Shown one piece after another: positions 1 to 64,000 of a stretch of DNA of 64,000 nucleotides; position 1 is the stretch's first letter; each line of letters opens with the position of its first letter. A program made the translations under genes and the position numbers. Below the pieces are notes generated by a model, which saw nothing but the letters and a program-made list of their open reading frames with translations, was not told the DNA's origin and did not search any database. Source of the DNA: Octopus vulgaris (taxonomy: Eukaryota). The stretch spans positions 58,342,001 to 58,406,000 of the forward strand of contig OX597820.1 in the NCBI GenBank assembly GCA_951406725.2, given 5' to 3'.

Positions 1-449
1 ATTTTCCTTATCCAATGTTTTGCTTATTTTTAATGAAATGTGTTTAAACATTCGCCTATAAAGTAACTTTTTCTTTACTTATTCCCTTTTATGTATTCAC
101 TCACATGTAACATTATTCTCGTTAATGTGTGTCGGCTGTAGCCTTTTAATAGTTTATTTAAGTGGGTCATTATTCCTCAAGCAATTCACACATATGCATA
201 CACACAAACATGCACAACACATTAAGGAGGAAAAGCGAAAAGAAAAGAGAGAGAGAGAACGAATGTTAATACCGCACAATCTTGTTCTTGAAGCATTTCA
301 TTCCTCGAGTTATATACACTTTAAAAGACAACATGAATTCTACCTCAGCAAGCTAAACAGACAATCTGTTCAAACAAATACAAACGGATATAACTTATTT
401 CAGTTTAAACACGTCTTAATGACTGCATCGAAATATTTCTATGAAAATC

Positions 450-615
450 TCATTTTTCCTGTAAAGAAGACAACATCCTCCATTGAATGACTGCTTCCCG
501 TGTCTCCATCTTAATCACTGTCTGTACTCGATAGTGTTGCCATTGCTTCGAATCCACAGGACATCCGGCCAGGGTTGGGTTACCAAATTTAGTCACTGGT
601 CTCGAACGAACAGAA
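450..615 (-). CDS. Candidate terminal exon (phase 2, 54 codons plus TGA)
   Basis: Acceptor ttcctggctcttgagctttttacag; the only long open frame is SVRSRPVTKFGNPTLAGCPVDSKQWQHYRVQTVIKMETREAVIQWRMLSSLQEK*; the sequence is non-repetitive and GC-richer than its flanks. Confidence 0.35.
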
Positions 616-1844
616 CTGTAAAAAGCTCAAGAGCCAGGAAATTAATGTTTGATGTTTAATTACTTTTAGATGTCTAAATAGCTGCGAATAAAATTTAATT
701 ATTTATATATTTTTTTATCTTTTCATAATCGCGTAACTGTTATAAATAAAATAATTGAGAGATGTGGATAAATAAACCAAACCATAAATAAATTTTTTTT
801 CTCTCCTTATCACTTTTTCCTACCCTCTTTCCGCCTCCCTACCACCGTCACCCCATCTTCGTCTTTATCCGATTTGACAAAATATAGCGGACATTAGTGA
901 GGAAAGACGGACTGAAATATGCCTCGTAAGGAAGAAACTTTTCCTGAATAGGAAATTAAGTCCGACAGGAAAACTAGATAAGAATTATTCCCAGCAGGTT
1001 GTTTGTACAAACAGAAAGAAGGAAAGAAAAAAAGAAACAACTCCTACTATAGCAACGATACGCTACAGTCTGCCACAAATTATAAACCGTCTAAAACAAT
1101 ACTGTCCATATCATAACAGCCTGTTCATAAACACACACATACGCACAGATTTCCAGACTTAGATACACATTAGCTATTTCCTCAACTTCGTCACAAACTA
1201 ACATAAATCATATTTCTGAAGTTTTATTTTGACTCTTGCCCACCCAACCTGTTGCTAGTCTCCTCGAATTTTTCTAATTATACATAAATTCAAAAAAAAA
1301 AAAGAAAAAGAAAAGAGAAATTCCTAAGACATATGAGGGTAGAATGTATAATTATTGCCTATTCCATCCCACGCAGCTTCTGTAACTCCAAGTTTACTAC
1401 TTCTAAATGCCTAGCCCCAAGCAAGGCCACAGCCTTTGGGCTGAAACGCATAAAAGAATATACATATATGGGTTGACGAGGAACCCTCTTTATCAAGCTT
1501 TTTCGAGAGTCAGGCCGCACAAGATATCGCTCATTATCAGGCGGGCCGCACAATTAAAAAAAAATTCAAGGTAGATTTTCGCTAGGTGCATTATTCAGAA
1601 AGTCCTCAAAGTTGCTGTTTACTCTTGACTACAGTTGCTTAACCTATTAGAATTGGTTGCCAAATTTCCTACTATTGCTACAAAACGTCTTTAAAAAAGA
1701 GAAGATAACGTAGTAGATCTTCCCTTTAAGCGCTGACCCGGAGGATAGCAACACCAAACTAAATACAGCATTACTGTACTATAACGCCGTTTTTGGAATT
1801 CAGTATCTCTGCCATCCCGATCCAAACTCACATACATACATACG

Positions 1845-3300
1845 TCTCAGTGAATAAAATGTAAACGTAATAGACCAGACAAAGTTATTTGAGACAGAGA
1901 AAGGAAACTATGCACAATCGCGAAAATCAGCTACCCAGCTGATGTCAATATAAAACTAAAGATCAGTGAAAAGGAAAACACGTGCGCCAAACTACAAAGA
2001 AATTTGTAGTTACTCTACCAGGATTACAAGTTCAGGTTTATACCTGTAATTATTAGGGCGCTGAAATATGTAACAAACTACCTAAGCACCAATCTTGAGA
2101 AATCAGGCTTCTCAAAACCGGAAAGGAGAAGGATAAGTAGATGACACATTCAAGCCATCAATGAAACTAAATATTTGTAAAACTTTCCGGAAATTTAGTG
2201 TTTAAGTATTGGGTAATCCCCTAAATAATACGGGGTTTTTAATACTTCTTTTATTTTTCAAAATTAAGGTAAACAAAGTTCCTTTTTTAATCTAAAATAT
2301 ACTCTCCTTCCTATTCTACAATGCTCTTCCATCAATCTAGTAGGCTTGCAAGGTTCCTCTTCCAAAATTCACTTGTTCGTGACGAAAAATACTCCTCCTG
2401 TACTGTTCTGACCTCGTCTACAGAATTCATATTTTTTCCGTCTAAATGATTTTGAAGACTGTGGAATAATCAGATGGGGCAATGTCCAGCGAATATGGTG
2501 GGAGGGGCATCGTTTCCCATCCAAACTACTACAGTCTTTGGAATGTCATCCTCGCTGTAAGTGGTCGAACATTATCCTGATGGAAGAACACCTTTCATCT
2601 TGAAAACAAAGATGGTCATTTTTCTTCTAGCGCAGGTGTCGATGAATGGTTGAATGACCAAATCCAAGCTTCTCTGCAAATTCCTCAACAGTTACGATGG
2701 GATTTTGCTCTACCAGGTTTTGCTGGGCGTCCTCGTCGAACTCTGCAGATCTTCCAGGACGAAGGTCGTCTTCTAGGCTGTAGTTTCCGGCTCGGAATAT
2801 CTGGATCCACCGTTGACACTGGCTTACGCTCATTGTCCGATCCCCATATACTGCATTAATATTCCTCGCAATTTCCGTTGCGTTGTTGCCTTTATTCAAC
2901 TCCTAAAGCAAAATATGCCGAATATGCTCCTTTGTCAAATCCATTATATCTTTAAAAAAATAACTTAAAATCGAACTGCTCTAAAAATAAATACAAAGTA
3001 AAAATTACTACCTCCTTTTATAGCAAGTTGATACAGGTAGTTTATCCTGCGGCCCTTCGACTTTTAGTCTATGCACTTAAAAAAACTGCATTATTTATGC
3101 GCATGCAACTATATGCATGAGACTACATACATGAAACAAAACATACAAATCTGCACAGTCAATGACTCCAAATATTGTACACATATACCCGAACATGCAC
3201 AAATACCCAGTTGATGTTGTTGAAATTCCAATGATTTGGATCAAGATTAAAAACCGGCTCTTTATTGGCAAGAAATCTTGAAATAAAACTGAATGATAGC
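1845..3300 (+). mobile_element. 5'-truncated R4/Dong-like non-LTR retrotransposon 3' end, interrupted by a mariner
   Basis: 1857-2200 reads, with stops and frameshifts, KCKRNRPDKVI*DRE..LCTIAKISYPADVNIKLKISEKENTCAKLQRNL*LLYQDYKFRFIPVIIRAL, a PD-(D/E)xK restriction-like endonuclease of RLE-type LINEs. The presumed 3' UTR resumes at ~3112 and has AATAAA near 3282; CATA-type repeats lie on both sides. Confidence 0.75.
2209..3111 (-). mobile_element. Mariner-family DNA transposon, internally deleted, with a pseudogenised transposase
   Basis: Degenerate TIRs (ttgggtaatcccctaaataatacggggtttttt versus aaaaaactgcattatttatgcgcatgcaact) next to TA. N-terminal HTH region MDLTKEHIRHILL*ELNKGNNATEIARNINAVYG..RPGR jumps to HQDNVRP and PYSLDIAPSDY (YSPDLAPSDY motif), so the first catalytic Asp region is missing. 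Confidence 0.9.
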
Positions 3301-3382
3301 ATTCATACATACACAAACTCGCACACACTCACTCTTACACATACACACACGCACACACTCGCACGCACTCACTCACACACAC

Positions 3383-3432
<50 letters not shown>

Positions 3433-4334
3433 GTACGTTTGTACGTACATACATTCATTTATACATACATTCATTCATACACACATACATACATACATAC
3501 ATACATACATACATACATACATACATACATACATACATACATACATACATACATACATACATAGATGCAAGCATGGCTGATGGTAAAAAGCTTGATTTGC
3601 AATCACATGGTTTCGGTTTCAGTCTCACTACGCGGATACTTGGGAAAGTGTCATCTACTATAACCTCGGGTTGACCAAAGTCACATGGTTGAATTTGATA
3701 GACGGAAACGCTATGTGTTTTACCTATCCACGCTTTACAACCAGTGTTGTTTTGTTTGTTCTGGAAGTGATCGATAGAATAAGCAGCTGTCGTTAAAAAG
3801 ACAAGTAGTGGGGTGAACTTGTACTTACCTCCACGCTGCCCCACTCCAAATCCGCTTAGAATGAACCCGCAACGAAACATTACGTTCTGAGTTCAAATTC
3901 TGCTCAGGTCGACTTTGCCTTTCATTCCTTCGGAGTCGATAAAATAAGTACCAGTTGAGCAGTGGGATCAATGTAATCGATTTAATCCCTCACCAAAAAT
4001 TTCTGGCCTTGTGCCATACTTTGAAATCAGTATTAGTAGGGATTAACATATACGATTGGAGAAGAGCAGTAAGGGAATTGTGGATAATGACAAACTCTCG
4101 CTCTCTCGGAATTTACTATGCAGGTACATTCGATACCACTGCTCCTGAAAGATGATCCGTAGATATTAAACTGCGCGGCGAAAAGATCCACGCCGCTGTA
4201 TCCAACTCTTAACCACCGTTGATATAAAACTGTTTAAATATTGAACAGCATTATTAATAAACATTAAAACGTATCTTAATACCATAAGTTTATTACCAAA
4301 CTTTCACGTCTACCAAATTATACTTTTCTTTCAA

Positions 4335-4418
<84 letters not shown>

Positions 4419-4717
4419 CACACACACACACACGCGCACACACACACTGAAACATACATGCAGTCATGTGTGTACGTGTGTCCTATTATATCAAACATAC
4501 GTCAGAACCAGAATGTATCCACAACTTTGAAAATAATGAATACTGGTGAAACGTTCCAATAAAAATAGCAGCTCGGTGTAAGCACAATAGGTCAGATACT
4601 GTTCTGTGAGATAGGAAGCAAAAATCAAACACAGCGGTTGTGAATGTCTCAACAAAAATTGTGGAAAAGGAAAAAAACTCTATGGAAAACTGAGAAATCT
4701 AATGCTCTTATATCCAG

Positions 4718-5126
4718 ACTGCAGATTTTCCTTTGTTGATATTATCACAGGCGCACAAGACTGCGTAGCAAAGGATCTGCAGAGCAAAATTTATGCTAGG
4801 TTTTCCAAAGAAGAGAACAAACTAATTCGTCTTCGCCAAACAATAGATTTGTGGTACATAGAAAACTTTAAAAATATCCCAAAGATTCTCTCTTTGTGAT
4901 TCTTGGGCTGAGAAAATGGACAAACTGCAGATTTTCCTTTGTTGATATCATCATAGACGCACAAGACTGCGTAGCCAAAGATCTGCGAAGCAAAATTTAT
5001 GCTAGATCCTCCAAAGAAGAGAACAAACGAATTATCCTTCTCCAAACAATCGATTTGTGGTACATAGAAAACTTGTAAAAATATTCCAGAGATTCTCTCT
5101 TTGTGATTCTTGGACTGAAAAAATGC
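4718..5126. repeat. Tandem duplication, 206-bp unit x2
   Basis: Units start at 4718 and 4924 (actgcagattttcctttgttgat) and differ only by scattered substitutions. Confidence 0.92.
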
Positions 5127-5148
5127 ATACAATCACAAATATATATTG

Positions 5149-5183
<35 letters not shown>

Positions 5184-6287
5184 CATAGCCAATGCACATC
5201 AACTACACAAGCATATAGTCACAAACACCAAGACCTATCTGGATATACCAAAAAAGGCCTTGTCAATTTGTCAATGAATTCTGAATCTTGGATTCTGCAA
5301 TAGTAAAAGCTTAGATAAATCTCAAAGAAACACATACATATAACATCTTTTACTTGTCTACGACTATGAAGAGTTTAGTGGAACAAATCGACCCCAGTAC
5401 TTCTTATAAGTCTGGTACTTATTCTGGCAATCTCCTTTGCCAAACCTCTAAATTATAGGGACGCAAACCAACCAACACCGGTTGACAAGAGGCAGTGTGG
5501 AGGCCAAACACAGACACGAATATACACACACTCATAATCTTTTAACTTTTACTCGTTTCAATCATTAGACTGCGGCCATGCTAGGGCAGTGCCTTGAAGA
5601 ATTTTTTGTCCAACTGCAATACTTGTTTCCTTTTTTTAAAAGCCTGGTGCTTATTCTATCGGTCTCTATAGCCGAACCGCTTGTCAAGTGGTAGTAGTCA
5701 CACACACATACAAATTTATACCGTGTAGTGGACGATGCTCACTAGAATTTACCGGTATTCAATTGCACCCACTAGCGCAGCAAGATCACAGCCACTTCTT
5801 TGCCAATAACCACAGACGAAGACAAAGAAACTTTAGTATGTTCTATATGAAGGATGAAATATTTTTATGAGAAGAAAAGAACCCTTTGTCGGTTCGCCAA
5901 GAATGCAACTTTCTCAAAACTCTCCCAAAGGAATGTCTGAGAAAATTCTTTGGAAATGGCAAGAATTTTAGGAAAATATTGGGTGGGGGCGGTATTTGTG
6001 TAAAACTATGTAAGTTATGCTGGGGGTGGGAGGATAATATTATTTCTTTTGTTTTTCTAAAATACTATTTATTACTTTAAGCTGAAGAAATACGGCAAAG
6101 AAACCCAGTTATACATCCAGGTATGCAGGAAAATATGTTGTCAGTATGTGTAGGGACAGAGAGAGGGAGAGACAGACGAAGAAAGGAAGGAAAGAAAGAA
6201 CGAAAAAAAATAACGAGTCCAAGAACGTGAAACATACCTTAAAGGGAATGTCTAGCTGTTTTTGCTTGTTCGACACACACACACACA

Positions 6288-6346
<59 letters not shown>

Positions 6347-8299
6347 TGGCTGTGTCGTAAAAAGTTTGCTTTCCACCCACATGGTTGAGTGGCACCACGG
6401 GCAATTGTCTTCTACTAAACCACTGGACCGAGCAAGGCCTTGTGAGTAGGAGACCATCGCTTAACAGTTGATGTTGGTTTGTTTACATCCCTGTAACTTA
6501 ACAGTTCGGCAAAAAAAAGCCTTATAGAATAAGTACCAGACTTAAAAATAAGAATTACGGTGGATTTATTTGACAACAAAAACCTTTAAAAGCAGTTTCC
6601 CAATATAGTTGCAGTCCAATGACTGTAACAAGCAAAACATAGAAGATTAAGATACACACGCACACAAACACACACACATACATACACACTCACATACGTA
6701 CGCACATACACATACATACATACATACATACATACATACATACATACATACATACATACATACATACATACATACATACATACATACATACATACTCGAC
6801 TATGCTGGCCGAGACTTCGAAATCAAGGTCAATAATATTCATATTTAAAAATAATAAATTTGTACTTTACAAAAGCATGGAGTAACCGAACAGATTAATC
6901 TAAAATTGTTTTAATTATAAAAGAACTTAAGAACAACCATTATTCGCAGACATACACACACACACACACACACACACACGTGTGTGTGTGTGTGTAAGTT
7001 CAACAACAATTTAGATTCAGATCAATACGTTACTTAAGTTGAGGCACCAGAATTTAGTACAGTATTATCCATACAATTTCAAAAGGTGATTAGAATCAAA
7101 ATAAGCAACAAGGATATCCAGAGATAATGCAGTACGATCGTTTCACGCAACTCCATTTAATTGAACAATGCAACCATTATATCAAGTTAAATGCAGGGCA
7201 ATCCTCAGCTGCACAAAGACAGAATTTAATTAAAACAGATAGACACACTAGTATAATTTTGCCTAAAATCTTCAAGAAGTTAAGGAGATAGACAAAGAAC
7301 ATTATTGCCCTTCCTTCCACTTAGAAGCTACTAAGTTATCGGGAAGAAAGACTTGTAACAGATTTTGCTTGTCACTGTTATATGGGGTCAGTTTTAATTT
7401 GTAGACTAGTTTTATCAAATCCTTGTATATCTAAGGGCGGGTCTGTTAGGAGTAGGGCTGAAGGAGTCGACAGAAATCATAGTGGGTATCAGGATTTATT
7501 AGAAGCAATATCATGGGATTTGGTAAAGGAAAACTTAAATCAGGATGTTAGCTGAAAATTAAGAGGGCTGGCCACTAGCAGACCATTGATAATGAAACTG
7601 GGGAAATCTTATGTAGTACTATAGTTAAATATTTTAAGCAATACTGCAATATTGTATAAAGTTAAAGTTTAGGGTTATTCAGAGGATTATTAAGAAGAAT
7701 ACTTATAACAAAATGATAAAATGCTTTAAGAATACTTTTAAGTATATGCCAAACGTTTACCACAATAGAGGGAGGAAAAGAAAATTATCCAGAAATAGTT
7801 TAATATTTATACATATTATAAACTTAAATACTAACTAATCAGATGGTATCAGTGAATATTGATCAATTGGTATATACTGGTATTTAATAAAGGAGTACTG
7901 AGGTAAAAGAACATGCTAACTATGAATTAATTAAATTATAATCTAAGCAGTTTATTTTAAGTAGTGAATATACCAATATTGTTATATATAAGCTAAGTAT
8001 GAATTTATAGAGGTACAAATATTAGATTTATTTGATAAATAAATAAATAAATAAAATAAATAAAGTAGATAAAGGCTATTATAAAATAATAAAGAAAAAT
8101 AATCAGATAGGGCAAAACACCATAGAAAAGTAATAAAACAGCTTAATCACTAAAAACATGATAAAGTATATGTAACTAGGATATATAGAAAATGTATAAT
8201 AATTCAAAATATACTAAACTAAAAAATTATATATTTACATATATATTTAATCTAATTTAATTATATATATATTTATTTATTTCCTTATTTATTTATGCT

Positions 8300-8593
8300 C
8301 CCTTCTCAGGCCTATCCAGGCTCATGGGCCCGGTTTCCCGGTTTCTATGGCGTATGTGTTTCCCCAGCTGGACGGGACGCCAGTCCATCGCAGCATTACT
8401 CAAGAAACAGGAGGAAAGAGTGAGAGAAAGTTGGGGTGAAAGACTACAACTGGGGTCGCCACCACACCCTGCCGGAGCCTCGTGGTGCTTTAGGTGTTTT
8501 CGCTCAATAAACACACACAACGCTCGGTCTAGGAATCGAAACCGCGATCCTCTGACCACGAGTCCGCTGCCCTAACCACTGGGCCATTGCGCC

Positions 8594-8595
<2 letters not shown>
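8300..8595 (-). mobile_element. SINE family C; other copies near 30140, 35625(-), 55190(-), 60390, 60640
   Basis: tRNA-derived head ggcgcaatggcccagtggttagggcagcggactcg...gtttcgattcc with A and B boxes, and tail gaaaccgggaaaccgggcccatgagcc. Confidence 0.85.
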
Positions 8596-8678
<83 letters not shown>

Positions 8679-8679
<1 letters not shown>

Positions 8680-9035
8680 CTAGCACTATGACCCGGCAAC
8701 GCCGGGTCATAGTGCTAGTGCATGCATATACAGATGCGTGCGTGCGCACATACACGCGAGTAATGTCCAAATCTCCGACCAATCACATACAGCTAGCTGG
8801 CATTCAATTGGCGTATCAAGTTTCGGGTATTTTGATTGGGTTTTGGATAGAAAATTCACAAAAAAGTCACTTCTATTGATTTTTTTAATGGCTTTGCGTG
8901 GTGACTGGGGAAATCTAAGGATGTGCACGACCACCCTTGGACGGTATTGAACGACCATAGAAAGTGCGAGCCCTCTAACTGAAAAATTGTAGATTTGTAT
9001 AAAGGGTACACACACACACACACAGACATTTTGCC

Positions 9036-9050
<15 letters not shown>
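8679..9050 (-). mobile_element. Non-autonomous Helitron-like element
   Basis: The 5' end (TA)n-AAACGGCAAAATGTCTGTGTG lies in a TA tract; the 3' end is ...CTAGT within a perfect 19-bp-arm palindrome (8679-8719). Confidence 0.65.
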
Positions 9051-9075
<25 letters not shown>

Positions 9076-9541
9076 GGGAATGTTTTAACTGGCGAAATGA
9101 CCGTTAAATCGATAGTTTCGAACAGAATTATCATGAGGTATTTTTGGCATGGATATTTTCCGGTCAGTTCTTCTGATCGTAAATGTAGTGACTTGGTGAT
9201 TGGTTTGCTGAAAGCCTGAAACCAACGATGGTATTTTCATACACAAGCAAACAAACAAAGCAGTGCGCGCGCACATGTGATGAAGGAAAAGAAAATAGTT
9301 TAACTTCGGTCTTCACCGTTTTCCTTTTAGTCGTCTTTTCTACACATATTGTCGATTCGGCTATCTGAAGTTCTTGTTGTTATTGTTGCTGTTCAACCCC
9401 AGACAAACTGGATTGATCAGAGCTATGATCAAAAGCATTCCAGACATGACCATCCTGTCTTTTTTTTTTTTTTTTTTGTAAGATAGGTGTGATTTGAAGG
9501 CCTACAGTTACTAAATCTATCGGATTGAATCACTGCAGAGA

Positions 9542-9692
9542 GCAGGCATGAGCAACCATTTTCTAAAAGCGGGCGACCACATGAGACATTACTCATCATC
9601 AAGCGGGCTGCATGAGACATTACTCATCATCAAGCGGGCCGCCCGAGACATTGCTCATCATTAGGTGGGCCGCACGAGACATCGCTCATCAT
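9542..9692 (+). repeat. ~31-bp tandem subrepeats x4 behind a hAT-like terminus; related copy at ~1505-1552
   Basis: caggcatgagcaacc followed by repeated gcgggccgcatgagacattrctcatcatca. Confidence 0.6.
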
Positions 9693-9861
9693 GTGTGATA
9701 AAAGAATGAGCGATAGAAGAGAAGAAAGACAGAATGATGGTGGGGGTAAGAAAAACTCGAAGAAAAATATTTTAAATAATGAATGAAAGCAAGGTGGGGA
9801 AGAGATCAAAAAGAATATTTAAAAAAGATAATCGATGATAGAAGATAAAGAGTGACAGAAA

Positions 9862-10280
9862 AGGCGGTGAGCTGGCAGAAACGTTAGTACGCCGGGCGAA
9901 ATGCTCAGCAGTATTTCGTCTGTCGCTACGTTCTGAGTTCAAATTCCGCCGAGGTTGACTTTGGCTTTCATCCTTTCGGGGTCGATTAAACAAGTACCAG
10001 TTACGCACTGGAATCGATGTAATCGACTTAATCCGTTTGTCTGTCCTTGTTTGTCCCTTCTGCGTTTAGCCCCTTGTGGGTAGTAAAGAAATAGGTATTT
10101 CGTCTGCCGTTACGTTCTGAGTTCAAATTCCGCCGAGGTCGACTTTGCCTTCCATCCTTTCGGGGTCGATAAATTAAGTACCAGTTACGCACTGGGATCG
10201 ATGTAACCGACTTAATCTGTTTGTCTGTACTTGCTTGTCCCCTCTATGTTTAGCCCCTTGTGGGCAATAAAGAAATAAGA
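9862..10280 (+). mobile_element. SINE family A (head-to-tail dimer here); other copies near 3880, 18080, 30878, 31117, 31476, 33265, 40045(-), 40930(-), 59040(-), 61212(-)
   Basis: Recurrent ggcggtgagctggcaga...gttctgagttcaaattccgccgaggtcgactttgcctttcatcctttcggggtcgataaattaagtaccagtt with a B-box-like GTTCAAA. Confidence 0.85.
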
Positions 10281-12110
10281 AAAGTACATATTCATGGAAG
10301 GAGGAGGAGGAGGAGGAAAGAGAGGTTGGTGACGACGAGGATGGAGTAGATATAAAAGAGTCAGGCGGAATGAATGAAGACAATTAATAGAAGAAATAGA
10401 AGAAAAACAACATCAACAAAGTGAGAGAAAAAAAAGAAAGAACAGGTTGGTGCATACCACGACTCTGGTAAACTATTTAACAACGAAGGGAACACACACG
10501 TACGTATACATGAACACAAACGAAAATAAGATAAAAAATAAAATAAAGTAAAACGCAACGCAATTCACTTAAGACAAGATTTGATGTGAGCAGGCTCATA
10601 ATTAATTGGCAATACCGCAACAAAATTTTCACTTACAAACGAATGATCCAGAAAGACTGAGATTTAAACTTAATGCTTCAGTGGCAAAATAAAAGGCGAG
10701 TGTCATTTCACAGAGGTGAGTCACTGAAGTATTAAAACGATAAGGTTATAAAACATGGCGGGATAGCAGCAATGGCGGCAGCAGTGTGGTGGTGGCGGTG
10801 GTGGTGGTGATGATGATGATGAGGAGGAGGAGGAGGATGGTGGTGGTGGTGATGATGGCGACTGCAGCGCCTGGGAGAGTGCTGTGTGTGTATGTGAGTG
10901 TGTATTGCGAAACGGCCTCTTTTTCATTTTGCGTTGAGAGCCTTTCGTCGTCGTTCTTGTCGTCGTCGTAGTCACCATCGTTGCTCGTTCTCTTGGTTCT
11001 GTTTTTTTTTTTTTTTTGTTTTCGTAGTTGTTTAGCCCAAGGTTAACGCTGATAAAATAGGCTTATGAACAAAGACGATCCAGTTGTGAGTATCCCAATA
11101 GTTTGTACACCAAGAACTGCACTGTTATTATTATTGATGTTGTTGTTTAGTAGCAACTCAGGTATGATCAAAAGCATATCTGCTATCTCTGCCTTTTTCG
11201 TCGTTTTTTTAAATATAGTATATCCCAGACCACATAACTCAATTTGTCCTTCCATTTGTTTGCTATTATTGTCATTATTCAGCCCCGGGTGAGAACCTAT
11301 TATCACAATCATTCCAGTCCTTGTGCGACTTTTTTTAAAAACTTTTTCAAAAAAAAAGAAAGGAGTAATGTCAAATGGAAGGAAAGGGGATAGATTTTTT
11401 TAACTCGTTACAAAGATGTTAAACTTTCTAGTCATATGTAATCATTTTTAGCGCCATTTCATTCTTCTTAGAAATGCCCAGCTTGACGTCGTCTGAGGCA
11501 GATTAAACTAAACATTTTAAACAAGAAGTATAGATCTATTATCATCATTGTTATCGTTGTTTTTGTATCCAACGTATGTTTCGTTTGTTCACGACGATTT
11601 AAAGGTGATTTATATGCTGGTTTTTGTAATGAAAGCCACCACATAGAAGTTCCATTCAAGTGTTTTGTTGAGTCTTTGAGCAAGTTTATTCTACATTGTC
11701 TCAGATCTACTGAATGCTGTAAAATGAACAGCAGATTTTCCATTATGTTTGTGATGGAGTGATATATGATATCTTGGTGTGATATATGATATATAAACTT
11801 TGAATAACTATAAATAGATAGATTGATTGAAAGAGAGAGAGAAAGAGAAAGAGATTAATCTAGTATTGAAAATCGAAGCGGGACATTGAAACGATTAATA
11901 GAAAATGAAGCTGGAAATCTTCTCACCAGCCATGGAGACCAGAACCAGCATAGTTTCGGTGCATTAAAATCCGGGAACTTTAAATTCCACGGTACTACGC
12001 CTCTGCTGCGCCAGTGATATTGAATATTACTAAGGTGAAAGACGTACAGCAATAAATGTAGAGAACAACATGCAATGGAAATGGAAAACTACGGACAAAA
12101 AACAATACAG

Positions 12111-12163
<53 letters not shown>

Positions 12164-13137
12164 TGTGTGAGTGTGTGTGTGTGTGTCTGTCTGTCTGTCT
12201 GTCTGTCTCTGTGCGTGTATGTGTTACATGCGATAGTCTTTCGGCAAGGCACGCAACAAAACAACAATCACAGAGTGATAGCACGAAAGAAAGGAGGAAA
12301 AGACAAGTACAAGAGAAATTTTCAATAGTAAAAGCAGAAAGGTGAAGAATAATTTTGAGATTGCCTCGTAGTTGTGGTGGGGGAAAAGGGAATTTGAGGA
12401 ACAGTGTGAGAGGGAATTTGAGGAACAGTGTGAGAGGGAAAGAAAGCGAAGAAAAAGGTGTGAAAGAGAAGATAGTAAAAAAAAAATCGAGAAAGGGGCA
12501 GAAAGGAAGATTGAGAGAGGGAGAAAAATAAGTGGCTATGAAAACAAGAGAGCAATATTTAATGGCATGAGAACAAGAGAGAATGATAAAGAAGAAGAGA
12601 AAGAAAGGGGGACTGGAGTAGAGAAAAAATATAGAATGATCATAGTGAGAGCGGAGGTCATCAATTGCAGGTGAATAAGAATAGAATGCTGTGGGCGCTA
12701 TGAATCTAACCGTGACAATCGCGATGGAATATGGAAACGATTAGTAGAAAAGGACAAATTAACATAGAAATCATATCAACAATCATTGAGATCAGAATCA
12801 GCTTAGTTTCAGCGCGTTCAAAGTCTTTGCATTTTATTCCATGGTACAACTCTTGTGGTTGCGCCAGAGATGCAGAATATCACTAAGATGGCGGACGTAC
12901 AAGAGCTAAACGTAAAAGAACAGCAACGTACGAGACTGAAAACTAGATAGAAGCAAGTAATACAGCAACATAAGACAGGCGCAGGCGTGTGGTATGAAGC
13001 TTGCTTCCCAACCACATGGTTCTGGGTTCAGTCCCACTGCGTGGCACCTTGGGCGAGTGTTTTCTACTACAGCCTCGGGCCGACCAAAGCCTTGTGAGTG
13101 GATTTGGTAGACGGAAACTGAAAGAAGCCCGTCGTAT

Positions 13138-13174
<37 letters not shown>

Positions 13175-13570
13175 GACCCTGTAACCCCTGATGGTAAATT
13201 ATTTGCTCTCAACATATTGGGCTTCTAGATTATTTGTCTAAGCCATATTTTCTTTCCTTTTCCTACTTCCCTTTGTTTATATTGTATGCACTTGTTTTTA
13301 CTCTGATGAAGATCCGATGCCTTCATTCGAATGCCTCTACGAAGATGAAGAACTGTATTCTCGCATTTATTTATAGACTGCATTTTGGTAACGGATATAT
13401 ATATATATACATCGGAATCCGAAATAGGCGCAGATGTGGCTGTGTATAAAAGAAACTTGCTTACCAACCATGTGGTTTTGGGTTCAATACCTCTGTGTGG
13501 CACCTTTGAAAATCATCTTTTAATGTAGTCCAAAGTCTTATGAGTGGATTTGGTATACAGAAGCGTCCGT

Positions 13571-13643
<73 letters not shown>

Positions 13644-14256
13644 TGCTAAGATTCTCAGCGTAATCTGGTATTAGATCATATAAGTACATATTTGATCAAG
13701 AAAAGAGAAGTAGTTCCATAAACGGAACTCAACCTACTTATGTGTTGCTTACCAAGACTGCACTATTCATTTACTCAATAGAATACCTGGCAATAGTCTT
13801 CTCTCATAACAGGTTCTTATATTTTTAGTATTTTCTGATTTTTTTTCTTTAACATTGTTACACTTTAATCGCTACAAGAGAGCTGATTAGTTTACACTGA
13901 GGACAGACTAAACTAGATATATGATAAAAAGTGTATTTTATATAAATATATATTATTGTCCAGCACAGCAAAACACTGTGCTTCGATTCGATGTCTCTGA
14001 AAAGGAATAATTCTATGAATCAAATTATACATGAATCTATAAATCCAGAAGATTTGTTGAATGTCAATATGTCCAAATGTTTGGTCGGCTACAGCCAATT
14101 CTAAACATATTTGACATTTAACGCAGCGCATTTTGCCCAAAGCCTTTCAACCAAAGCGTCAGCTTATTCTACATCTCACATACTTATTCGCATGTTTAAC
14201 ATTCAACGCATTATCCTGCATTCATTATTGCCATCATTCTGGACACATATGCTCAC

Positions 14257-14296
14257 CTGTTTCTTAGAATTCTAGATTTTATTGTGTCTGGATTAA
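14257..14296 (-). CDS. Candidate 40-nt exon (phase 1 to 2)
   Basis: Acceptor ttttgttttctttctcactgaaactcaacag, frame xNPDTIKSRILRN, strong donor CAG|GTGAGC. Confidence 0.35.
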
Positions 14297-14366
14297 CTGT
14301 TGAGTTTCAGTGAGAAAGAAAACAAAACTGGGATAACTTGAACAGCATATCTGTCGCTGTTTTATT

Positions 14367-14408
<42 letters not shown>

Positions 14409-15068
14409 CGCTACTGGGAAATCTTTGTCCGTTGGTGTTATTTTTCTGTGCATTTAATACTACACAATCTAGAAGAGATGCTTTCTCGAGACCAAAACCA
14501 CAGTTTAGAAGGTTTTCAACCTTATAAACTGTATATATGTAATTTTAAATATGCATGCAGATCGCTTATACACACACATACACACACACACACATGAATA
14601 AATGAATGGGTGCTTAACCTATTTTACAATACTGTGACTGACCAACTCTCTTATAGTTTGTGTGTGTGTGTGTGTATATGTGTGAGTGTGTGCATACTAT
14701 ATGCTAACATTTCAACACTGTAACTATAATATTCTTTTGCCAACGTTCGTTCGGAATACCGTTAGAACAGTGTCCTCCCCTTTGGCATTTGTCGGTGGAA
14801 AGAACTTTACGTAGCTGTTGCTATTTATTTATTTACGTATATTTATTTTACATAACGTGTTCCTTTGTTGGAATTGAATTCTTTCAGAGAAATTGAATCC
14901 TTCCGCCTGACACCACATAGAGGTAGGAACATTACCAGGCTATTGATATTAGCGTTTTGTTTTCTTTGTCTTTTTGTTACTTTTTATTGTTGTTGTAGTA
15001 CAAAAGTAAGAAACGAGAAATGTATGTCGTCTGCATTTTGGGAATAATAACATTTGAAAGAATCACAC

Positions 15069-15110
15069 GAGATTCTAGTAGATGAGAAGACGGGTGGAAT
15101 TTAGACATTC
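15069..15110 (-). CDS. Candidate 42-nt symmetric exon (phase 1-1)
   Basis: Long pyrimidine tract ctcttatttttatttctcttctaaag, frame (G)MSKFHPSSHLLES, weak donor gtgtga. Confidence 0.25.
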
Positions 15111-15375
15111 CTTTAGAAGAGAAATAAAAATAAGAGAGAAAAGAATACTTCGCTCTTTTGTGCAAAAGTAGGATCTTGTTTACGATTCCTTCCTTGCTTA
15201 TGATTAAGTTCGACCAACTGTTTTAACATGTTTCTATGTTGATGATGTTTGTAGACTTGCAAGCATACGTATACATACATACATACATATATATATACAC
15301 ACGCACGCACACACATACATATGTGTTAGTGCGCTTGAATTTGAGGTGAGAATGTAGTAGAAAATGAAACATATC

Positions 15376-15407
<32 letters not shown>

Positions 15408-17009
15408 GTGTATGTATACTTATACACATATGTGTGTGTATGTATATATATTTATGTGTGTGTGTGTGTATACGATTAACTATCAATGTGTGTCAGTATC
15501 TATACCCATGCAAGCATATGTGCATCATCCGTGCATCATGCATACACACCACACACACACACACCCAAATACATGTATAAATGCATACACACGCACACAC
15601 ACACAGACACACATAAACTCATAAAATGCACATACATATATACATACATATGTGTATTCATGTATATTCCATAAAAATGTATAACGATACATATACATAC
15701 ATGCAAATATATACAATTATACATTCATTTTACACACATATATATACACACATACGTGCATTCATGTATGGTTATAAAAATGTATATAGACACATATACA
15801 TACATACACACACACACACATATACATACTTACATGCACACACAATTATACATTCATTTTACGCACACATATATATGTATACCCGTACGTACATTCACAT
15901 ATAGTTATACACCTATATATGAGCATATATATATACATACACTCATACACCCACATGCATCACATACTTCTATAAATTGAACACTATCGAAGCGAACATT
16001 CCACACTATCGTCTGTCGGGTGTTTGGTTGCTGTTTCCTGGCTCCAACTTCTTTGCTAGCTAATTTCTGTAAAATCATTGTTGAACATGTAGAAGCTTCT
16101 CGAAGACAGCTAGTCATCACATGTCAGACACCAACTTATACGGTTAAAAAAAATAGTAAAAGCATTTTTTTGAAAAATATTTTCTATACCGTTTTGGCTT
16201 TGCTGTGTATCGTTTGGAATATTTATTTAGACATTTAGACATATATAGGTGAATACAGGCAAAGAGAAACGAGCAGGAAGAGGCAGAGAAAATGTATAGC
16301 GAAAAGAAAAAGATGTACTTTAAATAAGTAAAGAGGGAAATAAGAGAGAGAGAAAGAAAGACTTATGGAACGTAAGCAGAGAGGAAGAGACACATTCAGA
16401 GGAAGAAGTAGTCATACGTGGGCTAAGAAAAAGAATGAGGGGAAAGGAGAAAATCTCATGTCAATAGATAAAAGGAGATATTAAGTAACAACCAGACGAC
16501 ATAAGAAAAATATACATATAAAGAATTAAACTGAGAGCCAATGGAGAGAGAGCTAGAGAGAGAGGTTTGGAGAGTGGAGTCTAGTCAGTGATAACGTTAG
16601 TGACAAAGAAAAACGGCAAACGAACCGGTGGGTAGAAATTGAGACAAAAAAATGTCACAAATTTTGTGGGGTCAAAGAGCAGACAAAAACAAACAAAATG
16701 GTGGAATGTGACTGAAAGACAGGAAGATAAAATATACAAGATTAATTAAGTTAGACATTGTCTAATTACTTCGTCAAGAACTTCCGAAATTACTATATTG
16801 CATATGAATTATTTAATCTAGTTAATGCATGTTTAGTCTAAAGAGCGTTCTGTTACTTACAGCAGATATGTTGCTATCAAATTTACATCATTCTTCACAG
16901 CACAGACAACACACTGCAACAAACTGCAATATATTTCCACTCAAAATAATGAATGATAGGCTATTTACGTATATCAAAATTATCGCTTATATATTTGAAT
17001 CTACAGTCA

Positions 17010-17310
17010 ACCAGATGCCCTCCTCGTGTCCAGTTGCCGGCTTGTCAAGACCTTTCAGTTCCGTTTTATGAAGCATGCATACAGCCAACTCTTGTTTCCA
17101 GTCATTCTTTTTATATCGTCAGACCACAAATGTCTTTGACTGCTCTCTTGCTCTTTCCCGCCACACTTCCTGTCAGGGTGGTCTTGGACAGGAATTCGTG
17201 GTGCATTATATGTCCAAAATATAACGGCTTCGTAAACTTGATTTTCAACAGTAGCTATCTTTGGACTTTCAGCTTTTCTAGTACCATACCGTTTGTTTTC
17301 CTGTCTCTTT
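17010..17310 (-). mobile_element. RTE/BovB-like LINE 3' fragment
   Basis: TNGMVLEKLKVQR*LLLKIKFTKPLYFGHIMHHEFLSKTTLTGSVAGKSKR...WSDDIK matches the RTE C-terminal YFGHIMR...GKRKRGR...W.DDIK pattern. Confidence 0.75.
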
Positions 17311-17324
17311 AACTAACTTTATTA

Positions 17325-17372
<48 letters not shown>

Positions 17373-18765
17373 TCACTGGCTGGAATCGAACTCAAAGCTT
17401 CTATCTTCGCCATTGCTGCGTACATTGCCCAATTATGCCTTTTGAGATAAAAATCTTGTGTGTGTGTGTGTGTCCCCGCGTGTGTGTATAATCCATTTGC
17501 AAACGTAATACCATTTGTTTTATTGTTCTATGCAACGGCTTATCAAGGTTTTTTTCTCTCCGCAGACAGAAATTGCGCGCGCGAGCAGGGAGCCCTCGAT
17601 GCGTCGAACTCAGTTGCGACAACCCGAAACTTAGCTTCAAGTAATACTAAAGTATACACACACACACACACATAACACATACATAGACCCATGCATATAC
17701 ACATACACATACACTCACACAAACATGCAAACAAGTGTAGGAATGTAGTTGGGCTGATACGGAAGTCTGTTACTCTGGAGTTTACCAGACCTGTATATAT
17801 ATTTTCAGGCATAAAAAATGCCTGGCTCAGTTTTTCCCGCCCTGTGAACCAGCAACACGTCAGAAAACATCCGAATAATAGAATACTGGACTAAGCAATC
17901 AATGTATACGATGTGTGTGTGTGTGTATGCGTGAGTAAGTGTGTACATACAGAGCCCTCTTCCACACGTACATACAAACTCTCTTATACACACGCACGCG
18001 CACCTTCATTTTGGAATCACCACCACTTTATTATCGCCCCTTCTCCTTAGCTCTCCTGTGTGACCCTTCTGTCCGGCCTTCTGAGTTCAAATTGGCCCAA
18101 GGGATTTTGCCTTTTATTTTCCTTTTGCGATCGATAAAATAAGTATCAGTTAAGCACTGGAGTCGATGTAATCAACTTCCCCGCCCTCCATAATTTCTGG
18201 CCTTGTGCCAAAATTTGAAACCAAATTTTGTCCCGTAAAAATGAGCGACTTGCAGAAGCTAACGGATTCAAGCTATTTTCGAACTCGAAACAAGCCGAAT
18301 AGCTAGACATCCTCGACTTCGGCCAGCCATCATGTGATGTGTGTTAAGTGCCAAGTGAACTACTTTAACTTTGGCCTCCGGCCAAAACATTTCTGCAGAG
18401 ACACATAATAAATTTGTACGCAATGAATTTAATGATTGCTGAATATTTATATACAAGGAGGACAGACGGTGACAGCTTATCGACTGGCTATCGATCAAGC
18501 TGGTTGATTGTTAAGGATGGACGTTAATTAATTCAACGACATTGAATGGAACCGGAAAAGAGTTTTGAATTTAGAAATAGTGACAAATAATACCGACCGG
18601 TTAAATGAAACAAAATGTGTCACATCGTTGAAAGAGAAATTTTAATTCGGAATCCTCACAGATTTATGGAAAACATGATATATGTAGTATTAATTATATA
18701 GTACTGCACACATGCGCACGAACGCGAGCTAACATACACACACACACACACGCACACACATACGC

Positions 18766-18877
18766 GTATATATACATATATATATACATATATATATATA
18801 TATACATACATATATATATATACATATATATATATACATACATATATATATACATATATATATACATATATATATAC

Positions 18878-18926
<49 letters not shown>

Positions 18927-19089
18927 TACATATACATATATACATATATATATACATATATACATATACATATATACATATATATATACATATACATATA
19001 TATATATACATACATACATATATATATATACATACATATATATATATATATATACATACATATATATATATACATACATATATATATAT

Positions 19090-19128
<39 letters not shown>

Positions 19129-19143
19129 CATATATATATATAT

Positions 19144-19214
<71 letters not shown>

Positions 19215-19255
19215 TATATACATGCATATATATATATACATATATATATATACAC
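18766..19255. repeat. ~490-bp compound (TA)n/(TACA)n microsatellite; many shorter (CA)n, (TA)n, (CT)n, (CATA)n and (ATT)n tracts occur across the window
   Basis: Directly visible; these tracts explain the poly-YI, poly-HT and poly-CV pseudo-ORFs. Confidence 0.97.
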
Positions 19256-19865
19256 ACACAAACTCTATTGCTTAATTTGGTGTGGTGTGTGTATGCATAT
19301 GTCTAAATGTGGGGTTCGGCATACGAATGGGGAGCGTGCATACACATGTATGTGTGTGTTAGAGTTTGCAAAAAAAAAGAAAAGCTTTCAATAAAGAGGT
19401 AGGGTGTAATTATTTATAGCAGAGGAGAAATTACTGCTACTATACAGAGTTACACGTTTATTAATTTAAAATAGATTTACTTATATGCGAACAATAGTAA
19501 ACTCGAGACAAGGCAGTAGTGGCGTAAACGTTAACACCATATCATTTAATATACACAGGATTTAAATGTGAGCTGCTATAAGATTAATGCTCAGACAGTA
19601 GCGTGATTGGGCAAGCATGTATAGTGTGACCTGTGCTATCCTGAAATTGTTCAAGCTCAAAAATAAATATAGTGGCTCTCTGAAAAAAAAGAAAGCGAGA
19701 ATGAACGAGGATAAAAAATGACCTTTTGACAATTAGATTTCAAAATCTCAGTATTTATAAACCTCAGTGGAGCTGATTTCTTAGACGCTCCCCTGGATCA
19801 AATAAACTCCACCATAAACCTACCAATAACGAAACAGTGCACTATGTGTGTGTGTGTGTGATAGG

Positions 19866-19923
<58 letters not shown>

Positions 19924-20192
19924 AGAGAGAGGGGAGACAATGACAGACAGAGTGAAAACGTATGGCCTAGTTGTTAGGGCGTAGCACTCAGAATCGTGAG
20001 ATCGGGACTACGATTCCTGGGTCGGGCAGTACATTGTGTTCTTGAACAAAATATCTCATATCACGTTGCTCTGCGATCACTTTTACATCTGCCATGCGGC
20101 ATAACGTTCACCCGTATAAGCAATATCGATTTACTGGAGGCATTGAACTAAATCGCAGCACAAACATTTCCTCATTATAAATAAACCTCGAG

Positions 20193-20249
<57 letters not shown>

Positions 20250-20250
<1 letters not shown>

Positions 20251-20440
20251 TTACATTATTTATATTTGACAGATATTTGTCCTCATCTTGTTTGTTGCTA
20301 ACACAACGTTTCGGCTGATATGCCCTCCAGCCTTCATTAGGTGTCTCGGGGAAATTTCGAACCTGGGTTCGAAAATGAGGACAAATATCTGTCAATTGTA
20401 AATAATGTACATAATTCCTTATCTCTTAAATATAGAACTG
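20250..20440 (-). mobile_element. Penelope-like terminal remnant with a degenerate hammerhead
   Basis: GACAC-CUAAUGA-A-GGCUG..CAGCC-GAAAC-GUU-GUGUU at 20300-20345 (G5 mutated), plus an inverted partial repeat (gacagatatttgtcctcat versus atgaggacaaatatctgtc) typical of Penelope ends. Confidence 0.55.
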
Positions 20441-20443
20441 TAT

Positions 20444-20480
<37 letters not shown>

Positions 20481-20482
<2 letters not shown>

Positions 20483-22582
20483 TAGCATTATGACCCGGCG
20501 TTGCCGGGTCATAGTGCTAGTTTGGAGTATATTTGTTAAATTAAAAATTCGGGGTAATAAAATATACAATGACATATTAAAAAGACGAATTAAAATTTCG
20601 GAGATGCACCAATTAATATGAAACATATCATATATTTAAAATTGACACTCTCCTCGTCAGGATGGTTTTTACACACAACACAAATACACGGAAACAAATG
20701 CACAATTACATACCTGCTACATGCGAAAGACCAGACATTACGTACTCCCCAAAATTCTCATAGATACTGAATGCTACTTTATAAGTATATAATTCAATTT
20801 AGCAGCTATAGTAAATAGTATGCGCACAACTCCATCTGGACTAATTCACTTCTGCACTGAATTAAATTTTTCATCTTTTAACTTCTCCCATTCATGCAAA
20901 GCCACATATTCGAGTTCAAGTCCTTGATACATTTTATACTAATTGCTATTTTTTCTTTTAATTGTTATATTACGATTTAATTACCATTTTAATAAAATAA
21001 AATATATTTAATTACTACTTACTATATTTACTATATTTAATTCAATTGTTATTATTACCTCTAACATTTATTGCAATTTTTATTTCTAAATTTCTTATGG
21101 AACGTCGAGTGGATCTTATGCGTACAATATATTTTTGTATGATGTTTATATATTTATACTAGCATTAAAGACCCGTCGTTGCCGGGTCATAGTGCTAGTG
21201 CATGTATATATGTGTATATATATGTGTACATATTACATGTACATCTATATATATATACATCTACACATAAAATACAAAATACAAAGTTATATCTTGATAT
21301 CGCTAGTGATAACAATACTCAAAATATATAACAGACTGGAAGTGTTAGCCCGTCTATTGTGATTTCGATCAATTGTATCTTGTCCTCCCTCTTGTTTAGA
21401 AGTGTGGCTACAATCCAGCCTACCTCTACTTCTGGGGGGGGGGGGCATTTAAAATTTTTTTCCGGGACGTCCTACGTCCTAGATATAGAGGTAAAAATAA
21501 AATATTTCCACTTTGCAAGTTCGAGTCGAGTACTCCCTTGCACGCTCCGTTGACTCGAACCTTGCTTCTATTGTGGCGAAATTACCGCCTCTGATTAGAT
21601 ACCTTTCATAGTCGCACCAAGACACTTTTCGAAGGTGCTTTCGTCCATGTGTTCAAATCTTTTTTCTCTACATTGTATACTTTATAGACAATAGTCTTTT
21701 CTTTAATTTAATTTTTTATTATCCATCTGGACTATTCCATTTCTGCACGCTAATTTTATTTTTAATTTATTCCCATTCATGTGAAACCACTTATTCAAGT
21801 TCAAGTCATTGATGCAATTTTATACCAATTGCTATTTTACTTTTGTTATGTTACGATTATATTATACTTTAGTTTGATTTTAATTATTACTTACTACATA
21901 TAATTCAATTGTTATTATTATTTTTATTGTTAAAGTGAAAGTATCTGACATAAAATAGAGAAACGTTTTTGTTTCACTTTTAACATGTAATACTGAAATA
22001 GTGGAGAAGATATGATATTGCTATGGGCTCGCTCTAGGCAAGAAGTTGAACATTTTTTTTGCCCATGAAACTACATGGACCATAAGTAAGGCATGTGTAA
22101 AATTTGAATGGAATTAGTTGTGTAGTTCTCAAGCTTTAGGGAATCGTAGTGGAGAAGATATGATATTGCTGTGGGCTCGCCCTAGGCAAAGTGCCGCTGG
22201 CACTCTCTGGACCCTAAGTAAGGCATGTGTAAAATTTGAATGAAATTGGTTGTGTAGTTCTCAAGTTTTAGGGAAACACACAGACAGATAGATAGACAGA
22301 CAGACAGACACACATTCTCAGTTTTATATATATATAAAGATATTACTATATACTTCTAAACGTCGGGCTTTATGTTTGTTCTGTAGATATAAATGAATAT
22401 ATGAATATAGGTATGTGTTTGATCTTTCTGTGGATTTTGAAGTGCTCTTGTAGTTGCTGCTCGCATTGCCTCCCCTCGGATTAAAATGTGTATACAGCTC
22501 ATTTGAGCACTACTATTCCAGTCTGTTATATATTTTGAGCGTTGTTGTCACTCACGATCTCAAGATATATCTTTATATTTTG

Positions 22583-22633
<51 letters not shown>

Positions 22634-22895
22634 CATATACATACAATAGAGAGATGTGTTTGCTTCGCTTTTAACACGTAATATTGAAATAGGGGAGAAT
22701 ATATGATATTGCTGTGGGCTCGCCTTAGGCAAAAAGTTTTAAATTTTTTGCCGATGGCACTCTCTGGACCCTAAGTAAGGCATGTGTAAAATTTGAATGA
22801 AATTGGTTGTGTAGTTCTCAAGTTTTAGGGAAACACACAGACAGATAGATAGACAGACAGACGGACACACATTCTCAGTTTTATATATAGAGAGA
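20481..22895 (-). mobile_element. Composite/tandem Helitron-like array
   Basis: Two palindromic CTAG 3' ends (20481-20521, 21158-21199), two TC..TATATATAAAACTGAGAATGTG 5' ends (~22340, ~22895), three copies of a gaagatatgatattgctrtgggctcgc subrepeat, and a duplicated AT-rich block (~20830-21070 versus ~21722-21930). Confidence 0.65.
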
Positions 22896-22984
22896 TATTT
22901 ATACTTATATATATATGAATATATATATGATTATACTTATATATATACTTATATATATATATACATTTATATATATATACATTT

Positions 22985-23034
<50 letters not shown>

Positions 23035-23156
23035 CAAAATGGGACAAGAACGCGAAACATCCGGACATGATACAAAAAGGGGACAACAAAACATCCAGAT
23101 AGACGATACAAAGAAAACAAGGACATCGTCTATCTAGAGGTTTTGTTGTCCTAGCG

Positions 23157-23187
<31 letters not shown>

Positions 23188-24211
23188 CGTATACATAACA
23201 TATATATATAGTCAATTCAAAAACGCACTGTGAGAAAGAAAAAGAAAAAATAAACGATGTATAATAAGACGCTTAGAGAAAGAAAAGAGTAGTAGTTTTA
23301 CGTTTCGAACATAGCTTTTCTGTGAAGACAAGTAAAACAGCGAAGTTCAAGATGTAGGAGGAAATAAATCGCCAACAATCACGTGCGGTTACATTTTTGA
23401 AGTGACTGAAGCTGAAAGAATGAAGAGATAGTGCTTTCTGGGATAGCAGAGTGTGAAAATAGTTAATGTGTGTGTGGTTGTGCGTGTATGTATCGTAGCG
23501 TGTGTCTGTGGCAGTAACTGCGTGTGTGTTTGTATGGTAGCGTGTGTGTGTGGTAGCGTGTACGCGTGTGTGGTATGTGTGTGAATGTTTGTGTTTGTAT
23601 GCGTAGTCTGCGTGTGTGTGTGTGTGTGCACGTGCGTGGTAGGATCTGTGTGCGTGTGTGTTAAAGTCGCTCTGAGAGGTCAGAATCTATAGTGACAAGC
23701 GTGTGAATGGGTGGGTGTGGCAGTGTGAGTGTGTGTATGTGAGCGTGTGTGAGTGTGTGTGCTCGCATGTGTACGTAGATGTAAAGGTCAATAGTGAGTC
23801 AGAGATATTTCATTTTATACAACATCCTGTGATGCATCTGGACACATCGCCAGTGATGTTTCCTGTGATCATTAGGTGTTTCGGGTCTTCCAATAATCAG
23901 ACATGCTCACACAGTTGACCCAACTACGGTTTTACTATTTCCAGTCAAAGTATTGTGACCGGATGTCCTTATCGGTGGTCTGGTAATAATAAAATGCGGA
24001 TAAGAAGCACTAAGCAGTGATGTGTCCAATTATAAATTTCTTCCCAATACAAATGTGCTTGAGACATATTCGAACTCATAAGAAAACCAGTCACTACAAT
24101 TTATCATGGAGAAAAAAATTTTGCTGTCGACAAAAAGGTGTAACCACACCGAGTCAGTCCAGAGCGCCCCCTACCCAGATCAATTAATGCGTTCATTTCG
24201 GAGTAGTTATT

Positions 24212-24293
<82 letters not shown>

Positions 24294-24369
24294 GTATAAT
24301 AGCTGAAGATTAGCATCACGCTTGAAACTCGGAGTACCAACCAACGAATTTGAATCAAACTGTTTTGAT

Positions 24370-24451
<82 letters not shown>

Positions 24452-24717
24452 CCGGTGGTTTGCCGTGGTATATATCCGGTGGTCATTGGACTGCGGCTAT
24501 GCTGGGGTACTGCCTTGAAGGGATTTAGTTGAAAAAGTTGGAGTCAGCCTTTTTTTTAAAGCCTGGTAGAATTTTTTTTTTTTTTGCCGAATCACGAACT
24601 TACGGAGACGAAAACAAATGAAGACCCTATTGTTAAGCAGAATAGGGAAAATACAAATTCACACACACACACATACATACATACATACATACATACATAC
24701 ATACATACATACATACA

Positions 24718-24748
<31 letters not shown>

Positions 24749-24983
24749 TCACTCACAGGCCATTAGCTGGTCAGGTGCTATCAAAGTGTCTTACTCAGTG
24801 AGATTTAAATCGGACAAACAGCCATGCCTGTATTGAGTCTAAGCTAAACAAACGGATCACGTATTATTGAATATCATGAAGCAGGTCAGGTCTGAATGTG
24901 TCGACGTTCGAGAGAGCATTACTGTCTTTGTAAGACAATTCTTTTACGCAAACTTAGGCTAAACCGATAAAAATTGTATCTAA

Positions 24984-25046
<63 letters not shown>

Positions 25047-25093
25047 ATATGGGATTAACAACTGCTTTATCGACACTTTACCTTCTGTTTCAG

Positions 25094-25168
25094 ATACTCA
25101 ACACTATTACAAACAGATGCAAAAGAAATCAGAAATATGCTTTTTCAATTTATCATTTTCGTGAAGAA
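25094..25168 (+). other. Candidate 75-nt plus-strand exon, antisense to the cyclase gene
   Basis: Acceptor ttaccttctgtttcag and donor GAA|GTGAGT; length divisible by 3; two frames are open. No partner exon identified. Confidence 0.3.
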
Positions 25169-26599
25169 GTGAGTACTACTCAAAACCAACTTACTTATGT
25201 TTAGGCCGCGAGATTTTAGTCGCTCATACTTTCTTCCTCTCATTCTATCTTTCTTTCCTCTTTTCTCTGATGCTATTGCTATTAAATTTCAACCTCGAAA
25301 AGAAGCTATATTTTTTTTTCCTCCGCCTACCCAAGTTCTATTAAATCTGGATTACAAAGAGATTTAAATTTTCAACATATTTCATTTAGACATATCGTAT
25401 ATAATTATAATAATTTCCGCTTCAGTTATTCCCATTACATTCGACTGAAACGCCAAAAACAACAAAAAAAACAAAAAACTGGCAACGATCTGTTGCCACA
25501 CACATCGCTAAATCTAAAAGTACAAACTTTTCTGAATGTCTTTTACAGTTTCCGAACTGAGAGGAAAGAAAACCAATTTGATTTCTTGCCAACTAATTAT
25601 TTTTTCTCTTAATGAATTTCACCCATGTGATATGTAACTTGCCTTAGCTCAAAGAGAAAGAATATGTACATTTCAGACATTATGGTTTGAGGTTCGAACT
25701 CTACGCAGGTAGATGGCTGTGTTGTTAAGAAACTCGCTTTGCGGCCACGTGGATTCGGAATCAGTCCCACTTCGCGGCACCATGAGTGTCTTCTACAATT
25801 GTTTCAGACCGACCAGTACCCCACGTGTGAATTTGATAAACGTAAACTGTGCGAAGCTTGTTGACTTTTGTGTGTGTGTGTATGTGTGTGTGTGTGTGTA
25901 TGGGTGGGTGCGTGCATGGGTCCTCCAGTACCACTTACCAACGAGTATTTGTTTGTTTGCGTCCCCTTAACATAGCGGTTCGGCAAATCAGACTGCTAGG
26001 GAAAGTACTTTAGAAAAAATAAGTAGTGGGGGGTCGATTCGCTCGGCTAAATCTTTGAAGGCAGTGCCCCAGCACGGCCGCAGTCCAATGACTAAAACAT
26101 GTGGAAATTATTGTGTCTGTTTATGTGAGTTTAGTGTAGCAGTTGTTGTTTAGCCTTAATCAATCACACTAATCTGTAGTCAAAAGTAACTCTACCATCA
26201 TTTTTTTCTTCTCTTTTCAAGTAAATTGTATCTAATTCTACGTTATCTAGTAAAACCTACCTTCTCTCTAACGGTGGAGTGTGTTATGATGATAGATTTG
26301 GTTATTATCTTTAGCAGGTCGAGTAACCATGTTTAAGCTTTCTCGTTGTATGTGTAACAGTACACATGTATAAGTATACATAGCATACGCATCATTTATG
26401 CAGTTACGGTACACGTTTATAGACGTGATGCAAGCGATGTGGTTGAGAAGTTCGTACTCGTAACCACCTGATACCGGGTTTGGTTCCGCTGCAGAGTAGT
26501 TTCGGAATGCGTTTTCTATATGTTTTGTGAGTAACATTTAAATAGAGACGACTGAGCAGAAGCCAGCCGTTGTTGTTGTTGTTGTTGTGTGTGTGTGTT

Positions 26600-27400
26600 A
26601 TAAGGGTTTGGGACTTTGTAAGAACAAGGATTGCCTTAATTGCACTAAAGAAACATCTTATGTTATGCATATCAGTCAGCTGCTGGATTTCGAGTCCCTT
26701 GGCCAACCATCGCTCGTTCTTAATTGCAAATGTTTCTCTCTGAACTGCATATTGCTTTCCTTTTATTCTGTGAGACATTAAATGCCGCTCCCTTTCTGTT
26801 GACCAGATACTTCATTTTCTCTACTCTTCTCAAACCAGTCTTAGTATTTGTTTGCTTGTTTTACTGCGGGGTTGCTGCGAAGCCCAAGGACTCCTGACTG
26901 GCAGTTGAAATACTAGCTTCTATAGTACACCATATTTCCACCAATTGTTCCAGACTCATGAGTAGCAGTTTCTTTCTTTATCTTCACTTAAGAAAATTCA
27001 GCGTTGATTTTCTTCTGACAGTTTCTGCAGCTGGTATCGCTTTAGAGTGAGTTGAATTGCCATGTTAAATTGTATGTGGCAGTTGTCTGTCTACTAATCG
27101 TTAACACCTGTTCTAACGCATGTTTGTAATCTTGACTCTGTCCGATGACATAGATACATATATGCGAGTGCTTGGATTCCGAATGCTACCAGCAACCATT
27201 TTAACTGCGTACTTCTCATGTGTGATGGTGATTACGGAATTGAGCTCCTCGTATTTAATTAGAAGCACAGCATCACTGGAATTAGCCTTTTCCATACTCC
27301 CTTTTCTAAATGCAGCATTGGTTGTCTACTGGAATTGATCACAATCACGCAGCTTCTGCCAGTCTTTCCCAGCATACGAATTTGAAATGAAGGCTGGACC
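26600..27400 (-). mobile_element. Degenerate RTE-clade LINE, AP-endonuclease end and linker
   Basis: Fragments NSYAGKDWQ, KANSSDAVLLIKYEELNSVIT, W*HSESKHSHICIYVI (compare WQHPRSKHWHLIDYVI) and RWLAKGLEIQQLTDMHNIRCFFSAIKAI. Confidence 0.75.
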
Positions 27401-27549
27401 TAAGCAGCGGTGCGTCACTACTCTTAAGCTCTTTTCTGCTTTGCTCTCAGCGCTGCTCACGTCCACTATAAACAAACTCCTGTCGAGTACCCAGAACACG
27501 TACCACACAGATGAGAAACTATTCAAAGTTAGCTGATTCCTTGTCAGAA

Positions 27550-28465
27550 CAAAAGCTTCTACTGCATATGCGAAGGCATATGAGAGTATAGATCTAGTTC
27601 TCAACAGGAATGAAACAAAGGACTTGCATCAACAAGCACCCAACAAGTGGGAAGCTGGTTCAGCAAGTCAGGTACAGGGACTGTTGCTGGAAAGCTTAAT
27701 GCAATTCTAATATCTGAGAAGTTACCTGTCACAGAACCGAGATATGGATGAAGAGATGCAACACTGGATAAAATGCGCCATTGAAACCTTTGGTCGCCAT
27801 AAGAGTATATGAAGATAATGATCAGAGAAAGATGACCAGATTTATGGTGTACAAACCATTTGTATCCATTCTTTTCTACACAGCTCTGAAACTTGGAAAA
27901 GATTATAAAACCATATCTCTACAAGCTGGAATTATTCTACCAAAGATATCAGAAGGACAGCCGGAAGAGAGCAGAGGGAAGAATGCCAGCGTGCTCGAAA
28001 AGCCGACATTGAAACCATGATTAAGCGACATCAGTTTCCATGACTGGTCATGTGTAAATGACGAATGAACGGCTACCCAAAGAATTGTTTTTCCCCACAG
28101 CTGGCATGCGCGAAGGATGAAGGAAACGATTCAAAGATATACTTACTTAAATGTAATTTGAAAAAGTGTAGCATTGATGTGTACGCACAAGGATGTGTAA
28201 GTGTAAGGTGAATAATTGACTCATTTATGATGGAGTACAGCACTTTGATACGACACGAACCGAAGACCTCAATAATGAACGTTAGCATAGAAAGCAGCAC
28301 GAAGTGACCAAAACAGCGACCCTCCTCCAGCAAGACAAATAACGCCCGATCTGCAACCTGACTTGTAGATCCTGGAAATGACCTACATAATAGTCACAAG
28401 CGAGCAGGTGAAAGCTAAATCTGACAGACAATCATCTCTGACCGCGAAGGACTGTCGGTGATGAA
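27550..28465 (+). mobile_element. Degenerate RTE-clade LINE, late RT region to 3' end
   Basis: AYESIDLVLNRNETKDLHQQAP...QF*YLRSYLSQNRDMDEEMQHWIKCAIETFGR resembles FGLTINTKKTVVMHQP...FTYLGSTLS..IDEEV..RI.KA..AFGRL; a later RLPKELFF motif also fits. Confidence 0.75.
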
Positions 28466-28524
28466 GATATATATCGATATGCGTGCAGGTTTGTGTGCGT
28501 TGCTCTCTCTCTTTCCTTCTCTCT

Positions 28525-28560
<36 letters not shown>

Positions 28561-29082
28561 GTGTGTGTGTATGTTTGTGCATCGGTGAAAACTATATTTG
28601 TGAGATATCCCGATAAACCGGTGCAGCGAACCAAAATATTTTCTGGTTATCTCAAACAGATACTGCTTTTGTCACTCGTGCAAATAAAATGAACCAGATT
28701 GTTGGAAGTCTGTAATCAACGATGCTATTGTTCATAAAAATATATGAAGAAATTTTCGAAAATGCTTTTAATAAATACCAGACATATATTATACCGGGAC
28801 CTATTAAACCGACCATACTTGCTTGTCTATACATTTGTGGGACTGCGACGAAATCAAGGGAAGCAATGTGATCGTTAACAGTTGTCTTTATTTTTTATGG
28901 AACGCCTCTGTACTTTATACGTAAGAGGTGTCTCGTAAAAGCCACCACTTGCTCACTCTCTCTCTCACACACACACACACATACAAAGTGTTAGATGAGT
29001 ATTGTGTGATAACAAGAAAAAGAAGTCATTAGTCTTGCAATGCCTAAACGAAACATACATGCATACATACATTATATATATA

Positions 29083-29114
<32 letters not shown>

Positions 29115-29245
29115 CATATATATTATTTATAAATATATGCATATATACATACATATATGTCCATACCTACATATATATGTATATATACATGCATATATGG
29201 GTACAGGACATCAAAAAAACGTTGAACACAATGAGAAACGAAAAC

Positions 29246-29330
<85 letters not shown>

Positions 29331-29331
29331 A

Positions 29332-29385
<54 letters not shown>

Positions 29386-29591
29386 GTAGTGCAGATTGTG
29401 TTGGGAGTGTCTTAAGAAGAGAAAGAAGCATGTTTCGGGTAGTGACAGAGAAATAATTATTTCTGTGTCTGCGAAGAAATGTACTGTCCGAAACGTTAGG
29501 ACTTCTGTCTACTTGTAACACACAAACACTTTCCACATGTTTACATATTTTTGTTCTCTGAACAAATACCCACCACACCCACACTCTTTCA

Positions 29592-29674
<83 letters not shown>

Positions 29675-30339
29675 CAATTCTCTATTTATCTATCCATCTA
29701 AGTAGGTTTCAAACTATTAATTTCACAAAATAGTATTTTGTTGCATTAAAACAAAAACACATCGTGATAATATGCGATGTTTACATTAACGAAAGGCAGG
29801 GGAAAAAATAGACAGATGGAAAGAAAGCAGGAATTTTTTTAACGTTCCTATTTTTTGCTGGTTTCTTTTTCATTTTATTTTTTTGTCGATTTATTGATAT
29901 CCTTTACTAAATCATCAGCTTTTAAGTTAAACACACAACAAATATGAGAGCCGACGTGACTTTAAGGCAAATTTCTTAAAACAAAACGGAACACATTTAC
30001 ACAGTAACGAATAAAACAAGTGAAGTGTTATTTGCTAATATAAATAAATATATACTGATTTCAACTAGTTGTCGGAATATCTTAGAGGTTACAGAGAATT
30101 TTACAAAACAACTGTCAATAATAACAACAACAGCAACAGTGGAGGCGCAATAGCCCAGTAGTTAGGGCAGCGGTGTCGCGGTCGTAAGAACGCTGTTTCG
30201 ATTCCCAGACCGGGCATTGTGAGTGTTTATTGAGCAAAAACACCTAAGCTCCACAAGTACATCGACTTAACTCCTCCCTAAAAATGTCAGGTCTTGTGCC
30301 TATAGTAGAAAGGATTATTATTATTACTATTATTATCGA

Positions 30340-30765
30340 TTGAGAGAGTAGCACATCCCATCAAAGTGACACTGGAGTACAATTATACGAAGCCCAATAT
30401 ACCCATCATGACTACACGTCTGATAAGGGTACATTTGGCACATGCATCACAACCACATGTGCACAACATGGTGATCTTATATCAAGTTAAACAGCGCATA
30501 ACCTCGCATGTGGGACCCACTTAGAATTTTCTGTAGTCCTTCCCGCTTAGGACACTGAATAAGGTTTATTTAAGGATGATGAACGAAACACCCACCTTTC
30601 CAAAGGTGAATTTATTCAAACACCAAAGAATTCCTCTCAACACATTGATATGACGTTCCTCCACTACTTCTGCTCATGATCAGAGATGCACATATCGTCA
30701 GCCACCAAGGGACATGCTCAACTGGTTAAGGTCAAACAACTGACAAGCAAAACTGTGGTATTGAG
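30340..30765 (-). repeat. Interspersed repeat with an inverted homologue at 39355-39780
   Basis: About 420 bp are shared in opposite orientation (for example catcaaagtgacactgg versus ccagtgtcactttgatg); the 39355-39780 copy ends in (AAT)n. Confidence 0.85.
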
Positions 30766-31339
30766 CAGAATATTTACTGTAGCCCATCTCTTAAACCAAG
30801 ATAAAACAATGTACATTACTTCTAATCAGTTAAGATCAGAAGTCATGAGAGCCAGTGCCTGATACTGCATACTATTAAAGCGGCGATCTGGCAGAATCGT
30901 TAGCAAACCGGGCGAAATGCTTAGCGTTATTTCGTCTGCCGCTACGTTCTGGGATCAAATTCCACCGAGTTCAACTTTGCTTTTCATCCTTTCGGGAGCG
31001 ATGAAATAAGTACCAGTTACGCACTGGGGAGGGAGGCGATGTAATCGACTTAATCCCCTCCCTAACCCAATAGCTGCCCTTGTGATAAAAATTTGAAATC
31101 ATCATTATTTTTATTTGCGAGCTGGCAGAATCATTAGCACGCCGGGGAAATGTTTAGTGGTATTTCGTCTGTCACTATTTTCTGAATTCAAATTCCACCG
31201 AGGTCGACTTCGTCTTTCATCCTTTCGGGGTCGATTAAATAAGTACCAGCTACGCACTGGAGTCGATGTAATCGACTTAATCCTTTCCCCAAAATTTGAG
31301 GCCTTGTGCTTCCAGTAGAAAGGATTATTATTATTATTA

Positions 31340-31459
<120 letters not shown>

Positions 31460-32313
31460 TCATTATTATTATTACAAGGCGGTGAGCTGGCAGAATTGTT
31501 ACTGCGCCGGGCAAAAGTGCTTTGCAGGATTTCGTTTTTACGTTCTGTGTTCAAATGCCCCCGAGGTCTACTTTGCGTTTCATTTTTTTCGGGAATGGAT
31601 AGATTAAGTACCAGTTGAGCACTGGACTGATGTAAACGACTGTAAAATCCAAAAATGGAGATTATGTTATGACATGTATTCCTTCATTACAATCTTTTCA
31701 ACAATACATGGTTCAGACACAACATGAATATAAATAATTACGTAATATGTGAGCCATGGTCCTACACATACACACACACACACACACAGACTTGTGTGAA
31801 AATGATACGATAACAATAAAAATGTCCAAACGAATCTGGCTTCAAGGAAACGATTAGTTGTCAATTCTCATTTCTTGCGATTTCATTTCAATTAAATGCT
31901 AAATCCTAATAAAAAATACATAAACGTCTCATATCCGTACCAACACTCCCTCTAAAATATGGAATCTACTTCATATAAATAACAAATGCTGTGAAACAAT
32001 ACAAAAACTCAAAATCAGTTTAATCTATGATCCGATTCCTACTAATGCCTATAGGAAAGGATGAAATTATGAAATTCACATTTATTCAATGCTTCAGTTC
32101 TCCATCCTGCGCACATGAGTATGTAGTTTTTCCTTTGTGAATGAAAAATATGTGGTGTATACTTACGATACATATATATATATATATATAAATTAGAGAA
32201 GAACCACCTTTTATCAATTCAACAATGAAATAACAATGATATAATTAAATTATACCATATAGAAAAAAAATTAAATATACGATAAAACATATACCAATGA
32301 TTAAGTGAAGTAC

Positions 32314-32380
<67 letters not shown>

Positions 32381-32497
32381 AGGTAATGGTGTCATTGAGA
32401 TACAAACGCGTCGGGTAACGCTGAATAAGTGCTATAGACAGACCATAGTTAAGTTCCAGGTTCGGTGATCTTGCGAATATGACCAACGTTGAACCCG

Positions 32498-32562
<65 letters not shown>

Positions 32563-32762
32563 GGTCAGCAGTCTGCAATGTTTCATCAAAAAGGAAAACT
32601 ATAATTGTCACTAAATGTGACTAAGGGGTTAGAGACACCTATTGCTAGAAATAAGACCTAAAATGCTCTAACGCTGTAGTCAAAGCACATAATTGTATAC
32701 ACATACACTGATGTGAACTACAATCGCCCGAAAAACACCGATCGAGACTTCCCAATACTGAC

Positions 32763-32868
32763 CTATTAGTTTCGGTAATTTCCGTTGCCTCATTAGTAAG
32801 GAGTGGCTCGACTTCGGTAGATTCTGGACTTAATTCTCCGTCAGTATAAATGTTTTCACCATAAAAAC
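32763..32868 (-). CDS. Candidate 106-nt exon (phase 1 to 2), possibly an alternative exon of the cyclase gene
   Basis: Acceptor atcgttag, open acidic frame (G)FYGENIYTDGELSPESTEVEPLLTNEATEITETN, strong donor AG|GTCAGT; phase-compatible with the 175-nt exon. No recognisable homology. Confidence 0.4.
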
Positions 32869-32895
32869 CTAACGATAATTTAGCGACAGTATATA

Positions 32896-33240
32896 GGAGA
32901 CCCCCTTCGGTCATGAATGACCATGGGATTGCACCTAGAAAGTTACCCTCCGAGGTTCAAGTCCGAGCAAGGTTGTTTGTGGAAGGCTAGCAGTCGCCCA
33001 TGCATGCCAGCCTCCCCTCTCCACGCCACTGATGTTATCCAAGGGAAAGGCAAAGGTCGATACAGCTTGGCACTAGTGCTGTCGTAACTCATTTCTACAG
33101 CTGAGTTAACTGGAGCAACATGAAATAAAGTGTCTTATTCAAGAACACAACACCACAACACGCAGCCCAGTCCGGGAATCGAACTCACAACCTTACATCG
33201 TAAGCTCGACGTTCTAATCACTGAGCCATGCGCCTTCACA
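32896..33240 (-). mobile_element. tRNA-derived SINE with target site duplication
   Basis: Head tgtgaaggcgcatggctcagtgattag...gttcgattccc; flanking direct repeat agcgaca(g/c)tatata. Confidence 0.8.
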
Positions 33241-33901
33241 GCGACACTATATATGTATACAATTTATTCATCCTTTCGGGGTCGATAAATTAAGTACCAG
33301 TTACGCACTGGGGTCGATGTAATCGACTTAATACCTATGTCTGTCCTTGTTCGTCCCCTCTATGTTTAGCACCTTGTGGGTAATAAAGAAATAAGTATAT
33401 ATGTATACAATAATGTGCTTTGACCACAGCGTTAGAGCATTCTAGCTCTTATTTCTAGCAAAGTATGTGTTTCTAACACCCGAGTCATGTTTAGTAATAA
33501 TTACAGATATATACAAGTAGCATATTATATTTTAACATAAATCTTTCATTTCTATGAAACGGCTGGAAGGAAAGTATATATTAGGATACATAGATATGAT
33601 TACGGTTTTGACTTTAAAAAACTACTTGTCCAGGCTTGAGTATCAGGAGTTTTCCTATGTTTGTTTGTGTGTGATTGTATATATGTATATATATGAAAAG
33701 ATAGATAGATAGACAGATAAACAGACAGACAGACATATATGCACAGGCGTAACAGGGTGGTAAGAGGCTTACTTCCCAACCACATGGTTCCGGGTTCAGT
33801 CCCACTACGTGACACCTTCGGCAAGTGTTTACTACTATAGCCTCGGGCTGACCAGAGCCTTGTGAGTAGATTTGGTAGACGGAAACTGACAGAAACCCGT
33901 C

Positions 33902-33952
<51 letters not shown>

Positions 33953-34034
33953 CACGTGAACATACATATATATATTTATATTTGTTTATATATATATATA
34001 CATACACGTGAACATACATATATATATTTATATT

Positions 34035-34078
<44 letters not shown>

Positions 34079-35342
34079 TGTACACGTGTACATGTGTGTG
34101 CGTTATCTTCCGTCAACGAAAATGATGTCCGTCTTTATTTGTAGATCCTTATGATCTTAGAGTAACAACTACAGCAGCATAAAAGTTTGAGACAACTGAC
34201 TAATTTAGAGATAAAATAAGATTAACGATAAGCTAGAGCGTAGATTTCTAGGAGAAGACTCCGGGTATTTTTCCCTAATCATTCACTATCTCTCAGTGAC
34301 GCCTCCACTCCGCACCACTCCAAATACTTGTGTTCAATGAATTCCAAACCTACATCAACACAGACGCGTTTGCGACATTCAGAATGCTTTGGACGAGATA
34401 AGATAGATATAAAAGCTAAGTGATGATGATCATCATCATTATTGGTATCGTCACAATCATTACCGTCCGCCTGGTTGTTATCTTGGCTACGTAAGCCATT
34501 GCTACTGCTAAGCCACCCGTGGCAGAGATAAACAGCAGTGTACAGGAACACGTGTTTTAAGCACGACTTTATCTGAACGTTTCTGGGACAGTTATTTATC
34601 GCAGTTTGCCTCTTTCGCATCTATATTAAAGGGGATGGTTCAACGCTAAAGAAAACTATCAGAGGTGGGCGGTCATTCGTTTTCACCGGCGCCTCACGAC
34701 ATTTATCAACTTCATTATCGTTTTTTTTTTTATTTGTTTTTCATTCATTTATTCGTTCTTTTTATTGCATTCGTTAATTCTTCAATTTTCTCTTTCGTAT
34801 GCTGACTCTACCACAACCCCATCTTTAATCATATGAATTACTCTTGGTTGGGTTTTATTTTTTGTTCATATTTTTTTCCGAAAAATAAGAAGGCTTGTGG
34901 AGAATGTTACTACAGATGTTATTGCTGATAAGAATATACATTAACCAAATTTAAAGCCATAGTATTCGGTGACCTAGCAACCCTTAAGGTTTATTGTAAA
35001 ATTGGGTTTCGTTTAGATTTCGTTTAAGACGCAGGATAAAGTATATTCAGCGTTAAAGGTAAGATCTTAGAGAATCAAACCCTGGAGTTTTAATTACTTG
35101 TTGCAATATTTTGCTGCAACTAACGCCACTAATGTCTTGAAGAAAGAATCATAAATGCAAATGGCTTTTATTCTATGAAGTTAGTACTCTAAAAATTATG
35201 CTTCTTGCAGCTTCCGATGAACAGCAAAACTAAGAATTTCTCTTATTTGGATTTTCAAATTTATAAAAGCTCCGCATAACAGAAAATATCCACAACGATG
35301 ATTAATATTCTTTAAAAATAAAGAGAAACAAGTCAGTCTTAC

Positions 35343-35517
35343 CTGAATGAATACCTATTCTCAGCTTCAGGACTTCTTTAGGGCGGTGCTTCACAACAAA
35401 AGTACTAACTTTCTGCAACAATTGAAGAGACATCCGTCCTATTTCTCCGGCATGTTTTTTGCCGTTACGTATAGGCAAACCAGACGCCACCATATAAGCA
35501 TCTCCAATCGTTTCAAC
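35343..35517 (-). CDS. Receptor-type guanylyl cyclase, 175-nt exon
   Basis: Acceptor ctctaccag, translation [58 protein letters not shown](G), donor CAG|gtaaga (phase 1). The Glu of VETIGD indicates GTP specificity; the second metal-binding Asp is present. Confidence 0.96.
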
Positions 35518-37425
35518 CTGGTAGAGAATCGATATATTTTTATTCATAAATATCATACATATACAATAGTATGTTTCTAAGATGAGGAATTTATATATTA
35601 TGTATTCTCTCTCTCTTCTCTTCGCCCCTTTTCAAGCCTAGCCAGGCTCATGGGCCCGGTTTCCCGGTTTCTGTGGCGTATGTGTCCCCCCTCCCCAGCT
35701 GGACGGGACGCCAGTTCATCGCAGCGTTACTCAAGAAACAGGAAGAGAAATTTGTGGTGAAAGAATACAACAGGGGTCGCCACCAGCCTCATGGAGCTTT
35801 TAGGTGTTTTCGCTCAATAAACACACACAACGCCCGGTCTGGGAATCGAAACCGCAATCCTCCGATCGCAAGTCCGCTGCCCTAACCACTGGGCCATTGC
35901 GCCTCCACATATTATGTATTAGTCAGAGTAATGTCCTCAGCGTGAGTGTTGCTTTTTCAGTTGTGTACACTTCAGTCTCCTTTGTGTGTCTCAAAATTCC
36001 TCTTCATGCCTCGCTTGAAAAAGGTTGGAGCATACACAGCCGAAATGTAGAAGCGACAATCAAGATGAGGACACTACTCCGACAAATACGTAAAATGTCA
36101 TATATATATATGTTGCAGCGTTCTTAAAACACACACACATTCACACACACACATATATCGTAGGATATGTAAGTAGCAAATAGATCACTGTGATATTCGA
36201 AGACTAATAACGTAGCTGTTTGATCTACTGGGATACCTATCCGTTAAAATACAGAGGAAGTGGACGAGTTTCTACAGACATGCTTTGTGAGTACAATCTT
36301 CAGGTACTGCCAACATGACGCAATGTGTCAAGGTTGGGCCTTTGAATTACATGTGCAATATACATACGCATAGATACAGACAGAGACATATACGTACACA
36401 TATACAACTGCATATAAATATATGTATAAAACATGTACATAAATACACACACACGCATATATACTTGTGTGTGCGTATGTGTGTGTGTGTGTACACGTAA
36501 TAATAACCAATCATAAACTACAATGAGAACCTCTCAAACGGTCCAATCAAGGCTCTTTTTTCTTCAACGAGAGTACTTTTTTACCCCTTAAGCTAGTCCG
36601 AGAAATGACCAGAGTCTTTGAGAAAGGAAAAATGGGAAGAGTGAATTCATATAAAGAAAATAAGCTTAAATGTGTTTTTGGATAAACAAATGGAGGAAAA
36701 GTACTCAATACTTGCAAGAGAGTATATATTCGTTCGAGCTGACAAACAGGTAAATGGAAGAACTTAACTGTTCACATGGGTTTGGGTTTAATTGATCGGC
36801 TATCATCAGAGGATAAGGCATCTGACATTGGATAATCAGTGGGTGAAGTTAATAAGATTTGTACAGTAAATATTAATCTGCTTCTCATTTGCATATAGTG
36901 AAGTAGTCACTGTAATGTTATGGAGAAGATAATTACTACTGTCTAGTATTGCCAGCTATCTTTAACTGAAATTCTTTTTGGACGATATTAGAAATGATTA
37001 CTTGGTTTGCATTTGAAAGTTTTCACGAAGTAATTGTTCCTATGCCTCTACGTAGACAATATTTCGGATTTCATGTTAAACATAATGAAAATTTGAATCA
37101 ATATACTGTATTTCTTTGTGAAACACACGTGGAATTTCTGATCGATTTAAACATATGGTTCCATTTTCAATGATATGCAAGCTTTGGAGTTTTGTTAAGT
37201 CTGATTTCCTTCAAATTCCAGATACAGTGAGAAATAGCAGTTAATTCTATTTCCGGTTCCAAAGGTGTGAGTGTAATGCATGAATTTCTCTTCAGTATAT
37301 TTTCTGTGATGTTAATGCTGTACATCTACAGCTGTTATCTTTGCTCTACACATTAATCCCTTTGTGAAGCTGTGAAGCACATGCCTTACATTTCCACGTG
37401 TAGTTTCTATTTTCTTTTTGTAACA

Positions 37426-37469
<44 letters not shown>

Positions 37470-38550
37470 GTATGCAATTGCACTTTGGGTTAATGTGACA
37501 TTTTCTGTTTGTATCATTTCAGTTGTAATTGGATAATTCAAGCACGATATTATTTAAGCAGCTTAAATATTATTCCTATTTCCTAACTTATGCATGTTTA
37601 TTTATCAAGGAAGTGTTTATTTGTTAGGGAGAAACTTAAGTATAGATTATATTACTTCTACGTTCATATTAAATAATGTTTCTTTTACAATTTTGCCTAA
37701 TTTATGGGGTATTTTCGCCATATTCTATTTATTGTAACCGCTTCCTATTATTTCTCTTTATATTAGAATGCGACTTCATTGGATGTTTCCAAAAGTCTAT
37801 CATACTTTTAAAATTTCGTGTGTTAATTTTTAACTTATGGACTACTCCATATAGATAATCATCGCAGCAGTAGACATTCGGTTCAAATTCTAAAATTGCA
37901 TTTATGGTACCCCTTGAGCTAACACCATCACAATTCTCTAGCTTTACTACATATCATTCATCATATCAGAAGGAATGGTACATTTATGCAATTTGTATTT
38001 ATACAGAACTGAAATTATGATTAGAGTATATTAACAAGTTCTTTTGTATATTTCTGCAAATGTTTCCTTCGTCATTTTCCTTCCTTTTTCGCATATTCTT
38101 TCCGTTAACGATGAAAACTCCGTCAGCTAACTTCCTGACCGTTACACGTTTCGTTTTACTTCGCCTTATTTTAAACATGTTTTGCAGTGATGTGCGTAGA
38201 TACGTATGTGTTCGTGTAGGTAAGAATGAGTATGTGTACATACAATGTGTTTTGTTAATTAACTCATTTATATGTTTAATATAATCCTGCTGAACCAGGT
38301 TTGCATTTCTTTCCGGTGTTTTGATATATTTTTTGTTTGTTTGTTTGTTTGTTTGTTTTTCTAATGCATTTTCTTTTTTCTTTTTTTTTTCTTTTTTGAG
38401 TTTCCCTGGAACTTCAGTGCATCGATGAAAAAATACATTTCGGGAACTAGGTGTGTGCTGCAGTACGCGCTCACGCACACATGTATTAAATCTAAAAGGT
38501 AAGATGTAATTCACGCTAACACATTATTAATGATATATAAATTGTGTGTG

Positions 38551-38613
<63 letters not shown>

Positions 38614-38976
38614 AAGATGTAAACCAGAATTGATTACCTTCATAAAAATAAATGGGTTTTTTTTTTCTTTTTTCTTTTTGTGTTTTGCCTGTTTTTAAAG
38701 GTTTCTTCAACTTTGCTACTCTGCTACAAATAGTCAATGTTAATTACAATCATTTAAGTTTTGCGGTACTCTATACCTAGCTTTAATAGCAACCTTCTAC
38801 TTTAAAGCTTTTAATCGTAATCAATACTGCAAATTTTCAAAATATCACAGAGAGCCACGTATATCGTCTTTCCTACACTACACACACACACTCACACACA
38901 CACACACACGCTACAATAATTGTTACTGTTATTTTTATTAATATCTTCATTAGCGCTATTGGTATTATTATTATTA

Positions 38977-39037
<61 letters not shown>

Positions 39038-39775
39038 GTCGTTTCGGCTCCTTGGAATATGTAAAGAATATGAAATATCCTTTCGCATACCATATATGAT
39101 AACAAGCCTTAATTGTAAGTGAAGAAGACGGTGCTCCGCATCACTTCAGTTTTGTATCAATTATAGGAATCTTGTATAAGTTATCACACATAATTAAATC
39201 ACGTATAACGTATTTCGAAGCGGAATGCTACCAAAACAATTGTAACCGGTATTAATTTTATGTTATACTGATACACCGACTCCAGTAATCGACTGGTACT
39301 TATTTTATCGACCCCGAAAGGATGGAAGGCAAAGTTAATAATAATAATAATAATGCTTGTCAGTTGTTTGACCTTAACCAGTTGAGCATGTCCCTTAGTG
39401 GCTGACGATATGTGCATCTCTGATCACGAGCAGAAGTAGTGGGGGAGCATCATAGCCATGTGTTGAGGGGGATTCTTTGGGGTTTGAATAGTTCACCTCT
39501 GGAAACATGGGTGGTTCTTTCAACATCCTTAAACAACACTTATTCAGGGACCGTTTGAGCGGGATGGGCTACTCAACCTGAAGAAAATTCTAACTGGGCC
39601 CCACCTGCAAGGTCATGTGCTGTTTATCTTGATATGAGATCACCATGTCGCGCACATATGGTTGTGATGCATGTGCCTGGCGTACCTTTATCAGACGGGT
39701 AGTCATGATGGGTATATTGGGCTTCGTATATTTTACCCCAGTGTCACTTTGATGGCATGAACTGCTCTCTCACTC

Positions 39776-39799
<24 letters not shown>

Positions 39800-39813
<14 letters not shown>

Positions 39814-40045
39814 TGATGAAATTATTGTATACAGTGCTCAGGTGCACCACAACTTGTCAGAAGTGTGTATAAAGCATATGCAGTAATGTACAAATGTCTG
39901 GAAAGTGAATAGTGTATGAGTCAGATACATGCTTGCGTATGTATGGAAGGGGAAAAATCAGGTGTAGTGTTGGCGAATATCAGGAAACATGGAAGTTTTG
40001 AAGATGCAGTGCTCCAACAGCTAACAACTGATGCCGGCAGTTTGG
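39800..40045 (-). mobile_element. CR1-like LINE 3' end
   Basis: Minus strand KLPASVVSCWSTAS(F)K resembles the CR1 WNxLPxxVV...FK terminus and is followed by a UTR and an (ATC/ATT)n tail. Confidence 0.55.
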
Positions 40046-40257
40046 AATTTGAACTCTGAATGTAACGACAGACGAAACGCTGCTAAACATTTTGTCCGGC
40101 GTGCTAACGATTCTGCCAACTAACCGCATTAATAATGATAATCCTTTCTACTTTCGGCCTGAAAATTTTGGGGGAGGGGTAATCGATTACATCGACCCCA
40201 GTACTCGAATGGTACTTATTTTTCGAATCTGAAATGATGAACGGCAAGGTCAAACTT

Positions 40258-42784
40258 GACAGAATTTGAACTCATAACAATTCTGCCAGCTCGCCGCCTT
40301 AATATTAATAATAATAATCCTTTCTACTTAAGGCACAAGACCTGAAATTTGGGGGAGCACTAGAGCAGCAATTTTGAGCTGACGGGTTTAGTAGATTCCA
40401 ACAGCTACTTTATTTTATCGACTCTGGAGACATGAAAAGGCAAAACTGATTTTAGTGGTATTTGATTTCAAATCATCCCAGCCATTCCCAACTCCTCACG
40501 CAGTGGCGCATACTATCCAAAGTCTTTTAAACACTAATGCGGAACGTGAAGGAGATGTATTTGGTAGTAAATAGAGCGACTATATAAGGCAAGAAGGCGT
40601 AGATGTTTGATAGTAAAAACACAGCTGGATAATACTCCCACTCCGCCATTGCGTGACGTATATATATTGTAAAGTACAACAGTTTGTACAGATAACATTC
40701 TAAAAGATCTGAGTCACAGCTACTATATAAATTTGAACGCGGCTATTATTTTCCTTCAGTTATGTCCTCAGAATCGTTAGAAGAAAAGCCAACCTAGTTT
40801 TGTGGAGGATTATTTCCGCCTCTCACCAGTTCTGTTTCCTTCACAGCTGAATATTTGCAAATAGATAGAAATCATGATATAGTCTATAACAGTTTGTTTG
40901 CGAATATTGGTTTGAAATTTTCAAATTTTACAAGCTCAGCAATTTTGGGGGAGGATAAATCGATTATATTGACCCACCCCAGTGCTCAGTTGGTACTTAT
41001 TTCATCGACCCCGAAAGAGTAAAAAGCAAAGTCGACCTCGGTGGAATTTGAACTCGGAATCTAAAGACGGACGAAATGCCGCTAAGCATTTCTCCCGACG
41101 TGTTAACGCTTCTGCCAGCTCACTGTCTTACTCTGTTTTCGAATATTACTCGTGCAAAACAACGCTTCACACACACACACACACACACACTAAAGATTTC
41201 TGAAGCTGGGATCCTAATCCCGAAATATTGAAACACAAGGTACAAGTAAAACACATCGATTTGTATTAGTTCTCATAATTTGTATCGTTTTGGCCTATAA
41301 ATACATTAAAAAAACATTTTTATATTTCAGACAATTCTTCGTACAAATTAGTATCTATCTATTTAGCCCTGAGGAAATAAGGCAGATGGCATTTGAATTC
41401 AGAGCGTAAAGCGGAGAGATGAATACTGTACTTATTTCCATACTCTAAGTGAGTTAGCGAACTAGTTGCAAGAAAACATGCCCAGTGTCGATAATTATAT
41501 AGCAAACTGTATAGTCTTGTCTTTATCCATTTCCTTCAATGACTGCTGCATGCATGGCCATTTGATCAAGAGGCTTGCTTTGCAACCACCAAGTTTCGGG
41601 TTTAGTCCGACTGTGAGACACCTTAGGCAAGTACCTTCTACTACAGCCCCAGGCCAATCAGTACCTTGTGAGCGAATTTAGTAGACGGAAACTGTATGGA
41701 AGCCTGTTATATATACGAGTGTGTACGTTTGTCCTGTCCACCGCTTGATAACCTGTATTGGTTTGTTTACATTTCTGTAACTTAGCGTTCGATAAAAGAG
41801 GCGATAGAATAAGAACTAGACTTTAAAAAAATAAGTACCGGGGTCGGTTTGCTCGACATAATCATTCAAGATGGTACCCCAGCATGGCCACAGTCAAATT
41901 ACTGAAACATTAAACGATAAAAGAGACAAGATAAATAAAATGCTCAAAATTGTTTTACCTTGTAAACATCGAAATTTTCAAGCACGGAATCGAATGCGCT
42001 GTACAAATCATTCAAAAGAGTCGTAATCTGGAAAAGGCCAATATATGTAGTTAATAACACAAAATATTCTTCCGTGTTTTCTGACTGCAAATAAGATATG
42101 TTTCTTTATTATCCACACAGGGCTGCACACAGACAGAACAAATTACAAGGTAGAGCTTTTCTTTTGGGGGTAAAAAAAAAGGGGGTTGGTTTTCGATCAA
42201 AAGGGATCGTAAAAGGAAAGAAAGAGGACAAAAAAAGGGGAGGATTTTTTTTAAAAAGTGGGGAGAGGGGAAGAAAAACAAGCAAAGCACATTAAACATA
42301 AAAACATTTTTCTGTAGTCTCAGGTTTAGATCTACAGTAAAATTTATTATCTACAATGTTAAATATTTGTAATGTGTTGGACGCAGTAGAACAAAGGGAC
42401 GATGATACAGTTCTGATTTCTCGTTAAGCCTAATCCAATTCTGTTGAGAAAAGGCAAAGACGAACTCGACAGAATTTGAACTCATAACAATTCTGCCAGC
42501 TCGCCGCCTTAATATTAATAATAATAATAATCCTTTCTACTAAAGGCACAAGGCCTGAGATTTGGGGGAGCACTAGAGCAGCAATTTTGAGCTGACGGGT
42601 TTAGTAGATTCCAACAGCTACTTTATTTTATCGACTCTGGAGACATGAAAAGGCAAAGCTGATTTTGGTGGTATTTGAATTCAAATCATCCCAGCCATTC
42701 CCAACTCCTCACGCAGTGGCGCATATTATCCAAAGTCTTTTAAACACTAATGCGGAACGTGAAGGAGATGTAGTTGGTAGTAAA
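40258..42784. repeat. Near-identical ~315-bp direct repeats (40258-40571 and 42468-42784)
   Basis: The same mosaic of SINE pieces and unique sequence appears twice with few substitutions. Confidence 0.92.
41959..42027 (-). CDS. Receptor-type guanylyl cyclase, 69-nt exon
   Basis: Acceptor ccttttccag, translation ITTLLNDLYSAFDSVLENFDVYK, donor AAG|gtaaaa; phase 0-0 and in frame with both neighbouring exons. Matches the LLNDLY...FD...DVYK block of NPR-type cyclases. Confidence 0.95.
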
Positions 42785-42976
42785 GCGACAACAACCAATT
42801 CTTGAAAATATACTTTTGGAGTTATTGAAAAAAAGTCTCTCTTTCTCTCAATATGTGTGTCTGTGTGTATATGTATATATAAAATTTTTTAAAAAACGAA
42901 GAACACAAAAAAACAATAACGCAAGGACGTGGTACTGTAAAGTATTAGCAGACGCTCAGGGAAGGAAAGAAAGATG

Positions 42977-43011
42977 GTTTAACGTTTCGAGCACAGCTCT
43001 TCTTCAGAAAC
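42977..43011 (-). ncRNA. Minimal hammerhead ribozyme core in a Penelope-type short element (~42885-43080)
   Basis: GUUU-CUGAAGA-A-GAGC-UGU-GCUC-GAAAC-GUU-AAAC: intact CUGANGA and GAAA boxes, 4-bp stem II, 4-bp stem I and a palindromic minimal stem III. Confidence 0.65.
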
Positions 43012-43299
43012 GGAGGAAAGACCAATAGAAAAGGAAGACGGAGGGAAAAAAATCGTCAACGATTCACTTGGGGTTACATATAATAAATATATATATATAT
43101 ATATGTTCAAACGTAATACATAATATATAATGTATTACGTAATTAAAACGTAATACACTATATATTTAAACCTAATCCCTTTTTTCCTTCACGCCTTATC
43201 TGCTCCTCCACTTATAAAGATTTAGCAACGTACTGCAAAACAAATATCATATTATTTTTTGCTGATTCTTTCTAATGTTTAAACGTAATACATTGCTCT

Positions 43300-43690
43300 T
43301 TTACTTGTGTCAGTCAGTTGACTGTGGCCATGCTGGAGCACCACCTTTAGTCGAGCAAATCGACCTCAGAACTTATTCTTTGTAAGCCTAGTACTTACTC
43401 TATCGGTCTGTTTTGCCGAACCGCTAAGTGACGGTGACATAAACACACCAGCATCGGTTGTCAAGCAATGCTAGGAGGACAAACACAGACACACAAACAT
43501 GCACACATATATATACATATATACGACGGGCTTATTTGAGTTTCCGTCTACCAAATCCACTCACAAGGCTTTGGTCGGCCCGAGGCTATAGTAGAAGACA
43601 CTTGCCCAAGGTGCCACGCAGTGGAACTGAACCCGGAACCATGTGGTTGGTAAGCAAGCTACCTACCACACAGCCACTCCTCCTGCGCCA
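43300..43690 (-). mobile_element. SINE family B; other copies near 3570, 5385(-), 6350, 12978, 13428, 25710, 33745, 41565, 50745, 54700, 56300(-), 59460(-)
   Basis: tRNA-like head (ggcgcaggagtggctgtgtggta...ggttccgggttcagtccc), CORE-like ggcaccttgggcaagtgtctt, an internal (TG/TA)n tract and a conserved tail ending gactgaaacaagtaaaagag. Confidence 0.85.
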
Positions 43691-44832
43691 TTATATATTT
43701 ACTCTAATCACTTTTACTCTCGGTCTCCTTCATAGGGTTGTTATATATGTACCACTAGCAAAAATTTATTTTCAATCTATACACCTTATTTATTCTTTCA
43801 TTCATTCATCGTTTCTATAGTTGGTTTCTCTATATATTCTCTATATATTCTCTATTTTCTCTATTTTTTTCATATATCTTCAATTCACCTAAGCCATATT
43901 CGTTCAAAACTAACATGGTTTATAAATTTCTTGACCACTTTTCAATTAAATCCTAAATTCTTAGTTTTCGCTATAACTCTTTAGGGCACATCCACCCCTA
44001 TTAGATTTCCCCGTCTTTTTTAATTTTTTGCATCTCTTTTCCCCTGCTTATATACTCTAAGGTAACAGAATAGGTCTATTAGCTAGCAGGTGATTTATGC
44101 CATCCTACTACAAACCACATTATTTCCTCACCATGCACATCAAGAGTATCCTCATTATTAATTTTATTCAATGTTATCAATTTAATCGTATTTTCCCTTT
44201 CGTCTATTTAAACGTTGTCGCTGGTGAATGGTCTCTAGTGGTCGAATAAATTTTCACCCACCAAACGAAATTTAGGACCGGGGTGCAATGCTGTACTAAC
44301 TGACCACTATGAAAATATTTAGTCCAGATAAAGTGGTTTGCTATATATGCCCTTCCTCATTAATTGATATCCTTAGCTTCTTCTTCTCATTCTTCCCCTT
44401 CTCCTTCTCCTTCTCCGTCTTATTCTCCTTTTCTTCTCCTTCCTCTTCTTGCTTTCCCGCCTTCTTCTTCTTTCTTTCTTCTTCTTCTTACTTCTTCCTT
44501 TTTCCCTTCTTTATTCTTCTTCGTATTCTTCATCTAAATCCTCCCCTCGCGATTTCTACGCTAATACCTCGTCCCTTAACCGCACTTTTATTTCCTTTTT
44601 GTTTCCTCTTGATATAAGCCAAAAAACAATGTCTGGAAGACGCGCAATGTGATAGCGCACCTTTGATGCAAACCTGATGAAGTGCCACTCAAATATCTAA
44701 AACCGCTAACATTACGTAAGTTTTCACTTCGAATTTTTGTGTAAATTGGCGTCGCAAGCAGAGTTGGCACAGATGTAACTAATCATTAAGGATGTGCTAA
44801 AGTATTTCTTTGTCTTCATATTATTTGGAATT

Positions 44833-44890
<58 letters not shown>

Positions 44891-45361
44891 GAATTTAGGT
44901 TAGTTGAAATATGTTTGTGACGACAAATACACTGCAGTTACTGCGAAGAATATATCTCTCTTAAGGTAAAGCGGTGGTGTCGCCATCTATTAAGAATCTC
45001 AGACATCGATGTTTCAAGCTTCTTGCCCCTTGTCCATGAGATGTACCTAAGAGAGGCAACTCTGAACGAACTTATAAAGCCATTGCTTTATGCATAATTC
45101 AGCCAACAACCTAGATCGCCCGATCGAGGAAAATAACAAAATGTTAGCGCTAAGAAGTGTTTACCATGGTAACTGCAATGTATTTGCCTTTTAGCAGTTG
45201 AAATATGTCACAAATTACTTTAGATTTCATCATTCAAAATTTCATCCTTGGAGAAAATTTTCAGACGAGGGTAGAACATTCAGAAATATTCAGATTATAT
45301 CTCAGTTATCGGTTTCTTTTCTGTGTGTCTGTGCAGCTTGTTGGTAGAAATACATGCTCAA

Positions 45362-45376
45362 CCATACATACACATA

Positions 45377-45438
<62 letters not shown>

Positions 45439-45634
45439 GATATTCATACATATATATATTTATGAAACTCAGAGATGGAAAGAGAAAGAGCTGATTTTTA
45501 GAGCAATCTTAAGTTGATCGCTTTCCCTCGAAAATTGCTTCAGAGAAAGGAGTTGCAGTTATGTCGTGTGCAATTTCCAAGTTGTACCGTTGTAAGGAAA
45601 AGCTATTTAATACATGCCATTTCTGATACATACA

Positions 45635-45704
<70 letters not shown>

Positions 45705-45825
45705 GATATTCATACATATATATATTTATGAAACTCAGAGATGGAAAGAGAAAGAGCTGATTTTTAGAGCAATCTTAAGTTGATCGCTTTCCCTCGAAAA
45801 TTGCTTCAGAGAAAGGAGTTGCAGT
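45362..45825. repeat. Tandem duplication of a (CA)n plus ~123-bp block (period ~266)
   Basis: The block aaagatattcatac...gaaaggagttgcagt appears identical at ~45436-45559 and ~45702-45825. Confidence 0.9.
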
Positions 45826-48800
45826 CTATTGGCTGTTCATTGGTTGTAATATGTGCTTCGGGAGTGGAGTGAAATGATTGGATGCTGCTGTTTGGGTGAA
45901 TGGCGACAGTACTCTTTTTTTAACGTTTGAGACAAACGCACGTACGCGCAAGAATATAGATATCCAGATAGAGTGAGCGAGTTAGAGAGGGAGAAAGAGA
46001 GAGAGAGAGACATTACAATTTATGAATTGAACATGATTGACAAACATTTTCTCTCTGGAGAAATATGTTTCACTCACATAAACGGAAAAAAGAGAGGGGG
46101 AGAGGAGGGGGGAACGAGAGAATCATTAGAAAGTCTGATGTCAAATATGTCGGTGTCGACTCAGTGACGTCAAATCTACTGAGGCCAAAAACGCCTCTTA
46201 TCCGCCTCTTATCTCTCGGAAGATATTTGATTGATATTTCTAGCAGGTCGAAGCAACGAGGTTGTGAGATGATTGTGAGATCATATTCTAATTTGTGAGT
46301 TTACTGAAGAGCTAAAGCAGTGGACTGAATCATGATAGTAGTCGAGTTCATCTGTTCCTCAAAGTCAGTTTTAACTACATATAAAGGTTTGACGTTATTT
46401 GTTCTATCATTCAAGGGCCAATAAAATATGTTTCAAGAATATGCATTGCGGTAATGTTTCATTTCCATGGATACGTTCGGTAAACAAACTTGGCCTTTTT
46501 GTTAAAAAGAGGCAAGACACAAAGTCTATAAAACAGTCGTTTAGAATCAATTCATCCGACGAGGGCTGAATTTACAATAACAATTGGTGTCTTTTCTTTT
46601 TTTTAAGCGGCACAAAAGCCTTCATATTTTAGATTCAGAGGAATTGGGATATAATTAATTACATAACTTTTTCAGGAGCATAGAATGCTCTAAGAGTAGT
46701 CATTTGACGTCAGTCTGGAATCTGAAATGCGTTGCAGACTTGCTTCTTCGAGAGATTTTATTTTGCGCTAGTCACAAACCACAGATTTAATTAAGTTAAA
46801 ATAATTTTTCATTTCTTAGCAACAGGGCACATTCTTGTAAGACGGAGAGATTAGTATATAAGCCTTCAGTGCATTGCTTCAGTCTACGGAGAAATAAAAT
46901 GTTAAAATAAATTTCCGGTGTGACCAGAACTCAGTAACATGCAGACTCGAGCTATTTACCGGTTCGTATTTGAATATGGACCCCCTCTAGTCATATTTCC
47001 CTGTAGACTATCAGCAACGCAAGCGAAGTTAATTTACACGAGCTGAGCATCAATTTGTTGTTGTTCAACTCAAAGTCAATATTGATCGAAAAGACTTTTA
47101 ATCAAAGACATTCCAGACATGAACATCCTGTCTTTATAGGGATATGTCGGAGTGTATATTCTAATGTATTCTGTCCTTATTTAGACGGTAGGATGTGATT
47201 TGAAGGAAACGTGACTGCTATTTCTAGTATGTCGAGGATTACGAAGAGGCTCTGCTTCAAATTCTTGTGTAATGGAATCTCAAACACGACAGGACGCCGG
47301 ACTAAATGCCTCGCTCTTATCTAGTTTCATTCCCCCACTTTTTTTTTAGTCTAAATACCTCAATGATCCATTTCAGCCTTTCATTCTTTCGGTGTCGATT
47401 AAATAAATACCATACTTATACTCGAATTGATTAAATTAGCTCTGCCACTTCCCGTCACCCTCGTAAATGTGTGATATCATGAAAATGTAAGAAATCAGAT
47501 TTAACCTTGAACTAGTAAGTCGGTGTCGACTTGAAGGCATCTAATTCAGTCGCATTTACAAATTGAAGTCTGGCCGGCTTAAGGTAAACAAGCCAGTTTC
47601 TTTTCCCCAGTTCGAGCTTATTAATTATACTATCTTGCCAATTTCACCAACAGTTCTTGTGTTTATTAACCCTTTGGCTGTCCAAAGCATTTTCATAAGT
47701 CTGTCCTAAACGTCCATACTTGTTGTTAGACTTTTAGTTAGGCCTCGTTTCATACGTTCTGAGTAATATATAGCTTTCTTTCCCAAGTCCCAAGTTACTC
47801 TGATGGTTGAAACAAATTAGAAATGTGTATCATATATGACACGTGAACGCCAGGGAAATATGTCCACTGTGTTAAATGTGATACACAGAATAGGTAAAAG
47901 GTTAAGTTCAGCATTTAGTCTAGCGTATCTATCTTTCAGTGGCAAGCTCCAAGAAAACAAACGTGTACCGCAATGCCGGATTCATTTCATGTTCCTTACT
48001 CATTATATCTACGGAAATATGAGAGATAGGCACCTGCAACCTTGTACTTGGCACACTAATAATTAAACTTTCTGAAAGCAAACATTTGAGCCTCTACGTA
48101 TTCATTCAAACTGTTAGAAATAACAACCTAGTCTCCTTTGAATTAGACCCTGCAATTATATTTTCAAAAAAGCGCACAAGTAATTTAGTCCTAGATACCT
48201 CGAAAAAGACGGCTTGATCGTGATTGAAATGCTTTTGATCATAGTTCTGCTAGAAGTCTTGCTTTCATCATGAACAGCCAGTGTGCTGTAGCCAGCGAGG
48301 GATACTGACAGCTTGCATTTGCAAAATATGGAGCTAATATTCCGTGAGGCACCACACTACAGCAGCGCAACTTTCAGCTAAGTAGACTCTGAGCAGTACG
48401 AAATGAAATGGCTTGGTCAACAATGCAACACGCCGTCCAATCCAACAATCAAACCCGTGACCTTATGATCATAAATCTAACGGGTTAATTCATAGGCCAT
48501 AAGCCGCCCGATCCGGAAATTGCAGCAGCCTTCACATGTCATGATTTACCTGACATGTGAAGTAAAAACAAGTAATCCATTAGGAATGCTCTAACAACCA
48601 GTCAACATCACCACGTAAACATAGTTCTTTTCTTCGTGGTACACCAACATATCTCATTACATGGCAGATGCTTCTATCCTATCGTCACTGTACATCCCGT
48701 TATGTGTATTATCACCTCCAGACATATCTGCAACAGACCAGAACGTTATACAACATCATCTGAAGACAATCTCTCCAAGTTCACTCAAACAAACGCATTC

Positions 48801-49757
48801 AAAATCAACAGCAGCTTTATAAGCGTCATGTATTACTACACATGCTATTAGACCTTCTCAGTTAAATGGTAAGATTGGCACCATACATGGTGCCAATCAA
48901 TGAATCGAAGCAACGGTTGTCGGTATCGTATCGAGTTAATCTCGTCCACCACTCAAAAATGCAAGAAATTTACGTGGTCGCGCGACCTGCTAGAACTACC
49001 GAAATCTCCCCAAACTCATATTCTACTGCTTTTAAAAAGGAAAGGAACACGTTGTATAATGTAGAACGGAATACATTTTGACTGAAAAATAAATAATGCA
49101 GGATAGTCATGGATAGAATGCCTATAGGCAGATGTCAACAACAACAATAGCAAAATGAACTGCGAAGAAAGTAAAATATGCCCAGACTTAAATGAGTTAA
49201 CCTAAGAATGTGCTGTATTGTTCTCAACCAGACGGATTACTAGACCTATTGATCTGTGGATCGCATTTAGTCATTTCAACTACGTTTGCTAGGTTCACTA
49301 GTGCCATAGGTTCGCTCGATTATTAACCTGGGCCTACACTACAAAAACGACCTCAGTATGTTGTTGGTGGTGGTGGTGTTATTTTCTCTTTCTATTCCTG
49401 CTATTGTATTTACTTTCGTCAGTTTCTCGGTTCAGAGTTTAAAATCCCGTTGGAGTCAACATTGCTTTTCATCTCTCTAGGATCGCACAAGTATGTACCA
49501 GGATGATACTCATAATTAGATCAATTGTAACACTCTGCTACAAAAATTAGTCTTGCATCTAAGAAGGAAATCAATAATTTTGATTGGTTGTTTTACAATT
49601 AAAATTAACTCTCTATAGCCAAAATTATTCATACAAATATTTACTTAACCTAACTTCCGTTTGTTTCGTGAGTCATGAGGAGAGATACGAGTAGTTTTGA
49701 TAATCGTTTTTGTTATTGTTGTTATTTTATTTCGTTTGTTTTGTTTTTTGTTGAATC

Positions 49758-52700
49758 AGGCCATCGCTTGTTTCCTCGCAGTAGTTTCCGTTTATTAAAA
49801 TTTATTGTAATGAGAAATCTAATCAAATATCTCACACAATGGAGCCTGTGTGTAATCAATCGTATATGTTCATTAGCGGTTATCAGAACAGAAATATAAT
49901 AATTTCTGTAGAGGAATGCTATAATTTCATTTATAATTGCCGATAATAATTTGGAGAATTTGTGCATGGCACATTCAAACAAACATGCTTACGCAGGACT
50001 TTCGTTTGTATAGCGACGATAGTGAGGTAGAGCTGTGAATAGTCGATAGGAAAAACGTAATAACCAGCTAGGAAGTCACAGGTTCGAAGCTTATCACCGG
50101 TGATTGGTCGTGTGTCTCACCAACGCAGTTAGTTCTCCACTTGGTTCTATACAGATACAGTAGGGCAGTATTATTTACTACCACAAGGAGTGGAAAAGGG
50201 ATGAGCATTTAGTTGGCTTACAATAGCAAATTCAGTTCTAAGTGTGAGGAATGTTACCTTCAGTAGACAAGCGTGCTAGTACAGAGATGTTTATTTGTCA
50301 TCCATTTAAACTAAGAAATCTGTGGTTGAGCAACGGACTGAGTGATCATCATTCAAGCTCTGAAATGATTAATTTTCAACTTGTGCAAACAATATAACGG
50401 AAAAACATTCAAACTGAGTCTGATAGAATTTCGATTCCCATTTTATTTATCCCACGTCACTTCGTGTACTGACATTTCGATACAATAGTCACCAATCTAG
50501 ACGATTTCAGAAGATAATCAATAACCTAAAGAGGGAGGTTCTGAGTTGTCCTTTAAACAATACATGAAGATAAGTCTCTATGTTAGAAACACAGGTATAA
50601 GGGGCTCTTTGGTTAAGGGAGAGATAAAGAGGTAGATTTGCCCGAAATTTTTCGCAGATAAAAGCATTAGTTTCTAAAAGAAATCTATTTATCAATTGAT
50701 GATACACAGCTTAAATCACACAATACTCCATTTAAAAAGAGTATGTATATATGTATGTGTGTGTATATGTTTGTGTCTGTGTTTGTCCCCCCAACATCGC
50801 TTGACAACCGATACTGGTATGTTTTCGTCCCCGTAACTTAGCGGTTCGGCAAAAGTAACCGATAGAATAAGTACTAGGCTTCCAAAGAATAAGTCCTGGG
50901 GTCGATTTGCTCGACTAAAAGGCAGTGCTCCAGCATGTCCGCAGTCAAATGACTGAAACAAGTAAAAGAGTAAAAGAGATAAAAGAGAAGACATGTTACC
51001 TCAATATTTAGTATTGCCACACTGGTTAGTCATGTTTGACCGATTGACTCCTCAGATATGACGTCACTCGTCTGCGGTCGTTGAAGGAGCGTTCTGTAAA
51101 GCACTATGTAGCAGGAATGGATGACAAGATTCCAGCGATTTTGTTACAAGACGAGCAATACACCCTGAAGAACGTTCTTGTAAACAGTTTCAACGACACC
51201 AGTTGCCGGTACCTAAGAACCTGATAGAGGCATTTAGTCCCTACACATTTTGTGTAGATTGTTGTTTCTGTCCTTAATAGATCCAGATCAAAACAATGTC
51301 ATGCAACAAATCAATAGAATTCATCTGATGCACAAGGATCGATAATAATGCAACTGAGCGCACAAATATGCCATGATCACTACCATTAAACCGTGATTCT
51401 ATTTCCAAAGATAAACTTTCTTTACAGAAATAACAGAGATATGTAATAACAGCCTTTGTTAGTTGTACTTTATGGCACTTCCGTTGCTGATTCGCCAGCT
51501 ATGGCTTCTCATAAACGAGACGCCCACCTTTTTCGCTTTTCGTTGAACACTTGCTTACTTAAACGAAAATCGTGTATCTTGGATAATTTCACTGAAAGTT
51601 TTATCTAACTTTTCAGTGCATTATCAAAACGCCTTTAACTAGGTAGAATCGTTACAGCATAAGCTGTTGTAACACGTTCAATCTTTCACTGAAGTGTTTA
51701 CTGAGTTTCTTTGTATTTTACAGTATTATTTTCTGCACAACTAATCAAGTTAAGAAGACAAAATTATATATAGCATTCAATAATATATCCGTATAGATTA
51801 TTTTGGAGTCTCGATTATTTATCAAGTTAAGCAATACCTTTATGAAATGAGGTAATTATGCTGCGATAACTTCTACCTCTTCAAATTCCCAACACCACAT
51901 GATACGCTTTGAGATTTGTTCTATGCCTATAACAAAGGACAGAGATGGCAAGAGGAAAACATTTTATTCTTGTTACCAAACTTCTGTGAACACTGTTCAT
52001 CGAAATATTTTTCACTGATTTCAGCTGAAGATGTTACATATTATCGTATGAAAGAATCTCTAATTTGTCCTTCAGTAAGGAATATGGGGCAAAATAGTTC
52101 TTTCTTCAGACACTATTCCAGCAATTTTGAAAGGCTGAGATTAGTTGATACCTGACAGATACTTTATCTTATCGACCCAGAAACGGTAAAAGTCAAAGTG
52201 ACCCGAGCTCAGAACATAAAGAACCAGAACAAATACCGCAATGCATTTTGCCCGATGCTCTAACGATTTAACACATCACTGACTTCAATCTAGGTCACAA
52301 TACGGCTTTCTCCAATCTGTTGACACTTGATGTTCCATCAACATTAGGGGATTATCCTCAACACTTATTCATATCGTTAGCTATGCTGCCTATAACCACC
52401 ATGATACCAAGTATTTTGTTTTAGACATATTTGTAGCTAACTGATTTACTAATTTTTTTGTTTGTTTTTCTTTGTCAAGGAAATAACTTTGTATCAAAGA
52501 TGTAGAAGTTCCAAAACTTCACCTATGTTATGCAGTCCTTTGTATGGATTTGTTGAACTTTGGGTGAGGGCAATGAACATAGTTTCCAATTACCCTTAGT
52601 TTCACGTTACTTGCTACTTCTATACAGAATATATTACTGACCAAACACCAAATACTTGTGTTTCTCGTTCGCTTGATAGTCTATCCACTTCATGATCTTT

Positions 52701-53545
52701 ATAAGCCGGTTTGTCTTTTTCCAGTTGTTAAAAGTAGAATAAAAGTGTATGAACCATTGAAATACGAAGTTTAACATTTGTCAATGTCATAGGGAAGCCA
52801 AAGATAAAGTTTAAATAATTCACTATTGAAATCTCACAAACTAAATACTAGACTCCTTGCCAAGTTTCTTTTCTTTATTATGGTGTCAGTAATATCTTCA
52901 TGCGAAGTCAACAGTGCCAAAACAATTTTTTTATGGGTCACGTTCATTCAATTGTTATTTTCAGATTCTTTATAGATTCGAGGTTTTTGCGATATTTTGA
53001 TCGTGACAGTCAACAAAGCTGTTCTTAGCGATTGTCTGGGAAAAAATAATAGATATGTCACTTATCATTATCACTCCCTTCTTTATACGAAAGATTTGGT
53101 GCGAATGATTTGTTTTAAAGCACAGAATCTCTGTTTCGATTTTTCGATATGAAGGGTTGCTAAGTGAATTTTTTTTTTTCTGAATTAAACCACCACTTGT
53201 TTCCTCGCAGCAGTTTCTGTTTATTAAAATTTATGCAATTAGAAATCTAATCAAATATCTCGCACACTGGAGCTAATGTGTAAATAATTGAAATTGTTCA
53301 TTAGCAGTTATTGGAACAGAAGTAAAATAATTTTCTGTAGAGAGATTCTATAATTTCATTTATGATCGCTGGTAATAATTTAGAGAACTCGTCCATGGTA
53401 CGTACAACGCATGTGCAAATGTAAGACATACGTGCGTGCAGTGATGAGGGTTGATTGGAGCTTGAATAGTAAATAGAAAAAGAATAATAACCAACTGATA
53501 GGTTACTGGTTCGTAGCTTCTCATCGGCAATTGGTTGTGTCTACT
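49758..53545. repeat. Diverged ~350-bp direct repeats (~49758-50120 and ~53190-53545)
   Basis: Both share cttgtttcctcgcagyagtttcygtttattaaaatttat...gaaatctaatcaaatatctc and stay colinear downstream. Confidence 0.8.
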
Positions 53546-56500
53546 CCTGATAAAAAAATTAATTGCGACAAACTTAAACAGTCGTTATCAAGAATTTAAT
53601 TTGTCAGATTTTTATCTGGTGGAAAAACTCTTCCGAAGCTTTCACGAGCTTATAAGTCGATTTCTTTTGTTGCATTATAATTGCCTCAAAAATGCTAAAA
53701 GAAATTCTACATTCTTTTTAGGACACCATTTTATTGCAAGCAAAATCCCCAGAATATCTAACGATTAGATAAACAATAGTTTTATAATTGCCATCCCTAT
53801 GGAACTACAAAATACCTGCAGTGGTTTGACTCTAAGAATACTGATCTAACAGATGAATATCTTTATGTTTTTATGCTTCTATTTCGATGCTTATTTTGTA
53901 TATGTGAAGTGGCTAGCTGGCCTTACAATTACGTATTAAAACTTGGGCGAACCGAATATGCAACTTTGTAAACATTGATCTAAGGTCACAGATTTTAAAA
54001 GGAGATATATATTCGATTGAATCGTTTCCCACTATATCACTGGCACATATGCTATCGGTGGCTGAAAAGCACAGTTGATCCCAGTAAGATTCGAACTCAA
54101 ATACAAAAGAACAAAACTAGAGTATTGCTAGCCATTTCGTCTAACGTTAGACATTTTTTAGCTGTCCACTCCCCCAATGAATAAACATTTATAGGAAGGG
54201 TGTGGTATAATCGATTGAATCTTTTTACAGTTTATTAATGTTTGCTATTTTATCGATCCAGAAGGATGAAATGCAAAATCGATCCAGATGAAAAAATGCA
54301 AAATCGATCCCAAGGCGATTTGAACTCGCAACATGAAGAATTATAACAGTCTCTAGAAACTTTTTGTTTTCACTGGCGTTCTATTTTTGCTGTTCACCAC
54401 CCGTGACCATGCACATAATGATTTCTCAATAATAATTCAGTTTCATCCACTGAATTATTATTCAATAAAGAAATCATTACGTGCGAGGTCATGGGTGGTG
54501 AACGACGAAAATGGTTGAAAGCATAAAACAGCAGAAACCAAAAAGAGAAAAGGTTAGAATAAAATCCACTACACCAAAATTACAAACAGTATTCTGCAAT
54601 ACTTGCAGTCAGGATTGTGCCAATATCTTAGGTTTAAATCCCGCGAGAAAACATTGTTGACGGATTCCCTCACAGCCATAAAAAAGGAGAAAATTCACTG
54701 GCACTGTGTGGTTAAGAAACTTACTTTGCAACGACGTGGTTTCGGATTCAGCAGAAGACACTTTGGTAGCCATGTGGTTTCGGCTATAGCAGAAGACACT
54801 TAGGCAAGTGCCTTCTGCTATACCCCACCGCACCGATAAATACATTGTGAGTGGGTTTATTAGATGGAAACTGTGGAGGACAGTCGTGTGTGTGTGTGTG
54901 TGTGTGTGTGTGCTTGACCACCACCTCGTTTGACAACTGCTGTCTTCTTCTTCTTCCAATCAGGACCCACGCCATTAGCCACAAAGAATAATCTCTAACC
55001 CGTGCCTACTCTAAGCTACTAAGAATGCGTGTGGCAACTTGAAGATCCACCCACCATATGCGTTGTTATCCTCATTCCATAAACGGTGGCTTTTTAACGG
55101 GTAGAGAGCTGAACTATCCTGGGGTACAGAGGATTCGCAATCTAGAATAGAGTCTGAAAGTTTACCACACCATTGTGGGTTACACCATGGTTCCCCTGCT
55201 TTGTGGAAAAAGTAGGAAGAAAGAGTGAGAGAAAGTTGTGGTGAGAGAATACAGCGGGGTTCACCACCACCACCCTGCTGGAGCTTCGTAGAGCTTAGGT
55301 GTTTTTGCTCAATAAACATTCACAATGCCCAGTCTGGGAATCAAAACTGCGTTCTTACGACTGCGAGTCTGCTGCCCTAACCATTGGGCCATTGCACCTC
55401 CTGACAACTGCTGTTGGTTTCTTTACGACCTCTGTATCTTAGTGGTTCGGCGAAAGACACCAACAGAATAAGTACCGGACTTAAAAATAAGCACTAGGGG
55501 GTGGGGATCGAGTGATTCGACTAAAAAGCCTTCAAAACAGTACCCCAGGATGGGCATATTTGAATGACTGAAACAAGTAAAGGATACGAACTACCCATAT
55601 TCACAAACGAATGATAGCCAAAATGAAGGAGAAAGAATCGAGAACATAACAATATCAGTACCGGATAATGTCAATCAGGTGACGATGTAAAAACTAGGCT
55701 ACGGATTAAATCTACCACAGAAGAACTGAAATAGTTCCCACTGACAGATTTCCACAGTTTCCTTTTCTTAAATTTCACCCATAAGGCTTTGGCTGGCTCG
55801 AGGTTATGGAAACATAGATAACACTTGTTCTGTTGTAGGTGCCGAGTAATGATGGTATTGAGATGTATTGAACCTGAAGCCATATAATTGCAAAACGAAA
55901 TTCTTAAACATGCAGCCATACATCCATTGCTTTCCCATTGTGCAAATTTGATTAACGCCAGTACTAATTATGGTGCTTTTCCCCGCTTTTTTTATTAGCT
56001 ATTTATTAGCTATTTTAAGACAGCAAGGGTGAGAGTAGAAAGAATGTGCGTGTATGTATGTGTGTGCGCGCTGCGTTATGAACAATATTGTAATATTGCA
56101 AAAAATAACGAGACGGAAAATTTTCTTTCGAAAATAAAAAAGCAGACAGTAATAGACAACTGATGAAAGGATTAGACGAGCACACCTATACAGGGGCTTT
56201 CTTTTCATTTATTGGGAACATCCCTTTGTCCATGTATATCGATTTGGGGTGTTATACACACACACGCGCGCTTGCACACACACACACACACATATATATC
56301 TTTTACTCTTTTACTTGTTTCAGTCATTTGACTGTGGCCATGCTGGAGCACCGCCTTTTAGTTGAGCAAATCGACCCCAGGACTTATTCTTTGTAAGCCT
56401 ACTGGCTTTGTAAGTTACGGGGACGTAAACACAACAGCATCGGTTGTCAAGCGATGTTGGGGTGACAAACACAGACATACAAACATATACACTCACATAT

Positions 56501-56590
56501 ACATATACATATATATAATGTAACCGCGTGTGTACCGTTGGCGATTTTTTTTCTTCCGTCTCCCCTTCTCTGGATCTTTCCTTTTCCTAT

Positions 56591-56625
56591 GTTTCTGACG
56601 AAGAGCTCCGCTCAAAACGTAAAAC
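56591..56625 (+). ncRNA. Mutated hammerhead core in a second copy of the same element (~56515-56730)
   Basis: GUUU-CUGACGA-A-GAGC-UCC-GCUC-AAAAC-GUA-AAAC; GAAA is mutated to AAAA. Flanks are similar to 42885-43080 and 23222-23395. Confidence 0.55.
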
Positions 56626-56724
56626 CCTCCTTCTTCCCTTCCTCCCTGAGCGTCCAATAATACTATATTTGTTCCACGTCCTCGCGTTGTTGTGTTTTCT
56701 CTTTGTGTTTTCATGTTTGGATTA

Positions 56725-56768
<44 letters not shown>

Positions 56769-56911
56769 TACGACGGGCTTCTTTCAGTTTGCGTCTACCA
56801 AATCCACTCACAAGTCTTTGGTCGGCCCGAGGCTATAGTTGAAGACACTTGCCCAAGGTGCCACGCTGTGGGACTGAACCCGGAACCATGTGGCTGGTAA
56901 GCTAGCTACTT

Positions 56912-58978
56912 TATTTCATAAAATTTGTCATCATAGACAGTACACAGAGTGTGTAGCTTTGCGGGCTGGACAAACACATTAATGAATGAAAATGAAATAG
57001 AATGAATAAATAAGAGACGAAACCCAACACCCGCCGATTGGATTTTTCTCGAAAACATATTTTCTTTTTTTAAAAATCAATATGAGGTTTCAAACCTCTT
57101 ACAAGAAGGAGGCACTAAAACCTCTTACTTAACATGTTTTTTTTTAAAACACACAATTGAGGTTATAAACCACTACAAATAATACAATAAGATGAGGTTT
57201 CAAACCCTATAACGAGGGTCTTTCACTCCTACTCTTCGATATAACCATCGATATATTCATCATTATCTTCAATGCCGCTTGATTTCCTGTATCCCACCAT
57301 TTCCCATGCCTCACTCATATAGGACATGTAAGTCGTGTAAGGGCCACCCGCCCATATGCGACACTCCTCCCCAAATCCTTTAAGCCTTTCCCACAGGGGA
57401 AACCTTATGACCTCCACAGCTATGTGCGGAGAACATTCGAGATCCCGTGTGAAGGGCATATCTACTGTCTCTTTATGTTCTTCTACTATTTTTCCACCTC
57501 CCCGCCCTTATAGAAAAAGATAATTAATTGATCATCTTTAAGGGTGGGGGTGGTTTCTTCTAGCGTGGGTGGCACAACTTCGGGACATGCAGACGGCACA
57601 TCATCTCCCCGCTGAGATGACCCGTTCTTCTTCCTTCTTTTTTTCTTTTCTTCCTGACTTCGGGAGAGTGGAGCTCTTCCGCTTTGTCCGGAGACGCTCC
57701 CCCGCCTCCCGAAGCCTTAGGTTCCTTCGGCGGGCAACAATAGTTGCCCGCCTTCTTCCTTTTTGATCTTTTTTCAGTTGCGGAGGCTGAAGCCTCCTCG
57801 ACCACATCCACCTCTCCCTTTGACCAGGTAGGGGAAGTGGCATCTAGTGACTGTTCCAGGACCTTACCATGGTCCTGGGAGCAGTTCCTTTTAATGTGGC
57901 CTGGCTGCAGGCACGAGTGACACTTGGGGGGACGTCCCTCAAGTATCACCGGATACCTGCTGCCAGCCATTTTCAAGAAATCTGGAAAAACCAGATCTGT
58001 TGCAGCCGATGGGGTCCACAGGGTCAAAATCGCTTTTGACCCTTCCCAATCGACCGCCGGCAATACCCTTACTATTAAGAGCCTGGGCCCGCCATCCCCC
58101 TGTCCCCGTCGGATGGTATCTTCAATCCAATCCGCTTCGGTGCTTGGGGGTAATCCACATACCCAGGCTCGTATTAATTTTCTTCCACAATATGACGGAA
58201 GGAACAGAATTTCCTTGCCTTCTAAAGGCTGACTCACAAACTGGCGAGCCTTTTCCCCGTTGTCAAACAGCAACCGTACGGTTGCATGTCTGACACCACG
58301 CGATATATATTTTAAAGAGGACAAATATTCTTTAAGTTCATTTTTTATTACTTGTTTTGGGAAGACGGTGATGGAATTAAGAACTTTAGAATAAGTTCTA
58401 AGTACCATCGTCTTCTCCTCCATATCTTTTAACCACTGCTTAGGCGGGTTAATTTCCCACTCTAAGACAGAGTTTTTCTTTTTAAGTTCCTTCTCTGCCA
58501 TGTCAAAAAACAGTTCAAAAGTAGTTCAAAAGACAGTCTGACAAAAAACTAAACCGAATGAAAATAAAACAAAATAAAAGAGGAGAGGAGGAAACTGAAA
58601 TTAAAGTAATGAAAAGAATGAACCAAAATTTAGAAAGAAAGAAAAAATAGAAGGGAAAAGTAAAAGAAAAACCTCACAAATAGCACAGACAGGGAATCCT
58701 TTGTATAATACTCCAAAAAGGTAATCCAAACAAGTAATCCAAATGGCTTATTCTTATTTTTCTGGCGAGATACGCCCAGTAGAATTTACAAAAAGAATTT
58801 TCAAGCAAAAATTCTCAATTCACCGTTACGGTGATGAGAACCCAGTATTTTGCTCGCTATAGCGAGCCATAATTGACAATTTTCCTTTTGTTCTTTTTTT
58901 CTATTCACGGAGTCGAAACTCACATCTTCTCACTGTAACAGTCCAGACCAACTAGTGTTGCATTCTGGTTAACCGGAA
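56912..58978 (-). mobile_element. ORF1-only L1/Tx1-like non-LTR element (~2.07 kb) with 15-bp target site duplication
   Basis: TSD gtaagc(t/a)agctactt at 56897-56911 and 58979-58993, splitting a SINE. The 5' end starts TTCCGGTT, a ~480-nt 5' UTR precedes the gag-like ORF, and the 3' end finishes at aataa(a). No EN or RT coding found. Confidence 0.82.
57560..58501 (-). CDS. LINE ORF1/gag-like nucleic-acid-binding protein (CCHC zinc knuckle)
   Basis: 313-aa ORF containing RYPVILEGRPPKCHSCLQPGHIKRNC (CX2CX4HX4C) followed by a basic low-complexity region. It probably continued to 57229 through two frameshifts (...GSSQRGDDVPSACPEVVPPTLEE...KIVEEHKETVDMPFTRDLE...). Confidence 0.85.
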   Translation of the reverse strand: MAEKELKKKNSVLEWEINPPKQWLKDMEEKTMVLRTYSKVLNSITVFPKQVIKNELKEYLSSLKYISRGVRHATVRLLFDNGEKARQFVSQPLEGKEILFLPSYCGRKLIRAWVCGLPPSTEADWIEDTIRRGQGDGGPRLLIVRVLPAVDWEGSKAILTLWTPSAATDLVFPDFLKMAGSRYPVILEGRPPKCHSCLQPGHIKRNCSQDHGKVLEQSLDATSPTWSKGEVDVVEEASASATEKRSKRKKAGNYCCPPKEPKASGGGGASPDKAEELHSPEVRKKRKKEGRRTGHLSGEMMCRLHVPKLCHPR

Positions 58979-60166
58979 GTAAGCAAGCTACTTACCACAC
59001 AGCCACTCCTACGCCTATAAATTCTTTCTAATATTGGCACAATGTCAGCAGATTTGTGGGGAAGTGGGAAAATCCATTACATCGACCCCAGTACTTGACT
59101 GGTACTTATTTTTCCGCCCCCGAAAGGTTCAAAGGCAGAATCACACCCTGTGGAATTTGAATTCAGAACGTAAATCGCCAGATGAATGACGCTAAGCATT
59201 TTCGCCGACGTGCAAATGATACTGCCAATTCACCACCTTATTAACCAATAAATTAATTTTAGGTTTGTTTCTGTCTTCTCATATTTGCCAGCAAAAGTTT
59301 TCAGCCGTTGCGTTAAATATTTCTTTCTTTAAGTTTACTAACATTTCATATCTCTTCTTAATATCTACCCCATAGCCACCACCGTTACCCACCTTTTCTC
59401 AAATTCTACTGAATTTACTTAATGAATATAATAGTAATATACTAGTTCGAGTATAATCTTTACTCTTTTACTCTTTTATTTGTTTCAGTCATTTGACTGC
59501 AGCCATGCTGGAGCACTGCCCTTAGTCGAGCAAATCGACCCCGGGACTTATTCTTTGGAAGCCTAGTACTTATTCTATCAGTCTCTTTTGCCGCTAAGTT
59601 ACTGGGGACGTAAACACACCAGCATCGGTTGTCAAGCGATGTTGGTGGGGGGGGGGGGGACAAATACAGACACACACACACACACATATATACATACATA
59701 CGATGGGCTTCTTTCAGTTTCCGTCTACCAAATCCACTCACAAGGCTTTGGTCGGCCCGATGTTATAGTAGAAGATACTTGTCCAAGGTGCCACGCAGTG
59801 GGACTGAACTCTTAACCATCTGGTTGGTAAGCAAGCTACTTACCACACTAGATTTTGCAATAAATTATGCACACAGTAAAAAAGAAAGAATGTAAATTGG
59901 AAAACCTATAGAATCATAGAACTACGGTCATGCTCGAGTACCGCTTCCAGGAGTTTTCAACAATCATATCAATTATCAATCCTGGTAATTATTTCAGTCT
60001 TGCGCTGATTTTTATTGATCTCTGTTTATCGAATGGTTAATTTAGCTTCTGAATATAACGGATGCATCTTAAATGGATACTGCTAGATGCACCGTTTTAC
60101 ATCAGCAGACCCACACACACAGACACACACAGACATACACACACACACACACACAGACACACACAG

Positions 60167-60208
<42 letters not shown>

Positions 60209-60316
60209 GAACACGCTTCCGCTCAGTTTCTATTACTAAAATCTCTCTTAGAAGGCAAGGTATTGGAGAACTCGAGGCGACAGAGGAGACTTTTTTCGAA
60301 CAATCCTGTCATTCAA

Positions 60317-60365
<49 letters not shown>

Positions 60366-62557
60366 TACATACATACATACATACATAGGTGGAGGCGCGT
60401 GGCTTAGTGGTTAGCACCATGATCGTAAGATTGTGGTTTCGATTCCTGGACCGGGCGGCGCGTTGTGTTCTTGAGCAAAACACTTCATTTCATGTTGCTC
60501 CAGTCCACTCAGCTGGCAAAAATGAGTAACGCTGCAATGGGCTGGCGTCCCGTCCAGCTGAGGAACACATACGCTATAGAAACCGGGAAACCGGGCCCAT
60601 GAGCATGGTTAGGCTTTAAAAGGACGCATTTATTTTTTGTGGAGGCTCATGGCCTAGTGGTTAGAGCAGCGGATTCGCCGTCGAGGGATCGCGGGTTCGA
60701 ATCTTAGACCGGGCGATGTGTGTGTTTATGAGCGACGCGGCTCCGGCAGAAGGTAATGGCGAACTTCTGCTGACTCTTTCCCCACAACTTTCTCTCACTC
60801 TTTCCTCCTGCATCTTGCAGCTCACCTGCGACGGACCGGCGTCCCATCCAGGTTGGAAACCTATACGTCAAGAAAACGGGAAAGCGGCCCTTATGAGCCA
60901 GGCATGGCTTGAGAAGGAAGGAAGGAAGGAAGGAAGGAATGAAGGAAGGAACACACAAACAAACAAACAAAAAAACAAACATGCATACATACATACATAC
61001 ATACACACACACACATATACATGTATGCATGTTCAAATGGTTAAAATAATTGCCTCACAACCACGATGTTCCTGTTTCGAACCCACAGTGTGGGATTTTG
61101 GGCAAATGTCATTCTCTAAAGGCCAATCATTTATCCATGCCTTAGCTGTAGTTTGGTCGACTGAAACAGTATAGAAAGACCGTCGGATTGAAAGCCCCTG
61201 TATTTCAAATATATATTTCTTTATTGCCCACAAGGGGCTAAACATAGAGGGGACAAACAAGGACAGACAAACGGATTAAGTCGATTACATCGATCCCAGA
61301 GCGAAACTGGTACTTTATTTATCGACCCCGAAAGGATGAAAGGTAAAGTCGACCTCGGCAGAATTTGAACTCAGAACGTAACGACAGACGAAATACCGCT
61401 AAGCATTTCGCCCGGCGCGCTAACAAGTCTGCCAACGCCGCCTTATTTCAAATATATAGTCGTGTCCACACACAGAGATTTCGAAGAGACAATGTGTGTG
61501 TGTGGAGTGGTCAGCTACTCATGCGCTAATTCAGTGCGCAGGTAATTCAGCTGACAGAACAAATGAAACCTCGTCGTAACTGACGGTGAACCATCCATTA
61601 AGATTTTAGAAAGTATTTTTGATACACTCACAAAAACATTCTTAAATTAAAAATCATTAAGTATATTTTTGAAATCTTTAAAAAACAGACTGATACAAAT
61701 CTTTTGTGTCATTCTAAGTTTTAAAGATTTTTTTTTACATAAAATTAATTTGTAATTTAAGAAAATCTTTCTTCAAATGTGTGTGTGTGCTCGCGCGCGC
61801 GAGCATGCGTCTGTGTGCGTGTCTGGGTGTTTGCGCGCGCGCATGCGTACGTGCCACTTTCTCACTAAAAAGAAATTGTCAAGGGAGATAACTTTCTATT
61901 TTGCTGCTTTTTATATTGTACTTGTTTCCCTTGCAACATTTTTATTGCAATAACGTAAATAATTATTTTCTACTCAACATAAGAGCATTTTCTCAAAGTT
62001 CAGCCGTATATCAGACGAGCTACAACAGAACCACTCCTGAGTTTCCTGTTAATCAATAAGTTTGAGGCATCAACAGGTTTTTCAAACTGGAGATGATTCT
62101 CATGACTTTAACCTCCTCAGCTCAACAGGAAGCCATAGTTGCATTCAACTCAAAAACAAGCAAAACACTCTTCGACAATATAGTCTTCTCGACACACTAA
62201 TAAAATATTTTAGTCCTGAATTTGGACAGTCGAGTGGTTAGATCAATAACCGTAAGTCTGAGAAATCGTATTTTGCTAGACTCATTGTTATGGATTTTAT
62301 ATGTATTATATTAATGCTTGGTTTTATGTTCAATTATAACTAAGAACAATTTTACATTAATCAGAGGCGTTCCACTATATTTTTGTAAAGTATAAATTTC
62401 TTCTTCTTAAACATGAATATTGACAGTGACTTCGAAGTTACGGCCAACTAAGCCATCATCGGACTGCCTACGATGGCTTAAGAATAGATAGATAGATAGA
62501 TAGATAGATATACATACATACATACATACATACATACATACATACATACATACATAC

Positions 62558-63437
62558 ACAAGGTGCAATGGGTAAATTGTCGCCGTTTTATATTTTTAAT
62601 TTCGTGTATGTGCATTGATTGCTTTTGATTCTGTCGACTACACAGTATTGTAGGGTCAGTTGGACACAGTTTCTGAGAAAGGCAGCATCATGACGCGATT
62701 CACTCTGCAAGAAATTCGGAAACGACATGCTCTACTGCTTGGCATTCGCGCCGGAAGCTCCCCCTATCAACAGATGGGGAACATAGAACATCCGTTGGCT
62801 TGCCGTGTCCTCAAAACATGTACCAAGAGTGATAAAAAACAAACATCCAGTCAACATCATGGTGTTTGGAGAGATCACTAATGATGGCGACGTTATGCCT
62901 CCATTCAACTTCCCACACGGCCTCAAACTCGACACGGAGGCCTACATCAAGTGCCTGGAGGAGGTAGCGCAGGCCTTGATCAAGAGGGTAGCTGCTGGAA
63001 GACCCTGGCAACACGACTCTGCACGATGCCACACAAGCAGGAGGACCCAGTCATGGCTGTCAGACAATTTTTGCGACCACATCGCCCCTGACATCTAGCC
63101 ACCAAACGCCCCAGACTGTAATGCCCTTGGTTATTATGTGTGGGGCACAACTGAGCGAGAGACCAACAAAACTCCTTGTAACACCAAAGATGAACTGAAG
63201 GCAAGGATTACAGCAGCATTCACCAACTTAAACAAGGAGACCGTTCAGAAGAGTTGCAGGAAATTCTGAAATCGCCTGGAGGCCATGGTTGAAGCCAATG
63301 GCGATTTTATTGAAAAAATTTACTCTTCAGTATTTCAAGATATTTTTATGTAATATTGGTAAATATATCTATTAAAATGAGATGTCATTGTTATTTTCAT
63401 TTTTGCGTAATTTAGACGACAATATATTCACCACATC

Positions 63438-63440
<3 letters not shown>
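62558..63440 (+). mobile_element. Tc1/mariner superfamily DD37D (maT/mori-type) transposon, internally deleted
   Basis: Frame IMVFGEITNDGDVMPPFNFPHGLKLDTEAYIKCLEEV...WQHDSARCHTSRRTQSWL...*PPNAPDCNAL(G)YYVWG, with 37 residues between the second and the mutated third Asp. Degenerate TIRs caaggtgcaatgggtaaattgtcg and cgacaatatattcaccacatcctg; deletion near 62762. Confidence 0.88.
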
Positions 63441-63485
<45 letters not shown>

Positions 63486-63931
63486 GTACGTATGTATGTA
63501 TGTATGTATGTATGTATGTATGTATGTATGTATGTATGTATGTATGTATGTATGTATATATGTATGTATATATGTATGTATGTATTATGTATGTACGTAT
63601 GTATGTATGTATGTATGTATAATATGGAAGAATAGGTGCATTGAACAAAAAGATTTTTTGTGATATTTGGTTGAATATGACACCCACTCAACTTTGCCTT
63701 TCTTTCTCGATAACATAAAGTAAATATCAGCAAAATTAATTGTGATCAATACAATCGACCAAAACGTTTGAAGGCATGGCCGCAACCCCACAACTGAAAC
63801 TCTAAAAGGATTTTTATTAAATATTTGAATACTACACAAAAGAAATGGGAAGAAAAGAAAAGAAAAGAAAAGTTCAGTGTAAGTAGAATTAAGAAATCTG
63901 CTTAGGATGTTAATGATGTCATAAGATTTAC

Positions 63932-64000
63932 CTCTAAAGGTGTACTGCTGAACGAGAGATCTGTATATCCCACAATATCACTGAAGAACACTGATACACA
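63932..64000 (-). CDS. Receptor-type guanylyl cyclase, catalytic-domain exon (5' part runs off the window)
   Basis: Minus strand reads CVSVFFSDIVGYTDLSFSSTPLE, the class III cyclase SDIVG motif with the first metal-binding Asp, and ends at a phase-0 donor GAG|GTAAAT. Confidence 0.93.

Follow-up and report, generated by a model that had tools for sequence, protein, structure and literature searches.

Elements that encode ORF1p only and depend on an autonomous LINE are represented by HAL1, HeT-A and Ag-Sponge, and the passages on HAL1 and HeT-A that we drew on in PMC5753468 and PMC5786205 name L1, Jockey and CR1 sources. Insertion into other repeats is described for target-specific APE-RT LINEs of the Tx1 clade, which, in the sections of PMC4494074 used here, leave target site duplications (TSDs) of about 15 bp, form tandem insertions that sandwich a TSD and share their targets with non-autonomous passengers; these include Tx1 in Tx1D, Tx1-Mar with SINEU in Mariner-N4_AMi, Tx1-9_AMi in Harbinger, and Keno, Kibi and Koshi. 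In other clades, R1 has a 14-bp TSD and forms tandem arrays at the 5' TSD (excerpts of PMC2718515), and for R2 the 5' junctions are uniform when the RNA carries target sequence from upstream, a cDNA/target heteroduplex propagating junction variants (excerpts of PMC3774820). Our literature search returned no description of the family presented below or of a SINE-targeting Tx1 element; Repbase, Dfam and supplements, which lay outside its scope, may hold them. L1-Tx1 families are listed without targets in the part of PMC13282606 consulted, and a term search of the accessible text of PMC9115989 found neither Tx1 nor HAL1.

The window, a 64,000-nucleotide stretch of Octopus vulgaris DNA, contains a copy from family A, one among many related families in which just the first of the two LINE genes is present; these elements land at a single defined base in the head of a very abundant SINE. 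We give a probability of about 0.87 to the reading that the insert is a decayed full-length ORF1-only non-LTR element with one SINE nucleotide as its target, likely copied in trans by the endonuclease and reverse transcriptase (EN/RT) of a Tx1-like LINE, hereafter the helper of these passengers.

An earlier sequence-only reading had described a 2.07-kb insert in a SINE between 15-bp repeats, with a single CCHC-knuckle ORF and two 5' UTR palindromes, all of which we recovered (Table 1). The insert measures 2,067 bp and its flanks differ by one mismatch; its 5' end, TTCCGGTT, is as that reading gave it, and its 3' end (...GAAATA) runs directly into the AA of the target without a poly(A) tail. 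A second subfamily starts 10 nt later. The knuckle has a Pfam E of 0.004, under the curated cut-off. Two such palindromes arose in 13 of 2,000 UTR shuffles, and they are exact in 11 and 13 of 30 copies, respectively. The three tgaggttwyaaacc motifs reported for the 3' UTR are present, but belong to four rather than three imperfect palindromes (0.04 expected per shuffle), which are predicted RNA hairpins; they are missing in 19 of 45 passenger rows, mostly of family B, and in all 16 helper rows, and the whole 3' UTR folds no better than shuffles (z −1.64). Traits of an LTR retrotransposon or provirus (long terminal repeats, an integrase or protease, a 4-6-bp TSD) were absent, the insert having no terminal repeats, zf-CCHC as its sole Pfam domain and 15-bp flanks, with 5' truncations present among its kind.

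Table 1. Features of the insert and its surroundings (window positions)
Feature	Position	Strand	Basis
ORF1-only non-LTR retrotransposon, family A, full-length but decayed copy	56912..58978	-	ends and copy comparison
5'-side 15-bp target copy (AAGTAGCTTGCTTAC), last bases likely donor-derived	58979..58993	-	
3'-side 15-bp target copy, one mismatch	56897..56911	-	
Host SINE head, first 22 nt, upstream of insertion	58994..59015	-	
Rest of host SINE, with (TA)n tract and unrelated stretch ~56520-56730	56299..56896	-	comparison with empty copy 59464-59848
5' UTR, 477 nt, family-specific	58502..58978	-	
16-nt perfect palindrome, 5' UTR	58852..58867	.	
15-nt palindrome, 7-bp arms; subfamily with different 5' UTR joins inside	58820..58834	.	
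ORF1 open part, 313 aa: conserved N-terminal region, CCHC knuckle, basic low-complexity linker	57560..58501	-	
Single CCHC zinc knuckle, aa 193-209	57875..57925	-	Pfam
A-run, first frameshift of window copy, length varies among copies	57633..57645	-	
A-run, second frameshift of window copy, length varies among copies	57486..57495	-	
ORF1 C-terminal domain, ~85 aa followed by acidic tail, lying in two frames in window copy	57229..57533	-	
3' UTR, 317 nt	56912..57228	-	
Four GAGGTT-loop-ACCTC hairpin motifs: 57194-57208, 57159-57173, 57109-57124, 57084-57098	57084..57208	-	
AAGCTAC, antisense to target-site core	56953..56959	-	
Terminal 4-bp stem-loop common to helper; TGTC/GACA here, TGCC/GGCA in helper	56926..56939	-	
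Adjacent empty copy of same SINE, target intact at 59827-59841	59464..59848	-	

Family A comprises at least 23 near-full-length copies including the window insert, none with EN/RT. The 22 further copies, obtained from 40 scored of 2,523 candidates, are 90-94% identical to the insert, and each forms a single continuous match of about 2.0-2.1 kb; the family has fixed ends, and nearly all of its copies share the target. On contig C1, the 85 occupied junctions comprised 44 ORF1-only-type units, none containing ORF2, 16 ORF2 units and 25 short units (16 passenger tails, two helper tails and seven unassignable); ORF1-only elements or their tails thus occupied 60 junctions and the helper type 18, one unit (L237, 232 nt of upstream sequence only) being classed from its tail. 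Passengers therefore outnumber the helper about 3:1 on this contig. Insertion of a tailed SINE into its own head would fit at most one of the 85 junctions (L238), by a pattern that may overlook such copies. The multicopy gag-only family with fixed ends that had been proposed from the window alone is borne out by these counts, and EN/RT in sister copies, the sign of a one-off deletion, did not appear. As befits an ORF1-present non-autonomous LINE, the family has ORF1 without EN/RT and has its own ends and target duplications. On the opposing side, no whole ORF was open in the 30 family A copies read.

The target was present at the 3' end in 29 of 30 family A copies fetched and directly at the 5' end in 25. 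Exact occupied junctions numbered 1,080, against none in the control, and 53,949 exact empty 33-mers of the SINE site were found, overall occupancy being about 2 in 100. When the first 30 of 77 matches to the 3'-end pattern were read blind to the target, it followed within three mismatches in 23, with a small indel in two and as partial matches of 5-9 nt in five, so that the SINE targeting suspected earlier, and its sharing among copies, is well founded. As to a tRNA origin of the SINE, ARAGORN returned nothing and Rfam nothing at gathering score; it carries what we take to be box-like and CORE-like motifs. An Octopus CORE SINE, OR2, is listed in PMC4758252.

An autonomous EN-RT LINE of 5.44 kb has the same flanks as the passengers, with intact copies 99% alike (copy L129 has both ORFs open) and many RT copies at 98-100%. 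Its ORF2 contains Exo_endo_phos, RVT_1 and zf-RVT and its ORF1 has a CCHC knuckle (zf-CCHC, 21.4 bits). For derivation from the L1 clade proper (mammalian L1), as in HAL1 in the strict sense, the pointers are mixed: helper ORF2 is closest, among solved structures, to L1 ORF2p (E 8e-67), but ORF1, with its CCHC knuckle, gave no L1 ORF1p match. Tx1-clade ORF1 has a CCHC knuckle; with two ORFs, an APE endonuclease, an RT, a C-terminal zinc motif and a repeated-sequence target, the helper is likely Tx1-like, an assignment by features rather than by a tree with named Tx1 references. An autonomous LINE sharing the 3' end, which the sequence-only reading had suggested looking for, is thereby found, with the same target, although nucleotide similarity between passengers and helper is confined to the last ~45 nt, which include the stem-loop. 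In this stem, 95% of 200 cells were paired and 12 had changed on both sides, a result seen in 0 of 500 shuffles; these are tallies of sequences rather than of events, and the covariation comes chiefly from a single pair (12 of 61 tails were omitted from alignment A5 as short, ambiguous or near-duplicate). The variable pair was Watson-Crick in 73 of 77 genome matches (24 C-G and 49 T-A, counted by hand). The helper thus likely supplies the enzymes for copying passengers in trans; of the earlier proposal of mobilisation by an L1/Tx1 partner, the shared target and stem-loop stand, as sequence evidence rather than experiment.

A match of at least 7 nt to the AAGCTAC-type antisense motif occurred in 38 of 61 distinct tails, against 7% of shuffles, the matching tails belonging to two lineages. 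We rejected the motif as an obligatory guide: family M, an unrelated ORF1-only family, and several other tails lack it, as do, by eye, helper relatives with other targets.

The C-terminal domain of the window ORF1 lies in two other frames, and the earlier prediction that two frameshifts would restore a protein of ~420 aa proved correct in sister families, whose intact natural ORFs of 409-418 aa include this domain. Both frameshifts of the window copy are slips in A-runs whose length differs from copy to copy, for which slippage and assembly error look alike in these data. A family-wide or programmed frameshift was rejected, since across 40 copies each A-run varies irrespective of the other (both window-like in 10, both open in seven, mixed in 13 and other in 10). 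The domain evolves fast and is swapped between families; its role may be RNA or partner binding, and the most fitting account of its rapid evolution is that passengers compete for a single helper. Modelling of the domain, where the earlier reading had proposed modelling the repaired protein, yielded a generic alpha/beta fold (pLDDT 71) but no named match: Pfam had none, Foldseek none at E 0.001 (best E 0.15), and VIA gave a best Z of 5.1 (rmsd 3.2, 71 aligned) that reflects a common arrangement only. An RRM/ferredoxin-like fold, a beta-alpha-beta-beta-alpha-beta sandwich, was considered on these scores, and the domain is predicted to be a small alpha/beta module. Among 150 listed of 170 representatives, no match reached the domain with its best stretch. 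Helper ORF1 too has a C-terminal segment, of ~75 aa and preceded by a linker, so that the passenger domain is only putatively an extra one; the two segments showed no detectable similarity (hhalign probability 0.4), and the helper model (pLDDT 51) is unusable. Separately, contigs from four runs, presumed to be RNA, cover a young sister element, which we do not count as evidence of expression.

The two target copies differ in behaviour at one variable base. In 25 solitary young units (from 26 rows, one pairing, L178, being doubtful) the left base was A in all 25 and the right base A in 21 and T in four, and in family A the left/right bases were T/T in 23, A/A in one and T/A in one; in all five discordant units it is the left copy that carries the family base. 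One extra T occurred at seven of 37 young left junctions. On the evidence of the left base and the extra T, the last bases of the 5' target copy likely come from the donor RNA, and the 15-bp TSD described earlier, though present in both copies, is probably not wholly target-derived. Of 40 variant positions within the first 12 bases of the target, 36 were one-sided, which decay predicts but which lends a donor origin no support. The upstream SINE flank (0.018 per site) shows no greater uniformity than that of young empty SINEs (0.013), so any donor-derived part should be short; an RNA starting at the SINE 5' end and replacing the whole head is not supported by this variation. Family B-type 3' junctions lie directly in front of another element's 5' end in 22 of 35 cases (14 of 27 loci), far above chance. 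Transfer of B-C pairs as a fixed composite was rejected, as the best matches of one partner are not paired with those of the other.

Under the trans-copying reading, a promoter within the 5' UTR of the passenger would drive its transcription, and its ~420-aa ORF1p would coat its RNA. Helper ORF2p would bind the 3' stem-loop, and nick the bottom strand between GTGTGGT and AAGTAGC, so that reverse transcription is primed at the target's AA, and the top strand would be cut up to 15 nt downstream. With a passenger RNA that begins within the target copy, a few bases in, the cDNA end could anneal to the overhang, which would explain both the complete 5' ends and the donor bases in the left copy. Each insertion would leave a usable 5'-side site, so that families could stack head to tail, and stacked families may exchange 5' UTRs and C-terminal halves. 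A more elaborate version is conceivable but doubtful, in which an old passenger clade competes for the SINE helper, RNAs with a few target bases at the 5' end and an antisense copy of the target core in the 3' tail help to capture the target, the RT jumps end-to-end between successive RNAs and trains of different families insert at once, with family B a specialist and the fast-evolving, swappable C-terminal domain under conflict.

Amplification of SINE and insert as one composite, by the SINE mobiliser or by segmental duplication, would leave the same SINE flanks in nearly all copies, as observed, and a left target copy that follows the family. This account is largely refuted, and the least probable we considered, because at least 15 different 5' ends, the EN-RT LINE and truncated pieces of 37-323 nt occur at the same SINE base, the 5'-truncated inserts indicating independent insertions, as do private target variants on both sides in four units; moreover, SINE flanks differ among copies and five of the 30 target-blind ends sit in near-cognate non-SINE sites. 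DNA-level homing by ectopic gene conversion, with arrays formed by unequal crossing-over and retrotransposition only at the start, could accommodate a left base that follows the donor, the homotypic arrays of up to seven units and the mosaic ORFs found among passengers. It is nevertheless very improbable, since 5'-truncated copies with intact 3' ends, microhomology junctions, the covarying stem-loop and the near-cognate sites all bear the signature of target-primed reverse transcription, and the upstream SINE flank is not homogenised.

Repeated internal deletion in an autonomous LINE that shares the passenger ORF1, missed or recently extinct, is also improbable, although units of 91 nt and 1.2-1.4 kb attest to internal deletions and the searches scored best candidates only: an autonomous element with passenger-type ORF1 could be missed by a sample of the top 150 ORF1 matches, 131 RT matches and contig C1. 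Against it, the C1 census joined no passenger-type ORF1 to ORF2, and all sampled ORF2-linked ORF1s fall outside the passenger clade. In a tree limited to stop-free ORF1 stretches covering at least 150 profile positions, 21 passenger clusters were set apart from all five ORF2-linked clusters (100/100). Passenger and helper ORF1s are 24-34% identical and their 5' UTRs unrelated, and the origin of the passenger ORF1 and 5' part by internal deletion of the helper is not traceable. Between passenger families, including young ones with intact ORFs, dS is saturated and dN low, N-terminal dN/dS (aa 1-204) being 0.05-0.33 in all 21 family pairs. The separate ORF1 clade, its divergence and this purifying selection argue for an old passenger lineage; the separate clade rules out a recent internal deletion of the helper, while an ancient deletion from an extinct relative may have been the source. 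Octopus sinensis XP_029652367.1 is a relative of the passenger proteins.

The ORF1-only lineage has thus lasted long enough to saturate synonymous sites, which makes it possible to test what leads a non-autonomous element to retain its ORF1p and whether this protein favours its own RNA with a foreign ORF2p. Intact natural helper and passenger copies, a one-base target and an RNA signal of ~45 nt render the system tractable, not least as an insertion enzyme of the APE type with sequence specificity. Here it is the SINE that offers the landing sites, more than 50,000 of them, which reverses the usual LINE-SINE relation, and for annotation, 2-kb passenger ORFs pass as uncharacterised host genes.

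HeT-A forms head-to-tail arrays, and so do the elements described here. By analogy, the system appears to combine HAL1/HeT-A-like passengers with a target-specific Tx1-like LINE. The likely dependence of an ORF1p-only element on an autonomous LINE is shared with HAL1, HeT-A and Ag-Sponge, whereas the LINE here is target-specific and Tx1-like rather than of the sources named in those passages (PMC5753468, PMC5786205), and the single-base target, the lack of poly(A), the shared stem-loop and the many coexisting families at 24-34% identity to helper ORF1 set the system apart from those elements. Uniform junctions with propagated variants recall R2, and the TSD length and arrays at the 5' TSD recall R1, but R1 and R2 belong to other clades, occupy an essential tandem rDNA target and, in the excerpts used, form arrays of autonomous elements (PMC2718515, PMC3774820). 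The Tx1 clade, as covered in the sections of PMC4494074 used, matches in its repeat target, TSD, sandwiched tandem insertions and target-sharing passengers, and a sister family in the same genome ends in (CT)n, as in Kibi; its targets are a DNA transposon, an LTR element, an snRNA gene or a microsatellite and its passengers are SINEs, whereas here the target is one base of a SINE head and the passengers are protein-coding ORF1-only elements.

The insert in the window is best read, with a probability of roughly 0.87, as a decayed full-length copy of a retrotransposon that carries ORF1 only, placed at one nucleotide of a SINE and likely copied in trans by the endonuclease and reverse transcriptase (EN and RT) of a Tx1-like helper LINE. 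The sequence-only reading had described a TSD-flanked insert within a SINE, a single-CCHC ORF continued by a further domain in other frames, and 5′ UTR palindromes, all of which were confirmed: the ORF encodes 313 aa with a single CCHC knuckle, the C-terminal domain is spread over two other reading frames, and both palindromes exceed chance. The 3′ UTR motifs are also real and above chance, but they are four hairpin motifs rather than the three reported. The SINE also occurs unoccupied 850 bp from the insert, and no other copy of the helper or of the ORF1-only families (passengers) was found in the window. The closest database protein is from Octopus sinensis, with more relatives in Octopus bimaculoides and Argonauta.

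Positions in the window of the insert, its flanking target copies and empty SINEs
Feature	Position	Strand	Remark
Insert	56912-58978	minus	between two 15-bp SINE copies
15-bp flanking SINE copies	56897-56911 and 58979-58993		one mismatch between them
Target SINE, empty copies	13450, 43664, 59841		three in window

Family A, to which the insert belongs, proved to be the multicopy family with fixed ends and without EN/RT that had been predicted. A DNA search of the 2.8-Gb genome gave 2,523 candidates, and among the 40 scored, 22 besides the window copy match almost the whole element at 90-94% identity. Thirty copies were retrieved: 29 have the target at their 3′ end, and in 25 the 5′ end follows it without a gap. 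No copy has room for EN/RT, and a whole open ORF was found in none of the 30. The window copy loses its frame twice, each time at an A-run, and the lengths of the two runs vary independently across 40 copies, seven of which are open at both. In younger sister families the natural ORF is intact at 409-418 aa and takes in the C-terminal domain. These findings indicate that the proposed repaired protein of ~420 aa is correct and that the window copy has merely decayed. One family-A subfamily (L028, L029 and three more matches from query position 148) has a different 5′ UTR, joined within a 15-nt palindrome, and at locus L220 a C-type ORF follows a G-type 5′ end.

The suggested targeting of the SINE was borne out genome-wide. 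The occupied junction AAATA|AAGTAGCTTGCTWAC occurs exactly 1,080 times (control 0) and the empty target 33-mer 53,949 times, placing occupancy near 2 in 100, with occupied and empty counts that are not like for like. A target-blind pattern built solely from the element 3′ end matched 77 places; among the first 30 read, the target followed in 23 (≤3 mismatches), in two with a small indel and in five partially. Four units repeat private target variants on both sides, and truncated inserts of 37-323 nt lie at the same target base, indicating that insertions were independent. Mini-inserts of 35-91 nt also occur at the target (L192, L227, L181, L159 and L161), L192 being family C with a two-ended internal deletion, and in L211 two element 3′ ends lie inverted, tail to tail, between two SINE remainders.

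On contig C1 the census covered every one of the 85 exact junctions. Passenger-type ORF1 was present in 44 units, none with ORF2, supporting the non-autonomous reading; one of these terminates in family M, an ORF1-only family unrelated to them. Sixteen units carried ORF2, and 25 lacked the ORF1 N-terminus (16 passenger tails, two helper tails and seven not assignable). The 5′ ends on C1 are of at least 15 kinds. In a midpoint-rooted ORF1 tree of 27 clusters, for which no direction is claimed, 21 passenger clusters separate from five ORF2-linked clusters plus family M with support of 100/100. Between families, the first 204 aa show dN/dS of 0.05-0.33 with dS often >1.5 (Nei-Gojobori counts, rough for saturated pairs), indicating that the ORF1 protein was kept over a long existence without ORF2. 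Because the family M ORF1 groups with ORF2-linked proteins, there seem to have been at least two losses of ORF2. Family M (~1.5 kb; L074:509-1987, L068, L073) is a second ORF1-only family at the same target, with a 408-aa ORF in L068. The 5′ ends of families A, B, C, D and M begin with promoter-like motifs (ACTTCCGG, TGCGCATGCG, TGACGT), which resemble ETS, NRF1 and CRE motifs, suggesting captured internal promoters.

The autonomous LINE with a common 3′ end that had been sought was found as a 5.44-kb helper behind a passenger array, with flanks identical in kind to those of passengers. Its ORF1 carries a knuckle and its ORF2 endonuclease, RT and zf-RVT domains; both are open in L129, and identity among many RT copies is 98-100%, indicating a young family. 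Copies 99% alike (L085, L127, L128, L130, L131) nonetheless carry ORF1 frameshifts, some at homopolymer runs, reflecting RT slippage or long-read error. Sequence sharing between helper and passengers is limited to the last ~45 nt, including a 4-bp stem-loop in which, across 50 tails, 95% of cells were paired and 12 changed on both sides (0/500 shuffles), these counts being of sequences with few events behind them. The variable pair is T-A in the window family versus C-G in the helper. Most tails, helper and passenger alike, contain a motif of 7-10 nt that is antisense to the target core; because family M does without this motif, targeting does not depend on it. Elements related to the helper, at 73-76% RT identity, insert elsewhere, (CT)n being one of their targets. 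One young autonomous relative (L132-L134, L139, L144, L145; RT 76% identical) terminates in AATAAAGAAATA and, like Kibi, targets (CT)n microsatellites; others (L138, L140, L146) show further targets and tandem pairs.

The C-terminal domain is real: every intact passenger family has it, at 17-84% identity and with dN/dS of 0.24-1.03. In this domain dS was 0.17-0.18 for B/F and B/G, against 2.0 and 1.6 respectively for their N-terminal parts, which points to exchange among families. A model from 28 natural sequences (pLDDT 71) has three strands and four helices; Foldseek gave no match at E 0.001, and the best VIA hit (Z 5.1) was among ferredoxin-like folds. In helper ORF1, too, a linker leads into a short terminal segment, with no similarity detected between it and the passenger domain. 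An RRM-like N-terminus may be proposed from a weak family M match (E 0.013).

Target position 13 has two common SINE variants. Among solitary young units, all 25 had A in the left copy, while four had T in the right; 25 family-A units gave a single discordant case, with the family base on the left, and one extra T occurred at 7 of 37 young left junctions. Faithful target duplication cannot yield either the asymmetry or the extra T. The asymmetry likely arises from RNA that would start a few bases inside the target copy, its cDNA annealing to the cut top strand as PMC3774820 describes for R2. Such a start would explain the complete 5′ ends, which short element length also favours. No homogenisation was found in the SINE flank further upstream.

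Mixed arrays reach eight units; at G000:C1:223689000-223709000 (L247, L089, L067, L085) seven family-B units and then one helper share a single SINE. Another element's 5′ end follows 22 of 35 B-type 3′ junctions (14 of 27 loci), an exact SINE remainder follows 134 of 158 C-type junctions, and family A is mostly solitary, being the downstream member in three mixed arrays. If elements were added one after another at the 5′ target copy, as happens when R1 builds its tandem arrays (PMC2718515), they would have to favour occupied sites strongly. Template jumps from end to end within one event would also fit. Array neighbours tend towards similar age, and partners in B-C pairs are not each other's closest matches. 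A wider scheme, in which passenger RNAs with target sequence at both ends template-jump as trains and compete for one helper, with the C-terminal domain under conflict, is speculative and rather unlikely.

Taken together, family, target, helper and census confirm the original observation and support its interpretation. The literature searched, a scope outside which Repbase, Dfam and the HAL1 paper fall, described neither single-base targeting of a SINE head nor a radiation of ORF1-only families that ride on an element of this sort. The ORF1-only state itself is shared with LINEs of L1, Jockey and CR1, as reported in PMC5786205 and PMC5753468. Tx1 families that likewise target other transposons and form tandem insertions have been described (PMC4494074), but their passengers are SINEs, whereas those described here are ORF1-only elements.
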